Notes under the pieces: model-generated
Database searches by the model: none
Seen by the model: only the letters and a program-made list of their open reading frames with translations
What the model was told of the DNA's origin: nothing
Position numbers and translations under genes: made by a program
Source: an uncultured delta proteobacterium
Lineage (GTDB): Bacteria > Desulfobacterota > RBG-13-43-22
Direction: 5' to 3'
Assembly: GCA_963843145.1 (NCBI GenBank)
Contig: CAWJJC010000027.1
Location: forward strand, 32,001-96,000
DNA: 64,000 bases
Part shown: in pieces, positions 1-64,000 of the stretch
Numbering within the stretch: the first letter of the stretch is position 1
Layout of the letters: every line of letters begins with the position of its first letter

Positions 1-294
1 ACCATCACCGAAGAGAACCTTTGGAACGGCGGTTTCCTCCTCAACCCGGATCTTCTGGAATACAAAGTTCCCCTGGCCTGTGACATGCCGGAGATAGAGA
101 CGATCATTATAAGTTCCCAGGACCCTGAAGGGCCTTTCGGGGCGAAAGAGGGGGGTCTGACCATCCGGATGAACGCCTACAGCGCCGTCGCCTGCGCCGT
201 GGCCAATGCCACCGGCGCGCTTTTCACAGAGTTGCCGCTCACACCGGACAGGGTGTTGAACCTCTTGGAGCGGGAGAAGGGGGTGAAGGGATGA
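1..294 (+). CDS. Xanthine dehydrogenase family molybdopterin-binding subunit, C-terminal part (5' partial; HcrA-like)
   Basis: Frame 1 is open from base 1: ...LLNPDLLEYKVP...DPEGPFGAKEGG...AVANATG...LPLTPDRV, the typical XdhA/CoxL C-terminus. Confidence 0.85.
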   Translation, partial: TITEENLWNGGFLLNPDLLEYKVPLACDMPEIETIIISSQDPEGPFGAKEGGLTIRMNAYSAVACAVANATGALFTELPLTPDRVLNLLEREKGVKG

Positions 295-1238
295 TCCTAC
301 CTAAGTTTGCCTACCAAAGAGCGCAAAACATTGCCGAGGCCATCGACCGCTATGCCCATTTTGACGGGCAGGCTCGTTATCTCGCCGGGGGCACGGATCT
401 TATCCCACTGTTGAAGCTGCGCTTGTCCACGCCGGTGGCCCTCATTGACCTGAAGCCGATCCACGAATTAAAAACCTTTTCCCGACAGGGCGGGTGGCTG
501 GTTATAGGTTCGAACGTTACGCTCTTCGAACTGAAGAATGACGCCCGGATAAAAGAAAAATTTCCCGCCCTTTACGAATCCCTCGAGGCCACTTCCTGCG
601 AAACGCTCCAGATGCGAGGCACCATCGGCGGGAATATCCTCCAGGATACGCGCTGCCTCCTCTATAATAAATCCCTCGAATGGCGTCGCGCGAGAGGCTT
701 TTGTTGGAAAATGGGCGGCCCGGCGTGTAACGTCGTTCCCCAGGCGCAGACCTGCTTTTCGAATTACTGCAGTGACAACGCGCCCGCACTCCTTACCCTG
801 TCGGCCCAGGTAAAATTGGTCGGCCCCGGGGGTGAACGGACGGTAAAGTTGGAAAAACTCTTCAGCGGCGATGGTAGGAAGCCCTTGGCGCTGGGGCCGG
901 GAGAGATCCTGACGCAAATACGGTTACCCTGGGAGAATACGAAAGGAACCTACGAGAAATTGCGGGTCCGGGATTCCGTGGATTATCCCTTGGTGGGGGT
1001 GGCTGTTTCGATGAAAGGTTCTTCCGCCAGGGTCTGTGTCGGAGGTGTCGGTCTGGCACCCCGGGTTTATACGCTCAAAACCCTTGATGAACGCAGTGTC
1101 AAAGATACGGCCGCCCAGGCGGCGGCAGACGCGAAGCCGGTATTGAACGCCACGCTCTCCCCGGTCTACCGGAAGAAAATGGTCGGTGTCCTCTTTAAAC
1201 GGGCGATCAAGAAAGTCCAGCGGGGGGGTGCGCGATGA
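291..1238 (+). CDS. FAD-binding subunit of XDH family, 4-hydroxybenzoyl-CoA reductase beta-like, with Cys-rich [4Fe-4S] insert
   Basis: AGGTDL and GTIGGN FAD motifs; insert RCLLYN...FCWKMGGPACNVV...TC. Confidence 0.8.
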   Translation: MILPKFAYQRAQNIAEAIDRYAHFDGQARYLAGGTDLIPLLKLRLSTPVALIDLKPIHELKTFSRQGGWLVIGSNVTLFELKNDARIKEKFPALYESLEATSCETLQMRGTIGGNILQDTRCLLYNKSLEWRRARGFCWKMGGPACNVVPQAQTCFSNYCSDNAPALLTLSAQVKLVGPGGERTVKLEKLFSGDGRKPLALGPGEILTQIRLPWENTKGTYEKLRVRDSVDYPLVGVAVSMKGSSARVCVGGVGLAPRVYTLKTLDERSVKDTAAQAAADAKPVLNATLSPVYRKKMVGVLFKRAIKKVQRGGAR

Positions 1239-1705
1239 AGACGATGAAGGTCACCTTTCAGATAAACGACGAACAGGTCACACTCCAAGTGCGGCCTTAT
1301 GAGACGCTCTTGGAAACTCTACGGGAGAGGCTTTCGCTCACCGGGGCCAAAGAGGCCTGCGGATTGGGTGCTTGCGGGGCCTGCACGGTGGTGGTGAACG
1401 GTACACCGCTGAGGTCCTGCCTGGTCCTGGCCCCCGAAGTGGATGGCGCGGTTATTACGACGGTTGAAGGGCTGCGTCAGGAAGGAAAACTCCATCCGCT
1501 CCAGGAGGCCTTCATGGAGAAAGGTGCCGTTCAGTGCGGTTTTTGCACCTCCGGTATGATCATGACGGCCAAGGCGCTCCTGGATAGAAACGAAAAACCG
1601 ACCAAGAAAGAGATTATCAAAACCATTTCTTCTAATCTCTGCCGCTGCACCGGATACAAGAAAATCATCGAGGCGGTGGAGGCGGCGGGAAAGAAGGCCC
1701 GGTAG
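1235..1705 (+). CDS. (2Fe-2S)-binding subunit, CoxS/HcrC family
   Basis: CGLGACGAC...C and QCGFC...NLCRCTGY motifs. Confidence 0.92.
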   Translation: MKTMKVTFQINDEQVTLQVRPYETLLETLRERLSLTGAKEACGLGACGACTVVVNGTPLRSCLVLAPEVDGAVITTVEGLRQEGKLHPLQEAFMEKGAVQCGFCTSGMIMTAKALLDRNEKPTKKEIIKTISSNLCRCTGYKKIIEAVEAAGKKAR

Positions 1706-1713
1706 GTGTATAA

Positions 1714-2007
1714 ATGAAAATCAAGGTCAAGATCGATTCCAACCTTCGAATAAAGAATGTTTTTGAACCTCCCCTGCAGATGGATCTTCAGGAGGGTGAA
1801 CATACCTTGAAGGATGTCTTGCAGAAGCTTTCGGGTATGTACCCCCATTTAAGATTCATCGAACGAGGGGAGATGGGAGACGACCTCCGTCATCTTTACC
1901 TCAATGGAGAGAGTCATTTCACATTTTCCGAAGGGTTGAAGAAAAAAGTCAGCGAAGGCGACACCGTCCGGGTGGAAGCCTATATGGACCCGCTGGCTGG
2001 CGGCTGA
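1714..2007 (+). CDS. MoaD/ThiS family ubiquitin-like sulfur carrier
   Basis: 97 aa, beta-grasp-like, YLNG...EGDTV, C-terminal AGG. Confidence 0.75.
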   Translation: MKIKVKIDSNLRIKNVFEPPLQMDLQEGEHTLKDVLQKLSGMYPHLRFIERGEMGDDLRHLYLNGESHFTFSEGLKKKVSEGDTVRVEAYMDPLAGG

Positions 2008-2352
2008 AAGGGCAAGATGTATCCGGCTTTTTAAGTTAGCGCTTATGCCCCCCAACCCCCTCCCGTCAAGGGAGGGGGAGTCGTTTTGATCATTCGAATT
2101 TAGGTTTATTAACAGTCTCATAATTGTATTTACACGAAGTGGTCTTTTTATCTCTCGCCCGCTTCGCTCGAGTTCGCCGAGGGCACAGAGAAAGACGAAT
2201 CTCTTTTTTGAAAAATCGCTGAGAGGCCGATTTTTCAAAACAGCTCACGCCTCCGGCGGGGTCTTATTCGCGGAGGAGGAGATTTTTTCTGATTGCCGGC
2301 CTCTCAGCGGCAATCAGAAATTAACTATTTTCTGCGATCTCTGTGTCCTCTG

Positions 2353-4332
2353 GTACGCCAGGATAAGCCTGGCTGATCTATATGACTGAAAGGTGTCATA
2401 CTTGTTAATTGCTCGTTCAACAAGAAGTTGCGGCCTCCCGCCTGGGGTAACCGAAAGCGGGGAGTAGGCCGGTCTCTGGCCAAGACGGGTAGAGGCGATA
2501 GGGGAGAGAACCCCCTGGACAACGAAGGCGTGAGCCCTAACGCAAGTGAACCTGATTCGGCCTCGTTACACTTAAATGGCGGCGGCCAACCTGCCAGAGA
2601 AGGTGAAGCCTGCCACCGGTAGGGAAGCAACGAGCGACGGTCCCTACCGGGCCGCCCGGGGTGGTTGGGGAGAGCGCGCGCCGAAAGATCAGCCGAGGAA
2701 CCTGGGAGACCCGGCGAGGTATCGGGAGGGACCGATAACATTTTCAGGGAATCCATAACCTGGAAAGTGGCCACGGCCGGGAGTCGGAGCGGCCCATAGT
2801 AGCGAGGAAGTCCCGGAAAAGGGAGGGAGCGAAGGGGCCGCACTTCAGTCACGTTTCGATCAAAAGAGGGAGAAACCGCTTGAGCCGAAAATGCTCCATT
2901 ACGGAAAAGACGGCGGAAGGGTTCCAACCGGAACCGGGGATGCCGGAGAAGGTCTCTCTGTTGCGATGGAAGCTGGGTTGTAAGGCCAAGCAAGAAAAGC
3001 AGTTTCGGTTTTATGCCCTGTACGACCGGGTATATCGCCGGGATGTATTGGAAACGGCTTGGGCTCGGGTACGGGCGAATCGAGGGAGCCCCGGGAACAG
3101 ACGGGGTGACCATTCGCAGTATCGAGGAAGGAGGCGGGGTCCGGACGTTCCTGGAAGAGATGGAACAGGAACTGCGGGCCAAGACCTACCGACCTCGACC
3201 GGTACGCCGGGTCTATATCCCCAAGATCAACGGCAAGCTGAGACCCTTGGGCATTCCCTGTATACGGGACCGGGTGGTTCAGATGGCCGTACGCTGCTGA
3301 TTCTGGAGCCGATTTTTGAGGCGGATTTTCTGGAATGCTCCTATGGGTTTCGTCCTCGGCGGAAAGCCTGGGACGGGGTGGAGCAGATCCGGAAGAATCT
3401 GGAGGACGGACGGCGAGAGGTGTATGACGCCGACCTGTCCGGCTACTTTGACAGCATTCCCCACGATCGACTGATGCAAAAGGTAGAGCGACGGATTGCC
3501 GACCAATCGGTGTTGAAACTGATCCGGATGTGGCTTGCGGGCGCCGGTAGTGGAAGACAGGGACCCCCGGAAGGAAAGAGACCCGCAAGGGAACGCCCCA
3601 AGGCGGGGTTATCTCCCCCCTGCTGGCTAACCTGTATCTCCATGAAATGGATCGGGCCTTCCATGAGGACCCCCGGGTCCTTACCGGACGGCCAAGGCCC
3701 GCCTGGTCCGATACGCCGATGATTTTGTGATCCTGTCGCACTACTGGAGTAAAGGAATCCGTTGATGGGTGGAAGAGAAGCTGGAAGGAGACCTGGGACT
3801 GGAAATAAATCGGGATAAGACGCGTATCGTAGCCCTGAACCAGAGGGGTAAGCAGTTGGACTTCTTGGGGTTCACCCTGCGATACGACCAGGACCGGAAA
3901 GGGAGGGAGAAGCGGTATCTGAATATCTTTCCCTCGGACAAGGCGGTCAACCGTCTCCGGGAGAAGATCCGAGTCAAGACTCATAGTGGTTATAAGAAGC
4001 CGCTCACCGAAGCGATCCGAGAAACCAATGTGATCCTCCGGGGCTGGGCGAATTATTTTCGGTATGGGTATCCTCGGAAGGTCTTTCGGGACGTCAACCA
4101 TTTTGTCCGTAGCGGTTTTGGTCGATTCCTGAGAAACCGGAGCCAAAGACGTAGCCGCCCGTTCCGTCCGGGAGAAAGCCTGTACGGGGGCCTGAAACGG
4201 TATGGGTTGCTTTATCTGTAAAGTCGGGCACGTCCACAACTCCTTGCGTCTGCCTTACGACAAGAGACTGTCGGAGAGCCGTATGCGGGAAATCCGCATG
4301 TACGGTTCGACGAGGGGGAGCTGAAACCCTAT
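2353..4332 (+). mobile_element. Group II intron (RT/maturase, no endonuclease domain)
   Basis: 5' GTACG at 2353; domain V gagccgtatgcgggaaatccgcatgtacggttc at 4276-4308; probable 3' end ccctat at 4332; encloses RT fragments. Boundaries are inferred. Confidence 0.85.
2880..4221 (+). pseudogene. ltrA: Group II intron reverse transcriptase/maturase, disrupted
   Basis: [49 protein letters not shown] and YADD (3712-3723) lie in different frames; in-frame TGA at 3763; maturase region LRGWANYF. Confidence 0.85.
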
Positions 4333-4584
4333 GAGCACTTCTGCCCCAAGTAGATGCGTGTGAGAGATCGTCTTTTGTCTCTGGTTGTGACTAAGCGACG
4401 TTACGGAATCCGTGTAAATACAATTATGAGACCGTTAATAAGCCTTTGAATTTTGGACCTTTGAATTTGTTTCGGCCTGCGACGAGCCCTTCGACAGGCT
4501 CAGGGCCTTGAGTTTACCGAAAGGCTCAGCCGAGACGATTTCGTGCTTCGAATTTCGGATTTGGGCCTAAAAGAAGGAGGAATC

Positions 4585-5730
4585 ATGAAGGCATTGGTAG
4601 TAGGCGGCACGGGCGGTATGGGGCAGGGGGTCGCCCGGGACCTCATTAAACAGGAGCAGATTACATCGGTAACGTTGGGCGACATAAATATAGATCCCGC
4701 GAGAGTGCAGGAAAAACTGCGGGCCAGCAATAAAGTGTCGCTTAAAAAAATTGACGTACAGGATCATAACGGCCTGGTGGCTGCCATCGAAGTAGTTGAC
4801 GTGGTCATTAATTGTGCCGGACCCTTCTACAAGACCGCCGTGGCCGTCGCCAGGGCTGCGGTTGAGGCCAAGGTCAACTATATTGATATCTGCGATGACT
4901 ATGAGGCCGTACCCATTCTCTTTTCCGAAGCCGCCATCGATAAAGCCGCTAAAGAGGCGGGAATCACCGTTCTGACGGGGATGGGCTCCGACCCCGGAAC
5001 CAATAATGTTCTGGTCAAGTGGTATGCCAATCAACTGGACCGGGTTAACGAGATCCATCTCTTCTGGGTGGTCAGTATCGCCGAACTGGCGGGTGCGGCC
5101 TGGGATCACAGCCTGCACATGGTGACGGGAAAAATCCCCCAATATCTGGACGGAAAACTGGAGTACGTGGATGGGGGCACGGGCGAGGAGATCGCCACCT
5201 TCCTTGAACCCCTGGGCACCTGTAAAGTTCGCTATGTAGGACATCCTCAGCCGATCACCATCCCCCGCTACATCGAAGGGGTGAAAAAGGTGGTTATTAA
5301 AGGCGCCCTCATACCGGGCTGGGTGGACGAATTGATCAAGGAACAAAATGATACGGGATTTCTCAGCACCGAGGTCCTGGAGGTCAGGGGAACCAAGGTC
5401 GTGCCTTACGACCTGACGCTGAAACTTTGGGATACGATTCCGAAAAGCAGGGATAACGGGCCTAATTCCTCCGGACTTAAAGTGATCGTTAAGGGCGAGC
5501 GAAACGGAAAAAAGGTGACCTATACCGCCGATATGGCGGGCCGGATGGCCCCGGGCACGGGTCTTCCCGCCTCCATTGCGGCTTTAATGATGGAGGCCGG
5601 CGAGGTGACGGTCAAGGGCGTGGTGGCCCCCGAAGGATGTATCGATCCGGAAAAATTCCTGGCCGCCTTGATAAAAAGGGGCGCCAAGATTCACCAGACG
5701 GAAACGATCAGCTCGTTGCTGACAGTGTAG
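4585..5730 (+). CDS. Saccharopine dehydrogenase / lysine 6-dehydrogenase family oxidoreductase
   Basis: GGTGGMG Rossmann motif, NCAGPF, YIDI, GMGSDPG; RBS aaggagg before the ATG at 4585. Confidence 0.88.
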   Translation: MKALVVGGTGGMGQGVARDLIKQEQITSVTLGDINIDPARVQEKLRASNKVSLKKIDVQDHNGLVAAIEVVDVVINCAGPFYKTAVAVARAAVEAKVNYIDICDDYEAVPILFSEAAIDKAAKEAGITVLTGMGSDPGTNNVLVKWYANQLDRVNEIHLFWVVSIAELAGAAWDHSLHMVTGKIPQYLDGKLEYVDGGTGEEIATFLEPLGTCKVRYVGHPQPITIPRYIEGVKKVVIKGALIPGWVDELIKEQNDTGFLSTEVLEVRGTKVVPYDLTLKLWDTIPKSRDNGPNSSGLKVIVKGERNGKKVTYTADMAGRMAPGTGLPASIAALMMEAGEVTVKGVVAPEGCIDPEKFLAALIKRGAKIHQTETISSLLTV

Positions 5731-5796
5731 TTAAACAGGTCCCGCTGAGGGCTGGGAACCGGCGAAGTCCAAGAAAAAGATTGACCTGATAAGGTT

Positions 5797-5884
5797 CGTC
5801 ATTCCGGACTACCGAAGGGAGATCCGGAATCCAGGCCTCCCAAGTTTCGAAGGTCCTGGATGCCGGATCAGGTCCGGCATGACG
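5797..5884. repeat. Palindromic REP/RPE-like element (GTCATTCC...GATGAC family)
   Basis: cgtcattccgga...atccagg and cctggatgccgga...catgacg arms; relatives at 29817, 29916 and 56789. Confidence 0.8.
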
Positions 5885-5919
5885 GCTAAAAACAATAGGT
5901 ATGGAAAAGGAAACTTTCT

Positions 5920-7176
5920 ATGAAAAACATGGATAAACTGAATATTGCTAAAAGTCAGGAAATTTATCAAGAGGCCCTGTCTTTGGTCCCCGGGGGAGTC
6001 CTGGGCGCCCGGAAACCCGCTGATTTTATCGAGGGAGAATACCCCATCTTTGTGGAAAGCGGCCGGGGCGGCCGGGTCACCGACGTGGATGGCAATGAAT
6101 ATATCGATTTCCTTTGCGGGTATGGGCCCATAATTTTGGGTTATCGAGAAGAAGAAGTGGACGAAGCGGTTATCCGCCAGTTGAGGGACAAAGGCTTCTG
6201 CTTCACCTTAACCCAACGATATCAGAATGAGCTGGCTAAAAAGCTGAGCCAACTGGTCCCCTGTTCGGAAATGAGTATTTTTTTAAAGACCGGATCCGAT
6301 GCCACCACGGCGAGTATCCGGATTGCCCGGGCCTATACCAACCGGATCAAGGTAATGCGTTGCGGTTACCATGGCTGGCATGATTGGTGTGTGGAGATGA
6401 AGGGGGGCGTTCCTGAAAAGTTCTATGAGGATGTCTTTGAATTTCGGTATAACCGTCTCGATCAACTCGAGGACCTGATGGCCAAGCACGGGGAGCAGAC
6501 CGCGGCCATCATTATGACCCCCTTTGGGCACCCCCTGCATGCCAAGATGGAAGAGCCTAAACCCGGGTTCCTGGAAGGGGTCAGGGAAATCGCCACCCGC
6601 TATGGCGCTATTTTGGTCTTTGATGAAGTGCGGACCGGATTCAGGCTGGCCCTGGGAGGGGCGCAAGCCTATTACGGGGTCACCCCCGACCTGGTGGTCC
6701 TGGGAAAAGGGATGGCCAATGGCTATGCCATTAGTGTGGTTACCGGGAAAAGAGAAGTAATGATGGCTTCCGCCCAGAGGCTTTTCATCTCTTCCACCTT
6801 CTTTCCTAACAGTGACGGGTTTGTGGCCGCGCTGAAAACCATTGAAATTCTCGAACGGGACCGGGTCCTGGACCAGATCTGGGAAAAAGGGACCCGCTTT
6901 TGGAAAAAAATTCAGGGCTGCCTTGACCGCTACGACGTGGGAGCCGAGCTAAGCGGAGTAGCCCCCATGTTTTTCATAACCTTTAAGCGGGATGAAGCCA
7001 AAACCTATCGGGCTAAACGGGATGATTTTTATACCCAGCTTATTCGCCGACGGGTCTTTTTGCACCCGCACCATCATGGCTATATCTGTCACCGGCACAC
7101 CGATGAGGATCTGGCCCTGGCGGTTCAGGCTATAGAGGAGGCCCTGGCCTACGTCAAAGAAAAATACGCCCGTTAA
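5920..7176 (+). CDS. Class III PLP-dependent aminotransferase (glutamate-1-semialdehyde aminomutase-like)
   Basis: DVDGNEYIDF, YHGW, FDEVRTGFR and LGKGMANG motifs. Confidence 0.9.
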   Translation: MKNMDKLNIAKSQEIYQEALSLVPGGVLGARKPADFIEGEYPIFVESGRGGRVTDVDGNEYIDFLCGYGPIILGYREEEVDEAVIRQLRDKGFCFTLTQRYQNELAKKLSQLVPCSEMSIFLKTGSDATTASIRIARAYTNRIKVMRCGYHGWHDWCVEMKGGVPEKFYEDVFEFRYNRLDQLEDLMAKHGEQTAAIIMTPFGHPLHAKMEEPKPGFLEGVREIATRYGAILVFDEVRTGFRLALGGAQAYYGVTPDLVVLGKGMANGYAISVVTGKREVMMASAQRLFISSTFFPNSDGFVAALKTIEILERDRVLDQIWEKGTRFWKKIQGCLDRYDVGAELSGVAPMFFITFKRDEAKTYRAKRDDFYTQLIRRRVFLHPHHHGYICHRHTDEDLALAVQAIEEALAYVKEKYAR

Positions 7177-7307
7177 GGCGCTTTCATCGTATGTCGGTGG
7201 ATTATTTTCCGCCGGCTGGCTAACCCATCTCCGAACTCAAGCAGAATTTGTGGGCGCTGAATAGGTTCATGCCAGACTCCGTTGCCAGTTCTGCAAGAGG
7301 GATTTGC

Positions 7308-7374
7308 GTGTACGAGTACGTGTACGAGTACGGAACCCCACAATGAGCCCTACTCGTACACCTACTCGTACACA
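7308..7374. repeat. Palindrome built of gtgtacgagtac units
   Basis: gtgtacgagtac x2 ... tactcgtacac x2, between convergent genes. Confidence 0.8.
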
Positions 7375-7459
7375 CAAATCTACCCGGTAAGGCCCTGAAT
7401 ATCTCAGGTATCAGGATATTCTGCCCTGCCCCTCAATCAATTTCCGCCACCTGCCCGCA

Positions 7460-8510
7460 TTAAAACGTCCCATTTTCTTTTGCTTCCCTCTTCACTCTTC
7501 CATCTTCCATCTCTTGCTCCCCCGCCTGCCAGAGGGAATCCAAGAAATAACCCCGCTGATCTTTCCTCTGCCGAACCACGGCGAATCCTGTTTCCTGCGC
7601 CAGCCGCACGACCTCGGAATCCAGAAACTTCTGGGAACGCTCGGTATGGATCGGTTCCCCGTCTTCAAAATGGAACGCGCGTTTGAGCCGTTCCACGTCC
7701 ACGACCTGCTTTCGGCCGCTGATCAGGTAACTCAAGACGGCCCCCGAGGAGCGGTCGAAATGGCTGAAAAATCGAAAGCCCTCGATCCGGAAATTACCGC
7801 CGAGATCGCGATTGATCCGCCGCAGCAGGTTCAGGTTGAATTGCGCCGTAATTCCCTGGGAGTCATTGTAGGCCTTCTCGATCAGAGGAACGGATTTGAT
7901 TAAATCAAAACCAATCAAGAGGAGGTCCCCTTCATTCAGGGCCTCCCGGAGGTTCCGGAGAAAGACCCGCATTTCGTCCTGGCTGAAATTGCCGATATTG
8001 GATCCCAGAAACAGGACCAGTTTGCGGGGCCCCTTCCGTGCGGACAGCCAGCGCAACCCTTCGAAATATTCCGCCGTCAGTCCTTCGCTGGGAAGATGGG
8101 CCCAGCACTGTTTGAGATTTCCAATCAACTCGTTGACCGCTGCTTCGCAGATATCGATGGGAACGTAACGAAAGTCCAGCCCCGCGCCGAGAAAATGTTC
8201 CAACAATAATTTGGTTTTCCTGCCGTCCCCGGCCCCCAGCTCCACCAGGTTGAAACGAACGCCGGCGAACAGGGATGCCAATTCCGAGCGATAGGTTTGG
8301 AGAATTTCAGACTCACAACGGGTGAGATAATACTCCGGCAACTCCGTGATCTGTTTAAAAAGTCGGCTTCCTTCTTCGTCGTAAAAATACTTGCTGGGAA
8401 GGGATTTGGGTGCCCGGCTCAGCCCCTCGAGGACATCCCGGGCAAAGGTTCCGTTGCCTGTGGAGACTCTTTATCCATCAACTCGGAGCATCCTGTCCTG
8501 GGACCGGCAT
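7460..8510 (-). CDS. egtD: L-histidine N-alpha-trimethyltransferase EgtD (5' end has apparent 1-bp indels)
   Basis: The frame extends upstream of the listed ORF as FARDVLEGLS..PKSLPSKYFYDEEGSRLF..ITELPEYYLTR; also ELGAGDG, FLGSNIGN, AYND..GITA.FN and IHTE motifs. Confidence 0.9.
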
Positions 8511-8524
8511 ACAACCTCCCTTTA

Positions 8525-8645
8525 TCGAACAAAATTTGAACGTCCAACATCGAACATCGAACTCCCAACCTCGAATGAAAAACAAACCGCTATCAAATTC
8601 AAATTTCGATGTTCGATGTTCGGATGTTGGATGTTCGATGTTCAG
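8525..8645. repeat. Heptamer tandem repeats (TCGAACA / TGTTCGA) in inverted arrangement
   Basis: aacgtccaacatcgaacatcgaac ... tcgatgttcgatgttcggatgttggatgttcgatg; similar tracts at 32214-32254 and 37290-37365. Confidence 0.8.
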
Positions 8646-8674
8646 TCTTAATTTCGCACTAAATAAAGCTCCCC

Positions 8675-11600
8675 TCACCTGCAGGATACAAAACGCACTA
8701 CCGCTTGTTGATTACGGAGGATATCCTCTAAAATCGAGAGGGTCCGGTCAATGTCCTCCAGTGTATTTTCGCGGCCCAGGGAAAAACGCAGGGAGCAATG
8801 GGCTTCCTCCTCGGAAAGCCCCAGGGCCAACAAGACATGGGAGGGTTCCGGGTTCCCGGCGCGGCAGGCCGATCCTGAGGAAACGGCCACTCCCCGTTGA
8901 TCGAGGGCCAGGACCAGCGACTCGCCCCGGAAGCCCGGCAAAGTGACGTTCAAGGTGTTCGGCAGCCGCAGGCGGGGATGGCCGTTGATGCGCGCTTGGG
9001 GGAGAATTTTCAGGATGCCGCGTTCCAGTTGATCCCGTTTTCCCCGGATGGATACCGAGTCCGAGAGATGTTTCAGGGCCAGTTCGGCGGCCTTGCCGAA
9101 GCCGGCGATGCCCAGAACGTTTTCTGTGCCGGCTCGCAGGCCCTGCTCCTGGTGCCCGCCGCTGACCAAGGGATCGAGGGAGACCCCTTGGCGGACGAAG
9201 AGCGCCCCCATCCCTTTAGGACCGTGCAACTTGTGGGCCGAGAGGGTTAACAGATCCACCCCCAGCGCCCCCACGTCCACCGGGATTTTGCCCACCGCTT
9301 GGACGGCATCGCAATGGAAGAGCGCGCCCCGCTCCCGGGCCAGGGCGGACAGTTCGTCCACCGGCTGGAGGGCCCCGGTCTCGTTGTTGGCCAGCATGAC
9401 GCTCACCAGGCAGGTACGATCGTCCAGGGCCGTTCGGAGGTCCTCCGGCCTGACCCGGCCTTCCCGGTTGGACGGAAGATAGGTGACCCGGAAACCTTGC
9501 CGTTCCAGTCCACGGCAGGGTTCGAGCACCGAGGGATGTTCGCTGGCCGAGGTGATGATATGGTCCTTGCCCCGGCCGGCGGCCCAGGCCGTGCCCTTGA
9601 TGGCCAGGTTGTTGGCCTCCGAACCGCCGCCGGTAAAGAGGACTCGCCGGGCCGTGCAGTTGAGCAGCAGGGCGATGGCGCGGCGCGCCGTTTCCATGGC
9701 GGTCCGGGATTCTTTGCCGGCCGCATAGAGGCTGGACGGGTTCCCGTAGCACTCCAAAAAGGCGATCAGGGTCTTCTGAACTTCCGGATCCAGGGGAGTG
9801 GTGGCGTTGTGGTCCAGGTAAATGCGGCGGGGAACCGCCGGAGTTTCCAGGGATCCATCGGCTGTGTATTCCCCCGGGCCGCCGACCGTCACGGTTTCGC
9901 CCTCGATATCCTTCACTACCTCGCAGAGCAGAGCCTTGTACACCGGAAAACCGGAGATCGGATCATAGCGCTGCAGATCGGTCAAGTCGTTTACACAGGC
10001 GTCGCGCCAGGCTTTCGGGCCAAGGGCCCCGCCCCCCATCCCGCTGACCTCAACGGCCCCGGACACGATATCCTCGGTGACCTGAGCATACAGGGGGATG
10101 GATCCCCGTAAAGTGGTTAGCTTGACCGGATCTCCGTTTTGAATTCCACGCGCGGCGGCATCCCGGGGGTTCATCATCACCGTGGGCACGGGTTTTTCCC
10201 GCGAGAGGGAGGGCAGGCTCTGGTGTAGTCCGTGCAAATCAATATTGGAACGAGCCCCGGAATTGAAGACCAGGGGAAACTGCCGGGCTAAGTCCGGCCG
10301 GGCCAGCGGTCCCTCGCCGGGTTCGGTATAGACGGGCAAGGCGTCGTAGCCATGCTCTTCCAGGATGGAAGAGGCGATTTCGAACTTGCCGGAAGGGGTG
10401 TCGAACCCGGGGCGGCCATCCGGGCGCAGCAGCCCTTTTTCCCATTTCTTGTACTCCATCATTACCGTGGGCACCTGAACCATTCCGCCGGCGGCCCGGA
10501 CGGCTTCCGGGGTGAAGCCCGAGCCTTTCAAGACCCGGGCCAGAAGTTCCGCTTCGGTTTGGGGATAGAGGTGGCCGTAGCCGAGGCGGCGGGCGAGTTC
10601 GGAAAGGATAAAGAAGTCATTTCGGGCCTCCCCCAGCGGTTCAATAACCCGTTCCCGGATCCGGAAAAGGGGTCCATAGACCATATAGGATTCGATCTCG
10701 TAGTAGGTGGCGGCCGGGAGGACAATATCGGCGAAGGCGGCATCGGCGGTTAACTGTCGGTCGATGCAGACCAGAAAGTCCAGGGCACCCAGGGTTTTCC
10801 GCCAGACCGCGGACTGGGGCCAGGAACTGATAATCGAGGCCCCCAGGCTGATCAGCAGGCGGATAGGGTAGGGGTCCTGCTCCAGTACCGCCCGGGGCAG
10901 GATGTTGGCATGGAACTCACCGCGGTAGAGGGTATAGATCGGGAAGTTATTGTATCCGGCGGCCTTGCGAATGTCCGGATTGGGGATCAGCCCTTCCCGG
11001 TTGATGGGAAACTTGCTCCGGGCCGGCAGGAAACAGCGGCCGCCGGGTACATCCAGTTGGCCGGCCAGAGCCCAGAGCACCAGGGTGGCGCGGATGGCCT
11101 GCACGGAGCCGTCGCTGTATTCCAGGCCGCTGTACATGACCGGAGACACGCCGTGGGTCCCGGCGAACTCCCGGGCCAGGCGGATGACGGTAGCCGCCGG
11201 CACCCCGGTGATATGTTCCACCACTTCCGGTCGAAAGTGCTGGACATATCGGGCAAAGGCCTCGAATCCGATCGTCCACTCTTTAACGAAAGCTTCATCG
11301 AAAAGCTCTTCCTCGATCAGCACTTGGCACATTCCCAGGGCCAGGGCGCCGTCGGTACCGGGACGAATGGGGACCCATTCGGCATTCGGGTATTTGGCCA
11401 TGACCGTCCGACGGGGATCGATCACCACCAGGCGGGCGCCGCGCCGGTGGGCCCGTTCGATCTGGATAAAATCATCGGGCGGGCAGTGGGCTGCCGGGTT
11501 TTTCCCCCAGATGACGATGAGGTTGGCCTGCTCGATATCCGAGAACATGTTGATGAACATCCCCCCCATGGTGACATGAGGGGCGATCATGGCGAAGGAT

Positions 11601-12052
11601 ACATAGCAGAGGGCCCCTACGCCCAAGGTGTTGGGCGACCCGAAGGGGAAGAGGACGCTGGAAGCCGAAGAAACCGCCACCCCGGCCGGCTGGAAAATAT
11701 CGCAGAGGGATAACTCGAAACTTCCGCTCCCGGTATAGATGGCCGTGGCTTCCGGCCCGGACTCCGCCTTGATCGTTTGTAGTTTCTGGACGATCGTCTC
11801 ATAGGCTTCCTCCCAGGAGATACGCTCGAAATCATAAGTGCCCTTGGGACCCTTGCGGCGCATGGGATATAATAGTCGGTTGGGCGAATAAACGACCTCC
11901 CGGGCCAGTTCGCCCAAGCGGCAGATCTTTCCCAGGGGAGAACCTTCATCAGGTCCCACCGAGTCGATTTTTCCCTCGGTATCATAATCAACCTTCACCC
12001 AGCACCCGGCCGAGCAGATACCGCAGATGGCTTTCTTACTATCGGGTTTCAT
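8675..12052 (-). CDS. Molybdopterin/tungstopterin oxidoreductase fused to IscS-type cysteine desulfurase; probable metallopterin-dependent ergothioneine synthase (MES)
   Basis: N-terminal CGICSAGC..C [4Fe-4S] motif and DMSO-reductase-family body; C-terminal YLDHNATT, SAHK, RAGTEN and SSGSAC; terminal VSCR; adjacent to egtD. Confidence 0.85.
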   Translation of the reverse strand: MKPDSKKAICGICSAGCWVKVDYDTEGKIDSVGPDEGSPLGKICRLGELAREVVYSPNRLLYPMRRKGPKGTYDFERISWEEAYETIVQKLQTIKAESGPEATAIYTGSGSFELSLCDIFQPAGVAVSSASSVLFPFGSPNTLGVGALCYVSFAMIAPHVTMGGMFINMFSDIEQANLIVIWGKNPAAHCPPDDFIQIERAHRRGARLVVIDPRRTVMAKYPNAEWVPIRPGTDGALALGMCQVLIEEELFDEAFVKEWTIGFEAFARYVQHFRPEVVEHITGVPAATVIRLAREFAGTHGVSPVMYSGLEYSDGSVQAIRATLVLWALAGQLDVPGGRCFLPARSKFPINREGLIPNPDIRKAAGYNNFPIYTLYRGEFHANILPRAVLEQDPYPIRLLISLGASIISSWPQSAVWRKTLGALDFLVCIDRQLTADAAFADIVLPAATYYEIESYMVYGPLFRIRERVIEPLGEARNDFFILSELARRLGYGHLYPQTEAELLARVLKGSGFTPEAVRAAGGMVQVPTVMMEYKKWEKGLLRPDGRPGFDTPSGKFEIASSILEEHGYDALPVYTEPGEGPLARPDLARQFPLVFNSGARSNIDLHGLHQSLPSLSREKPVPTVMMNPRDAAARGIQNGDPVKLTTLRGSIPLYAQVTEDIVSGAVEVSGMGGGALGPKAWRDACVNDLTDLQRYDPISGFPVYKALLCEVVKDIEGETVTVGGPGEYTADGSLETPAVPRRIYLDHNATTPLDPEVQKTLIAFLECYGNPSSLYAAGKESRTAMETARRAIALLLNCTARRVLFTGGGSEANNLAIKGTAWAAGRGKDHIITSASEHPSVLEPCRGLERQGFRVTYLPSNREGRVRPEDLRTALDDRTCLVSVMLANNETGALQPVDELSALARERGALFHCDAVQAVGKIPVDVGALGVDLLTLSAHKLHGPKGMGALFVRQGVSLDPLVSGGHQEQGLRAGTENVLGIAGFGKAAELALKHLSDSVSIRGKRDQLERGILKILPQARINGHPRLRLPNTLNVTLPGFRGESLVLALDQRGVAVSSGSACRAGNPEPSHVLLALGLSEEEAHCSLRFSLGRENTLEDIDRTLSILEDILRNQQAVVRFVSCR

Positions 12053-12226
12053 TTAGCAGGATTCAAAAAAAGCGGATTTTCATACTAGTATAAGAAGGAA
12101 TTCTTTCGGCGTCAACTCTACTGACTTGAGCCCAGGAATCCTGCCCCTCGACCAAGAGCAGCAACTCATTTTCATTGACAAGGTCCGGGGAGTTAAGCTT
12201 ATAATGTATATAAAAAATTGTGGTTG

Positions 12227-12535
12227 TTCGCCCTTTTGGGTGGGTGGCCACAATATTTGGTAGATTAGACTGAAATCAGGCCTTCGTGGCCGATGGGTCT
12301 CGGCGAAAGGGTTTTCCACCTTGCTTTATAGGTTCTAACCCGGCCCCCATGTTTCTAAATCTTCACGGAGGCAGGGCCGGCCGAAGAAGCATCAAAAGCC
12401 TTTGAGTTTGGGCCTGCTTCAAATAAAATTGGTAATTTAGGCCCGGATTCGAAGTCCGGAGTACCTTTGGAAAGCCCTTTCGCCGAGACCCATCGGCCAT
12501 ACCAGATCTGGGGGGTACCCACCCAAAAGGGCGAA
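12227..12535. repeat. Two inverted copies of a bipartite motif in a divergent intergenic region
   Basis: 19-bp perfect IR (12227-12245 / 12517-12535) and 32-bp IR with 1 mismatch (12287-12318 / 12468-12499). Confidence 0.9.
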
Positions 12536-12612
12536 GCGTCAAAATTGTTTACCGAGTGAAACTGTTTTAATATCCAAATTCGCCCTATGGAACCGGTCTC
12601 GGGAGTTCTGGC

Positions 12613-13452
12613 ATGACCATCGAAGCTGACAGTCAACAAAGCAAACCTGGAGGGCAGCTCGGCAGGCTAGTGACCGGTCCGTTTGCCCTTATCGGCCGGG
12701 TGGCGATCAGTTGGATCGACAATTTAGGCGCCTCAGCCATTTTTCTCCTTATGGCGCTTCTGAGGATCGTACGCCCCAAACAGTTGGATAAGATCGTGCA
12801 GCAGGTCTATTATATCGGGGCCAGATCCACGATGATCATCATGCTCGTCAGTTTCTTCACCGGTATGGTGCTGGGCCTTCAATCCTACCATGCCCTGGTA
12901 AAATTCGGCGCCCAGGGGGCTCTCGGCACCCTGGTGGCCCTGACACTGGTTCGGGAATTGGGACCGGTGCTCACGGCGATCATGATCGCCGCCCGGGCCG
13001 GTTCGGCTATCACCGCCGAGATCGGCATTCAGCGCATCTCCGAACAGATTGACGCCCTGAGCACCATGCGTATTGATCCGCTCCGGTATCTCATCACCCC
13101 TAGGATTACCGCCGCGATCATCAGCTTCCCCTTGCTCACCGCCGTGTTCGACCTCGTCGGCATTATCGGCGGGTACGTCTCCGGCGTCTTGCTCCTGGGC
13201 GCCAATGCCAGCACCTATGTTTATCGTGTTCAGACCAGTATGGACCTGAAAGATATTACCGACGGTCTGGTCAAGTCGATTGTTTTTGCCGTCATCGTCT
13301 CCTTGGTCTGTTGTTTCCAGGGGTATTTTACCCACATGCGCACGGACAGCCATGGCGCCAAGGCCGTCGGGCTCTCCACCACCTCGTCCGTGGTGATCTC
13401 CTGTGTACTGATCCTGGTGTCCGACTATGTGGTCACGTCGCTACTCATCTAA
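12613..13452 (+). CDS. mlaE: MlaE family ABC transporter permease
   Basis: RELGPVLTAIMIAARAGSAITAEIG...EQIDAL motif. Confidence 0.93.
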   Translation: MTIEADSQQSKPGGQLGRLVTGPFALIGRVAISWIDNLGASAIFLLMALLRIVRPKQLDKIVQQVYYIGARSTMIIMLVSFFTGMVLGLQSYHALVKFGAQGALGTLVALTLVRELGPVLTAIMIAARAGSAITAEIGIQRISEQIDALSTMRIDPLRYLITPRITAAIISFPLLTAVFDLVGIIGGYVSGVLLLGANASTYVYRVQTSMDLKDITDGLVKSIVFAVIVSLVCCFQGYFTHMRTDSHGAKAVGLSTTSSVVISCVLILVSDYVVTSLLI

Positions 13453-13461
13453 GGTTAACCC

Positions 13462-14715
13462 ATGGACAGCCCGTTAATCGAATTCCAGGAGGTCACCAAA
13501 CGTTTCGGCGCCCGAACCGTCCTGGAACGGGTCAACCTGCAGATCTACGAGGGACAGGTCACCACCATTATCGGACTGAGCGGTTCGGGCAAGAGTGTGC
13601 TCCTCAAGCATATCATCGGGCTGCTCAAGCCGGATGCCGGGACTATTCTCTTCAAGGGCAAACCCCTGAGCGAAATGGAAAAAAGTGAAAGCGCCGCCAA
13701 TTTCGCTCGGATAAGTTACATGTTCCAAGACAATGCCCTCTTCGATTCCCTGACCGTCTATGAAAATATCGCCCTTCCCTTGCGGGAGACGACGAACCTG
13801 AAGAAAACCGAGATCGATAGCCAGGTTATGGCCAGAATCGAGCAAACGGAGCTTAAAGAAGCGGTTCACAAGTATCCTTCGGAACTCTCCGGCGGCATGC
13901 AAAAGCGGGCCGCTTTGGCACGGGCTTTGGTAACGGATCCTCGCATCGTCCTCTTTGATGAACCGACTTCCGGCCAAGACCCGGTCCGAAAAAATGCCAT
14001 CCTGGGCATGATCGCCCAGTATCAGCGGAAATTCGGGTTTACGGGGATCCTGGTCAGCCACGAGATACCGGATGTCTATTTTATCTCCAACCGCATACTG
14101 GCCCTTTATGATCGATCTATTGTTTTTCAGGGTTCTCCGGAGGAGTTGGAAAATTTCGACCATCCGTTCAAAGATGAGGTCATTCGCAGTCTGGAAGGGC
14201 TGCAGAATGAGTTAACCGGTCTGTATTCCAAAAGGCAATTTAAAGTGATGCATCATGTCCAGTTGCGGCAGAGCGCCAGCGGGGCAACGTACAGCGTGGC
14301 GGTTTTTTCTCTGGTTGATCCGGAGTTCCTTCGGACGAGCACGGGCTACGACGCGGCCCAGGTGGCCTTGCGAAGTCTGGCCATTTACATCGATAAACAT
14401 TTCGGCGCCATCGGGGGGTTTTCCACCCGCCGTCTCAGCAATGAATTTGTCACGGTGCTCCCCTATTCGGATCTGACGGAAGCGGAGGGTATTCTCCAGG
14501 ATTTTGTCCAGGACCTTCAAGAACGAGGCCTTCGAGAGGCCTGTGCCGGGGATGGCCGACAGGCCGTTTCTACGGAAGTGGTTGAATTTTCGGTCCTGGC
14601 CGGAATTGCCGAGGGCCAACCGGTAGCCGACATCGATCCGGTCATCGAGGCGGCCAAAGCGCAACAAAAAGAAATTGGCCGTATTCGGTGCGATGTGAGG
14701 AGATTAGGTAGATGA
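13462..14715 (+). CDS. mlaF: MlaF ABC ATPase with C-terminal degenerate GGDEF-like extension
   Basis: GLSGSGKS, LSGGMQKR and DEPTSGQDP, followed by about 170 extra aa starting ELTGLYSKRQF. Confidence 0.85.
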   Translation: MDSPLIEFQEVTKRFGARTVLERVNLQIYEGQVTTIIGLSGSGKSVLLKHIIGLLKPDAGTILFKGKPLSEMEKSESAANFARISYMFQDNALFDSLTVYENIALPLRETTNLKKTEIDSQVMARIEQTELKEAVHKYPSELSGGMQKRAALARALVTDPRIVLFDEPTSGQDPVRKNAILGMIAQYQRKFGFTGILVSHEIPDVYFISNRILALYDRSIVFQGSPEELENFDHPFKDEVIRSLEGLQNELTGLYSKRQFKVMHHVQLRQSASGATYSVAVFSLVDPEFLRTSTGYDAAQVALRSLAIYIDKHFGAIGGFSTRRLSNEFVTVLPYSDLTEAEGILQDFVQDLQERGLREACAGDGRQAVSTEVVEFSVLAGIAEGQPVADIDPVIEAAKAQQKEIGRIRCDVRRLGR

Positions 14716-15167
14716 AAAAGTACACTATGGAAACCACGGTTGGGATATTTCTCGTTTTCGGGCTCCTCTGCGTGGGGTATATGACGGTGAAATTGGGTCA
14801 TGTTTCCCTCTTCGGCGACGATACCTATCCGCTCCTGGCCCGATTCACCTCAGTCACCGGCCTGAGGGCCGGCAGCCTGGTTTATATATCCGGGATTGAG
14901 GTAGGGCGCGTGGAGGACCTCTCCATGGATCAGAAAAGCCAGAAGGCCGTGGTGAAGCTTCGCATCCGGAAAGACATCAAAATTTATGACGATGCCATTG
15001 CCTCCATTAAAACGGAAGGGCTGATCGGGGATATGCATATCAGCATTGACCCCGGCGGTGCAGGCACGTTGCTCCCACCGGGGGGCACTATTACCGAAAC
15101 GCAGCCGGCGGTGGACCTCGTAGATCTGGTCAGCAAGTATGCCTTCGGAGACGTGAAGAAACACTAG
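14712..15167 (+). CDS. mlaD: MlaD MCE-domain protein
   Basis: N-terminal TM helix; GLRAGS.V.ISGIEVGRV; IKTEGLIGD. Confidence 0.93.
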   Translation: MKKYTMETTVGIFLVFGLLCVGYMTVKLGHVSLFGDDTYPLLARFTSVTGLRAGSLVYISGIEVGRVEDLSMDQKSQKAVVKLRIRKDIKIYDDAIASIKTEGLIGDMHISIDPGGAGTLLPPGGTITETQPAVDLVDLVSKYAFGDVKKH

Positions 15168-15196
15168 CCGCCTTGGCGGATTAAGAAAGGTACGTT

Positions 15197-15790
15197 ATGA
15201 AAAGACTTATCGTCCTAATGAGCATGAGCCTCTTGTTACTCGGTTCTCTTCCGGTATATGCCGGTACGCCGCTGGAGGCGGTCCAGACCAACGTCAACAA
15301 GGTCCTGGAGGTGTTGCGCGATCCCAAGCTCAAAGCGGCCTCGGCCAAAGAGACCGAAAAGGAAAAACTGCGGCTCATCTATGATACCATGTTTGATGAC
15401 GTCGAACTTTCGAAGCGCACGTTGTCCAGGAACTGGAACAATCTGAACGGCGACCAGCGGCGGGAGTTTGTCCTACTTTTTCGGGAGGTGCTGGAAAAGG
15501 CTTACATCGACAAAATCCTGGCCTACACCAACGAAAAAGTTGTCTTTGAGCATGAAAGCATGGTCTCGGCCACCCAGGCCGAAGTCCCGACGAAGATCGT
15601 TACCTCTTCCAAGGAAATTCCTATCACCTATCGCGTGCTGCTGAAGGGAGGCGTCTGGAAAGTATACGACGTCGTTGTGGAAAACGTGAGCCTGGTTCTA
15701 AATTATCGTACCCAGTTTAATGATATCCTGGCAAAAAATACGCCGGAACAATTATTGGAGATCCTGCGCAAGAAAGTGAAGGGGCAATAG
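15197..15790 (+). CDS. mlaC: MlaC/Ttg2D periplasmic phospholipid-binding protein
   Basis: Signal peptide; WKVYDVVVENVSLVLNYRTQF. Confidence 0.92.
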   Translation: MKRLIVLMSMSLLLLGSLPVYAGTPLEAVQTNVNKVLEVLRDPKLKAASAKETEKEKLRLIYDTMFDDVELSKRTLSRNWNNLNGDQRREFVLLFREVLEKAYIDKILAYTNEKVVFEHESMVSATQAEVPTKIVTSSKEIPITYRVLLKGGVWKVYDVVVENVSLVLNYRTQFNDILAKNTPEQLLEILRKKVKGQ

Positions 15791-15880
15791 GGCCTGAAGC
15801 GGGAAATGGCGAGTGGTGGGATTAATATTCTCCCCATTACCCTAAATGACCAGAGAAGGATTGAAGGGGTGGCTCGTGTT

Positions 15881-16783
15881 ATGAAGGCATTCTCAGTTCT
15901 CGTTCTCCTGTTCGTTTTTTTCGCGGCGGGGTGTGCTCACAGTCCTGATCCCGCCGTTTCTCTCGGCACGCCGGTTGCAACTCCTCAGACCCAGCAGGTC
16001 CCGGGGGTCTCCGCTTCCGTAAAGACGACTCCCAAGGCCCCGGAGACGCCGGTCGGATCTGAAACCAAAAACGTCGATGACTATGGCGATATTGAAGTTT
16101 CGGAGAAGGGGAGCGAAGGGGCCAAGGTTGGAATAGCCGACCCCCTGGAGCCTTTTAATCGGGCCATGTACCAGTTCAATGACAAGCTGTACTTCTGGGT
16201 GCTTAAACCGGTCGCCCAGGGATATGGCCAGGTCGTTCCCGAGCCCGCCCGGGTCGGCGTGAGCAATTTTTTTGCGAACCTGACCTTCCCGATTCGTTTC
16301 GTTAATTGTCTGCTCCAGGCGAACTTCAAGGGTGCGGCGACGGAACTTGGCCGTTTCACGATAAACACCCTCTGGGGGGTCGGGGGGTTATTGGATCCGT
16401 CATCGAGCCAGGATATCAATCTCTCCAAACAAAATGTGGATTTCGGCCAAACCTTGGGTACCTATGGATGGGGACAGGATTTCTTCATCACCTGGCCCGT
16501 GTTCGGTCCTTCCAGTCCTCGTGATACGTTGGGGCTGATTGGGGATGCCTTCCTGACTCCCTACAGTTATCTTACTCCCTGGTATACCAGCGAGGGGACC
16601 AGGGCCTATGACCTGCTGAATGACACCTCCCTGAGGATCGGCGACTATGAGTCCCTCAAAGGGGCCGCCATCGATCCCTACGTGGCCATCCGCGATGCCT
16701 ATGTCCAATATCGGCTGAAGAAGGTCAACCGCCAGGGCGGGAAGAATCCCGCCAAAGATTCGGGACTACCCAAAAATGAATGA
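15881..16783 (+). CDS. mlaA: MlaA/VacJ lipoprotein
   Basis: Lipobox AAGC; DPLEPFNR, DFGQTLG, GPSSPRD and DPY..RDAY motifs. Confidence 0.92.
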   Translation: MKAFSVLVLLFVFFAAGCAHSPDPAVSLGTPVATPQTQQVPGVSASVKTTPKAPETPVGSETKNVDDYGDIEVSEKGSEGAKVGIADPLEPFNRAMYQFNDKLYFWVLKPVAQGYGQVVPEPARVGVSNFFANLTFPIRFVNCLLQANFKGAATELGRFTINTLWGVGGLLDPSSSQDINLSKQNVDFGQTLGTYGWGQDFFITWPVFGPSSPRDTLGLIGDAFLTPYSYLTPWYTSEGTRAYDLLNDTSLRIGDYESLKGAAIDPYVAIRDAYVQYRLKKVNRQGGKNPAKDSGLPKNE

Positions 16784-16799
16784 AGGGGAAGGCGTTCCT

Positions 16800-17582
16800 A
16801 TGAAAAGTCTGAAAGTGGTCGTAATTATCGTCTTCGTGATGCTGAGTATTCCGGGAAGAGCGGCTGCGGGCGGGCCTTTCGGGCCGCCGCAACCTATGGC
16901 CAAAGAGGCCGGGGGCCTTCACACCGGCCTGGGATATTGGTTTCAGGAGGATAAGTTTAAGAATGGCGCGGAACAGGCAACTCGCCAGAATCAGGTCTAT
17001 TCGGAATTGGGCTACGGATCTCGAAATAGTTGGGAAGTCACCGCCCGAGTGGGGTTGTCGGATTTAAAACTTATCGATGCCTTCAGCTCCTCAACCGCGT
17101 CGACGGTCACCTCCAAGAAGGATTTTGAAGATCAGCGGATATTTTTCAGCACGGTGGGGACCAAGGGTTATTATCCTTTCAACAAGACCTTTGGCCTGGG
17201 GGCCTTTATCCAGGGGACCTATTACTTGAGTGACTTCAGCGACAGCGTTTCGGGAACTCGAAACGGCGCACCTTTTTCGGTCGAACTTTCGGTTAAGAAT
17301 TTTTGGGAGGTGAATGGCGGCCTGGGATTTCAAGCCACCATTCTCGAGGGCCTCAAGGTGTATATCGGACCCTATGTTCATTATTCGGAATTAAAGGTAT
17401 CGTCATCCGGGGATGTCGACGGCCTGGCCTACGCCTCAGGGGAGACGACCATGAAGAACAAGACCGTCTTCGGAGGATATACCGGGGTCGAAGTACCGCT
17501 AGGAAAAGGATTCCGTCTGAACCTGGAAGGGCAGTACACCGAGCGGGTGTCCGTCGGGGCTGCGGTCATCTATGTGTACTAA
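16800..17582 (+). CDS. Putative outer membrane beta-barrel protein
   Basis: Signal peptide, alternating beta-strand pattern, terminal aromatic residue (VIYVY). Confidence 0.65.
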   Translation: MKSLKVVVIIVFVMLSIPGRAAAGGPFGPPQPMAKEAGGLHTGLGYWFQEDKFKNGAEQATRQNQVYSELGYGSRNSWEVTARVGLSDLKLIDAFSSSTASTVTSKKDFEDQRIFFSTVGTKGYYPFNKTFGLGAFIQGTYYLSDFSDSVSGTRNGAPFSVELSVKNFWEVNGGLGFQATILEGLKVYIGPYVHYSELKVSSSGDVDGLAYASGETTMKNKTVFGGYTGVEVPLGKGFRLNLEGQYTERVSVGAAVIYVY

Positions 17583-17637
17583 GGCGTTGTCAACCTTGCC
17601 GGCAGGAAACATCATTTCTTAATGGTTCGGCGATTTT

Positions 17638-18705
17638 TTAAGGGCTGATTCGCATGCCCCGCTGGAAAAGATGTACTCCGCTGGAGGAAAGCCTGAAAGC
17701 CGCCTCCTGTCCCGCACGGGAGGGAAACGCCGGATCCACCCGGGCCACCAGCCGGGTCTCCTGAAATTGCAGATAAAGAAAAGCTTCAGCCCCCAGGCGT
17801 TCAATTAACTCTATGGGACCCCTCAGGGGACCATCTCCGGGAATGAGAGCTTCCGGCCGGATTCCCAGGGAAACCGGCTGACCTGCACCCGGTTCCATCC
17901 CGGGGGGGAAAGGCACCTCGATCAAAATGGAATCCCGCCGGAAAAACAATTTTCCCTCTTTTTTCTCCAGGAAACCTTCCAGGATGTTCATTGTCGGGCT
18001 ACCGATAAAATTAGCCACAAAAAGGTTCTCGGGGGTTTGATAGACTTCTTCCGGCGTTCCAATTTGCTGGATTTTGCCCTGATTCAGGAGGATGATCTTC
18101 TGTCCCAGGGTCATGGCCTCCACCTGGTCGTGGGTGACGTAGAGAATGGTCGTTCCGAGTTTCCGGTGCAGCTTGGCCAGTTCGACCCGCATTCCGCTGC
18201 GAAGCTGGGCATCCAGATTGGAAAGAGGTTCGTCAAATAGAAATAAGGAAGGCTGACGGACAATGGCCCGACCGATGGCCACCCGTTGGCGCTGTCCTCC
18301 CGACAATTCCTTCGGCTTCCGGGCTAGGAGAGTGTCGATCCGGAGCAGGGCGGCAGTTGCTTCAACCCGGGCCCGGATCAGCGCTTTTGGAAGCTTCCGG
18401 ATTTTCAAAGGAAAGGCCAGGTTGTCAAAGACGGAGAGGTGGGGGTAGAGGGCATAGCTCTGGAAGACCATGGCCATGTCCCGCTCATTGGGGTTGAGGT
18501 GGTCTACCGGGTTCCCGCCGAGGAGGATTCGGCCCCGGTCAGGTTCCTCCAATCCGGCGATTAGCCGGAGCAGGGTGCTTTTCCCGCACCCCGATGGACC
18601 CAGGAGGATGGCCAATTCGCCGTCCGCCGCTTCAAAGGAAATGTCCTGAAGAACGGTTTGTTTGCCGAAAGATTTGTTCAGGTGTTCCACGCGCAGTCCG
18701 GCCAT
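17638..18705 (-). CDS. Sugar ABC transporter ATP-binding protein (MalK/UgpC family)
   Basis: GPSGCGKS, VFQSYALYPH, LSGGQRQR and YVTHDQVEAM; start MAGLRVEH with RBS ggag. Confidence 0.93.
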   Translation of the reverse strand: MAGLRVEHLNKSFGKQTVLQDISFEAADGELAILLGPSGCGKSTLLRLIAGLEEPDRGRILLGGNPVDHLNPNERDMAMVFQSYALYPHLSVFDNLAFPLKIRKLPKALIRARVEATAALLRIDTLLARKPKELSGGQRQRVAIGRAIVRQPSLFLFDEPLSNLDAQLRSGMRVELAKLHRKLGTTILYVTHDQVEAMTLGQKIILLNQGKIQQIGTPEEVYQTPENLFVANFIGSPTMNILEGFLEKKEGKLFFRRDSILIEVPFPPGMEPGAGQPVSLGIRPEALIPGDGPLRGPIELIERLGAEAFLYLQFQETRLVARVDPAFPSRAGQEAAFRLSSSGVHLFQRGMRISP

Positions 18706-18713
18706 GGCTTCTC

Positions 18714-19538
18714 CTATTTTACCGCCCCGGCCGAAAGACCGCTGACGATTTTTCTTTGAAACAAGAGGACCATGAGGACCAGGGGAACCGAGGCGACCAC
18801 CGAGGCGGCGGCGATCTCCCCCCAGGGAACGGTATATTGGCCCTGGAAAAGAGCGATTCCGACCGGGAGGGTCTGGTAGGCCCGCTCGGTCATGACCAGG
18901 AGGGCGAAGAAAAACTCGTTCCAGGCGTAGATGAAAACCAGAATGGCCGCCGTGGAGACTCCGGGGAGACACAGAGGGACCATGATCCGAAAAAGGGTCT
19001 GGAGTCGGGTACACCCATCCACCCGGGCCGCATCCTCCAAGTCCGTGGGCAGTTCTTTGAAAAAGCCGGCCAGGATCCAGACGGCCAGGGGGAGGGTCAA
19101 GGTGACATAGGGGATGATCAACCCCTGGTAGGTGTTCAGCCAGTTCAGACGCCGCAGGATCGACCAGACCGGCCCGGCGATCGATATCTGAGGAAACATG
19201 GACACCAACAAGAGGCCCCCCATGATCCACCCGCGGTGGGGGAGGCGGAGACGGGCCAGGGCATATCCGGCCAGAGTGGCCAGAGAGATGGTAATCGGGG
19301 TAACCAGACCGGCCACAATCAGGCTGTTCTTGATAAAGTGAAAGAGACCGTAGGTCCAGATGGCCGATCGATAGAGGTCCAGGTTGAAGGCGGCGGGCCA
19401 CCAGGTGGGGGGGCTGGCCGTCACCTCCAAAGGGGATTTCAGGGAAGTGATGAGAAACCAGAAAAACGGGAAAAGACTGAACAGGACCACCAGGACCAAG
19501 GAGGTCCCGAAAAGGAATTTCCCCCTTTTCCGCTTCAC
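18714..19538 (-). CDS. Carbohydrate ABC permease (MalG-like)
   Basis: EDAARVDG EAA loop; WNEFF. Confidence 0.92.
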   Translation of the reverse strand: MKRKRGKFLFGTSLVLVVLFSLFPFFWFLITSLKSPLEVTASPPTWWPAAFNLDLYRSAIWTYGLFHFIKNSLIVAGLVTPITISLATLAGYALARLRLPHRGWIMGGLLLVSMFPQISIAGPVWSILRRLNWLNTYQGLIIPYVTLTLPLAVWILAGFFKELPTDLEDAARVDGCTRLQTLFRIMVPLCLPGVSTAAILVFIYAWNEFFFALLVMTERAYQTLPVGIALFQGQYTVPWGEIAAASVVASVPLVLMVLLFQRKIVSGLSAGAVK

Positions 19539-20452
19539 CGGTCCTCCTGGAAAAGCCTGGTTCCGATGATCCGCAGATAGACCAGGGAGATCAAAAAGAC
19601 GGTCAGAAAAACCAGGACCGAAATGGTGGACCCGTACCCGATAAATCCTTCTCCGAAGATTTTCTTATAGCCGTAAAACTGCAGCACGTTGGTGGCGTCC
19701 GCCGGTCCGCCTTGGGTCATGACAAAGACCAAGTCGAAGACGCGAAAGGCGTCCATGGTCCGAAAGAGAAGGGCTACCAGGATGGCGGGTTTCAACAGGG
19801 GAAGGGTGATTTTCCAGAACTGCTGCCAAGCGGTGGCTCCGTCCATCCGGGACGACTCATAGAGGTCCTCCGGAATGGTCTGGAGACCGGCCAGGATCAG
19901 CAGTGCGGCGAAGGAGGACGTTTTCCAGACATCCGCAACGATAATAGTCAATAGGGCGGTCAGCGGGTCAGCCAACCAGGCCTGATAGCTGCCGACCTGC
20001 TTTCCGTAGAGCAGCAGGTTCAATAATCCGTATTGATCGTTCATGATAAACCGCCACATCTGGGAAGCCACCACGGTGGGAATGGCCCAGGGAATTAAAA
20101 CCGCCGCCCGGCTCCAACCCCGCCCGCGAAAACGTTGGTGGATAAGCAGGGCGATTCCCAAACCCGTCAGCAGTTCCAGAAAGGTGGAACTGAAGACAAA
20201 ACCGAAGGTATTGATCAGTGCCCGAAGGGCCACCGGGTCCTGGAGGAGTTTGCGGTAATTTTGCAGACCCACGAAGGGCGTTCCGAGATGGACGAGGCTC
20301 AGGATCTGGTTGTGCAGGCTCAGATAAAAGGAATAGAAGATAGGATAGAAGGCAAATAGACCCACGAAGATAAAAGTCGGCAGCAACAGAAACCAGCCGA
20401 AAACTTGTTCCCTGATCCTGGGAGTAAGGGGGCGGACGGGCAACGTATTCAC
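19535..20452 (-). CDS. Carbohydrate ABC permease (MalF-like)
   Basis: FVGLQNY; DVWKT; LYESSRMDGA. Confidence 0.92.
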   Translation of the reverse strand: MNTLPVRPLTPRIREQVFGWFLLLPTFIFVGLFAFYPIFYSFYLSLHNQILSLVHLGTPFVGLQNYRKLLQDPVALRALINTFGFVFSSTFLELLTGLGIALLIHQRFRGRGWSRAAVLIPWAIPTVVASQMWRFIMNDQYGLLNLLLYGKQVGSYQAWLADPLTALLTIIVADVWKTSSFAALLILAGLQTIPEDLYESSRMDGATAWQQFWKITLPLLKPAILVALLFRTMDAFRVFDLVFVMTQGGPADATNVLQFYGYKKIFGEGFIGYGSTISVLVFLTVFLISLVYLRIIGTRLFQEDR

Positions 20453-20461
20453 CTGGGTTGG

Positions 20462-21778
20462 TCAGTCTCTTCCCGGCTTAGGGGTCAAGGCCAGCAGATC
20501 GTTGATCTCCCGGCTGGCTGTTTTCATGAGCCCGGGAATATCGGATGAAGGATTGGAAATGGCCTGACTGAAGGTCCGCTGGAGAACATTCGATACCGCC
20601 GGGTAAAGAGGCGTTCGGGGACGCGGAGTAGCGGTCCAGAAAACCTCTTTCATCTCGGCAAATTGCGGGTTGGCCGCCAATATTTGTTCATCCTGATAAA
20701 GGTCCTGCCGGGAGGGGGCTAACCCGGCCTCCACGGCCAGGAGCTTCTGTATCCGCGGGCTGGTTACAAAACGAACGAAGGTCCAGGCCTTTTCCCGGTG
20801 GCGGGAATAACGACTGATTCCGAGTTGCCAGCCACCCAGGGCGGCCACGCTTTTCCCCCCGGGGAAATGGGGCAGCCGGGTAATCCCGACCTGGCCCGCC
20901 ACCCGGGATTTTTGGGGATCGGCGGCGATGCTCCAGGCATAGGGCCAGCTCCTCAAAAAAACCGCCTTCCCTTGAACAAAGGGGGCCAGCGACTCAGGCT
21001 CCTCGTAGGTGAGCACCCCTCGTGAGGCCGCCTGCCCTATCATGCGGTCCCTGACGAAACGGACGGCCTCCAGGGCCGCCTCCCGTTCGAGCAAGCTCCG
21101 GCTACCCGAGGAATCCAGAATCGTTCCCCGGTTACTCTCTATATACTCCAGCAGGTTACAGACCAGTCCCTCGTATTGTTTAAACTGTCCCGAGAAGCCG
21201 GATAGGTCCTGTCCGCGGGCCTTTTCTCCGACTACGATAGCCCGGGCCTGTTCCGCCAACTTATCCCAGGTCTGAGGAGGGCGAAAACCGTATTGCGCCA
21301 ACAGGTCTTTCCGATAGTAGAGGAGCCCGCTGTCGATAAACACCGGCACTCCGTAGCATTTCCCCTCGAAGGTATTGGCCAGGATGGTAGCGGGAATGAA
21401 TTGCTTTTGCTCTTCCGGAGGAAAAAGGGAATCCAAGGGCTCGGCCCAGCCGGCCGAGGCGAATTCAGGAGGCCAGATTACATCCATAAAAAAAACGTCC
21501 AGCCCGGGGTCGCGATTTTTTAGTTTCTGGGTGAGCAGGTCATGGTAGGCACTTGTGGAATGAGGCCCTGTTTCCCGGTCCACTTTCAACCCGGGATGCT
21601 CGTGCTCAAATAATCCGATAATCTTGTCCCAAACTTCGGGGTTGTTGGGCTTCCAGGTTACGAAACGGATATTATTTCCCTCTGGGCCGGTCTCCCGGCC
21701 GCAGTCCGCCGTCATTAAAAGTCCCAGGACGATAATGAGGAATGGGATTGCCCGCCAAGGACCGAGTTTTAGAAACAT
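20462..21778 (-). CDS. Sugar ABC substrate-binding lipoprotein (trehalose/maltose-binding-like)
   Basis: DVFFMDVIW, LYYRKDLL, QYEGLVC, LGGWQL and PRPRTPLY motifs. Confidence 0.88.
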   Translation of the reverse strand: MFLKLGPWRAIPFLIIVLGLLMTADCGRETGPEGNNIRFVTWKPNNPEVWDKIIGLFEHEHPGLKVDRETGPHSTSAYHDLLTQKLKNRDPGLDVFFMDVIWPPEFASAGWAEPLDSLFPPEEQKQFIPATILANTFEGKCYGVPVFIDSGLLYYRKDLLAQYGFRPPQTWDKLAEQARAIVVGEKARGQDLSGFSGQFKQYEGLVCNLLEYIESNRGTILDSSGSRSLLEREAALEAVRFVRDRMIGQAASRGVLTYEEPESLAPFVQGKAVFLRSWPYAWSIAADPQKSRVAGQVGITRLPHFPGGKSVAALGGWQLGISRYSRHREKAWTFVRFVTSPRIQKLLAVEAGLAPSRQDLYQDEQILAANPQFAEMKEVFWTATPRPRTPLYPAVSNVLQRTFSQAISNPSSDIPGLMKTASREINDLLALTPKPGRD

Positions 21779-22158
21779 TGCCCCTCCTGCTATTACCCTG
21801 CCTGGAAATTTGACCTCCGGCAGCGACCCCCATTTTGGAATCGAATGTTTTCCCGCCCTGAGGGACGGGTCATCGCCAGGGATTGAGGGATTCTGATGAA
21901 AAGAATGAATAAAGGCCTGGAACTCAACATATCAAAATTCGTTCAGGAATTCAAGGTCCCCCGGGTTTATAAGCCAAATCGAGAGACCCTTAATAGCTTT
22001 TCTCTTTCCCCTGGAAGCTAAAAGTTTGATAAAAGATGTTGACATTTGGAAGCAGACTGCGGTACAAAAGAACTCACCTGAAGTGGTTCGGTTATACCCC
22101 TTAGTTCCATCCGGGACTTGTTCCCGAAAAAAATAAAACAACCCAAAATAGATGCGCC

Positions 22159-22473
22159 ATGACCGATATAGGGGATGTCATCCTGGTCTATATCGAGGAC
22201 AAACCGGCTTTTTTCGGCCGGGTTGAGGACGTGATTCCGGATATTAAACCGGGATGGCTGCGTTTAAAATTTCTGATTCTCCAGGTCCCTCCAACTTTGG
22301 GGGAATGGATTTTAAGATCGGAATATGTCCAGGGAAATGAATTTTCCATGGGCGGACGGACGATTAGAATCGAGAAGGTCGTTGCTCCGGTCGAGATTCA
22401 GGAACCGGAACCCGAACCGGAATCGACCGGATCAAAAAAAATAATTCCACTTCGGAAAAGACGAAAACTTTGA
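22159..22473 (+). CDS. Hypothetical protein
   Basis: 104-aa ORF with plausible composition, co-oriented with the next gene. Confidence 0.65.
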   Translation: MTDIGDVILVYIEDKPAFFGRVEDVIPDIKPGWLRLKFLILQVPPTLGEWILRSEYVQGNEFSMGGRTIRIEKVVAPVEIQEPEPEPESTGSKKIIPLRKRRKL

Positions 22474-22491
22474 AGGACTTTTGATAATTTC

Positions 22492-23244
22492 ATGAAAGAC
22501 TTAATCGAACAGGCCAAAATTTTTCGCCAGACCCTGGGAATTAAATCCGGCCCGGTGGCTATCCGGATTATCACCAACTTGGAAGAAACGCCCGTGGTCT
22601 TTAAAAAGCCGGAGAAACCGCTGCCCAGCATCTGTTTCGCGGTTATGGAAGCCTTTAAAGGGAAGGGCTTATTAGTCGGCAAGGGCGATATCGGTTGCAC
22701 CATGGGGCTGACGGCCTTGGGATTCAAAAAGGAATCGAAAAAAGTGGCCCGTAAACAAACCGTTCAAATGGGGGTTTTTGGGAACCAGGAGGCCGCGCAG
22801 AAGTATTTTGCCGATGGAAACCAGGTTCCTCCCGGACGGACCCAAGCCCTGGTCTTAAGTCCTCTGGAAAAGGCCGTGTTGGGCGTAGATGTCTGTTTGT
22901 TCCGGATGACTTCCGACCAAGCCAAATGGTTGTTGATGGCCAACCAGTACCTGACCGGCGAACGTCATAATCTAAAGGTCGGTACCGGTTACCAGGGGGT
23001 CTGCGGAGATGTTATCGCCTATCCCTACCTGAAAAAAAGGATCAACCTCACCTTAAACGGAGTAGGGGACCGTATTCCTCAAGCCCTGGGGAAAAACGAG
23101 ATCTTTGTGGGTGTGCCCGGGGAGTTATTGGAAGCTATGGCCGTCAATTTGACTGAAATCTACAAGAAGCCGATTTTTAAACAACAGCGATCGGCGAAGA
23201 ATCCGCAGAGAATCGTTCCTTCGCGTACCGGGCCCCGCTCTTAA
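22492..23244 (+). CDS. DUF169 family protein
   Basis: PVAIRI...ICF...GC..G...VCGD...PY pattern. Confidence 0.7.
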   Translation: MKDLIEQAKIFRQTLGIKSGPVAIRIITNLEETPVVFKKPEKPLPSICFAVMEAFKGKGLLVGKGDIGCTMGLTALGFKKESKKVARKQTVQMGVFGNQEAAQKYFADGNQVPPGRTQALVLSPLEKAVLGVDVCLFRMTSDQAKWLLMANQYLTGERHNLKVGTGYQGVCGDVIAYPYLKKRINLTLNGVGDRIPQALGKNEIFVGVPGELLEAMAVNLTEIYKKPIFKQQRSAKNPQRIVPSRTGPRS

Positions 23245-23746
23245 GCGCCCTAATATTTTTCTCCAAACCTTCCTCCTTAAAATAGTGGGCTAAGGCGGCG
23301 GCTAGTGATCGCAGGGATACCTGCCCGGTTAAAGCGGACAAGGCCCCCAAAGCCACCATATTGGCGGATTGCGGATGTCCGGTGCTCTCCGTGGACAGTC
23401 GGGCCAGGGGAAGGGCCACCTGGGGGACCGGGGGCACTTCCTTCACCAGTTCCGAGTCAACCAGGAGTAGTCCTTGCGGCTTGAGGGCCGGGAAATTTTC
23501 ATCCAAGGCCGCCTGATTCAGGGCCAGCAGGGTATCGAGGCGCAGGGCCTTGGGGTAATCGATTTCCTGGTCGCTGATGATGATATCGGAACGGCTGTTG
23601 GTGCCCCGAGCCTCCGGACCGTAATTCTGCGACTGGACCACCTGTTTCTTTTCCCCGAAGGCGATCGCCTCGGCCAGGATCATTCCGGCCAGGATTAAGC
23701 CCTGGCCGCCGGTACCGCTCAATCGAATTTCATATCGGGAGAACAT
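23177..23746 (-). CDS. korC: 2-oxoacid:ferredoxin oxidoreductase gamma subunit
   Basis: GTGGQG, YGPEARG and NMVALGA. Confidence 0.9.
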   Translation of the reverse strand: MFSRYEIRLSGTGGQGLILAGMILAEAIAFGEKKQVVQSQNYGPEARGTNSRSDIIISDQEIDYPKALRLDTLLALNQAALDENFPALKPQGLLLVDSELVKEVPPVPQVALPLARLSTESTGHPQSANMVALGALSALTGQVSLRSLAAALAHYFKEEGLEKNIRALKSGARYAKERFSADSSPIAVV

Positions 23747-24569
23747 GGGTCTTGGCGTATTCCTTCACTTTTTCATACTCATCCAGAAAGTTCGGTAATT
23801 CCTTGTCCACCAGCACCCCGATGGTAAATTTATCGATCAGCTCTCCGGGTTTGAGTTCCCCGGCCTTCTCCACCGGAACCGCCTGGTCCCGCTGCCACTG
23901 CATCATCTCCACCGTGCTCCCCAGGCGGTTCTTCCGGCCGTAATAGGTCGGGCACTGGGTGATAATCTCCACCAGGGAAAATCCCTTTTTTCGCAGTCCT
24001 TTCTCCAGCAGTTGATGCAGCAGTTGGGCGTGATAAGCCGTTCCCCGGGCCACAAAAACCGCCCCGGCGGTCACGGCCAGTTCGGAAATATTGAAAGCCG
24101 GTTCAATATTGTGCCGGGTGGTAGTAGTGGCCCGCATCCCGTACGGTGTGGCCGGAGAATGCTGGCCCCCGGTCATGCCGAAGATGCTGTTGTTGATGAT
24201 CAGGGCGGTCAGATCGATGTTGCGGCGGGCGGCATGGATGAAATGATTTCCGCCGATAGCCAGGGCATCTCCATCGCCCATGATGACAATGACTTTCAGG
24301 GCGGGTTTGGCCAGCTTGATTCCGGTGGCAAAGGTCAGCGCCCGTCCGTGAGTGGTATGCAGGGTATTGAAATCGGCGTAGACGCTCATCCGTCCCGAGC
24401 AGCCGATCCCGGAGACCAGCACGATCTCATCCTTGGCGTATTTCAAATCGTCGATAGCCCGAATCAGCGCCCCCAGGACAATCCCGTTCCCGCAGCCCGG
24501 GCACCAGAGATGCGGAAATTTTTTGTCGTGACGCAGGTAGTGGTGAATGAGTTTGGTGATCTCCGCCAT
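23730..24569 (-). CDS. korB: 2-oxoacid:ferredoxin oxidoreductase beta subunit
   Basis: WCPGCG, SGIGCS, HTTHGR and GDGD TPP motif. Confidence 0.93.
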   Translation of the reverse strand: MAEITKLIHHYLRHDKKFPHLWCPGCGNGIVLGALIRAIDDLKYAKDEIVLVSGIGCSGRMSVYADFNTLHTTHGRALTFATGIKLAKPALKVIVIMGDGDALAIGGNHFIHAARRNIDLTALIINNSIFGMTGGQHSPATPYGMRATTTTRHNIEPAFNISELAVTAGAVFVARGTAYHAQLLHQLLEKGLRKKGFSLVEIITQCPTYYGRKNRLGSTVEMMQWQRDQAVPVEKAGELKPGELIDKFTIGVLVDKELPNFLDEYEKVKEYAKTHVLPI

Positions 24570-24573
24570 GGTG

Positions 24574-25728
24574 CTATTCGCCGATCATTTTCTGCAGGAT
24601 TTCCCGGGGCTGGATCAGGGTCCCGTCATATTTATTCAGGGTCAACACCCGGCACCGGCCCCGGTTTACCCGTTTCACCTCCCGGGACATTTGACCCCAG
24701 TTCATCTCCGGAACAATCAATACCCGGGCAGTGCCGGTGATCCGCTCCACGGCCGCCCGAGGAAAAGGAAACAGGGTGATCAATTTCAGGAGCCCGGCTT
24801 TAATGCCCCGTTCGCGGGCCAGGCGGACGGCATGAAGGGCGGAGCGGGCCACCGATCCGTAGGCGATCACCACCTGCTCGGCATCCTCCACCCGGTAGTC
24901 TTCCACCCACAGGATGTCCAGCAGGTTTTCGCTGATTTTCTGTCGGAGCCGGTTTTGAAAGGCGGTCACCTCTTCGGGCCGGTTGGTGGGAAAGCCCCGG
25001 ACATCATGGATCAGCCCCGTCACGTGGTATCGGTAGCCTTCCCCGAAAGGGCTCATGGCCGGCACCAACCGTCCTTTGGTTTCGTAGGGAACGAACCATT
25101 CCGGAGGCACCGTGGGTTTCAGGCGATCGTAGACCGGCAAGTCCTCCGGGTGGGGAGTAGTGAAGGTTTCCCGGGTATGAGCCACCACCTCGTCGGAAAG
25201 AATAATGACCGGGGTGCGATATTTCTCCGATAGATTGAAGGCTTGATGGGTGACCCGGTAACAGTCCAGGGTGGTGGAGACCGAAAGGACAATAATCGGA
25301 TGATCGCCGTGAGTTCCCCAGCGGGCCTGAAGCACATCCCCCTGGGCCGGGCTGGTAGGAAGCCCGGTGCTGGGACCGCCACGCATGACATTGATGATCA
25401 CGCAGGGCACTTCGGCCACACAGGCGTAGCCCAAGTTTTCCTGGATCAGCGAAAAACCCGGCCCACTGGTGGCGGTCATGGCCTTGACTCCGGCCAGTGA
25501 AGCCCCAATCACCGCCCCCAATCCGGCAATTTCGTCCTCCATTTGGATGAATACCCCGTCCAGGGCCGGCATCCGTCGGGACATCCCTTCCAGGATTTCC
25601 GTGGCCGGACTGATCGGATACCCGGCGAAGAAACGGCAGCCTGCGGCCAAGGCTCCTTCGACCATGGCCTGGTTTCCCTGCCAGAATACTAACTTAGGGG
25701 GTTTGGGTTTCTTTGTCCGGGTTGGCAA
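24574..25728 (-). CDS. korA: 2-oxoacid:ferredoxin oxidoreductase alpha subunit
   Basis: GYPISPATE, QMEDE, TATSGPG and RGGPSTG; probable TTG start. Confidence 0.92.
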   Translation of the reverse strand: MPTRTKKPKPPKLVFWQGNQAMVEGALAAGCRFFAGYPISPATEILEGMSRRMPALDGVFIQMEDEIAGLGAVIGASLAGVKAMTATSGPGFSLIQENLGYACVAEVPCVIINVMRGGPSTGLPTSPAQGDVLQARWGTHGDHPIIVLSVSTTLDCYRVTHQAFNLSEKYRTPVIILSDEVVAHTRETFTTPHPEDLPVYDRLKPTVPPEWFVPYETKGRLVPAMSPFGEGYRYHVTGLIHDVRGFPTNRPEEVTAFQNRLRQKISENLLDILWVEDYRVEDAEQVVIAYGSVARSALHAVRLARERGIKAGLLKLITLFPFPRAAVERITGTARVLIVPEMNWGQMSREVKRVNRGRCRVLTLNKYDGTLIQPREILQKMIGE

Positions 25729-25945
25729 TGTCCTGGACCTCGATGGCAAAATCAGGGCAGCGAAGTTCACATAACCGGCAGCCGATACACAACGTCGGAT
25801 CAGCCACGTAGGGGAAACCCTCGGCATCCCGCTGGAGCGCACCTTTGGGGCAAAAAGCGGTACAGATCCCGCAATTCTTGCACCAGGATTTATAAATATT
25901 TACGCGGTGGGGCTTAGCCTTTTGTTTGGGTTCGATGGCAGTCAT
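25694..25945 (-). CDS. korD: 2x[4Fe-4S] ferredoxin delta subunit
   Basis: CKNCGIC...CP and CIGCRLC...CP. Confidence 0.9.
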   Translation of the reverse strand: MTAIEPKQKAKPHRVNIYKSWCKNCGICTAFCPKGALQRDAEGFPYVADPTLCIGCRLCELRCPDFAIEVQDIANPDKETQTP

Positions 25946-26119
25946 GGGCGCCCTGAGTATTAAGTTTAAGGGGATTGGAGATGGAAGTCAATAGCCGCCC
26001 CTGGTAAACCGCGATTTCTGTGTCATCTTAGGGAACACTGTATCTTAAAAAGTCAGTCTCCTTTTTCCCCGCAGGACTCTCCGTACCTATAATATCAATA
26101 AGTTATCTAAATTATTTCC

Positions 26120-26134
26120 TGGCATCAAATTTGA
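26120..26134 (+). promoter_or_regulatory. Putative sigma54 (-24/-12) promoter for the porin gene
   Basis: TGGCAT-N5-TTGA upstream of the porin, preceded by an AT-rich IHF-like tract. Confidence 0.55.
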
Positions 26135-26261
26135 TATAGAACGCTTCAATAATCAAGCCGATTTAATCAACCGGCAAGGGGGTGATCAAAAAGGTGGCAG
26201 GGTAAATTTAAGTTAGCGCAAGAATAGAAAAGGTCCAGTTATTTATTTGAAAGGAGAAGAG

Positions 26262-27629
26262 ATGCAGTTAAGAAAATTTTTGATCGGGTGGGTTGGCGCC
26301 CTTTTTTTCTTAGGGCTGACGGCCGGCACTGATACCGGTTACGCCCAGTCCAACCAGGAAGTCATGGAGAAGATCGATAAACTGCAAAAGGTGATTGAGA
26401 ACCAGCAGATCGAAATCCAGAAACTCCAGCAACAATTAAACAACAAACTGGATAGCTCCAAGGCCGATTCCCTGAAAGAAGAACTTCAGGCCTCGGTGAA
26501 GAAAGAGGTGAAGGAAGAAACCGGCAAATTTCAGTTGCCGGAGTGGACCAAACGAATTACCTTCAGCGGGGATTTGCGGCTGCGCTGGGAAGACCGGCAG
26601 GAACTGAAGAGTTACACCCAGGATCCCAAAACCTCGAAATTTAGGGAAACTTCGACCTATAAACGCGACCAGTTCCGCTTCCGTCTACGCCTGGTCTTTG
26701 ACGCCAAGCTGTCGGATGAGTTCAACGCCGTGGCCTCCTTCGGTTCCAGTTCGCCGTTGTCCGGAACCACGGATAATAACACCACGGTTTCCAACGCCAC
26801 TTTCACCAATGAGTTTAACCAAAAGCCGAATTTTATCCTCCTGGCTTATGCCCGCTACCAGCCCAAGTGGTTGGAAGGCCTGCAGTTTTACGGTGGAAAG
26901 TTCAAACCCCCCTGGGTGCAAACGGATATGTTCTTTGATCCGGACACCGCCGTAGAAGGTTTTTATGAGGGCTATAAGTTCAGCAAGTTTAAACCCTTTC
27001 AACCCTTTGCCAACCTGGGCCAGTTTGTGGTCAACGAGGTATCCACCAGCGCGGATGCGATGATGTACCTCTATCAGCTCGGGTTCGAATCAGATTTCGA
27101 TGTGGCTAAAGTCACCCTGGCCGGATCGTATTACGACTGGCGGGATTTGGGCAGCTCGCGGATCGGGTCCACGGCCTTCGGCGGGGGCTTCGGAAACACC
27201 ATTAACAGCGCCGGCGTCCTGACCTTCGATTACAAGATCACGGACCTGATCGGGTTCTTCGATTTTAAAATTGGGAAATTTCCTGTGCGCCTATTTGGCG
27301 AGTATACCAAGAACAATGCCGATAAAGTCAAATACAACACCGCCTGGAATGCCGGATTCAGATTCGGCAAAACGCAAAAACCCGGGGACTGGGAGTTCTA
27401 CTACCAGCACGCCTATATCGAGAACGATGCGGTGGTGGGGGCCTTTTCCGACGGCGACTTTTACTTCGCCAACCGGGAAGGGGACAAGTTCATGTTTACC
27501 TACCGCCTGCTGAAGTTCCTGGACTTCCGGGCTACCTATTTCATCACCGACGTGGTCAACAAGACTTCGTCCAAACCCAATGGGGATCCGGACCAGCGGT
27601 TCCAGTCGGACTTCATCTGGCGCTGGTAG
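26262..27629 (+). CDS. Putative porin with N-terminal coiled coil
   Basis: Signal peptide, coiled coil, FSGDLRLRWE...RFRLRL barrel start, terminal W. Confidence 0.8.
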   Translation: MQLRKFLIGWVGALFFLGLTAGTDTGYAQSNQEVMEKIDKLQKVIENQQIEIQKLQQQLNNKLDSSKADSLKEELQASVKKEVKEETGKFQLPEWTKRITFSGDLRLRWEDRQELKSYTQDPKTSKFRETSTYKRDQFRFRLRLVFDAKLSDEFNAVASFGSSSPLSGTTDNNTTVSNATFTNEFNQKPNFILLAYARYQPKWLEGLQFYGGKFKPPWVQTDMFFDPDTAVEGFYEGYKFSKFKPFQPFANLGQFVVNEVSTSADAMMYLYQLGFESDFDVAKVTLAGSYYDWRDLGSSRIGSTAFGGGFGNTINSAGVLTFDYKITDLIGFFDFKIGKFPVRLFGEYTKNNADKVKYNTAWNAGFRFGKTQKPGDWEFYYQHAYIENDAVVGAFSDGDFYFANREGDKFMFTYRLLKFLDFRATYFITDVVNKTSSKPNGDPDQRFQSDFIWRW

Positions 27630-27679
27630 TTTAAGCCTGATTCAGGGTCTCGGGATGGTTATCCGAGGCCCGGCAAGCA

Positions 27680-27706
27680 GAACGGGGGGCCATTGGCCCC
27701 CCGTTC
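27680..27706. terminator. Hairpin, probable terminator between convergent genes
   Basis: gaacggggggcc-att-ggccccccgttc perfect stem. Confidence 0.7.
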
Positions 27707-27753
27707 CATTGATAATTGACCATTGATAATTGACCATTGATTATTGATTATTA
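27707..27753. repeat. AT-rich heptamer tandem repeat (NATTGAY)n
   Basis: cattgat aattgac cattgat aattgac cattgat tattgat; relatives near 34491, 38911, 47124, 48671, 54543 and 57032. Confidence 0.8.
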
Positions 27754-27772
27754 AATCTGCCAACAGGTGGGT

Positions 27773-28759
27773 TCACCTGGCTTTAGTGATCTCTTCCGCC
27801 ACCCCGGTTTGCTCGGCCAGGACACTGGCCGCCCTGCCCCAGTCCACCTGAGCGGTCAGTCCTTTTTTTTGGGCCAGCTCCTGGGCATAGTCCCAATAGG
27901 AAAGTGGCAGTTGGTAGACGTTGGGATGGACTTCCAAAAATACTTTTTTATCGGGAGTCTGCGCCAATTTAATCGGCTCGTAAATAATCGAAATGGGAAT
28001 TCCCGACTTAACATGGGGAAACATCTCGGCAATATCCTCGGGGAGCATCCGGATGCAGCCGTGGGACGTGGAGTGGCCGATGCTTTCCGGCCAAATGGTG
28101 GAATGGATCCCATACCCGGCCGCGGAAAGGGGCAACCAGTACTCTCCTAGAGGATTATCCGGCCCGGGGGGAACCTTTTCCACCACCAGCTTGCCTTCTT
28201 TTTGCATCTCTTCCTGGATGGATTGGGGAACGGTCCAGGTGGGATTCTTGAATTTGCCGATAATGGTAAAATGGCCGCGGGGAGTCGGCCAATCCGGGCG
28301 ACCGATGGCCACCGGGTAGCGTTTAATCAGGTTTCCATTGGCGAACAGGTAGATCATATGGCCCGGAAGATTCAACAACAGTCCTTCGGCAACGGCGGAT
28401 TGAGGGAAAATATGACGGTTGTTTACCCGCAGGGTCTTGCCAATGGAGAGAGCAAAGGGGGGTTGAAGTTCGTTGGTTCGGGCCAGGTATTCCCAGCGCT
28501 GCCCTAAACGACCGGCGATGGCATACAGGGAGTCGCGGTTCCGGGTTCGGTAGGACCACTCTCCCCCCTGGATCTGTGACCAGGAAATAGCCGTATTCCC
28601 GTAGGCGCGGGGCAGGCCCAGGGCACCCAGAGCGAAAAGGAAGAAAACCAACCCAAAATAGTGGATTCTTTGGTTGGAAATCTGAAACGATCCTGTTTTG
28701 ATCATCTTAAATAGATTAATAAAACCCTTTTCTTTTTCTGTCAAGCCACGAATATCCAT
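27773..28759 (-). CDS. L,D-transpeptidase with LysM domain (ErfK/YbiS family); start uncertain
   Basis: YPVAIG, NPLG and YGIHST...SHGCIRM; LysM-like DSLYAIA. Confidence 0.9.
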   Translation of the reverse strand: MDIRGLTEKEKGFINLFKMIKTGSFQISNQRIHYFGLVFFLFALGALGLPRAYGNTAISWSQIQGGEWSYRTRNRDSLYAIAGRLGQRWEYLARTNELQPPFALSIGKTLRVNNRHIFPQSAVAEGLLLNLPGHMIYLFANGNLIKRYPVAIGRPDWPTPRGHFTIIGKFKNPTWTVPQSIQEEMQKEGKLVVEKVPPGPDNPLGEYWLPLSAAGYGIHSTIWPESIGHSTSHGCIRMLPEDIAEMFPHVKSGIPISIIYEPIKLAQTPDKKVFLEVHPNVYQLPLSYWDYAQELAQKKGLTAQVDWGRAASVLAEQTGVAEEITKAR

Positions 28760-28854
28760 TTGACCGCCGGATCAATCTCCATTACTATTATTATCGAAAA
28801 AAGGCCCCCCCCACTTAAACCGGAAATGATCACCCCAAGAGCAGGAGTCATCAG

Positions 28855-29781
28855 ATGAGGATTTTTGAAGACATTACCCGGACGATCGGAAACACCCCTC
28901 TGGTTAAACTGCGGCGCGTAACCAGGGGTTGCCTGGCCGAGGTGGTCGGGAAACTGGAGTCCTTTAACCCCTTAAGCTGCGTCAAGGAACGGATCGCCCT
29001 CTCTATGATTGAGGCCGGGGAAAAAGAAAATAGGATCGGTCCCCGGACGGTGATCATTGAGCCCACTTCCGGCAACACCGGAATCGGACTGGCCTGCGTC
29101 TGCGCCTCCCGAGGATATCGGTTGATCCTGGCCATGCCCGAGACCATGAGCATCGAAAGGCGCAAGCTGTTTAAGCTGATGGGTGCGGAAATGGTCTTAA
29201 CCCCGGGGGCCGAGGGGATGCGAGGCGCCATTCAGCGGGCCCAGGAATTGGCCCAAGAATATCCGGATTCTTTTATCCCGCAGCAGTTTCAAAACCCCCA
29301 TAATCCTGAAGCCCATCGCCTGACCACCGCCCGGGAAATTTGGGACGATACGGAGGGACAGGTGGACATCCTGGTCGCCGGGGTGGGAACCGGGGGCACC
29401 ATTACCGGGGTGGCTGAGGTCCTCAAGGCCCGCAAGCCTTCTTTTCGGGCCATTGCCGTGGAACCTCGGGATTCACCGGTTTTATCGGGGGGAAAGCCCG
29501 GCCCCCATAAGATCCAGGGCATCGGGGCCGGTTTCATCCCGGAGGTCTTAAACCTTAACCTGGTCGATGAAATCATCCCGGTCGGCAATGACGAGGCCCT
29601 GGAAACCACTCGCCGCCTGGCCCGGGAGGAAGGGATCGTCTGCGGGATATCCTCGGGAGCGGCTCTCTGGGCGGCCCTGGAAGTGGCCCGGAGGCCGGAA
29701 AACCGGGGCCGGTTGATCGTGGTGATTTTTCCGGATACGGGTGAACGCTACCTGAGCACCGCCTTAGCCGAAATGGATTGA
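28855..29781 (+). CDS. cysK: Cysteine synthase A
   Basis: [33 protein letters not shown] and DTGERYLST. Confidence 0.95.
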
Positions 29782-29816
29782 CCACACACTTATAGAACAC
29801 AGGTACAACATAATAC

Positions 29817-30006
29817 GTCATTCCCGCAGCGCTTCTGAGCGGGAATCCAGGCTTTTTTCAGGGAATCTTGGATCCCCGATGCAGACATTCGGGGATGACA
29901 AAAATGCTTGCCTTGGTCATTCTGAGGAACGAAGAGACGAAGAATCTCAGCCCTGGTGCCTTGAAAGGGAGAGATTCTTCACTCCCGTTAGTCGTTCAGA
30001 ATGACA
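29817..30006. repeat. Two tandem palindromic REP/RPE-like elements
   Basis: gtcattcccg...cggggatgac (29817-29899) and gtcattctga...tcagaatgac (29916-30005). Confidence 0.8.
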
Positions 30007-30055
30007 GAAAGAAGGACAGCCGGAAAGGCTGAATTCATTCCAAAAAAGGAAAACC

Positions 30056-32149
30056 GTGGAGAAATTCTTCTACCCCAAAAGCGTGGCTGTGATCGGGGTT
30101 TCCAACACACCGGACAACCTGGGCAAAAACATCGTCAACAATCTGATGGAATTCCAATTCTCCGGGGAAATCCATTCGGTAGGAACCAAAGGCGGGGTCC
30201 TGTTCGGCCAAAGAATCTATGCCGAAATCAACCAGATTCCAGGGGAGATCGACCTGGCCGTTATTCTCACCCCGGCCCCAACCGTCCCTAACCTCCTCGA
30301 TCAATGCGGCCGGAAGGGCATTCGCCATGCGATCATTGAATCCGGTGGGTTCCGAGAGTTTTCCCAGGAACGGACCCGACTGGAAGGAGAAATCCTGGAA
30401 GTAGCCCGGAAGCATCACCTTCGGTTTATCGGTCCCAACGGGATTGGCAACATCAACATGGAAAACGGCCTTTGCCTGCCCTTTATGCATTTAAACCGGG
30501 AAATGCGATTGGGCCACATTTCCATCTTGGCCCAAAGCGGTGGAGTAGGCTTGAGTTATCTCGGGTTCTTGGCCAGTGAGAATATCGGGGTCAACAAGTT
30601 TGTCAGTATGGGCAACAAACTCAACGTCGATGAAAACGACCTGCTGGAATACCTGATCCAGGATTCGGGAACCGAGGTGATTTGCCTATACCTGGAGGGG
30701 TTGAGCGATGGACGCCGGCTGATGGAATTGATCAGCGCTTCCCCCAAACCGGTGCTCATTCACAAATCCAATACCGGACCCAGCAGCGCCCGGATCGCCT
30801 TTTCCCATACAGCCGCCATGCTCTCGGATAATAAAGTGGTGGACGCCGCCTTCCAACAAGCCGGGGCTATTCGGGTGCAGGATTTTGAGGAGGTCATTAA
30901 TACCCTAAAAATCTTGACCTTGCCCCGATTGCGGGGCAATCGTTTGGCCGTTATTTCCCGCTCCGGGGGCCACGCCGTGGTGGCGGCCGACGCCTGTTCC
31001 AAATATGGATTCCACCTGCCGGCCTTCCCCCGAATTTTTTTGGAGGAATTCGAGAAACATTTTCGGGCCAGCGTGATCACCTTGTCCAATCCCTTGGATT
31101 TGGGCGACCTCTTCGATCTGCCCGTGTATGTGCAGATCATGGAGGAGACCCTGAAGCGAGAGGATATCGACGGCGCCCTGCTGATCCATGGGTATCGGGC
31201 CGAACAGGAAAAAGAGGATTCCCGGAAGATGATCCAGAAGGCGGAAGAGTTGAGTCTTCGATTTCAAAAACCGGTGGCGGTCTGCATTTTTGCGGAAGAC
31301 CTGGAAATTTCCTACCTGAAAAAACACTATACCATGCCGATCTTTTTGTCTCCCGAAAAGGCGACCCAGGCCCTGCACCTCTCCTTGCGCTTCACCCGAC
31401 AAAAAGTACAGGGGTTAAAAGCCGAACCGGGAGAGCGGACAGTCGACCGGGAAGCCGTAGCCGTCTTATTGAAACGGGCGCAGGAGGCCGGGCGGCCCCT
31501 TTATCTTTACGAGGGACTGGAGGTTTTGGAGCACTACGGTTTTCCGGTCATTCCCCGGGCCTGTGCCCGCTCGCTGGAACAGACCTTGGATCAAGGAGAG
31601 CGACTGGGCTACCCCCTGGCCCTTAAGCTGGCCATCCCCTATGTGGCCCATAAGTATGATGTGGGCGGGGTTCATTTAAATCTGAAGGGCCCGGAGGACC
31701 TCAAACAGGCCTACTATCAACTCCAAGACCTGGCCTTGAAAGAGCCGGCCGTCCACGAGGGTTTCACCGTGGTCCTGCAAAAAATGTCCCCTCGGGGGCG
31801 GGAGATCATCCTCGGCGGCAAACAGGACAGCAGCTTCGGACCGGTCATCGCCTTCGGTATCGGCGGGCTTTATGTGGAAGTGATCGGCGACGTGGTGCTG
31901 CGGGTGGCCCCGATCAATCGCACCGAGGCGCGATCCATGCTCGCGGAAATCAAGGGTATAAAATTGCTCCAGGGCGTGCGCGGTCAAAAGAATTCCGACC
32001 TCGATACTATTGTGGAGGCGATAGTCCGACTTTCGGACCTGCTCACGGACTTTCCCCAAATTGCCGAAATCGATATCAATCCCCTTATGGTTTATGAAGC
32101 TGGAAGCGGGGGCCAAGTCTTGGATGCCCGCATGGTCTTGGAAAAATAG
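30056..32149 (+). CDS. Acyl/acetate-CoA ligase (ADP-forming), fused alpha/beta
   Basis: PKSVAVIG, IGPN, QSGG, SHTA (phospho-His), NPLD and ATP-grasp EIDINPL. Confidence 0.9.
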   Translation: MEKFFYPKSVAVIGVSNTPDNLGKNIVNNLMEFQFSGEIHSVGTKGGVLFGQRIYAEINQIPGEIDLAVILTPAPTVPNLLDQCGRKGIRHAIIESGGFREFSQERTRLEGEILEVARKHHLRFIGPNGIGNINMENGLCLPFMHLNREMRLGHISILAQSGGVGLSYLGFLASENIGVNKFVSMGNKLNVDENDLLEYLIQDSGTEVICLYLEGLSDGRRLMELISASPKPVLIHKSNTGPSSARIAFSHTAAMLSDNKVVDAAFQQAGAIRVQDFEEVINTLKILTLPRLRGNRLAVISRSGGHAVVAADACSKYGFHLPAFPRIFLEEFEKHFRASVITLSNPLDLGDLFDLPVYVQIMEETLKREDIDGALLIHGYRAEQEKEDSRKMIQKAEELSLRFQKPVAVCIFAEDLEISYLKKHYTMPIFLSPEKATQALHLSLRFTRQKVQGLKAEPGERTVDREAVAVLLKRAQEAGRPLYLYEGLEVLEHYGFPVIPRACARSLEQTLDQGERLGYPLALKLAIPYVAHKYDVGGVHLNLKGPEDLKQAYYQLQDLALKEPAVHEGFTVVLQKMSPRGREIILGGKQDSSFGPVIAFGIGGLYVEVIGDVVLRVAPINRTEARSMLAEIKGIKLLQGVRGQKNSDLDTIVEAIVRLSDLLTDFPQIAEIDINPLMVYEAGSGGQVLDARMVLEK

Positions 32150-32266
32150 GGTTGGGTAGAGTGGAACGAAATTCAACAAAAGACATGGCAGCTACCTGAC
32201 GGACCCCTGAAAATTTGAACATCGAACATCGAACGTCCAACATCGAACATCAAATGTGGGAGGTGC

Positions 32267-34456
32267 ATGCCCCTGCCCCCCGAAAGAAACAGCGTCAGCC
32301 TCGAAGGTCATGTGGAACGGATCACCTACAACGACCAGGATAGCCACTTCACCATTGCCAAGCTGAAGTTGAAAGGCCAGCGGGAGCTGGTCACCGTAAT
32401 CGGCAATCTGATGTCGGTCGGTCTGGGGGAACGATTAAAAATTCAGGGGGTATATGAACGCCACCCCAAGTACGGACTGCAGGTGCGGGTGGAAAGCTAT
32501 GAATCGCTGGCCCCGGCCACGGAGATTGGTATTGAGAGGTATCTGGGTTCCGGTTTGATCAAAGGGATAGGACCGGAAATGGCTAAACGCATCGTCGGTC
32601 GTTTTGGTCTCAAGACCCTGGAGATTCTTGATAAAAACCCCGGACAATTGTCCCTGGTGGGGGGGATTGGGCCCAAAAGGGTTGCCCAGCTCAAAAAGTC
32701 CTGGGAAGCGCAAAAAGACGTCCGCCAGATCATGATTTTTTTGCAGGGACATGGGATCACCACCGGGCTGGCCTCCAAGATATTCAAACATTATGGACGA
32801 GAGGCCATCACCCGGATCCAGGAAAATCCCTTTGATCTGGCCGGAGACCTCTTCGGGGTCGGGTTCATTACCGCCGACCGCTTGGCGGAAAAACTGGGGA
32901 TGGCCAGGGAGGCTCCGCAAAGAGTGGAAGCCGGGATAGCCTATCTGTTACAGCAGAAGGCGGAAGAAGGCCATACCGGCTATCCCGAGGAGGACCTGGT
33001 TCGACAGGCCGCCGAACTGCTGAAAGTCGAGGCTGACCGGGTTGACCGGGCGCTAAAAGACTTGCTTAAGCGGCAGCAGCTCCGAATAAGGCCGGATCCG
33101 GAAGGGCCGTCGCTCATTTTTTTACCCTATTTGAGTCATTGTGAGGAGGGCCTGGCCCGTCGAATCGAGGAGTTTTTGTCTCAAAAACTTCGTCTGCCGG
33201 GCGGTCGGATCCGACAAGCGGCGGGGGTGGAGCAATCGCTCGGACTCCACCTGGCCGGCCGGCAGGAGGAGGCCTTCGAAAAAGCCCTGACCCAAAAACT
33301 GCTGATCATCACCGGAGGGCCGGGAACCGGGAAAACCACTCTGGTGCGATCGATCCTGGAGGCTTTCCGGCGATCTGAGCTGAAAAGCATTTTGATGGCC
33401 CCCACGGGACGGGCAGCCAAAAGGCTCTCCGAGGTTACGCACTACCCGGCCGCCACCATCCACCGCACCCTGGGCTACAGCCCCCGCCAAAAATGCTTTA
33501 CCAGAGACAGAAGCCATCCCCTGGAAGCGGATCTGATCATCGTCGATGAAGCCTCGATGATCGATACGGTCCTGATGTATCACCTGCTCAAGGCCGTACC
33601 GGATCGGGCGGTGCTGATCCTGGTGGGAGACGTTTACCAGTTGCCCTCGGTCGGCCCGGGTCAGGTCCTGGCCGATTTGATCGAATCCCGTCGGATCCCG
33701 GTGGTGGAATTGGACCATATTTTCCGCCAGGCCGAAGGCAGCCTGATCGTCGCCAATGCCCATCGCATCCACCAGGGAGAGCTGCCGCTGATTCCGGCGG
33801 AAACGCGGGAAAAAGATCAGGAATTCTATTTCATTCACCAGGAGGACCCGGAAAAGGCGGCCCGCTGGATCCTGGAACTGGTGGGAAAAAAAATTCCGGA
33901 CCGTTATGCCCTGGATCCTTTCGGAGAAATTCAGGTGCTGACGCCCATGTACAAGGGGGCCGTAGGCGCCGAATATTTGAATCACTTGCTGCAGGAGGGC
34001 TTAAATCCCGGAACGGTGGGGCTACAGCGGGGGCCCCGCTTCTATAAGGTAGGCGACAAGGTGATGCAGGTGCGCAATAATTACGACCGGGAGGTCTTTA
34101 ACGGGGATCTGGGAAGGATCGCCAAGATCGATCAGGCACAGCAGGAGATCATGGTGAATTTTGAAGGCCAGTTCGTAACCTATGATTTCAGCGACCTGGA
34201 CGAATTGACCTTGGCCTATGCCATCTCCGTTCATAAATCTCAGGGGAGTGAATATCCGGCCGTCGTCCTGCCGGTAATGACCCAGCATTATATCCTGCTG
34301 CAGCGGAACCTGATCTACACCGCCGTTACCCGGGCCAAACGCTTGATCGTCCTCATCGGCACCAAGAAGGCCCTGGCCATGGGCATCCGAAACAACAAAA
34401 CCCAGGCCCGTCATACCGCCCTCCGGGAACGGTTAAGCCGGGGGGCTGATGGTTAA
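32267..34456 (+). CDS. recD2: ATP-dependent RecD2-like DNA helicase
   Basis: HhH GIG motifs, GGPGTGKT, DEASM, QLPSVG and HKSQGSE. Confidence 0.93.
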   Translation: MPLPPERNSVSLEGHVERITYNDQDSHFTIAKLKLKGQRELVTVIGNLMSVGLGERLKIQGVYERHPKYGLQVRVESYESLAPATEIGIERYLGSGLIKGIGPEMAKRIVGRFGLKTLEILDKNPGQLSLVGGIGPKRVAQLKKSWEAQKDVRQIMIFLQGHGITTGLASKIFKHYGREAITRIQENPFDLAGDLFGVGFITADRLAEKLGMAREAPQRVEAGIAYLLQQKAEEGHTGYPEEDLVRQAAELLKVEADRVDRALKDLLKRQQLRIRPDPEGPSLIFLPYLSHCEEGLARRIEEFLSQKLRLPGGRIRQAAGVEQSLGLHLAGRQEEAFEKALTQKLLIITGGPGTGKTTLVRSILEAFRRSELKSILMAPTGRAAKRLSEVTHYPAATIHRTLGYSPRQKCFTRDRSHPLEADLIIVDEASMIDTVLMYHLLKAVPDRAVLILVGDVYQLPSVGPGQVLADLIESRRIPVVELDHIFRQAEGSLIVANAHRIHQGELPLIPAETREKDQEFYFIHQEDPEKAARWILELVGKKIPDRYALDPFGEIQVLTPMYKGAVGAEYLNHLLQEGLNPGTVGLQRGPRFYKVGDKVMQVRNNYDREVFNGDLGRIAKIDQAQQEIMVNFEGQFVTYDFSDLDELTLAYAISVHKSQGSEYPAVVLPVMTQHYILLQRNLIYTAVTRAKRLIVLIGTKKALAMGIRNNKTQARHTALRERLSRGADG

Positions 34457-34509
34457 TACGAAAATAGACCCTTTGACCAGAAACACGGCCAATAATCAAT
34501 AATCATCAC

Positions 34510-34583
34510 CGTAGCCTTACCTTGGAGGTGTAGGGAAGCTTATTCCTCACTCCACCGGCCGGCGGGGTCGCCGGCCCTACGAA
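34510..34583. repeat. Dispersed REP-like element (partial copy)
   Basis: cgtagccttaccttgga...ggccggcggggtcgccggccctacgaa, also at 39087-39160. Confidence 0.8.
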
Positions 34584-34785
34584 GACAAATACTTGGAATA
34601 TTCTTATGCTTCGGGGTGCCTCCCCCGGGCATGAGGGATAATCTATGATTTTATCTCTTACGATCTGACCCCGGAAAAGTTTTCTATCGTAGCCATAATG
34701 GCGAACTCCCGCCTAGGCGATCGAAGAATGGTGAATCTCCTTTTAGAACCAATGTACCTTATAACCGTTGGGCTCATGGCCAGTC

Positions 34786-34814
34786 TTGACGTACGACATA
34801 ATGTGATGTATAAT
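34786..34814 (+). promoter_or_regulatory. sigma70-type promoter of vapBC
   Basis: TTGACG-N17-TATAAT with a short palindrome acat-a-atgt in the spacer. Confidence 0.7.
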
Positions 34815-34846
34815 AATCTAAAAATATATGCAAATTGGAGCATACA

Positions 34847-35065
34847 ATGAGGACTACTATCAATGTCAAAGATGATCTTTTAGATGCGCTCATGGAGCGC
34901 ACTCAGATTCGAAGCAAAACTAAGGCCATCGAAAAGGCAATTCATGAATATTTGGAAAAAAAAGCCATCGAAGACCTGATTGCTTTGAGCGGACAAATTC
35001 ACATTGACTTGGATTGGCAAAAAGAAGAGGAAAGGGAACTTAATGAATACCGGGATCGTGGTTGA
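34847..35065 (+). CDS. vapB: VapB-type antitoxin
   Basis: MRTTINVKDDLL ribbon-helix-helix start; overlaps the PIN gene. Confidence 0.85.
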   Translation: MRTTINVKDDLLDALMERTQIRSKTKAIEKAIHEYLEKKAIEDLIALSGQIHIDLDWQKEEERELNEYRDRG

Positions 35066-35444
35066 CACTTCGGTCTGGATTGATTTTTTCAACCAACCCC
35101 ATTCATCGGTTACCCTTCATCTGCAGACCTTGCTCCGAAATCGCCAGGTGGTTTTAGTGGGGATGGTCCTGGCAGAGATTCTGCAGGGGATAAGAAATCC
35201 GGAAGAAGCCAGGCGGGTCCGGGAAAGTCTAGAACCCTTGCCTTTCCTGGAAACCACCCGGGAAATATGGCAAAAGGCCGGAGAGCTTTCGGCCCAATTG
35301 CGGCGAAAAGGATTAACCCTCCCCCTTTCCGACCTGATAATTGCTGCCACGGCCCTCCAGAAGGAGGTTGCGGTGTTTACCTTGGACCCGCATTTTAAGA
35401 AAGTCCCGGCTTTGAAATTGTATGTACCCCCCAAGGCGGGTTAA
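35043..35444 (+). CDS. vapC: VapC PIN-domain toxin
   Basis: VVDTSVWIDF, E..G and D..IAATA...TLDPHF. Confidence 0.9.
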   Translation: MNTGIVVDTSVWIDFFNQPHSSVTLHLQTLLRNRQVVLVGMVLAEILQGIRNPEEARRVRESLEPLPFLETTREIWQKAGELSAQLRRKGLTLPLSDLIIAATALQKEVAVFTLDPHFKKVPALKLYVPPKAG

Positions 35445-35676
35445 TCCAGGCTCTATCCCGCCTCTGAGATCAGGCCAATGAGAGGTCATGGCCGCCCGCC
35501 CTTCTAAGGCATCAAATCCTTCAACACCAGCGGCAAATGGATAGTGTAGCTGTTGGATATCGTGACCACGAACACGCCGCCGCCATATGTTCCCGCATAG
35601 AGGGTGTCCAAATGAACGGCCTGAGCCCTTTGACTTCGCCTCCCCAGGCGGCTGGCGCGGATAAATCTCCAAGCGG

Positions 35677-37194
35677 TCAAGGTTTTTTGAAATCGAAGCC
35701 CCGATAGCGGGAACAATGAACAATATGAAACGTTCGTAAGGGATACTTTCCGCGGTAGACAGTGAACGGTTCGAGCGATTCCACTTTTTCGAAAAAACGG
35801 CTTAAGAGATCGGAGCTTTCATAAGAATAATTTTCAAATGAACTCCAGACAAAAAGGGCATCCTTTCCCTTGAGCGGCGCCGGGTCGAACCAGAAATCGT
35901 AGGCCAGGGCCTTTTTACCCAAAGCCGTTTGGGCATACACGGGGGGATGTCCTTTCAATTCGAACCATAACTCCGAAGCCGTCTTATGCCCCCAGGCCAG
36001 GATAAAGGGCGGTTGGTCCGAACCGCTTTCCTTTTGGATCGTTTGTTGAACTTTCTGCAGGTGACCGGCCAACTCCCGCCAACCGGTCAGGGTGTCCATG
36101 GAGCCGGAAACCTTGATTTGAGGGACAAAGGGCCAGAGGTATAGGACAATAAAAAACACCCCCACCGTCACCCAGGTCCAGGCCGCCAGCCCCCGGTAGA
36201 CCCACTTCCAGGAGAAGGTTCTTTCCTGGTAATAGTGCATCATCAGAATTATCAAGGGCAGGTACGCCGGAATCAGCCAGTTTATCTTGACCCATTCCCG
36301 CGTGGCCACCAGGGTGAACAGTCCGATCATGGGCAGGCTCAAGAATAAGAGGAAATTTTCCCTCCAGCCTGGCCGTTGGAAAATTCGTTTGACCGCTAGT
36401 CCCAAGGTGACCGCCATTCCGGCAAAGACCAGGGGCGTGAGGACACCCGCCTGGGAGGCCAGAAAGGCGCCCAACTCTCTGGGAGAAAATTTGCCCAGCT
36501 CCCGGGCACGGTCGGTGGACTGGAAGGCGAAGGAGGCCCAATCGTGGCCCGCATTCCAGAGGATGACCGGGGAAAAAATAAGCGCCGCCAGGACCCAGCC
36601 CCCATAGAGCTCCCAGCGTTTCAGGTGGCGCCGCTGGTCCGGAGTCAAAAGTAAAAAAAAGAGCAGGGAGGCCGGCAACAATACGGCCGTGTATTTCGAT
36701 AATAGGGCCAATCCCAGAGAAATTCCGGATAAAAGGTGATACCCGAAACGGTTTTTTTGGATCGCTCGCAGGGTCAGGAACGCGGACAGCGTCCAGAAAA
36801 ACACCAGGGGGACATCCGGGGTAATAATCAAAGCGTTTATGGCGTAAGAGGGCAGTAAGGCGGCTAGCACCCCGGCCCGGAATCCGACCCGAGAATCAAA
36901 CAGTTCTTTTCCCAGATAATAGGCCAGCAGGGAAAAACCAAAGGAGAAGAGCAGGGCGCTTATGCGAATGACCACCGCCTGATCGCCCAGGAAATGGGTG
37001 AAAACCCCGATGAGGTAAGCGGTCAGGGGAGGGTGATCAAAATAGCTCCAGGCCGGATGAAGGGAAAAGACCCAGTAATAGGCCTCCTGAGGACTCAGCG
37101 GCAGGAGGGCGGCCATTGCCAATCGCCCCCCCAGGACCAGGGTCAGCAGGAGGAGAAGCCTCTTCAGGTAGTACTGGTTTTCCGGTGTGGGCAT
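35677..37194 (-). CDS. ArnT/GT39-like membrane glycosyltransferase
   Basis: EAYYW, YFDHPP, PD and LSKY; multiple TM helices. Confidence 0.85.
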   Translation of the reverse strand: MPTPENQYYLKRLLLLLTLVLGGRLAMAALLPLSPQEAYYWVFSLHPAWSYFDHPPLTAYLIGVFTHFLGDQAVVIRISALLFSFGFSLLAYYLGKELFDSRVGFRAGVLAALLPSYAINALIITPDVPLVFFWTLSAFLTLRAIQKNRFGYHLLSGISLGLALLSKYTAVLLPASLLFFLLLTPDQRRHLKRWELYGGWVLAALIFSPVILWNAGHDWASFAFQSTDRARELGKFSPRELGAFLASQAGVLTPLVFAGMAVTLGLAVKRIFQRPGWRENFLLFLSLPMIGLFTLVATREWVKINWLIPAYLPLIILMMHYYQERTFSWKWVYRGLAAWTWVTVGVFFIVLYLWPFVPQIKVSGSMDTLTGWRELAGHLQKVQQTIQKESGSDQPPFILAWGHKTASELWFELKGHPPVYAQTALGKKALAYDFWFDPAPLKGKDALFVWSSFENYSYESSDLLSRFFEKVESLEPFTVYRGKYPLRTFHIVHCSRYRGFDFKKP

Positions 37195-37437
37195 CGGTCT
37201 TGGATGCTAATGGATCTTGAGCGGCGGTGCAACACAATTTGTGGCTTCACTCTTTAAGATGAAATATCCTATGGCTGTTTTTATACTGATTGAACGTCCA
37301 ACATCGAATGAAAAATATACCTCCATTACAACCTTCGATGTTGGACGTTCGATGTTTGATGTTCATATTTTTGTAAAATAACTTGCCTCATAGAAACAAG
37401 TGTAGAACCCTCTCCGATTCTGGTATAAACTCCAATC

Positions 37438-38193
37438 ATGGAATTGCCGGCGGCCGACAAAAAGATATTTAAAAAGTTGGGTCGCGCCATTCGTCACTAT
37501 GAATTGATCGATGGGGGAGAACGCATCGCCGTAGCGGTTTCCGGGGGAAAGGACAGCCTCTCCCTCTTATGGCTGCTGCGGGAACGTCTCCGTTGGATCC
37601 CCAAACCCTATGAACTGATCGCCGTTCATCTGGATATGGGTTTTTCCGGTACCCGACCCCAAGCGGTTGAAGCCTTCTGCCGGAGTCTGGAAATACCTTT
37701 CCATTTTGAACAGACCGATTATGGAATTCAAGCCCATGGTCCTGAAAACCGCGAGAACCCCTGTTTCCTTTGCGCCCGTCTGCGTCGCCGGCGCTTGTTT
37801 GAAATGGCCCATACCTTGGGCTGTTCCAAGCTGGCCTTGGGACATAACCAGGACGATATCATTGAAACCTTCTTCCTGAACATGTTTTTCGGAGGCCAAA
37901 TCAGTACCATGGTCCCCCGTCAAGTCCTGTTTCAGGGGGCTTTGACGCTGATCCGGCCGCTGACCCTGCTCGGGGAACGGGAGATCAAGGGGTTGGTCCA
38001 AAGACGGACCTGGCCGGAAATTATCAATCCCTGCCCCAGCGCCGGCCGGTCTTCCCGCGAGCAGCTCAAAAAAATGCTGACCGATGCCTACGTCCACAAC
38101 CCAAAGATCAAAGGCAATATTTTTAATGCCCTGAGTAATATCCGAACCGACTATTTGTTGCCGCCGATTCCGAGAGGAAAAAGGCGAACGTGA
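37438..38193 (+). CDS. ttcA: tRNA 2-thiocytidine biosynthesis protein TtcA
   Basis: SGGKDS PP-loop, CFLC, GHNQDD and IRPL. Confidence 0.88.
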   Translation: MELPAADKKIFKKLGRAIRHYELIDGGERIAVAVSGGKDSLSLLWLLRERLRWIPKPYELIAVHLDMGFSGTRPQAVEAFCRSLEIPFHFEQTDYGIQAHGPENRENPCFLCARLRRRRLFEMAHTLGCSKLALGHNQDDIIETFFLNMFFGGQISTMVPRQVLFQGALTLIRPLTLLGEREIKGLVQRRTWPEIINPCPSAGRSSREQLKKMLTDAYVHNPKIKGNIFNALSNIRTDYLLPPIPRGKRRT

Positions 38194-38206
38194 AAGGGAA
38201 TTTTAA

Positions 38207-38545
38207 TTGAAGTCTTCAAAAGACTCCTGGGAATTGGACCCGGAGGTAGAGCGGCTGCGGAAGATATTTAGTTTGCTGGAAGCCCGGCAGGCCGGGGTAT
38301 TGGTCCGCCTGGCCATCCCGGCCTTTGATCCCCGGGTTCGCCCGGCCCGGGAGCTCGCCCGGCGGCTCTGGGAACGGGCTTGGGCCCGAGCCCATTACCG
38401 GGGATCCGAGCTGAAGCAAACCCAGATCGCCGATCTTTATGAATACGCCCTCGTCCGGGCTTTTAAAGAACAAGGGGTCGGCCCTCCGATCCCCATGGAT
38501 TGGCCCGAAGACGATATCCGCGAGCTGCTGGAGGATGTTTTCTGA
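38207..38545 (+). CDS. Hypothetical protein
   Basis: ORF in apparent operon after ttcA. Confidence 0.6.
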   Translation: MKSSKDSWELDPEVERLRKIFSLLEARQAGVLVRLAIPAFDPRVRPARELARRLWERAWARAHYRGSELKQTQIADLYEYALVRAFKEQGVGPPIPMDWPEDDIRELLEDVF

Positions 38546-38880
38546 TGATTTATCTGCGACTCTTCGGGCGCTGCCGGATTTATCATGATCCTGTCAGCCC
38601 GGTTTTAGCTGCGCCGGCCCAGATCGGCTGGGAGGCCTGGTTTCGAACCATCGATCTGGTCACACCCCGTCGATTAAAGGGACGGGAATTGCTGGATCGC
38701 ACCCGGGGCTGGTGGACCGTCGAGCCCGACGAGGTGGCCGAAGTGGTAGCGCCCTTCGGACGCCTGGTGGTTGGGGAAAAAGGGGAGTTATTTGTTGAGT
38801 TGACGGACTAAGCCGTTGCGGAATCCCTGAAAAAGGCCCTGGCGGAACGATTTAAGGATCAGGTCCTGCTGGCGCCTTAA
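38545..38880 (+). CDS. Hypothetical protein with in-frame TAA at 38809-38811
   Basis: ATG overlaps the upstream stop; the frame continues after TAA as AVAESLKKALAERFKDQVLLAP. Confidence 0.55.
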
Positions 38881-39032
38881 GAGGTAAATAAACTCGGGCT
38901 ACAAAGTATTCATTAATAGTTAATAATGAACAATTGATTATTAATTATTAATGTCATCCGGTTAGGCTTAAATTTGCCCCTCTATTTTTAGACCTCGGGA
39001 TACCCGCCCGCGGGCGTGTTGGTTTAGTTTCT

Positions 39033-39160
39033 CGTAGGGGCGGCGACCCCGCCGCCCAACCCGGAGCCGGATTTAGCCACTGTCGTCGTAGCCTTACCTT
39101 GGATGTACTGCGAACCTTATCCCTCACCCAGATGGCCGGCGGGGTCGCCGGCCCTACGAA
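39033..39160. repeat. REP-like element with inverted GTAGGG arms
   Basis: cgtaggggcggcgaccccgccg ... cggcggggtcgccggccctacg. Confidence 0.8.
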
Positions 39161-40767
39161 AAACTGAGAGACAAAATTCTCCCCCACCCATAATTTCCTA
39201 CTTCGTGGAAGCCCGCCTCGATCCTGGTTACTCCGACGGGGCAGGCAATAGTTTCGGGGTTTCCTGGTTCCAACTGAAAGAAGGCCATATCCGTGGCCAT
39301 TTCTTCCGCTCCTTCGGCGTTTTTCTGGGTCACACCCTCGATCTGGACTATAGCCTGGCTGACTTGATCAAGCCCCTGGGACTGTTCCTGACTGGCCTCG
39401 GAAATCTCACTGATCAGACTCTTCGCCTTTTGAGTCCCGGTCAAAATCCGATCAAAAAGTTCGCCGGTCTTCTTGACCATTCCTGATCCTTGCTCGATCT
39501 TGCTGATGGTGTTTTTTATCAGATCGGCCGTATTTTTCGAGGCCTCAGTCGATTTCAGGGCCAGGCTCCGCACCTCATTGGCCACTACGGCGAATCCGGC
39601 GCCCGCCTCCCCGGCCCGAGCGGCCTCAACGGCGGCATTCAAGGCCAGCAGGTTGGTTTGAAAGGCGATTTCATCGATCGTCTTGATGATTTTTCCGATC
39701 TCCAGACCCGCCTCCGAAATGTGTTTCATGGAAAGGCCCAGATCCTGCATACTATGATCGGCCTGTTCGACCAATCCGGTGTTCTCAATGATCAGCCGGT
39801 CGGCGAAACGGGCATTTTCGGCATTTTGTTTGGTCATGGAGGCGATTTCGTTGATCGAGGCCGAGGTTTCTTCGAAGGCGCTGGCCTGGCTGGAAGATCC
39901 GTCCGCCACCTGGCGGGAGAGGTGCATCACTTTTTGAATCACCCGGCGCAATTGGCCGGTCATTTGAGTGAAAGACCGGTTCAGTTGACCTACCTCGTCC
40001 TCTGTGGTCTGCTGGTCTTGCCCCCCGGCGGATAAATCCCCTTGGGCCAATTGTTCGGCCCTTGCGGCCACCACCCGGATCGGCTGAACGACGTATCGGT
40101 TCGTCAGAAAAAACACCAGCACGATAATGCCGACGATGCCCAGCCCGCCAAAGAGCAATCCCAACAATCGGGTCCGATTCAAGGCCGAGACCACTTGCTC
40201 ACTGGACTGCCTGACCAGCAATCCTCCCAGAACCGAATGGCTTTGTCCGTGGCAGTGATAGCAGGCCGGCTTATTCTGGATCGGCTGGACCACGGAAAAA
40301 AACGGCTGCCCCCCCACCGTTTCTTCAAACCCCGCGTCCTGGGCGGTCCCGTCTTTCAAAACTTTCTTTACGGTCGAAAGGCCCCGGGGATTGGCGACAA
40401 AATTGCTCAGCGATTGATCGATCATGGCTTTTTCGGTGGCAAAGGAGACCTTCTGATCAAAATCAAAAACAAAGACCTGAATGGCCTTCATCTTTTCCTG
40501 CATCTGGGAGAGTTGGTTTTTTACGGTTTCATTATCACCCCTGGAAAGGGGATAGATGATCCCGTTGAATACCGATCCGCCCAGCAGGTCGCCCGACCGT
40601 TTCAATTGCGTACGGATACTGTTTTCCTGCCCGGTTATGAGGACGTAAAGGAGGAGGCCCACCACCAACACGGTAATGACCGACAAAGTCAGCAGCAATT
40701 TCATTTGCAAACTGGAGGCTATTTTCTTGAGACCGGGCAGATGAAAGCGTTTATCGGGATTGAACAT
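39154..40767 (-). CDS. Methyl-accepting chemotaxis protein with periplasmic c-type heme motif
   Basis: Two TM helices, CYHCH in the periplasmic domain, HAMP (DEVGQL), [20 protein letters not shown]. Confidence 0.92.
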
Positions 40768-40769
40768 GG

Positions 40770-41261
40770 TTAGTGCGCTCCGGCATGGATTAATGGTTTG
40801 AATTTAAACGATTGAATCCGCTGACTGGTGTGGCACTCTTCACAAACCTTCAGGTCCATTTTCCGGCGGATTTTTTTACCATTTTGGGCGTCGGCGTGAT
40901 CGCCACCGGGACCATGGCAGACCTCGCACCCGGCGTTTTTCAGTTCCGGGCTCTTGACCGGGTCCTGAAACCCGCCCGGTTTTCCGTATCCAGTGGTATG
41001 GCACTTGTAGCAGTTCTGGATTTCTTGGGCGGAAAGTCCTTTTTTCATTTTTTCAATGCTCTGAAAAGAATGCGCTTTTTTGGAATATTTTGTAAAATTA
41101 TCGAATTGTTCGCTATGGCAGCCCCCACACGTTTCCGATCCCACGTAGCGATTGATTTTTTCTTCAGTCCGGCCCGGAGCACTCAAGAAGGCCAGGAGGC
41201 CCAAAAGGAGCAGGCCCCATAGCGTCCGAGTGATCCTTTTTCTGATTACCGCGTGAACCAT
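40770..41261 (-). CDS. Tetraheme cytochrome c (c554-like)
   Basis: Signal peptide; CGGCH, CYKCH, CEVCH and CEECH. Confidence 0.9.
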
Positions 41262-41581
41262 CCACTCCCTCCATTGAAAAGGTTTTACCGGATTATCGAC
41301 TTGTAATTGGCGAATATTAAATTTTTTTCTTTGAATTCAGTCTATTCGAACATTTTTGGAGTAAGTCGCAATAGGCCGAGCGGAAAAATTATTGGCTCTT
41401 CGGCTGCAGAAGTGATAGGTTATTAAAGGTCGAATCAAGGGGAAGGGCCTGGATTCGGGACACCGGCTCGCTACTTGCCGGGGTGGGTATCGCCAGACCT
41501 TAATAAAATTTTGCCTTGAGTCGTCTGGCGAAAGCCGGAGGCCGGGAATTAATGGGCGAAACGCCTGAAGGGGGAAAATCG

Positions 41582-41803
41582 ATGAAAGAAAAGGTCCAGG
41601 AAGCGCTGAATAAAGTCCGGCCGCAGTTACAGGCCGATGGCGGAGACGTGGAATTGGTGGAGGTCACCGAGGGGGGCCTGGTAAAGGTGCGATTAACCGG
41701 GGCCTGCAAGGGTTGCCCCATGTCCCAAATGACCCTGAAAATGGGGATTGAGAAATTCTTAAGACAGCAGGTCCCGGAAGTGACGGTGGTGGAGGCGGTC
41801 TGA
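41582..41803 (+). CDS. NifU/NfuA family Fe-S scaffold protein
   Basis: [14 protein letters not shown]...GACKGCPMS. Confidence 0.92.
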
Positions 41804-41856
41804 AGGCCGGAGGAAGTGTTTCCACGCGCCGGTGACCTGCCCCCCCCTCCCACCTC

Positions 41857-42807
41857 TCAATTATTGAAAATCAGTGGATACCAGATGGTATAGAGGCATT
41901 TGAAGTAACCGCTCCAGTCAATCGTATCGGCGTCGACGGCCTTTACCAGTTTAATCGCCAAATCCTTGGTGTCGGGGCGGATACGGAGTATGAATTCACT
42001 CATCCCGATCGGATTGGCGGGGTTTCCCCAATCATAGGTGTACCCCAACCGGGTCCACGGGTCTCCCCAGCCGCTCGGGTCTTCACCCTCGCGATGGTAG
42101 ATGGTCTCGGCCCGATCCATAAACCATTGTTTGAAGGTTTTCGGGGGCAGCCAGGAGGCCTCCAAAAAAAGCGCGGTGTCGTTGATTTGGATAAAAGGAT
42201 TGCCGTCCTGGGGAAAGGTCCAGTTTCCTGGCCCAATTTGTCTGGCCAGCATGGCTTCATGGTCGTTGGCTTCGGGGTCCGGACTGGGTCGAAAGAGATC
42301 GGAAGGGGAGACCCACATTTCCAGAAAGACATCGAAAGGATAGGCCGGGTTAAGGCCCATCAATTGGCGGACCCGTTCTTTGGTGGGGGGACAGGTTTGC
42401 CCCATGAAAAAATTTTTAAGCTCCGGGACGACGGTGACCCAGAGGCTTTTGGTCAGATGATATTCCGGATCGTTCAGGTGGGAGGCGTAGTAATTCTGGT
42501 AGCTGGCCCGGGACATAAAGGCGCCCACCAGGATACGGGATTGTCCTGGCACGCCTTCCCAAACGATTTCCCCGCCGTGTAACCGTTCATGATTGATCGG
42601 GTCCCAACTTGGAAGAACGGCCAGGAGCTTCGTGCTGATTTTATCCTGGCTGGCGGTTTCCGTTGCCGCCAGAGCGTCGTAATAAGCCTTTTTATCGGCC
42701 GGGGAGACTTCCAGGCCCCAGACCGGTGTGAGAAGAATCCCCGTCAGCCAAAAAAAGAAGCCCAAGAGGAGCATTCCTCTTGAACTACACTTAAAGCGGG
42801 TCGCCAT
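41857..42807 (-). CDS. Secreted hypothetical protein
   Basis: Signal peptide; WVT.VPEL, DLFRP and PWTRLGYTYDWG motifs; ends YPLIFNN. Confidence 0.7.
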   Translation of the reverse strand: MATRFKCSSRGMLLLGFFFWLTGILLTPVWGLEVSPADKKAYYDALAATETASQDKISTKLLAVLPSWDPINHERLHGGEIVWEGVPGQSRILVGAFMSRASYQNYYASHLNDPEYHLTKSLWVTVVPELKNFFMGQTCPPTKERVRQLMGLNPAYPFDVFLEMWVSPSDLFRPSPDPEANDHEAMLARQIGPGNWTFPQDGNPFIQINDTALFLEASWLPPKTFKQWFMDRAETIYHREGEDPSGWGDPWTRLGYTYDWGNPANPIGMSEFILRIRPDTKDLAIKLVKAVDADTIDWSGYFKCLYTIWYPLIFNN

Positions 42808-43076
42808 ATCCTTTTCCTCCTAGAAGATCCCGAACTGGTTTTTCTGCCTGATAGTATATCGGCAGAAAGGGCTTGAGGTTTAGAAACCGCTCCTGAGGGG
42901 CAAGGCCACGATTCAAAGGGCAAAAAATGGAGAAAGAAACGGCCATATCTGGTCTAATTCTCAACTTTTTTTCTTCTTGACCCTCGTTTCCTTCTCATTA
43001 TATGATTCCACAGAAAAATGAAATATTTATCAAAAACGCTTTTCATCTCCATAAGTAGAATGGGTTGCTAAAACTT

Positions 43077-45287
43077 ATGACTTATAGAGATATCAGAGAT
43101 TTCCTAAGCCAGCTTTACTTGGAGGACGACCGTCCGTGGCTGGTGGGGTTCAGTGGCGGCAAGGACAGTACCATGCTTGCATCACTGGTGTTTAACGCCG
43201 TCCTATCCGTCCCTGATGGGCAACGAAAAAAACCAGTATCCGTTCTCTGCACCAACACGGGCGTAGAAATCCCGGCAATTGTTGAAATGGTCGAAGGCAC
43301 GTTGGCGCGGATGCGCAAGTTTTCTCAACAGAACGACCTTAATATCCAGGTCAACCTTCTTAAGCCGCCGCCCGAACAATCATTTTGGGTGAACGTCATC
43401 GGTCGTGGTTACCCGCCACCTAACCGGACCTTCCGCTGGTGCACGCAGCGCCTGAAGATTGACCCTGTCAACGTCTTCATGAACCAGCGGCTCGGTCATT
43501 GGGGGGAAGCAATCCTGCACCTGGGTGCCCGTCGGGCAGAAAGTACCACCCGGGCACAAACGATGGCAGGTCGCCAAACCCGCAAAGGCCTTATTCGTCA
43601 CCCCGACCTGCCGCGCGTCTGGGTGTCCAACCCAATCGAATTCCTTACCACTGAGGAAGTATGGGCATACCTATTACAGAAATCCACCCCTTGGGGAAAC
43701 GATAATCGATCACTTTATAAGCTCTACAACAATGCCTCCAACGGGGAATGTCCTATACAGATTGATACCAGCACCCCGGCCTGCGGTCACTCCCGCTTCG
43801 GCTGTTGGACCTGCACCGTCGTTGACCGCGACAAAGCCAGCGAAGGCCTGCTCGCCGCTGGCGATGAACGGATGGAGCACTTGATTGAGTTTCGCGAAAC
43901 ACTCCTTGAATTCCGTAACCCCGATAATGGTTGGCGCGACATCCGGCGAATGAATGGGAATGATGGCCCCGGCCCACTTCGCATCAAAGGTCGTCGGGAA
44001 TTATTAAAACGCCTGCTTTACCTCCAGGAAAAAACGGGTTTGAAACTCATCACGCCGGAAGAACTCCTTCTTATTCAACAATTTTGGAAAGCAGCCCGAG
44101 ATCCCGATGATGGTCGGGGCGTTGCCCGCATTGTTAATAAACAAAGAGGTGTTGTCATGAACACGGACCTCAAAGAACTGAATCGGCTTCGTGAAATGGA
44201 AGAGGAAGTAACAAGAATGCTGTGTGTCCGCGCGGATACTTTACGCCGCATGCTTGCCAAGGTGGAAGAATACAGCGAAAGCCACCGTGCCCATGGACTG
44301 CCGGATGATCTTCTCAATATTTTAAAAGATGATCTTTATATAAATGCCGCTCAGGAAATAAATTCTCCTCACATTAACCCGATGGTCAACGACCAAGAGT
44401 ACTGGTTACATAAACTCGCAACGTTACGGATTGACCGTGCGCGGGGAAATCCGGCGCCCCACAAGCCACTTCTCCTGCTGGTCATTATCGAGATGGCAGA
44501 GAAGGGCGAGATCCAGAGCCGTGAAATTACTCTCTCTCCTGATTTTGCTTTCAGGTTCACTATGTATTGGTCTGTTGTAGCCCATCGTCGCAAGCAGCCA
44601 CCCGAAGTGCGGCTCCCTTTTCACCACCTTGGATCATCTGGAATATGGCAACCCTTCACGGCAGAAGGAAAACCTTCGCCAGATAAAAAATTGACCACAA
44701 TGATTAGACTTAACCCAGCATTCTTCGATTGTCTTGCTGATCAGAAATTTCGTGATCAAGCGCGAAGAGTACTGATTGAAACGGAACCATATTTCTTGCC
44801 TGAAGAAAGAGCAGCACTATACGGCGTGCTTAAGATCAAACCGACTGCACCCGAAATTCATGAAAACCAAGAATTGTACAAAAAAAGCGTTCAAAAGGGG
44901 CGCGACGCTCGCTTTCGAATTGAGGTGGTTCTCGCCTACAAACACACCTGTGGCCTTACAGGTTATAGGATGACCACTCTTGAGATGGAGAGCATTGTGG
45001 ATGCGGCGCATATTCAAGAGTTTCGTGACTCCAGCAACAATGATCCCCGCAACGGGATAGCACTTTCAAAGAATGCGCACTGGCAGTTTGATCGAGGTCT
45101 TTGGTCGTTGAACGATGATTACCGTGTTCTCGTGAACAGAGAAAAGTTTATCGAAGACGGAGTGCCGGGACAACGACTTGCAGATTTTGAGGGGAGAAGG
45201 ATTTTTTTACCAAGCGATCCAAAGTATTGGCCAGAGCACACTTATCTAGATTGGCATCGCAAGCGGCACGGTTTCCCACCAAGGTGA
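43077..45287 (+). CDS. dndC: DndC-like DNA phosphorothioation sulfurtransferase joined in frame to an SBD-HNH endonuclease
   Basis: PWLVGFSGGKDS, GRGYPPP..FRWCT.RLKI and EC...CG.SRFGCWTC; from 44382 APHKPLLLL, LPFHHL, CGLTG, AAHI and NGIALSKNAH..FDRG. Confidence 0.85.
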   Translation: MTYRDIRDFLSQLYLEDDRPWLVGFSGGKDSTMLASLVFNAVLSVPDGQRKKPVSVLCTNTGVEIPAIVEMVEGTLARMRKFSQQNDLNIQVNLLKPPPEQSFWVNVIGRGYPPPNRTFRWCTQRLKIDPVNVFMNQRLGHWGEAILHLGARRAESTTRAQTMAGRQTRKGLIRHPDLPRVWVSNPIEFLTTEEVWAYLLQKSTPWGNDNRSLYKLYNNASNGECPIQIDTSTPACGHSRFGCWTCTVVDRDKASEGLLAAGDERMEHLIEFRETLLEFRNPDNGWRDIRRMNGNDGPGPLRIKGRRELLKRLLYLQEKTGLKLITPEELLLIQQFWKAARDPDDGRGVARIVNKQRGVVMNTDLKELNRLREMEEEVTRMLCVRADTLRRMLAKVEEYSESHRAHGLPDDLLNILKDDLYINAAQEINSPHINPMVNDQEYWLHKLATLRIDRARGNPAPHKPLLLLVIIEMAEKGEIQSREITLSPDFAFRFTMYWSVVAHRRKQPPEVRLPFHHLGSSGIWQPFTAEGKPSPDKKLTTMIRLNPAFFDCLADQKFRDQARRVLIETEPYFLPEERAALYGVLKIKPTAPEIHENQELYKKSVQKGRDARFRIEVVLAYKHTCGLTGYRMTTLEMESIVDAAHIQEFRDSSNNDPRNGIALSKNAHWQFDRGLWSLNDDYRVLVNREKFIEDGVPGQRLADFEGRRIFLPSDPKYWPEHTYLDWHRKRHGFPPR

Positions 45288-45317
45288 TAGTTAATTCAAT
45301 CCCCCTGTAACCCTCTG

Positions 45318-46460
45318 TTACGGCGTGAATTCGCGGTCCCAGAGGGCATCGAGGAAAAGGCGGTAGGGGAGTATTCGGACTGCCCCCACCTGCCGCGGTC
45401 GATTCTCCAGACTGACACAGAGAAAAGCGCTTAAGGTTTTTCTCTTCCGCTAGGGCGTTCAGAGATTTAAGGTCCTGAATGGTTACGGTTTTCTTGGCTT
45501 TGATTTCTATGGCGGTGTGATCGCCCAGGATGAAATCGACCTCGAATCCTGAGTTGGAACGCCAATAGTTGACCGGCTCACCGGAGAGATAGTCCCGGTA
45601 ACTCAGCAGCTCATGAAGAATCCAGGTCTCAAAGGCAAGCCCGAACTCGGGTGTGCCTGGTTTGACCAAGCGGCCCTGTAAGGCTGAAGCTACGCCGACA
45701 TCGAAGAAATAGTACTTGGAAGACGTCAGTGGCTTACGTTTGTGGGAATGGCGCCAAGCCGGGACTTCGTGCAGGAGCAGGGTATCCTTTAATATTTCGA
45801 AATACTCATAGACCGTGGTGCGGGGTACTTGGGCATCATTGGAAACATTGGTGTAGTTGACGACCGTCGCATTACACAGAGCGGCTACGTGCAGGAATCG
45901 GCTGAAGGCGGGAACGTTTCGAGTCGCCCCTTCCGCAACGATTTCCTGTTGCAGATAGGTGCCGGTATACGCGTCCAGATCCGCTTGGGGATCGTCGGAG
46001 AAATAGACCGAAGGCAGTAAACCTCGGGCAATGGCCTTTCCCAGATCGAAACGCGTCCCCAATTCCCGATAGGTCAAGGGATGCAGGTATCGGGTACGAG
46101 CGCGACCACCGAGCAGGTTAACGCCACCTCGCCTCAATTTACGGGCACTGGAGCCTGTTAACAGAAATCGAATCCGTCGTTTCTCGATAAGGCGGTGGAC
46201 GGCGTGGAGAAGGTCAGGAAGAGGATGGACTTCTCAATAACCACTACCTTATTTTCTGGTGACAGTTGCTCTTCCAGAAGACCGGGATTTCGACTGAGGG
46301 CCAGGTAAACGGAACTATCGAGTAGATCGTACAATTGGATCCCGGAAAACAACCGGTGAATCAGGAAGGTCTTGCCGGTCTGACGTGGTCCGAAAAGAAA
46401 ATGTGATTTCGTTCCCATCCAGCCGACAAGGTCAGGAAGACGATTGATGGCCGGCGGCTC
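45318..46460 (-). pseudogene. AAA+ ATPase with DUF4143 (two frameshifts, start unclear)
   Basis: GPRQTGKT, LTGSS, LLGGRA, KYYFFDVG and EVDF...IEIK spread over three frames. Confidence 0.8.
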
Positions 46461-46571
46461 GTGGCCCTTTTTCAGGTTGTGACGCTTTATCGTCAAATAG
46501 TATGTCAAATGACGAAACCGTCGTCAATAAAAAACATCCAGGGGGACTGTTCAGGACTTTGGGCAAGTTGT

Positions 46572-47042
46572 TCACCGGTGATACTTCTCGCCGGCCTGAA
46601 CGGTCAGGTAGCGGTAGAGCTGTTCGCTGAAGAGCAGGGCGCTCATCTCATGGGTCAGGGTCAGGGAAGAAAGGGAAAGTACGTGATGGGCCTGGGTCAA
46701 CACCTGCGGGGAAAGGCCCAATGGGCCCCCAATACAAAAAAAGGCTTTTTTGATTCCCTGGCGCCCCAAATCGGTCAGAAAATCGAACCACTGTTCCGAG
46801 GCCAACGACTTTCCTCGTTGGTCTAAAGCCACCCGGTAGCCGTCGTCGGGGATTTTATCCAGTATCCTATCTCCCTCTTTCTGCCTGATCAAGGTCTCGT
46901 TGCAGCCGGTGCTGATTTTCTCTTCCTTAACCGGGATGACTGAAAATTCGGTGTAGCGGGTAATGCGCCGTCGGTAGAGGTCCATTCCCTCTACAATAAA
47001 AGGCGCCTTGATTTTTCCCACGGTGACCAGAATATACTTCAT
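46572..47042 (-). CDS. rlmH: 23S rRNA (pseudouridine1915-N3)-methyltransferase
   Basis: VGK, ALD..G, IGGPLG and LTLTHE...EQLYR...YHR. Confidence 0.92.
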   Translation of the reverse strand: MKYILVTVGKIKAPFIVEGMDLYRRRITRYTEFSVIPVKEEKISTGCNETLIRQKEGDRILDKIPDDGYRVALDQRGKSLASEQWFDFLTDLGRQGIKKAFFCIGGPLGLSPQVLTQAHHVLSLSSLTLTHEMSALLFSEQLYRYLTVQAGEKYHR

Positions 47043-47177
47043 GGTTGACCAATCCCGCCTAACGGCATAAAAAGGGAGTCCGGCTTTAGTACGAAAATAG
47101 ACTCTATGACCTGCAACACGGCCAATAAGCAATCATCAATTGATAATTAACAATGATTATTGCTATTAATATCCTGG

Positions 47178-48650
47178 TTACATTTTCAACAGCTTGGCCA
47201 CCTGAAGGGCGGCGGACTCGATAAACCGCCCGTATTCCCGGTCTGAACTGCCGGAGGGCAGGGGAGTGTTCACGCTGACCGGGTAATTTTGCAGCCTTTT
47301 TTGGGGATGAATCCCGAAGGCCGGAGGGAAACTGTTTTCAAAATACATATCCTGAAACCCCGAGAATTTGAGGGCATGGGCCGTGGCGTCCAGAATGGCC
47401 GTTTCCCGGCGGGTAATCTTTTTTTCCTTCAGGGCCTGCGCCAAGCCGGCCAGGCTCTCTCCGCCCTGGGTGCAGGCGATGTGCCCGTTGCGGTTGGCGG
47501 TCAGCATGGAGTCCATGATGGACTGTTCGCTGACCTCGACCACAAAGACCTTTTGACGATCCTGGGTTTGGTTGTATTGTTCCACCAGTTGAACTACTCG
47601 GGGCATGGATACCGGGTTGCCGATCATGGCGGCCTGAGCGACACTGGGTTTTACCTTAACCGGCCTAAAGACCCTTTTTTGGGGTGAAGGCTCCAGGTAA
47701 TAGCGGTAAACCGGGTTGGCGTGGCGTGATTGAACCCCGATAACCTTGGGCAAGGCCGAGATGAGTCCGTAGCGATACAGTTTTAGAAACCCGGAGAGGA
47801 TAGCGGTAATGTTGCCCGCGTTGCCGATGGGGACTAGTAAGACCAGCCCCTCCAGATGATAATTCAAGGCCTGGGCAATTTCAAAGGCATAGGACTCCTG
47901 CCCCAGTATCCGCCAGGCGTTTTTGGAATTTAACAGGGCCACCGGGTAATGGTCGGATAGGTACTCCACCACTTTCATGCAGTCGTCGAAGACCCCCGGG
48001 ATTTCAATGACCGTGGCCCCGCTGCCCAGGGGTTGGGACAATTGCTGGGGGGTAACCTTTCCCTGGGGTAATAAGACGGCGGAACGGACGGAATCTCCCA
48101 GATAGGCGGCATAGAGAGCGGCGGAGGCCGAAGTGTCTCCGGTCGAAGCGCAGATGGATAAAACCCCCTTCACCTTTTTTTCCTGAATGAGAAAGTTCAG
48201 ATAACTAAGGGCGCAGGCCATGCCCCGGTCTTTGAACGAGGCGCTGGGATTTTGACCGTCATTTTTGTAATAAAAATCCAGGCCGATCTCCCGGGTCAGA
48301 CCGGGATTGGCTTTGATGAGGGGGGTATGGCCTTCTCCCAGATAAAGGATGGCCGACAGGGGGATCACCGGGGCGATCAGCTCATGAAAACAAAAAATCC
48401 CTCGGAGCGCCGGTTCGGTTACCATGCGCCGATAATCGAATACCCTTTGCCAATGGGTCCCGGAGCGGGAGGTCAGCGCCCGATCGTCCCGGTTTTCAAT
48501 CAACAAAACCCCTCCGCAGGTTGGACAGGTGTACAGCAGCGTTTCGATGGCCTGATTCCCGCCGCAGTTTAAACAGTTATACTCCAATCGCCCGCCAACC
48601 TTCGGCAACAAATGGGGTTGTATTTTTTTTGGGAAGGCCTGAAGTTCCAT
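47178..48650 (-). CDS. thrC: Threonine synthase
   Basis: GEGHTP, NPSASFKDRG, ASTGDTS and PIGNAGN. Confidence 0.93.
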   Translation of the reverse strand: MELQAFPKKIQPHLLPKVGGRLEYNCLNCGGNQAIETLLYTCPTCGGVLLIENRDDRALTSRSGTHWQRVFDYRRMVTEPALRGIFCFHELIAPVIPLSAILYLGEGHTPLIKANPGLTREIGLDFYYKNDGQNPSASFKDRGMACALSYLNFLIQEKKVKGVLSICASTGDTSASAALYAAYLGDSVRSAVLLPQGKVTPQQLSQPLGSGATVIEIPGVFDDCMKVVEYLSDHYPVALLNSKNAWRILGQESYAFEIAQALNYHLEGLVLLVPIGNAGNITAILSGFLKLYRYGLISALPKVIGVQSRHANPVYRYYLEPSPQKRVFRPVKVKPSVAQAAMIGNPVSMPRVVQLVEQYNQTQDRQKVFVVEVSEQSIMDSMLTANRNGHIACTQGGESLAGLAQALKEKKITRRETAILDATAHALKFSGFQDMYFENSFPPAFGIHPQKRLQNYPVSVNTPLPSGSSDREYGRFIESAALQVAKLLKM

Positions 48651-48967
48651 AAAGGCTCCTTTAAGTAGAACATTAAGTATTAATAATTAACAATTGATTA
48701 TTAATTATTAAGTTTGTGTTTAGGACAAAGCTGAAGGACTCACAAAAAGTCGATCAGATCAAGTTTTTCATTCTGAGCGATAGCTAAGGAGCAATTTTTA
48801 TCAGCTACTTGAGATATCTTTCATGGATTTTACCCTAAATATTCAGGTTTCGTTGGTCTTCGCCAGGGGTCTGGGCGTTTAGTCGAGATTATTTTTTTTT
48901 ATGATATTAGGGGCAAATAGGGTAGGGTGTCAAATTAAAATAAAAATACCGGGGATTATAAAGGATT

Positions 48968-49606
48968 ATGACAGTCAATAAAATTAACTTGAAAGCTATT
49001 TTATTTGATATGGATGGGGTTTTAGTGGATAGCATGAGTTATCACATGCAATCATGGAAGCAACTACTTGAAAATGATGGTATATTTATAACAGAAGGAT
49101 TTATCTACGAACATGAAGGTGCCATGGGACTGGATATCATCGAGAATTTGTTCCAGAAGACCGGGCGGCCCATCGATTCGAATCGGATCCTGGAAATCTA
49201 CGATCGGCAAAATCGAATCTTCCGGGAAGAGTACCTCAGTAAGGTCCGTCTTTATCCCGAGGCCTTGACTTTGATCGAGGGATTTCAACGGCAAGGATTG
49301 CGCCTGGGATTAGTGACCAGTTCCCGGATGAATCTGGTTGAACAAATATGGGCGGGCCATCGATACCGCGATTATTTTGAAACGATCGTCACCGCCGACG
49401 ATGTAAAACGGTTCAAACCAAATCCCGATCCTTACCTAAAGGCGTTGGAAAAATTGAAGCAGGATCCGGAAAGCTGCCTGGTCGTAGAAAATGCCCCGGC
49501 GGGCATCCAGTCGGCCAAGGCAGCCGGCCTGACCTGTTATGCCGTCGCCTCCACCTCTGCCCGCCCCCGTACCTCCGGGCCTCGGACCGTATTTTTCCCA
49601 GCTTAA
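48968..49606 (+). CDS. HAD family phosphatase (probable frameshift near the 3' end)
   Basis: FDMDGVLVDS, KPNPDPY and VENAPAG. Confidence 0.88.
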   Translation: MTVNKINLKAILFDMDGVLVDSMSYHMQSWKQLLENDGIFITEGFIYEHEGAMGLDIIENLFQKTGRPIDSNRILEIYDRQNRIFREEYLSKVRLYPEALTLIEGFQRQGLRLGLVTSSRMNLVEQIWAGHRYRDYFETIVTADDVKRFKPNPDPYLKALEKLKQDPESCLVVENAPAGIQSAKAAGLTCYAVASTSARPRTSGPRTVFFPA

Positions 49607-49698
49607 GGTCCTTGGCCGATCCATTTAATTTTGTTTTGACTATCTAAATGTCTGATAAGATATATTATGTAAACTAAATAGGAAAAAAATAAAAGGAA

Positions 49699-50730
49699 TT
49701 ATCTAAATATGGCTTCTACGAATTCCCGCGGGTTGAATGGCTGCAAATCGTCCACTTGTTCCCCTATCCCGATCTGAGAAATGGGAATCTTTAGTTCCTG
49801 GCTGATCCCCACCACAATCCCTCCCTTGGCGGTGCCGTCTAACTTTGTTAAAATAAGACCAGTGACCGCTATCGCCTCATTAAAGATCCTGGCTTGCGAA
49901 ATGGCATTCTGCCCCATAGTGGCATCCAGGACCAGTAAGGTCTGGTGAGGCCCTTCCGGGAATTCTTTTTGAATGGTTCGGTGAATCTTCTTTAATTCCT
50001 CCATTAAGTTCACTCGAGTGTGGAGTCGTCCGGCGGTATCGATCAGCACGATATCGATTCCCCGGGCTCTGGCTGCCTGAAGCGCGTCATAAACCACGGC
50101 GGAGGGATCCGAGCCTTCTTTCTGGCGAATGATTTCCGCTTGAGAGCGTTTGGCCCAGATCTCCAACTGTTCTCCAGCCGCTGCCCGGAAGGTATCCCCG
50201 GCTACCAGCATAACTTTTTTCCCGGCCATCCGGTATTGGTGCGCCAGTTTGCCGATCGTGGTGGTCTTGCCGACCCCGTTGACACCGATCACTAATATAA
50301 TTAAAGGCTTAGATACATGATTGCTGGGTGGAATCGTCGCTTCCAGAAAACGTAATATTTCCTCCTGGAGGGTTTCTCTGAGGCGTTCCGGGTTGTCCAA
50401 TTCCCGGCGTTTGACTTTTTGCTGGACCAAAGCGATCAGCGCCTGGGTGGTATCGACCCCTAAATCCGAGGTGATTAGAATCTCTTCCAGTTCGTCCAAC
50501 AGATCGTCATCAATCTCTTTTTTCCCCAGAACCAATTGATCGACTCGTCCGACAAACGATTCCCGGGTCTTGGTTAAACGTTCCTTAAGTCGGTGAAAAA
50601 ATCCCTGGCGATTCCCCTGGGGCTCTTCAGCTTGACTTATTGCTTCCCCGGAGGCCGGGTTCTTTTCGGACGATCCGTTGGGTAAACCCTCCGGAAGTTC
50701 ATCTTCTTTCTTGTGAAACCATTTCAACAT
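49699..50730 (-). CDS. ftsY: SRP receptor FtsY
   Basis: GVNGVGKTT, DTFRAAA, DTAGR and TKLDGTAKGG. Confidence 0.96.
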   Translation of the reverse strand: MLKWFHKKEDELPEGLPNGSSEKNPASGEAISQAEEPQGNRQGFFHRLKERLTKTRESFVGRVDQLVLGKKEIDDDLLDELEEILITSDLGVDTTQALIALVQQKVKRRELDNPERLRETLQEEILRFLEATIPPSNHVSKPLIILVIGVNGVGKTTTIGKLAHQYRMAGKKVMLVAGDTFRAAAGEQLEIWAKRSQAEIIRQKEGSDPSAVVYDALQAARARGIDIVLIDTAGRLHTRVNLMEELKKIHRTIQKEFPEGPHQTLLVLDATMGQNAISQARIFNEAIAVTGLILTKLDGTAKGGIVVGISQELKIPISQIGIGEQVDDLQPFNPREFVEAIFR

Positions 50731-50731
50731 A

Positions 50732-53700
50732 TTAATTTAACACATTATCGAGACGGACGGATACCAATTTAGAAATGCCCGGTTGTTCCATGGTAACCCC
50801 ATAGAGAGCGTCAGCCATCTCCATGATCCTCCGGTTGTGGGTGATGAGAATGATCTGAGAGTTATCTACCAGACCGTGGACGAATTTTTTAAAGCGCTCC
50901 ACATTGGCCTCGTCCAGGAAGGCGTCAATTTCATCCAGCAGGCAGAAAGGACTCGGCTTAACCAGATAGATGGAGAAAACCAGGGCCAGGGCCGTCAAGG
51001 CTTTTTCTCCGCCCGAGAGCAACCCCATGCTGGTCAAGCGTTTTCCGGGGGGATGAATAATAATGTCTATTCCGGATTCCAGCGGGTCCTCTTCATTCAC
51101 CAGCGAAAGCTTAGCCGTACCGCCGCCGAACAATACGGGGAAGACCAGTTCCATCTTTTCCTGTATGGCTCTAAAAGTCGACAAAAACAAGTCTTTAGAG
51201 GTGGCATTAATTTTTTGGATGGCCCTTTTCAGGGAATCGATCGATTTCAGCAAATCCTCTTCCTGGGACTGGTAAAAATCATGGCGCTCCTTGAAGGCCT
51301 GGAATTCTTCAATGGCCGTCAAGTTAACCTCTCCGATTTGTTCTATTTTACCTTTCAGTTCTTGTCTTTTCTGCGAGAGGACCGCAAAATCTTCCTCGCT
51401 GGGTCGCGGCCTTTCCAGGATCTCCTCCAGTTCACACCCGAACTGTTCCCGGGTTTTCTCTTTCAAGTGTTCCAGTTTAAGCGCCCCTTGGGCGGCCTGC
51501 AACTGCAATTCATGGTGCCGGGCTTCCAGTTCGCCGATTTGGGATCGTTTATCCCGGGAATCGGTCTCCACCCGATCTTTCTCCTGTTGGTCCTTTTCCC
51601 AAGTCTGCTTCGCCGTCTGGATCAGGGTTTCCAGCCTTTCTAATTCGGTCTGGGAAAGGAGCAGAGCGTCCTGGGTTTCGGCCATTTTGATTTCGAGATC
51701 CTCTCGACGCCGGTCTCCGGCGGACAGCCGATCCGTTAATCGCTGCCGCCGGCTTTGCCTGTCCGCCAGGGCTTCCTGCAGACTGGCCGCTTCTTTGGAG
51801 AGGTGATCCCCTTTTTCTTTGAGGACCGAATACTCGGTGCTGATCCGGGTTAAGACCTCCCGGGCCTCCTCCAAGTTTTTCTCCAGCCGTTTACCCGTTT
51901 CTTCTTCGCCCTGGAGCCTGCTTTTCAGGACGGCGACTTCCTCGTTCAGGGTTTCTTCCTGGGTTCGGTGAATTTCCTCCTCGGAATTTTCAGAAGCCAC
52001 CAGGGACCGGGTTTCTTCTTCTTCGATGGCAATCAGGGTTAGACGGCGTTGCAGGGGTTTGGCCTCTTCCTGATAACCGAACTGGATTTTTTCCAGCTCT
52101 GATTTTCTTTTTTCCGATTCCCGAATTTGGGACGCCAGTTCGGCCAGTTGTTCTTCCAGATCCCGCAGGGCTTCGGCTTGGCCCGCCAAGGCTGCTCGTT
52201 TTTCCCGAACCTGGATTTCCCCGTCTCGAATCTGCCGTTCCAGACGACGGATCAGATTTTTTTGAAAAAGGATCCCGGATTCCGTTTTTCCGGAACTGCC
52301 TCCGGAGATCACTCCGAGGCGACTGATCACATCACCTTCCGGCGTAACCAGCGCGTTTCTCCCTCCCCGTTCTTCCCAAAGCTTCAACCCCTGATCCAGG
52401 TCGGGAACCAGTAGAAACTCACCCAAGAGGTGCTGCACCCAGGATTGCAGTTCAGCTTTCACGACCACTTTGGAGATTAAAGGCTGAAACCCATTGCCCG
52501 GAAAAACGGGGTCAGCGCCTTCCTCCGCCTCGGCCGGCTGGGATTGATTCAACAAGAGAAAAGTGGCCTTTCCGGCCTGGGCGCCTCTGAGTTGCCGGAT
52601 GCCCTCCAGCGCTTCCCCCTGATCTTGAACGATGACGGCTTGCAGGCTTTCTCCCAGGGCCGCTTCCACGGCGGCTTCGTACCCGGGTTCGGTCTCTATC
52701 CCCTCGGCCAGCAGGCGAACCCGCTTCTTTCCTTCTTCGTCTCCGGTCGGGTGCTTGCGCTGCAGCAGGGAACGGACGCCGTTCTGATAACTCTGATAAT
52801 TATCCCGAATCTGCTGGAGGTTTTTGATTTGTCCCTGATCCTGGAGAAGAAGCCGTTCCAGTTCCTGGAGCTCCCCTTCGATCTCTTTGCGGATTTCAAC
52901 CTGCTCCCCCTGCCCTACTCGTTTTTGCTCCAGATCCGCTCGCAGGTCTTCGATGGTTTTTTGTTCTCGATTGATTTTTTCGGTCGCTTCCGTGGAAAGG
53001 CGATTCAGGTGTTCCCGGCGTTCGTTCAACTGGTCGCGTTCTTCCTCCTGCCGGGCCAGACGAAGATTTCGATCTTCTCGGAGTTTGATCAGTCCCAGTC
53101 GAAGATTACGAATCCGGGTCTGCTCCGACAAGGAATTCAGCAGGTGATCTTTGTTGCTTTCCAATTCCTGCTGATGGGAATGGTGTTCGCTTTTCAAGCG
53201 ATTCACCGTCCCCTCCTGAAGGGTTACCCGTTCTTGTTCTTGCTGCAACCGTTCTTTAAAGGACTGCAAGGCTTCCTTCAGGGTCTGCGCTTCGATCTCT
53301 TTGTCCTGAAGCCAAGCTTGGATTTCCTTAAGCTCCTGCCCGGTCTCCAAACGTTCCCGTTCCAAGTCTCCCAGTTCCCGTTGAAGCTGTTGGAGGAAGC
53401 TTTCCTGTTTTTCCCGGGACCCTTTTTGCTGATAGTACTGTTCCTGGAGGACTTTTAAACTCCGATCGGTTTCGCCAAGCTGCGTTTGAATCTGCTGAAG
53501 GCGATTTTGAATGGCCGTCATTTCATCTTTCGAGGTCTGCAATTGTCCCTGCTGAAGATCCAATTCCCGTTCCAGCCGGGCTTTTTCTTCCTGGATCTCA
53601 CCATAATCCCGGAGGGTCAGTGTCAGCTCGATTTCCTTCAAGGCCAGCCGGGCTTCCTTGAACCGTTCGGCCTTTTTGGCCTGACGGTAAAGGGAATTCA

Positions 53701-54313
53701 TTTGCCGTTTGACTTCGGCGATCACGTCCCCGACCCGTAACATATTTTGCTGGGTTGACTCCAGCTTACGCAGGGTTTCCTGTTTTCGGTGTTTATATTT
53801 AGAGATGCCGGCGGCTTCTTCGATCCAGTGCCGGCGGTCCTCCGGTTTAGAATCGATAATCGCCCCTACCCGACCCTGTTCAATAACGGCGTACGCCCGG
53901 CTGCCTACTCCGGTGCCCATAAACAGGTGGGATATGTCTTTCAAGCGGCAGTTTTGATTGTTGATGGCGTATTCGCTTTCCCCGTCTCGGAAAAGCCGCC
54001 GGGTAATGACCACTTCGCTGAAGCCGGCCATTTCCGGGGGAAAGGAGCCATTGTCATTGTCCAGGACCAGGGACACCTCGGCCATGCCGACCGAAGATTT
54101 GCCGTTGGAACCGGCGAAGATGACATCCTCCATCCCTTTTCCCCGAAGCTGTCTAGGGCTTTGTTCCCCCATGACCCATTTGATGGCGTCCACGATATTG
54201 CTTTTGCCGCAACCGTTGGGCCCAACCACCCCGCTGATCCCCTTGGGGAAAGGGATGATCGTTTTTTCGGGGAAAGACTTAAAACCGTTCAATTCAAGGC
54301 GTTTGATTCTCAT
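50732..54313 (-). CDS. smc: Chromosome segregation protein SMC
   Basis: GFKSF, GPNGCGKSN, coiled coils and hinge, LSGGEK, LDEIDA.LD. Confidence 0.96.
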   Translation of the reverse strand: MRIKRLELNGFKSFPEKTIIPFPKGISGVVGPNGCGKSNIVDAIKWVMGEQSPRQLRGKGMEDVIFAGSNGKSSVGMAEVSLVLDNDNGSFPPEMAGFSEVVITRRLFRDGESEYAINNQNCRLKDISHLFMGTGVGSRAYAVIEQGRVGAIIDSKPEDRRHWIEEAAGISKYKHRKQETLRKLESTQQNMLRVGDVIAEVKRQMNSLYRQAKKAERFKEARLALKEIELTLTLRDYGEIQEEKARLERELDLQQGQLQTSKDEMTAIQNRLQQIQTQLGETDRSLKVLQEQYYQQKGSREKQESFLQQLQRELGDLERERLETGQELKEIQAWLQDKEIEAQTLKEALQSFKERLQQEQERVTLQEGTVNRLKSEHHSHQQELESNKDHLLNSLSEQTRIRNLRLGLIKLREDRNLRLARQEEERDQLNERREHLNRLSTEATEKINREQKTIEDLRADLEQKRVGQGEQVEIRKEIEGELQELERLLLQDQGQIKNLQQIRDNYQSYQNGVRSLLQRKHPTGDEEGKKRVRLLAEGIETEPGYEAAVEAALGESLQAVIVQDQGEALEGIRQLRGAQAGKATFLLLNQSQPAEAEEGADPVFPGNGFQPLISKVVVKAELQSWVQHLLGEFLLVPDLDQGLKLWEERGGRNALVTPEGDVISRLGVISGGSSGKTESGILFQKNLIRRLERQIRDGEIQVREKRAALAGQAEALRDLEEQLAELASQIRESEKRKSELEKIQFGYQEEAKPLQRRLTLIAIEEEETRSLVASENSEEEIHRTQEETLNEEVAVLKSRLQGEEETGKRLEKNLEEAREVLTRISTEYSVLKEKGDHLSKEAASLQEALADRQSRRQRLTDRLSAGDRRREDLEIKMAETQDALLLSQTELERLETLIQTAKQTWEKDQQEKDRVETDSRDKRSQIGELEARHHELQLQAAQGALKLEHLKEKTREQFGCELEEILERPRPSEEDFAVLSQKRQELKGKIEQIGEVNLTAIEEFQAFKERHDFYQSQEEDLLKSIDSLKRAIQKINATSKDLFLSTFRAIQEKMELVFPVLFGGGTAKLSLVNEEDPLESGIDIIIHPPGKRLTSMGLLSGGEKALTALALVFSIYLVKPSPFCLLDEIDAFLDEANVERFKKFVHGLVDNSQIILITHNRRIMEMADALYGVTMEQPGISKLVSVRLDNVLN

Positions 54314-54625
54314 GGAGGCTATTGTAACGGGAGCAATCCGGAGATGTAAAGAAAAAAATACTATAAGGGGTATTAGGATAAACCTAGGCTACCATATATA
54401 GTAGTCGTTCTGGGGGGTTCTCCAGGAGGGGCAAGGATCGAGCATGGGGAAGGGGAGGCCATTACTCCCCCCTCCCGATGTCCGGGCGGGCACTCCTTGG
54501 ACTCAAAATAAAGGGGCATGCATATTCCTAACTTGTTGACTTTAATAATCAATAATCAATTATTCCTTGTCAATTAACAATTGATTATTGATTATTGGCT
54601 CTGGTACAGGTTTAGGCGTTTACTT

Positions 54626-56698
54626 TTACATTAATGAAAACAAGGCAAAACGATTAAAAAGGGAGGTCAATCCCAAGAGCAGGGCCAAGCGGTTGTTTTT
54701 TATTTTTTCGTCCGGAGCCATGACCAAGACCTGCTCAAAGAACCGGTCTATATAGGGTCTTAACTTTGCAAGATCTTGTAAATATTCATTGTAATGTCTA
54801 TTTTCGATAAGTTGATTTAAGTTTTGTTTGTTTTCTTTTATTTTTTCATATAATTGAATTTCTGCTTCTTCTTGAAATAAATTCTCCCCAACGGCTCCTA
54901 TCAAAGTGTAATCAATACCTTTAAGTATATTTAACGCTCTCTTACATCCGATAGTTAATGAAGAAAATTCGATATTATTTTGAAATTGACTTAAGGCCCG
55001 GCTACGAAGCCGAACCTCGTTCAGGTCATGCCAGCCGGCGGCCAGGACGGCTTCGACTACTTCTTTTTTGTGTCCTTCGGAAGTTAATAAATATTCCAGG
55101 CGCAGGGCGAAAAAATCTAAAAGGTTTTCTTTGACCCTTCCGGGTTCCAGGACCGAATTCGCGGGGTAAAGGGAGAGCGCCTGGTCCAGCGCCTTTCCCA
55201 AGGAAAAACCATAGTCCCTGGCCCAGGTGATCAGGATGATCCCCTGAGCCTGACGGCGCAGGGCATAAGGATCGGCCGACCCGCTGGGAATCTGGTTTAA
55301 ACTGAAGAAGCCGGCCAGGGTATCCAATCGGTCGGCCAAACCGACCAAAGCCCCGGTATCTGAAGCGGGAGGGGGGTCCTGGGCGGATAGCGGAAGGTAG
55401 TGCTCAAAAATGCCCTGAGCAACTTCGGGGTCTTCTCCTGCCAGCCGGGCATACTCGCGGCCCATAACGCCCTGCAGACTGGGAAACTCTCCGACCATGT
55501 GGCTGGTGAGGTCGGCCTTGGCCAGCCGCGCGCACCGTTTGACCAGGGCTTCTTTTTCCGGGACCAGAAGCCGGGCCAAATAGGCGGCCAGTTCGGTTAC
55601 CCGTTCCACCTTTTCATAAGAAGTGCCCAATTGGGAATGAAAAATGACTCCCCGGAGCCGTTCAACTTTTCCTTCCAGAGGTTGCTTGGTGTCCTCCTGA
55701 TAAAAAAAACGGGCATCGGAAAGGCGGGCACGAAGGACCTTTTCATGGCCGCGAATGACCCGCTGTTCGTCTGTAACCTGAGTATTGTTGACGGCAATAA
55801 ACCGGTTGATCAGCTTATCCCCTTCGTTGACCAGGGGAAAATAACGCTGGTGCTCTTTCATGGAGGTCACTAGAACCTCGGCGGGAAGCTTAAGAAAATC
55901 CGGATCGAATTGTCCGGTAACGGGCACCGGCCACTCCACCAGGTTGGTTACTTCTTCCAAAAGCTGTTGATCGATCAGGACACGCCCCCCGACCCGGCGG
56001 GCCTGGGATTCCAATTCCCTGGATAAAATGGACCTTCGTTCCTGGGGGTCGACGACCACTTTCCCGGAAAGGAGGCGCTCCGGATAATCACCGGCCTTGG
56101 TCAGGGAAAGGGGCCCGGGGGCCATGAACCGGTGCCCATAGGTTTGGCGGCCGCTGGCGATTCCCTCCAGACTGAAGGGGATCACCTCGGCGCCGTAGAG
56201 GGCCGCTATCCAATGGATGGGACGGGCAAAGCGCAGGCTCGACCTGCCCCAACGCATGTTTTTAGGAAAAGTTAAATCCAGGATAAGTTGCGGAAGCAAT
56301 TCGGGTAGAACGACGGAGGCGCCACGACCGCTGATTTTCTTCTTCAACCCCAAATAAACCCCCTTGGGGGTTTCCAGGAGGCTGAGATCCTCCACGGAAA
56401 CTCCTTTGGCCCGGGCGAACCCCAGGGCCACTTTGGTCGGATGCCCATCGTCTCCGAAGGCCGCCGAACGGGGTGGGCCGATTATAATTTCCTCCTGGTC
56501 GGACTGAATCGGTTCCAGTTCGAAAACCAACAGGGCCAGCCTCCGGGGGGTGCCGAAGGTCTTTATTTCCCGAAAAGGCAAGCGGGCCTGCTGAAGTCGT
56601 TCCTCCGCCAGCCGCCGGAGGGATTCCAAGGCCCCGAGAATAAAGCGGGCGGGAATTTCTTCGGTGCCGATTTCCAATAGCAGATCTTGAGCCATCAT
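54626..56698 (-). CDS. glyS: Glycine-tRNA ligase beta subunit
   Basis: LLEIGTEEIP, TPRRL, EF..LQGVMG, GS.DPYALRR and NRLALL. Confidence 0.95.
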   Translation of the reverse strand: MMAQDLLLEIGTEEIPARFILGALESLRRLAEERLQQARLPFREIKTFGTPRRLALLVFELEPIQSDQEEIIIGPPRSAAFGDDGHPTKVALGFARAKGVSVEDLSLLETPKGVYLGLKKKISGRGASVVLPELLPQLILDLTFPKNMRWGRSSLRFARPIHWIAALYGAEVIPFSLEGIASGRQTYGHRFMAPGPLSLTKAGDYPERLLSGKVVVDPQERRSILSRELESQARRVGGRVLIDQQLLEEVTNLVEWPVPVTGQFDPDFLKLPAEVLVTSMKEHQRYFPLVNEGDKLINRFIAVNNTQVTDEQRVIRGHEKVLRARLSDARFFYQEDTKQPLEGKVERLRGVIFHSQLGTSYEKVERVTELAAYLARLLVPEKEALVKRCARLAKADLTSHMVGEFPSLQGVMGREYARLAGEDPEVAQGIFEHYLPLSAQDPPPASDTGALVGLADRLDTLAGFFSLNQIPSGSADPYALRRQAQGIILITWARDYGFSLGKALDQALSLYPANSVLEPGRVKENLLDFFALRLEYLLTSEGHKKEVVEAVLAAGWHDLNEVRLRSRALSQFQNNIEFSSLTIGCKRALNILKGIDYTLIGAVGENLFQEEAEIQLYEKIKENKQNLNQLIENRHYNEYLQDLAKLRPYIDRFFEQVLVMAPDEKIKNNRLALLLGLTSLFNRFALFSLM

Positions 56699-56788
56699 CT
56701 TCTCTTCTTCCTGAATTTTCATTTAACTCCCAGGCCCGGAGCGGGCACCCCGAAGGATGAAAATTTATGTTCATTCAATTTGTTAGGT

Positions 56789-56907
56789 CGTCATTCCGGC
56801 GAACGCCCTTCGGCTAGCTCAGGGCCATGAGCATTGTCGAATGGCCGGAATCCAGGGCAGTGAAGGTCCTGGGTCCTCTGGATCCCGGATCGAGTCCGGG
56901 ATGACGG
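56789..56907. repeat. Palindromic REP/RPE-like element carrying an inserted second repeat
   Basis: cgtcattccggc...ccgggatgacg; the insert cccttcggctagctcagggcc resembles cccttcgacaggctcagggcc at about 4488. Confidence 0.75.
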
Positions 56908-57072
56908 CAAAAACAAAACGCCTAAAAAGCGGTGGTCGATTCTTATTTAAAGACTAAACCCGCCGGCTACGCGGGACACCCGCGAAGCAGGAAAACAAAA
57001 GGGGCGAGAGAACAGCTTAACCGAGCGATACTAATAATTAATAATCAATAATCAATAATTAATTGTTAATTA

Positions 57073-57570
57073 ATCGTCAGGGGCTGACTCATCGTCGAAC
57101 AGGGCGATATGAAGCCAAAGGGAAGCCCTATCCGAAACTTCCTTCGCTGCTACCGAATCAAACCCATCAGGGTGATTGGGTCGGTCCGTGTTATCTAAAG
57201 GACCCCCTACGCTTTTATAGCCTCAATATAGTCGATACGGCTACGGAACGTTGTGGACTACACCCTTCGGTCTCCAAGGCGGGCCAGCAGGTTATAGACG
57301 CCATCTGGGCGATTTGGAAACGTCTGGGGATACCGGACAACCTTCAGATCGAAAATGAAATGTCCTTTTAGGGCAGTCCTGTCCACCCTCGTGGTATGGG
57401 GCTGCTGATCCGGTTGTGCTTGCATAACGGAGTCGAACCGTGGTTCATACCCATGGGGGAACCCTGGCGCAATGGGATCGTGGAGAAGTTCAACGACCGT
57501 TACGAACAACGGTTTCTCAACAAGATCACCATGGGCAAGATCCCGGAGCTGCTCTCCGGATCCCTGGCTG
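57073..57570 (+). pseudogene. Truncated integrase-core (rve/DDE) transposase remnant
   Basis: HQGDWVGP, GIPDNLQIEN and PWRNGIVEKFN; in-frame TAG at 57369-57371; both ends missing. Confidence 0.8.
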
Positions 57571-57579
57571 AATTAATTA

Positions 57580-58458
57580 TTAGGATGACTCCTCAAGCAA
57601 GGGAAACCCCAGGGCCTCTCTCAACGCCAGATAGGACTGAGCTACCAGGCGGGCCATGTCCCGAACCCGGGCGATATAGCCGGTCCTCTCGGTAACGCTG
57701 ATCGCACCCCGGGCCTCCAGGATATTAAAGGCATGGGAACACTTTAAACAAAAATCGTAGGCCGGCAAGGGCAATTTCAAGTTCACCAGACGGTGGCATT
57801 CCTGTTCGTAGGATCGAAAACTTTCCCGGAGTTGTTCCACGTCGGCCTGGTCAAAATTATAGGTGGAAAATTCAACTTCCGATCGGTGATGGACTTCGCG
57901 GTACGTCACCTCGCGGTTCCACTTTAAATCGTAGACATTATCCACCTCCTGGAGATACATGGCGATCCGTTCCAGACCGTAGGTCAATTCCACTGAAATG
58001 GGGGCCAGGTCGATCCCCCCGCATTGTTGAAAGTAGGTGAATTGGGTGATCTCCATGCCGTCCAGCCAGACCTCCCAACCCAACCCCCAGGCCCCCAGGG
58101 TGGGTGATTCCCAATCGTCCTCCACAAAACGCAGGTCATGGTCTAAGGCCCGGATGCCAAAACTCTCCAGGCTTTTCAAGTAAAGGTCCTGCACTTCCAG
58201 CGGTGAAGGTTTGAGGAGTACCTGATACTGGTAATAGTGCTGCAAGCGGTTGGGATTTTCCCCGTAACGGCCGTCGGTCGGACGGCGGGAAGGCTGCACA
58301 TAAGCCGCCTTCCAGGGTTCGGGTCCCAGAGACCTTAGAAAGGTGGCCGGGTGAAAGGTACCGGCCCCGACTTCCACATCATAAGGTTGCAGGAGCAGAC
58401 AACCCTGGTCCGCCCAATACCGGTTTAGCGATTGAATAAGATCCTGAAAGGTCAGCAC
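57580..58458 (-). CDS. glyQ: Glycine-tRNA ligase alpha subunit
   Basis: [22 protein letters not shown] and ELTYGLER. Confidence 0.96.
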
Positions 58459-58476
58459 GCTACCTCCTTAAACGGT

Positions 58477-59238
58477 CTAGCGGTAGGGTTCCTGGATTTG
58501 CCGGAGGACCCGGGCAGAGCCCAGCTCCCGGCCCAGAACCTGATAACGAAATTTTTCCAACAGCGTTTCAATCTCCGCCCGGGTTCCGGTGGTAAACCGC
58601 AGGCGCAGGGCCTGACGCAGTTCCATCCGGTTCGCCTGTCGTAAACTTTGGAGGGCCCCCGGCGACAACGATATTCCGCTCTGTCCGTCGGTGCATTCCC
58701 GGCACTGCAGCCTTCCCGGGCCCGGCAAAAATACGGCCTTTTGCATCTCCGCTCCCCTTTTCCCACAGGCTTGGCAGGCTTCAAAAGAGAGTCCGTAGCC
58801 CGCCAATTGGAGCAGCTTCAACTGAAAAAGCGGGCCAATTTCCGGATCCCCTTTTTCCCGATCCAGAATTTCCAAGGTGTCGCGCAACAGCGCATAGGTC
58901 GGCTGGTTGGGGTCTTTCACCGGGACCAGTTCCTGGATCAATTCACAGGCGAAGGCCGCCAACCCCCATTTTCGGAAATCGCTGCGGATTCCGTTAAAAG
59001 GTTCGATCAATTCACCGGAATCGATTCGCATCCAAACATTGGAGGGTTTTTCAAAAAGTTCCAATCGGGACCGGCTGAGCGGCTCCAGGCAGTGGATGAA
59101 ACGTTTTTTACTTTTCTTGGCCCCTTTGGCGATTCCTTTTAACCGCCCCAGCGAGGGACAGAGAAAGTCTACCAGCAGATCCGACTCACCAGCCGGTTTT
59201 TGCTGGAGGACAATGACCTCGCTGGACAGGGCGGGCAT
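58477..59238 (-). CDS. recO: DNA repair protein RecO
   Basis: GESD...G.LKGIAKGAKKSKKRF; Zn-finger CQAC...CREC; upstream of glyQ. Confidence 0.9.
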   Translation of the reverse strand: MPALSSEVIVLQQKPAGESDLLVDFLCPSLGRLKGIAKGAKKSKKRFIHCLEPLSRSRLELFEKPSNVWMRIDSGELIEPFNGIRSDFRKWGLAAFACELIQELVPVKDPNQPTYALLRDTLEILDREKGDPEIGPLFQLKLLQLAGYGLSFEACQACGKRGAEMQKAVFLPGPGRLQCRECTDGQSGISLSPGALQSLRQANRMELRQALRLRFTTGTRAEIETLLEKFRYQVLGRELGSARVLRQIQEPYR

Positions 59239-59287
59239 GATTCGATTCCTACATTCCTTTTCAGCCAAAAATTTCCAAAATTTTTGG

Positions 59288-60580
59288 CTAGGGGTAAATC
59301 CGATACAGGGTTCGGGGAAAGGGAATGGTCTCCCGGACATGTTTCAACCCGCAAAGCCAAGCCACCATCCGTTCCAAACCCATCCCGAATCCCCCGTGCG
59401 GAACCGAGCCAAAGCGGCGAAGATCCAAATACCAACCCAAGTCCGATTCTGAAAGGCCGTGTTCGGCCAGGCGTTGAGACAAGCGTCCCGCGTCTTCCTC
59501 CCGCTGTGAGCCACCCACTACTTCCCCGTATCCTTCCGGGGCCAGGAGATCCATATTTAAAACCAGCCGATCATCCAGGGGATCTCGTTTCATATAAAAG
59601 GCTTTACAGGCCGCCGGGTAGCGGTGAATAAAAAGGGGCTGCTCATAACAACGGGAAAGTTCCGTCTCATCGTCCGCGCCCAGATCCTCCCCAAAGGCCA
59701 CGGCTATTCCTTTATCCCGCAAGGTCTTCAGCGCCTCCTGATAGGTCAGGCGAGGAAAGGGGCGGGTAATCTTTTCCAGGGGCTCCACTTGGCGTTCCAA
59801 TTGCTGGAGCTCCTCCCGGCGGGTCAAAAGCAATCGAGTCACCAGGAAACAGACCATTTCTTCCACCAGTTCCATCAGTTCTTCCAACTGGGCAAAAGCC
59901 ATTTCCGGTTCCACCATCCAGAATTCGGTCAGATGGCGTCGGGTTTTCGATTTTTCCGCTCGAAAAGCCGGGCCGAAACAATAGACCTTTCCAAAAGCCA
60001 TGGCCCCGGCTTCCATATACAGTTGGCCGCTTTGCGACAAATAGGCCGGGCCCAGATCAAAGTACCGCGTTTCAAAAAGAGTGCTGGTGCCTTCGCAGGC
60101 CGCTCCGGTCAGGATCGGGGCCGTCAGTTCAATGAACCCCCGGTCGTTTAAGAAATCCCGAATGGCTCGAGAAATTTCATGCCGGATTTTTAGAATGGCC
60201 TGCTGGCGGGAAGAGCGCAGCCAAAGATGACGATGCTCCATTAGGAAGGCCGTGCCGTGGTCCTTGGGGGTAATGGGGTAATCCTGGGCCCGTTGAAAAA
60301 TGGTAAGATCCTGGATTTCCATTTCCACCCCTCCCGGGGCTCGCGGGTCGGCCCGCAGAATCCCGGTGAGCCGCAAGGAGGATTCAATGGTCAGTTGATC
60401 AAAAATTTGGATGATTTCGGGCGCCGCCTGTTCGGTCACCAATACCCCCTGCAATAATCCGCTGCCGTCCCGCAAAACCAGAAAACGGACTCGGCCGCTG
60501 GATCGTTTATGGGTCACCCAACCTTGAACAGTGACGGTTTGATTCAGGTATTGCGGTCCCTGGCGGATGGAAATGATCAT
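59288..60580 (-). CDS. asnS: Asparagine-tRNA ligase
   Basis: [31 protein letters not shown] and GGSQRE. Confidence 0.95.
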
Positions 60581-60594
60581 GGTGGAGAGATTCT

Positions 60595-61626
60595 TTAGAG
60601 CAGGATCTGGATGGAGGTACGTTCCCGCAATTTGAGCAGCCACTGCCCGGCCCGAGCCTCGACCTCCTCCTGATAAAGCATTTCCTGAATCTTGTCCCGG
60701 ACCTCTTCGAGGCCTTGGGCTTGGGTGGTCTCCCGTTTCACCAATTGAACCAGCCGCCAGCCTTCGGGGAGGCTCAGCACCGGGGTGGTTTCGCCGGGTT
60801 TAAGGGGAGCCAGGGCTTGCGCTAAAGAGGAATCGATCTCCGACAAGGGGAAAAAACCCAAATCCCCCCCCTGGGGGGCGGAAGCATCCCGGGAGAATTT
60901 CTGGGCCAGGGAGGCGAAAGGTTCCCCTTGCCGGAGGAGAGCGGCGATTTCCTCGATTCGGGCTTTGGCGGCCTCCGGGCTGGGATAATCGGCGTTTAAG
61001 ATGGTGATCTGGGCCAAATGGAGCCGCTCCCCCCCTTCAAATTTGGATCTATTTTTCTGGTAGTAGGCGTCGATTTGGTCCTTGGAAAAAATGAGTTTAC
61101 TGCCGACCTCGCGACTGATCAGCTTGAAACGTAAAATCTGATCTTTCAGCCGCGCGCGCAGATCCGTCTCCTTCAGCCCCTCCCGAGCCAGAGCGGCGTC
61201 GAATTCCTGATCGCTTTTCATCCCCTGATCCTGCCGAATCCGGGCGATGGCCTTATCTATTTCTTCCTTGCTGACCTGCAGATTGAGTTTCCGGATCTGG
61301 ACGGCCAATAATTTTTCGTCGATTAGTTGGAAGAGGACCTGTTTTTGGATCTCCGGGTTGTTGGGCGTTCCGGGGGGCAGGACCTCGGCCATCTTTTTTT
61401 CCAATTCCAGCCAGGTAATAATTTCGTTGTTGACCACCGCCACTATGCGATCGGCCACCTCGGCCCGCACGGCGACCGGTGAACCCCACAAAATCAGAAA
61501 AGCCGCGGTCAGGGAGCAGACCGCGAGGATATTGCTTTTCCGTCGGAATCGCAAAAAAGAAGGCCCTGCCGACCAGGGCCTTCCCCAGGTCGACTGTCTG
61601 AACCGGCAACTAATCAGCAATTTCAT
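60595..61626 (-). CDS. SurA/PpiC-type peptidyl-prolyl isomerase
   Basis: [12 protein letters not shown] and F..LAQKFS.D..GGDLGF. Confidence 0.88.
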
Positions 61627-62245
61627 AACCCGCCTTTTTTAGTTCCGCGATGGCCTCTTCCCGCTGTCCGGATTTGATCCGGATATAAACGCGCAACAGG
61701 TCCGTGGTCCTCCGCGGCAAAGAAAACATACTAATAATATTGATCCCCACTTTTTCCACCAGCGTGACGATTTTTCCAAAGGTCCCCGGTTGCAGGTCCA
61801 CGTTTTCCAGGGAGATGATCTCTTTTCTGGCCTCGGTCCCGAAAAGCTGGATCATGGCCCGAGCGATCTGGGTCTCGGTGATAATGCCCACCAACTGGCC
61901 CTGTTCATTCACTACCGGGAAGCCCCCGATCCCTTGTTCTACGCCCCGGACAATGGCTTCAATCACGGTATCTTCCGGGGAGACCGTGATCACCTTCTTT
62001 TTCATTAAGTCTTTGACCTTGATCTTCATGATCAGGTAATTCAATTCATGAATGCTCAAGGAACTGGCGGAGGAAGGGGCGGCCTCGATGAGGTTGCGAA
62101 AGGTCACCATCCCCACCAATTTGCCTTTGTCGACCACCGGAAGTCGTCGGATTTTATTTTCTTTCATGATTTTCTGAGCTTCCACGGCCGAGGTCTCCGG
62201 GGAAACCGTAATGGGGTCTTTGGTCATCCAGTGTTTTACCTTCAT
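61610..62245 (-). CDS. CBS-pair plus ACT domain protein (AcuB-like)
   Basis: MTKDPITV, IRRLPVVD and LVGIITE; C-terminal ACT-like region. Confidence 0.88.
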   Translation of the reverse strand: MKVKHWMTKDPITVSPETSAVEAQKIMKENKIRRLPVVDKGKLVGMVTFRNLIEAAPSSASSLSIHELNYLIMKIKVKDLMKKKVITVSPEDTVIEAIVRGVEQGIGGFPVVNEQGQLVGIITETQIARAMIQLFGTEARKEIISLENVDLQPGTFGKIVTLVEKVGINIISMFSLPRRTTDLLRVYIRIKSGQREEAIAELKKAGYEIAD

Positions 62246-62419
62246 CTGCTCCCTCCTTGGCGTCGTATCAGTTTAATCCGCGGGACTATTACAACTTTCC
62301 TTGAATTTTCTTTTAGTTATTAACAAAAAACCTGATGGGGGTCAATAAAAATAACCGAAAATGGAGCGTTAACGACCCTCTCCCTGAGACCCGGGCGGCC
62401 ACGGAGAAGTGATTTCCGA

Positions 62420-63067
62420 TCAAACCGCATAAAATTTGACGGCCGGCAATTCGATACAGGTTAAACGGTTTCCGTAGACCGCTCCCGTATCAATTCCGAT
62501 TCGTTGGTTATGGATAAAGGGTTGAGGGAAGGGGGTATGTCCAAATACAATCTTCTTTCCAAAATCATAATCGGAATAGAAGAATTCTTCTCGAATCCAA
62601 ATTAAATCGAAAAGGTCCTGGTTCTCCAGGGGGATGCCGTTGCGCAACCCGGCATGGACAAAGACATATTCCTCCCATTCAAAATAGGGCAACAGGGATC
62701 GATAAAAGGCCTGGTGGGCGGCGGGCATCCAGGGTTCAGTCGCTCCCGGCAGGCCGGCGGATTGTGATCCCAGATAACTGCGCAGCGTTTTTTCTCCGCC
62801 GTTATAGAGAAAAGCATCGCTGTTCCGTCCGTCGAGGTATTCCAAAAGCATCTGTTCATGGTTGCCCAACAGAAAGATCGATTCCGGGAGTCGAAGTTTT
62901 AAGTCAACCAGGTAATCCACCACCTCCCGGGAGTGAGCGCCCCGGTCGATGTAATCTCCGATGAAAACCAACAGGTCCTGATCCGGATTGATTTTTATCA
63001 GGTTCATCAGGGGGACTAACTTATCCAGACAACCGTGGATGTCCCCAATGGCGAAGACGCGTTCCAT
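62420..63067 (-). CDS. Metallophosphoesterase (PphA-like Ser/Thr phosphatase family)
   Basis: GDIHG, GDYIDRG, GNHE, FVHAG, GHT and IDTG. Confidence 0.92.
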   Translation of the reverse strand: MERVFAIGDIHGCLDKLVPLMNLIKINPDQDLLVFIGDYIDRGAHSREVVDYLVDLKLRLPESIFLLGNHEQMLLEYLDGRNSDAFLYNGGEKTLRSYLGSQSAGLPGATEPWMPAAHQAFYRSLLPYFEWEEYVFVHAGLRNGIPLENQDLFDLIWIREEFFYSDYDFGKKIVFGHTPFPQPFIHNQRIGIDTGAVYGNRLTCIELPAVKFYAV

Positions 63068-63247
63068 AGGGACTAATTTATCACAACTTGCCGAGCCGGA
63101 AAAGAGTAAAGGTCTTTTTCCTTTTTTATTAATAAGTTAATGGAATAAAAGCCGACCTTTTTGGTTGATTTTTATTTTCAAGGGATTATAATCGGTCCCG
63201 TTCACTTACCGGAACTCCTTATTGGTCAGAGGATTGGAGGATGTTGA

Positions 63248-64000
63248 ATGGGCAAGGGCAAGATCAGGACGGCTATCTGCGGTTTAGGAAATTGTGCCAG
63301 CGCTCTGATTCAAGGCATCGAATACTATCGTCATAATCCTACGGTTCATCTGGGGTTGATGCATAAAAACCTGGGAGGTTACGATCCGGAGGACATCGAG
63401 GTCGTAGCCGCCTTTGACATTGATCGCCGTAAAGTGGGCCGCCCGCTCCAGGAAGCCGTTTTCGCCCTCCCGAACTGCGTCTTTCCCATCTGGAAAGACC
63501 TTCCCGATTACGGCATTACGGTTCAAATGGGACCTCTTTTGGATGGAGTGGCCCCGCATATGCTGGAATATCCGCCGGAGCGGACCTTTCTGCCGGCTGA
63601 AGAACAACCGGTGGAGGTCGAAAGGGTCCTGAGGGAAACCCGGACCGATATTTTAGTCAATTATCTGCCGGTGGGTTCCCGTGAGGCCACCCGTTATTAT
63701 GCCCGTTGCTGTTTGGCGGCCGGGGTCAGTTTGGTCAACTGCATTCCTGAATTTATTGCCTCTAGTCCGGAATGGGCCCAAATGTTTGAGCAAAAAGGGA
63801 TCCCCCTGGTGGGAGACGATATTAAATCTCAGGTGGGAGCGACCATCATTCACCGGATTCTGGCCCATCTTTTTGAAGAGCGGGGCGCCCGGATCCTGCG
63901 GACCTACCAACTGAATACCGGTGGGAATACGGATTTCCTGAATATGCTGGAACGATCCCGTTTAAAAAACAAAAAGATATCCAAAACCGAAGCGGTGCAA
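63248..64000 (+). CDS. ino1: Myo-inositol-1-phosphate synthase (3' partial)
   Basis: Translated by hand: GLGNCASALIQG, VAAFDID, NYLPVGS, GDDIKSQVGAT, QLNTGGNTDFLNM and KISKT. Confidence 0.92.
   Translation, partial: MGKGKIRTAICGLGNCASALIQGIEYYRHNPTVHLGLMHKNLGGYDPEDIEVVAAFDIDRRKVGRPLQEAVFALPNCVFPIWKDLPDYGITVQMGPLLDGVAPHMLEYPPERTFLPAEEQPVEVERVLRETRTDILVNYLPVGSREATRYYARCCLAAGVSLVNCIPEFIASSPEWAQMFEQKGIPLVGDDIKSQVGATIIHRILAHLFEERGARILRTYQLNTGGNTDFLNMLERSRLKNKKISKTEAVQ

Follow-up and report, generated by a model that had tools for sequence, protein, structure and literature searches.

A DndC and SBD-HNH nuclease fusion that is probably two coupled genes joined by the loss of one base in an eroding phosphorothioate island

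Introduction

Why should DndC, a component of the machinery that writes phosphorothioate (PT) into DNA, stand in a single open reading frame (ORF) with a nuclease of the SBD-HNH type, whose sulfur-binding domain (SBD) is expected to recognize that very mark? We consider it probable that the ORF represents two normally separate, translationally coupled genes that were joined by the loss of one base, and that the pair is the residue of an eroding island. Our best reading of the locus, drawn from sequence comparison, is a former PT-writer island in erosion. What activity survives is predicted to be PT-dependent restriction, with DndC carried along as a passenger, and the fused protein as such probably arose by accident.

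The open reading frame and its two halves

In the window, which is the whole 64,000-nucleotide stretch of DNA analysed here, the ORF listing of the assembly confirms the single uninterrupted frame described by the sequence-only reading (43077–45287, forward strand, 736 aa); the longest ORF version at this locus starts at TTG 43065. The layout is given in Table 1. The '~20-aa AT-rich linker' that had been proposed between the halves is DndC's own variable C-terminal tail, and the new joint is only four residues (HINP) before Met436.

Table 1. Coordinates of the fused ORF and its surroundings in the window
Feature	Position	Strand	Basis or remark
Upstream stretch, absent from sister genome G002	42889..43076	+	G002 homology ends at 42888
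dndC-derived part, codons 1–431	43077..44369	+	PP-loop SGGKDS and conserved cysteines; TIGR03183 above cut-off
Joint, read H-I-N-P	44370..44381	+	former CAT TAA (TAA 44375–44377) and spacer CCCG (44378–44381), one base out of frame
Nuclease start Met436 and SBD (winged helix; PHK, LPFHH)	44382..44876 (end approximate)	+	match to 8h0l SBDHga
HNH nuclease core (DAAH ... NG ... NAH)	44949..45113	+	Pfam PF13391 HNH_2
Nuclease C-terminal end (stop 45285–45287) and final ~30 nt of island	45114..45317	+	homology limits
Broken AAA_14/DUF4143 ATPase gene, two ORFs (46158–46508, 45148–46137)	45148..46508	-	Pfam, ORF coordinates

Profile searches of each half, as had been suggested, identified both. Residues 11–418 match the NCBIfam DndC model TIGR03183 at 364.3 bits (cut-off 290.4), and the PADLOC DndC model scores 402 bits on the N-terminal half. 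The DndC motifs reported earlier (SGGKDS, GYPPPNRTFRWCT and CGHSRFGCWTC) were all found and fall on invariant alignment columns; the invariant columns shared by the window protein are S26–S31, C122, C225, C236, C243 and C246, the cysteines of DndC having been assigned roles as Fe-S ligands and as a Cys dyad (PMC10853773). That all DndC motifs are intact is an observation that we count against our best explanation. The DndC part is 81–92% identical to the best 120 stand-alone DndC proteins (411–452 aa) and deviates at four (D60N, R62G, V135M and N204T) of the 240 positions with a conservation of 97% or more, which places it at rank 110 of 121; the two adjacent changes, D60N and R62G, affect residues on which 119 of 120 relatives agree. 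Searching the PDB sequences with the DndC part gave no match at E values up to 0.001.

In the C-terminal half, residues 443–729 align to positions 3–280 of the 284-position model NF045808 ('PT-DNA restriction endonuclease') at 109.6 bits, below its curated cut-off of 180, a shortfall that is likewise counted against our best explanation. Residues 625–679 match Pfam HNH_2 (PF13391; 38.6 bits, cut-off 21), and the solved sulfur-binding domain 8h0l (SBDHga) is matched at E 1.8e-7. The window protein has an identical residue at each of the SBDHga cavity positions listed in PMC10602919 (H25, K26, L75, P76 and H79). Across 40 family members (alignment A2), P26, K28, P29 and P79 do not vary and H27 hardly does, and A208, A209, H210, N224, G225 and H233 of the nuclease part are invariant in the same alignment. 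The HNH-bearing C-terminal unit of about 300 aa that had been described thus has both its SBD pocket residues and its HNH motif intact, and the nuclease deviates at 4 of 131 subtype-conserved positions, where its relatives deviate at 0 to 9. Judged by profiles and motifs, the halves are a bona fide DndC and an SBD-HNH nuclease. If active, the latter would belong to the type IV enzymes, binding to Rp-phosphorothioate on incoming DNA and cleaving in its vicinity.

The joint and the question of an artefact

How the two halves came into one frame can be read from their relatives. Behind position 44369, the nearest relative (a 4446-nt groundwater contig of run X5, ~89% identical) has an extra A and reads on to P-T-H and a stop; the closest protein (P0002) has a tail reading ...NSTTH. 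At every one of the 16 relatives' junctions inspected, a stop is followed by a short spacer and then ATG, and the sister genome G002 retains CAC TAA CCCA GTG as a remnant of the joint. The window still shows the old CAT TAA CCCG ATG one base out of frame. The former dndC stop lies out of frame because the window is without one base about 6 nt before the TAA, so the DndC frame passes the stop and enters the nuclease at its own Met, and only the last three DndC residues differ.

An assembly or sequencing artefact is, in our judgement, an unlikely explanation of this joint. In that case, the true genome would have two separate genes as its relatives do, with a consensus error in the metagenome-assembled genome accounting for the missing A. 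At the joint, the difference from relatives is one base only, the assembly of the genome, in 32 contigs, has 6.9% contamination, and the adjoining DUF4143 gene also carries several 1-nt indels relative to G002. The joint itself (44307–44391) is spanned by no read or contig of at least 99% identity, in sequencing runs sharing at most 0.15 of the words; contigs from three soil runs (X1–X3), which are 99–100% identical to the window, end at 44306 and resume at 44392, leaving exactly this part uncovered. Against an artefact, the extra base in the relative is not in a homopolymer (CCT-A-CAC), and long housekeeping genes elsewhere in the window have unbroken frames (SMC, 1193 aa; GlyS, 698 aa; RecD2, 729 aa). 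A real frameshift would also be unsurprising, because erosion of the module is seen independently in the sister genome and in many relatives.

The fusion is not a recurrent architecture

If the fused protein were a system in its own right, it should be met elsewhere. The full DndC and SBD-HNH fusion was found in none of the 65 other loci that hold both genes (26 from genomes, 39 from metagenomes) and in none of the best 150 representatives of 1.84 billion clusters; all 120 top DndC matches are stand-alone proteins, and none of the three matches of 404–1288 aa to the C-terminal half has a DndC domain (PF01507). Several candidates were considered and set aside. Two loci flagged by script as a second fusion proved to be an in-frame deletion scar (L060) and a false call with a stop in the ORF listing (L138); a 270-aa protein among the best 150 representatives (P0258) is a deletion chimera; and four loci with single in-frame tblastn alignments (L004–L007) have a TAA between the genes in both the ORF listing and the junction sequences. 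As sampled in these sequence collections, the DndC::SBD-HNH polypeptide looks like a one-off. The proposal that it forms a one-gene module, which marks and then cuts or serves as a decoy, accordingly finds no support in these searches. The alternative offered with it, a deletion scar, fared better: two genes have indeed been joined, but by a single-base loss before the dndC stop and not by a deletion of dndD/E at the joint. Of what had been named as grounds for refutation, half holds: all homologues are separate genes, but they are directly adjacent, with no dndD/E in between.

Related clusters and the origin of the gene pair

The adjacency of dndC and the nuclease gene in the relatives arises because an SBD-HNH cassette overwrote the 5' part of dndD. 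In intact relatives, dndC is followed by dndD (690 aa), dndE::HerA (492 aa) and a variable set of genes, with dndA in the reverse orientation; this clade of dnd clusters is widespread and horizontally mobile, with DndC 75–92% identical across several phyla. In the source population, a cassette of ~1.05 kb, holding its own last ~13 dndC codons, a stop, the SBD-HNH gene and ~95 nt, replaces the first ~337 dndD codons of dndC-dndD-dndE::HerA-...-dndA clusters. The exchange is plainest between an intact locus (L083) and a converted one (L102), which are homologous over positions 1–1346 and 2395–4949, with L102 1347–2394 standing in for L083 1723–2759; the 690-aa ORF of L083 matches DndD over 3–635 (184 bits), and the 343-aa ORF of L102 only over 395–635. 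Homology of related cassettes to the window ends near 45298.

Among the metagenome loci, a set of 80 of 198 candidate stretches seeded on DndC, an SBD-HNH gene lies downstream in 39, and 73 of the 80 were classified: dndD after dndC in 31, an HNH1 gene in 20, an HNH2 gene in 13, a DndD stub followed by HNH in 4, and unclear in 5. SBD-HNH genes of other types occupy different dndD breakpoints that are incompatible with one another. One locus (L014) retains DndD 1–374 ahead of the HNH gene, and others retain DndD after it (269 to the end in L136 and L140, 338 to the end in L102); since these retained parts overlap, there must have been at least two insertion events. Writer and reader-cutter are not always exclusive, as indicated by seven Planctomycetota loci in which an SBD-HNH gene of 43–49% identity adjoins dndB and a dndA-like desulfurase gene; in L052 it adjoins an apparently complete dndB-dndC-dndD set. 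These loci, too, tell against our best explanation.

The genes downstream of the cassette have been deleted to many end points, and dndA is cut, for example, at residues 1–26, 1–36, 1–84, 1–105, 1–134 and 1–174. The sequence of events that best fits these patterns would begin with the SBD-HNH cassette overwriting the 5' end of dndD, after which the remaining dnd genes downstream would erode; in the window genome, all cluster genes except dndC and the nuclease gene would have been lost, and the loss of one base before the dndC stop would have joined the two. The nuclease would thereby carry a 48-kDa N-terminal passenger, and its synthesis would match the translation of DndC rather than depend on re-initiation.

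The window genome, its sisters and the neighbouring genes

In the window genome (5.35 Mb, 97.9% complete), no other part of the cluster is left. The lack of dndB, dndD and dndE in the window, reported from the sequence alone, was confirmed, and none of the three was found genome-wide with TIGR03185, TIGR03184 and TIGR03233, the best DndD match being 19.7 bits; the TIGR03184 (DndE) search matched no genome, controls included, and by itself shows little. Searches with the DndD and DndE::HerA proteins of the clade itself, run without a positive control, likewise gave no match in the window genome, and none of five other genomes with eroded pairs has a DndD above cut-off (best match 41 bits). As dndA, dndC, dndD and dndE are reported to be essential for PT (PMC8569181), a DndC half without DndD and DndE would not be able to write phosphorothioate. 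With the writer half disabled and the SBD-HNH half kept, the locus would have exchanged 'PT marks self' for 'PT marks foreign', and the switched locus would itself be decaying in the genus.

This decay is visible in G002 (~95% nucleotide identity), whose homology to the window stops at 42888 and returns at 45318, with only 61 nt of the joint left at the same site; another genome (G001) is without 41812–46477 entirely. Upstream of the window dndC, there is no nucleotide homology to related loci. A sigma-70-like site, TTGACC-18-TATGAT, lies at 42977–43006 on the forward strand as a consensus match only (4 sites, against 2.5 ± 1.8 in shuffles). The AAA_14/DUF4143 gene, whose 3' end overlaps the nuclease gene antisense by 140 nt, is a neighbour outside the module, and G002 and G003 share it from 45318 on. 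The 316-aa ORF on the reverse strand (41857–42807) was rejected as a part of the module, since it belongs to no family in Pfam or NCBIfam and related loci contain no homologue.

That the locus is a wholly dead relic, with neither half active and the ORF open only through the shortness of the time passed, appears improbable. It would agree with the loss of the module at the same site in G002 and with the D60N and R62G changes, and the nuclease, related to enzymes that function as dimers (EcoWI, PMC7461809), now has 435 residues ahead of it. Speaking against it are 2.2 kb without stops or frameshifts, the retention of every SBD cavity and HNH residue, and a count of nuclease deviations that lies inside the relatives' range.

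Selection, recombination and the case for cooperation

Both genes are under strong purifying selection (dN/dS 0.04–0.16). The median dN/dS of DndC is 0.046–0.080 in HNH1-linked loci versus 0.065–0.090 in intact clusters, in a sample that was seeded on intact DndC, and is 0.080 in the 12 pairs with dS below 0.3. DndC next to the nuclease thus shows no relaxed selection, which we also count against our best explanation. In a quick DndC tree, HNH1-linked and intact-cluster DndCs are interleaved, with at least four label changes forced by well-supported branches, and the flanks of L102 and L083 differ by a dS of about 0.1. Recombination with intact clusters may keep 'refreshing' dndC, and because both the tree and the flanks show such recombination, dN/dS was set aside as a decisive test of DndC function, although DndC may still have a role beside the nuclease. 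Complex prediction between DndC (alignment A1) and SBD-HNH (alignment A2) scored 0.00 in two runs performed without controls, a value that weighs neither for nor against an interaction.

It is highly improbable that DndC and SBD-HNH cooperate, coupled or fused, as a functional writer-reader unit (in which HNH might possibly nick beside an existing PT while DndC thiolates the other strand in a form of maintenance, or invaders might be marked and then cut), for although the stop-4nt-ATG coupling of the two genes is conserved in HNH1 loci, purifying selection is strong on both, and among loci with both genes DndC is complete in 16 of 26 from genomes and 38 of 39 from metagenomes (the latter count being biased by DndC seeding), the pairing came by dndD overwriting and not by design, the nuclease gene stands without DndC in 32 of 59 genome loci, DndC is internally damaged in 8 of 26, exchange with intact clusters alone can explain the low dN/dS, the reported essentiality of dndD and dndE applies here as well, and both genes are deleted in the sister genome.

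Wider meaning

Our preferred reading, two coupled genes joined by accident in an eroding island, speaks against presenting the fused protein as a novel defence system made of one gene. What deserves attention is the clade of dnd clusters around it, where in about half of the sampled loci dndD is partly overwritten by a nuclease reading the cluster's own mark, with at least two independent breakpoints and signs of spread by recombination. We tentatively suggest, as a possibility rather than an expectation, that SBD-HNH genes are cassette alleles that spread by homologous recombination, with dndC and the 3' half of dndD (or dndE/dndA) as arms, each arrival replacing a writer by a cutter. By overwriting the 5' part of dndD, each arrival would kill the PT writer and install a PT-dependent cutter at once. 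If this is true, cutting of the recipient's own PT-marked chromosome may help the cassette to become fixed, much as a drive would, writer and cutter alleles would form a roughly half-and-half polymorphism at one locus, and the fused ORF of the window would be a late decay product of conversion. Allelic replacement at one locus would be a tangible genetic means of keeping writer and reader-cutter, two incompatible functions, separate, and it offers a reason for PT-dependent enzymes adjoining broken dnd genes in some cases. Natural paired alleles, intact like L083 or converted like L102, could serve as material for testing PT self/non-self polarity switches in communities.

Comparison with known systems

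The DndC half resembles the canonical DndC of DndABCDE systems in its profile score, PP-loop and conserved cysteines; it differs in that no DndD or DndE partner was found in the genome, and in its end, where the final three residues are different ones and the frame runs on into the nuclease. The intact relatives of the window match the 'clade 3' Dnd clusters, which have DndE fused to HerA/FtsK with a DndD-like ABC ATPase alongside (PMC10853773), whereas in the window only dndC survives. HNH nucleases with SBD/wHTH immediately downstream of Dnd modification genes have been described, and the account of them in PMC10853773 treats such nucleases as added restriction partners, not as replacing part of dndD. 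A literature search that covered the sources in part returned no description of SBD-HNH genes replacing dndD.

Hga of Hahella ganghwensis (PDB 8h0l) provides the closest solved sulfur-binding domain, with five identical cavity residues. Hga itself is a PD-(D/E)XK nuclease (PMC10602919), whereas the window protein has HNH, and the base/backbone contacts differ, the window protein having D opposite N16 and A opposite R18. Among the SBD-HNH type IV enzymes, the window nuclease is like SprMcrA and EcoWI in its N-terminal sulfur-binding winged helix, C-terminal HNH and length of ~300 aa, and unlike ScoMcrA, which carries an extra SRA domain that the window nuclease is without. It shares the HK and P pocket motif given as conserved in PMC7461809 ('HR or HK and YP'), but its pocket has L-P, as in SBDHga, instead of Y-P, and its NF045808 score lies under the cut-off for the type. 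Moreover, fewer than 3.6% of predicted PT-dependent enzymes are reported to lie near dnd genes (PMC7461809), whereas the subfamily of the window nuclease is habitually embedded in dnd clusters, and the window nuclease itself is translated as the tail of DndC.

Fused gene and its genome

The fused reading frame translates into 736 residues with zero internal stops (the longest ORF begins at TTG 43065), and translation and family profiles bore out the uninterrupted union of a DndC half with an SBD-HNH half described in the sequence-only reading; every motif it quoted was found, and its '~20-aa AT-rich linker' is in fact DndC's own natural variable tail. Residues 11-418 score 364.3 bits against NCBIfam TIGR03183 (above the cut-off of 290.4) and 402 bits against the PADLOC DndC model. 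Residues 443-729 score 109.6 bits against NF045808 (NCBIfam 'phosphorothioated DNA-binding restriction endonuclease'), below its cut-off of 180, and Pfam HNH_2 is hit at residues 625-679. Against the solved SBDHga structure (8h0l) the nuclease half gives an alignment at E 1.8e-7, and all five sulfur-pocket residues listed for SBDHga (H25, K26, L75, P76, H79; PMC10602919) are identical in it. In alignments, 40 nuclease family members share P26, K28, P29, P79 and the HNH residues without exception, and 4 of 131 subtype-conserved positions are changed in the window's copy (0 to 9 in relatives). In the DndC half every invariant residue is in place, and 4 of 240 positions of at least 97% conservation are changed (rank 110 of 121); D60N and R62G lie close together where 119 of 120 relatives have D or R, respectively.

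The genome (5.35 Mb, 32 contigs, 97.9% complete, 6.9% contaminated) yielded one DndC match and one phosphorothioate (PT)-nuclease match, both being the fused ORF. Looking for dndD/E elsewhere in it, as had been proposed, recovered none with family profiles or the clade's own proteins. The best DndD (TIGR03185) hit was a 19.7-bit P-loop match; DndB (TIGR03233) and DndE (TIGR03184) gave zero matches, the DndE model matching in no genome at all and so being weak alone; and the clade's own DndD (690 aa, from the intact cluster L083) and DndE::HerA (496 aa, from the converted cluster L102) were not found in searches run without a positive control.

The fused gene occurs in none of three congeners, and a complete copy in none of 40 relatives. 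Congener G001 lacks 41812-46477, G003 has two versions of the region (C1 and C29) filled by 11-13 kb of other DNA, and the sister genome G002 (~95% nucleotide identity) has, at the site of the fused gene, just 61 nt matching 44370-44430, reading CAC TAA CCCA GTG. The hotspot's other contents and flanking repeats are tabulated.

Features of the window and of related loci
Feature	Locus	Position	Strand	Remarks
Fused ORF	window	43077-45287	+	
Housekeeping neighbours	window			chemoreceptor, multihaem cytochrome, rlmH, PLP enzyme, ftsY, smc, glyQS
Other neighbours	window			broken AAA_14/DUF4143 ATPase gene, two ORFs without family
Variable hotspot	window	41812-46477		between conserved 117-aa ORF and rlmH; in G002: 316-aa ORF, 61-nt remnant, DUF4143 gene
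316-aa ORF	window	41857-42807	-	divergent from fused gene; in G002, absent from G001; no Pfam/NCBIfam family, no homologue in related loci
AAA_14/DUF4143 ATPase gene	window	45148-46508	-	split into two ORFs; several 1-nt indels vs G002; last ~57 codons antisense to nuclease gene; DUF4143 genes near module in 8 related loci too (cluster 7)
Intergenic, apparently dispersed short repeats	window	~38876-39165, ~48672-48840		dozens of matches in each of three congeners, ~45-150 nt, 72-97% identical
Cassette	L102	1347-2394		1048 nt
Replaced segment	L083	1723-2759		1037 nt
Variable genes	L102	4959-9000		523-aa SAM-methyltransferase-domain protein; 453-aa ATPase weakly like MzaB; 338-aa ORF without family
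DUF6883+DUF4926 gene	L045	5366-5944	-	directly beside dndA
Defence-type genes	L014, L042, L007	11625-13895, 12160-14151, 10419-11609		right after SBD-HNH gene
LigD 3'-phosphoesterase-domain gene	L009, L013	10495-10908, 9675-10067		beside dndA or nuclease gene; 5 loci in all
Breakpoint	L102	DndD from residue 338		after HNH1
Breakpoint	L136, L140	DndD from residue 269		after HNH2
Breakpoint	L081, L099, L119	DndD 1-70		then HNH2
Breakpoint	L143	DndD 3-77		then HNH3
Breakpoint	L014	DndD 1-374		then HNH2-like gene

The fusion is not a family

The DndC::SBD-HNH fusion is not a family. Of 5.8 billion proteins, the 120 that match best are without exception stand-alone DndCs (411-452 aa, 81-92% identical, query coverage 55-59%), and a search with residues 437-736, confined to proteins of 404-1288 aa, found three, none with a DndC domain. 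In an exhaustive HMMER run over 1.84 billion cluster representatives the top match was a 435-aa DndC (769 bits), and the C half was matched best by a 303-aa nuclease (336 bits). A scan of genome contigs gave 59 related loci; by tblastn, both genes are present in 26, only the nuclease gene in 32 and only DndC in 1. A stop codon is present in all 16 printed junctions between the two genes. With the full fusion in none of the 65 other loci holding both genes (26 genome, 39 metagenome) and both full halves together in none of the 150 best representatives listed, the same architecture was not recovered in other proteins and a one-gene module is unsupported.

Several candidates were rejected. Protein P0258 (270 aa) is a deletion chimera in which DndC residues 42-101 run into residues 523-730 of the nuclease; loci L004-L007, single in-frame tblastn alignments, carry TAA between the genes in the ORF listing and junction DNA; and the script-flagged L060 and L138 are, respectively, a 223-aa in-frame deletion scar and a false call, the ORF listing showing a stop.

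Origin of the joint

In close relatives the junction reads '...CAC TAA cacg ATG', and this order of stop, four bases and start sets the dndC and nuclease frames off by one. The window keeps the equivalent 'CAT TAA CCCG ATG' (TAA at 44375-44377) one base out of frame. The nearest relative at the joint, a ~89% identical contig of sequencing run X5 (4446 nt, the length reported for the contig of the closest protein, P0002), has an extra A behind 44369 and so ends ...P-T-H-stop, which implies one base missing in the window. The last three DndC residues alone differ, and HINP then leads to the nuclease's own Met436. Contigs from three soil runs, 99-100% identical to the window, end at 44306 and resume at 44392, leaving the joint uncovered; the fusion is a putative product of single-base loss. 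The suggestion of a deletion scar joining two genes is supported as to the scar, its form being the loss of a single base. Taken alone, the fused gene is unremarkable, or may be an artefact.

Overwriting of dndD

Most worth pursuing is that nuclease cassettes which read PT have repeatedly overwritten dndD. Flanking ORFs of related loci were clustered and representatives annotated, revealing 25 loci with a dndA-type cysteine desulfurase gene on the opposite strand, as well as a DndE::HerA/FtsK fusion, DndB-like proteins and DndD pieces. In intact clusters dndC is followed by dndD (product ~690 aa, matching TIGR03185 positions 3-635 at 184 bits), dndE::HerA (492 aa) and a set of variable genes, with dndA on the other strand. 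With the stand-alone DndC P0073 as seed, a scan of metagenomes yielded 198 candidates, of which the best 80 loci were used; in 73 classifiable ones dndC is followed by dndD (31), a nuclease of type HNH1, to which the window's belongs (20), one of type HNH2 (13), or a short DndD stub and then an HNH gene (4), and 5 are unclear; by presence only an SBD-HNH gene lies downstream of dndC in 39 of the 80. The upstream DndD remnant 1-374 overlaps downstream remnants starting at 269 and 338, so one insertion point is insufficient and at least two events are required.

The loci are also eroded. The dndA copies downstream of the nuclease are truncated at varied points (e.g. 1-26, 1-36, 1-84, 1-105, 1-134, 1-141, 1-174). 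Of the 26 genome loci, 8 have a DndC with internal damage (L019, L020, L021, L031, L033, L036, L042, L060) and two more one cut by contig ends, and dndC bits persist upstream of the nuclease gene in L033, L036 and L048. None of five further genomes that carry eroded pairs has a DndD above cut-off (best match 41 bits).

Other genes recur in these clusters. Like L102, L105 and further intact clusters carry variable genes between dndE::HerA and dndA, and elsewhere this interval holds a DndB-like protein and a 313-aa unknown (c54). DUF6883+DUF4926 proteins (~190 aa, often two ORFs) have homologues in seven genome loci (L004, L007, L011, L015, L017, L045, L060) and several metagenome loci. The defence-type genes, seen in some loci, encode a Lamassu LmuB (420 bits), a protein with an HD domain, and an ATPase of ORC/CDC6-like type to which a TIR-like or nucleoside deoxyribosyltransferase-like part is joined.

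Probable movement of the cassette

L102 and L083 are homologous over 1-1346 and 2395-4949, with L102 1347-2394 in place of L083 1723-2759. The left breakpoint falls ~43 nt before the dndC stop, so the cassette carries its own DndC tail, which explains why two classes of tail occur in the 120 best database DndCs: 44 end in '...ETPxIH', as in HNH1 loci, 44 in '...EAQNAGAKD', as in L083, and 32 otherwise. The DndD remnant of L102 is only ~0.1 in dS from intact clusters, whereas HNH1 genes differ among themselves by 0.5-3. On a quick ML tree HNH1-linked and intact-cluster DndCs interleave, parsimony giving 10 changes (at least 4 forced by well-supported branches), and the window's DndC is closest to the intact L083, L084 and L091. 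Tail classes, dS contrast and interleaving together indicate that the cassette moves between clusters via homologous recombination.

Role of DndC and comparison with known systems

DndC without partners would be unable to write PT. PT modification reportedly requires dndA, C, D and E (PMC8569181), and the module is stated to need the ABC ATPase and DndE in order to function (PMC10853773). Against a pure 'passenger' DndC speaks its dN/dS, 0.046-0.080 next to HNH1 vs 0.065-0.090 in intact clusters and thus no higher, an argument weakened by recombination with intact clusters and seeding bias. Seven Planctomycetota loci (L049, L051-L054, L059, L061) have a 43-49% identical SBD-HNH gene convergent with dndB and a dndA-like desulfurase gene, and in L052 it adjoins an apparently complete dndB, dndC (535 aa) and dndD (674 aa) set; co-residence of writer and reader-cutter is therefore possible, and this too speaks against the passenger view.

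Among predicted PT-dependent enzymes, under 3.6% are reported near dnd genes, with mutated clusters suggested as one explanation (PMC7461809). Fusions of DndE to HerA have been described, as have SBD/wHTH-SRA-HNH nucleases encoded directly downstream of Dnd modification genes (PMC10853773); PMC8569181 has zero occurrences of 'SBD' and 'HNH', and the literature searched, supplementary neighbourhood lists lying outside its scope, gave no account of SBD-HNH cassettes replacing dndD. In relatives the nuclease is probably made by termination-reinitiation after dndC; in the window it would be made only as a DndC tail, unless internal initiation occurs. By analogy with SprMcrA and EcoWI, which bind PT and cut nearby, the nuclease part would bind Rp-PT via its pocket and cut close to it.
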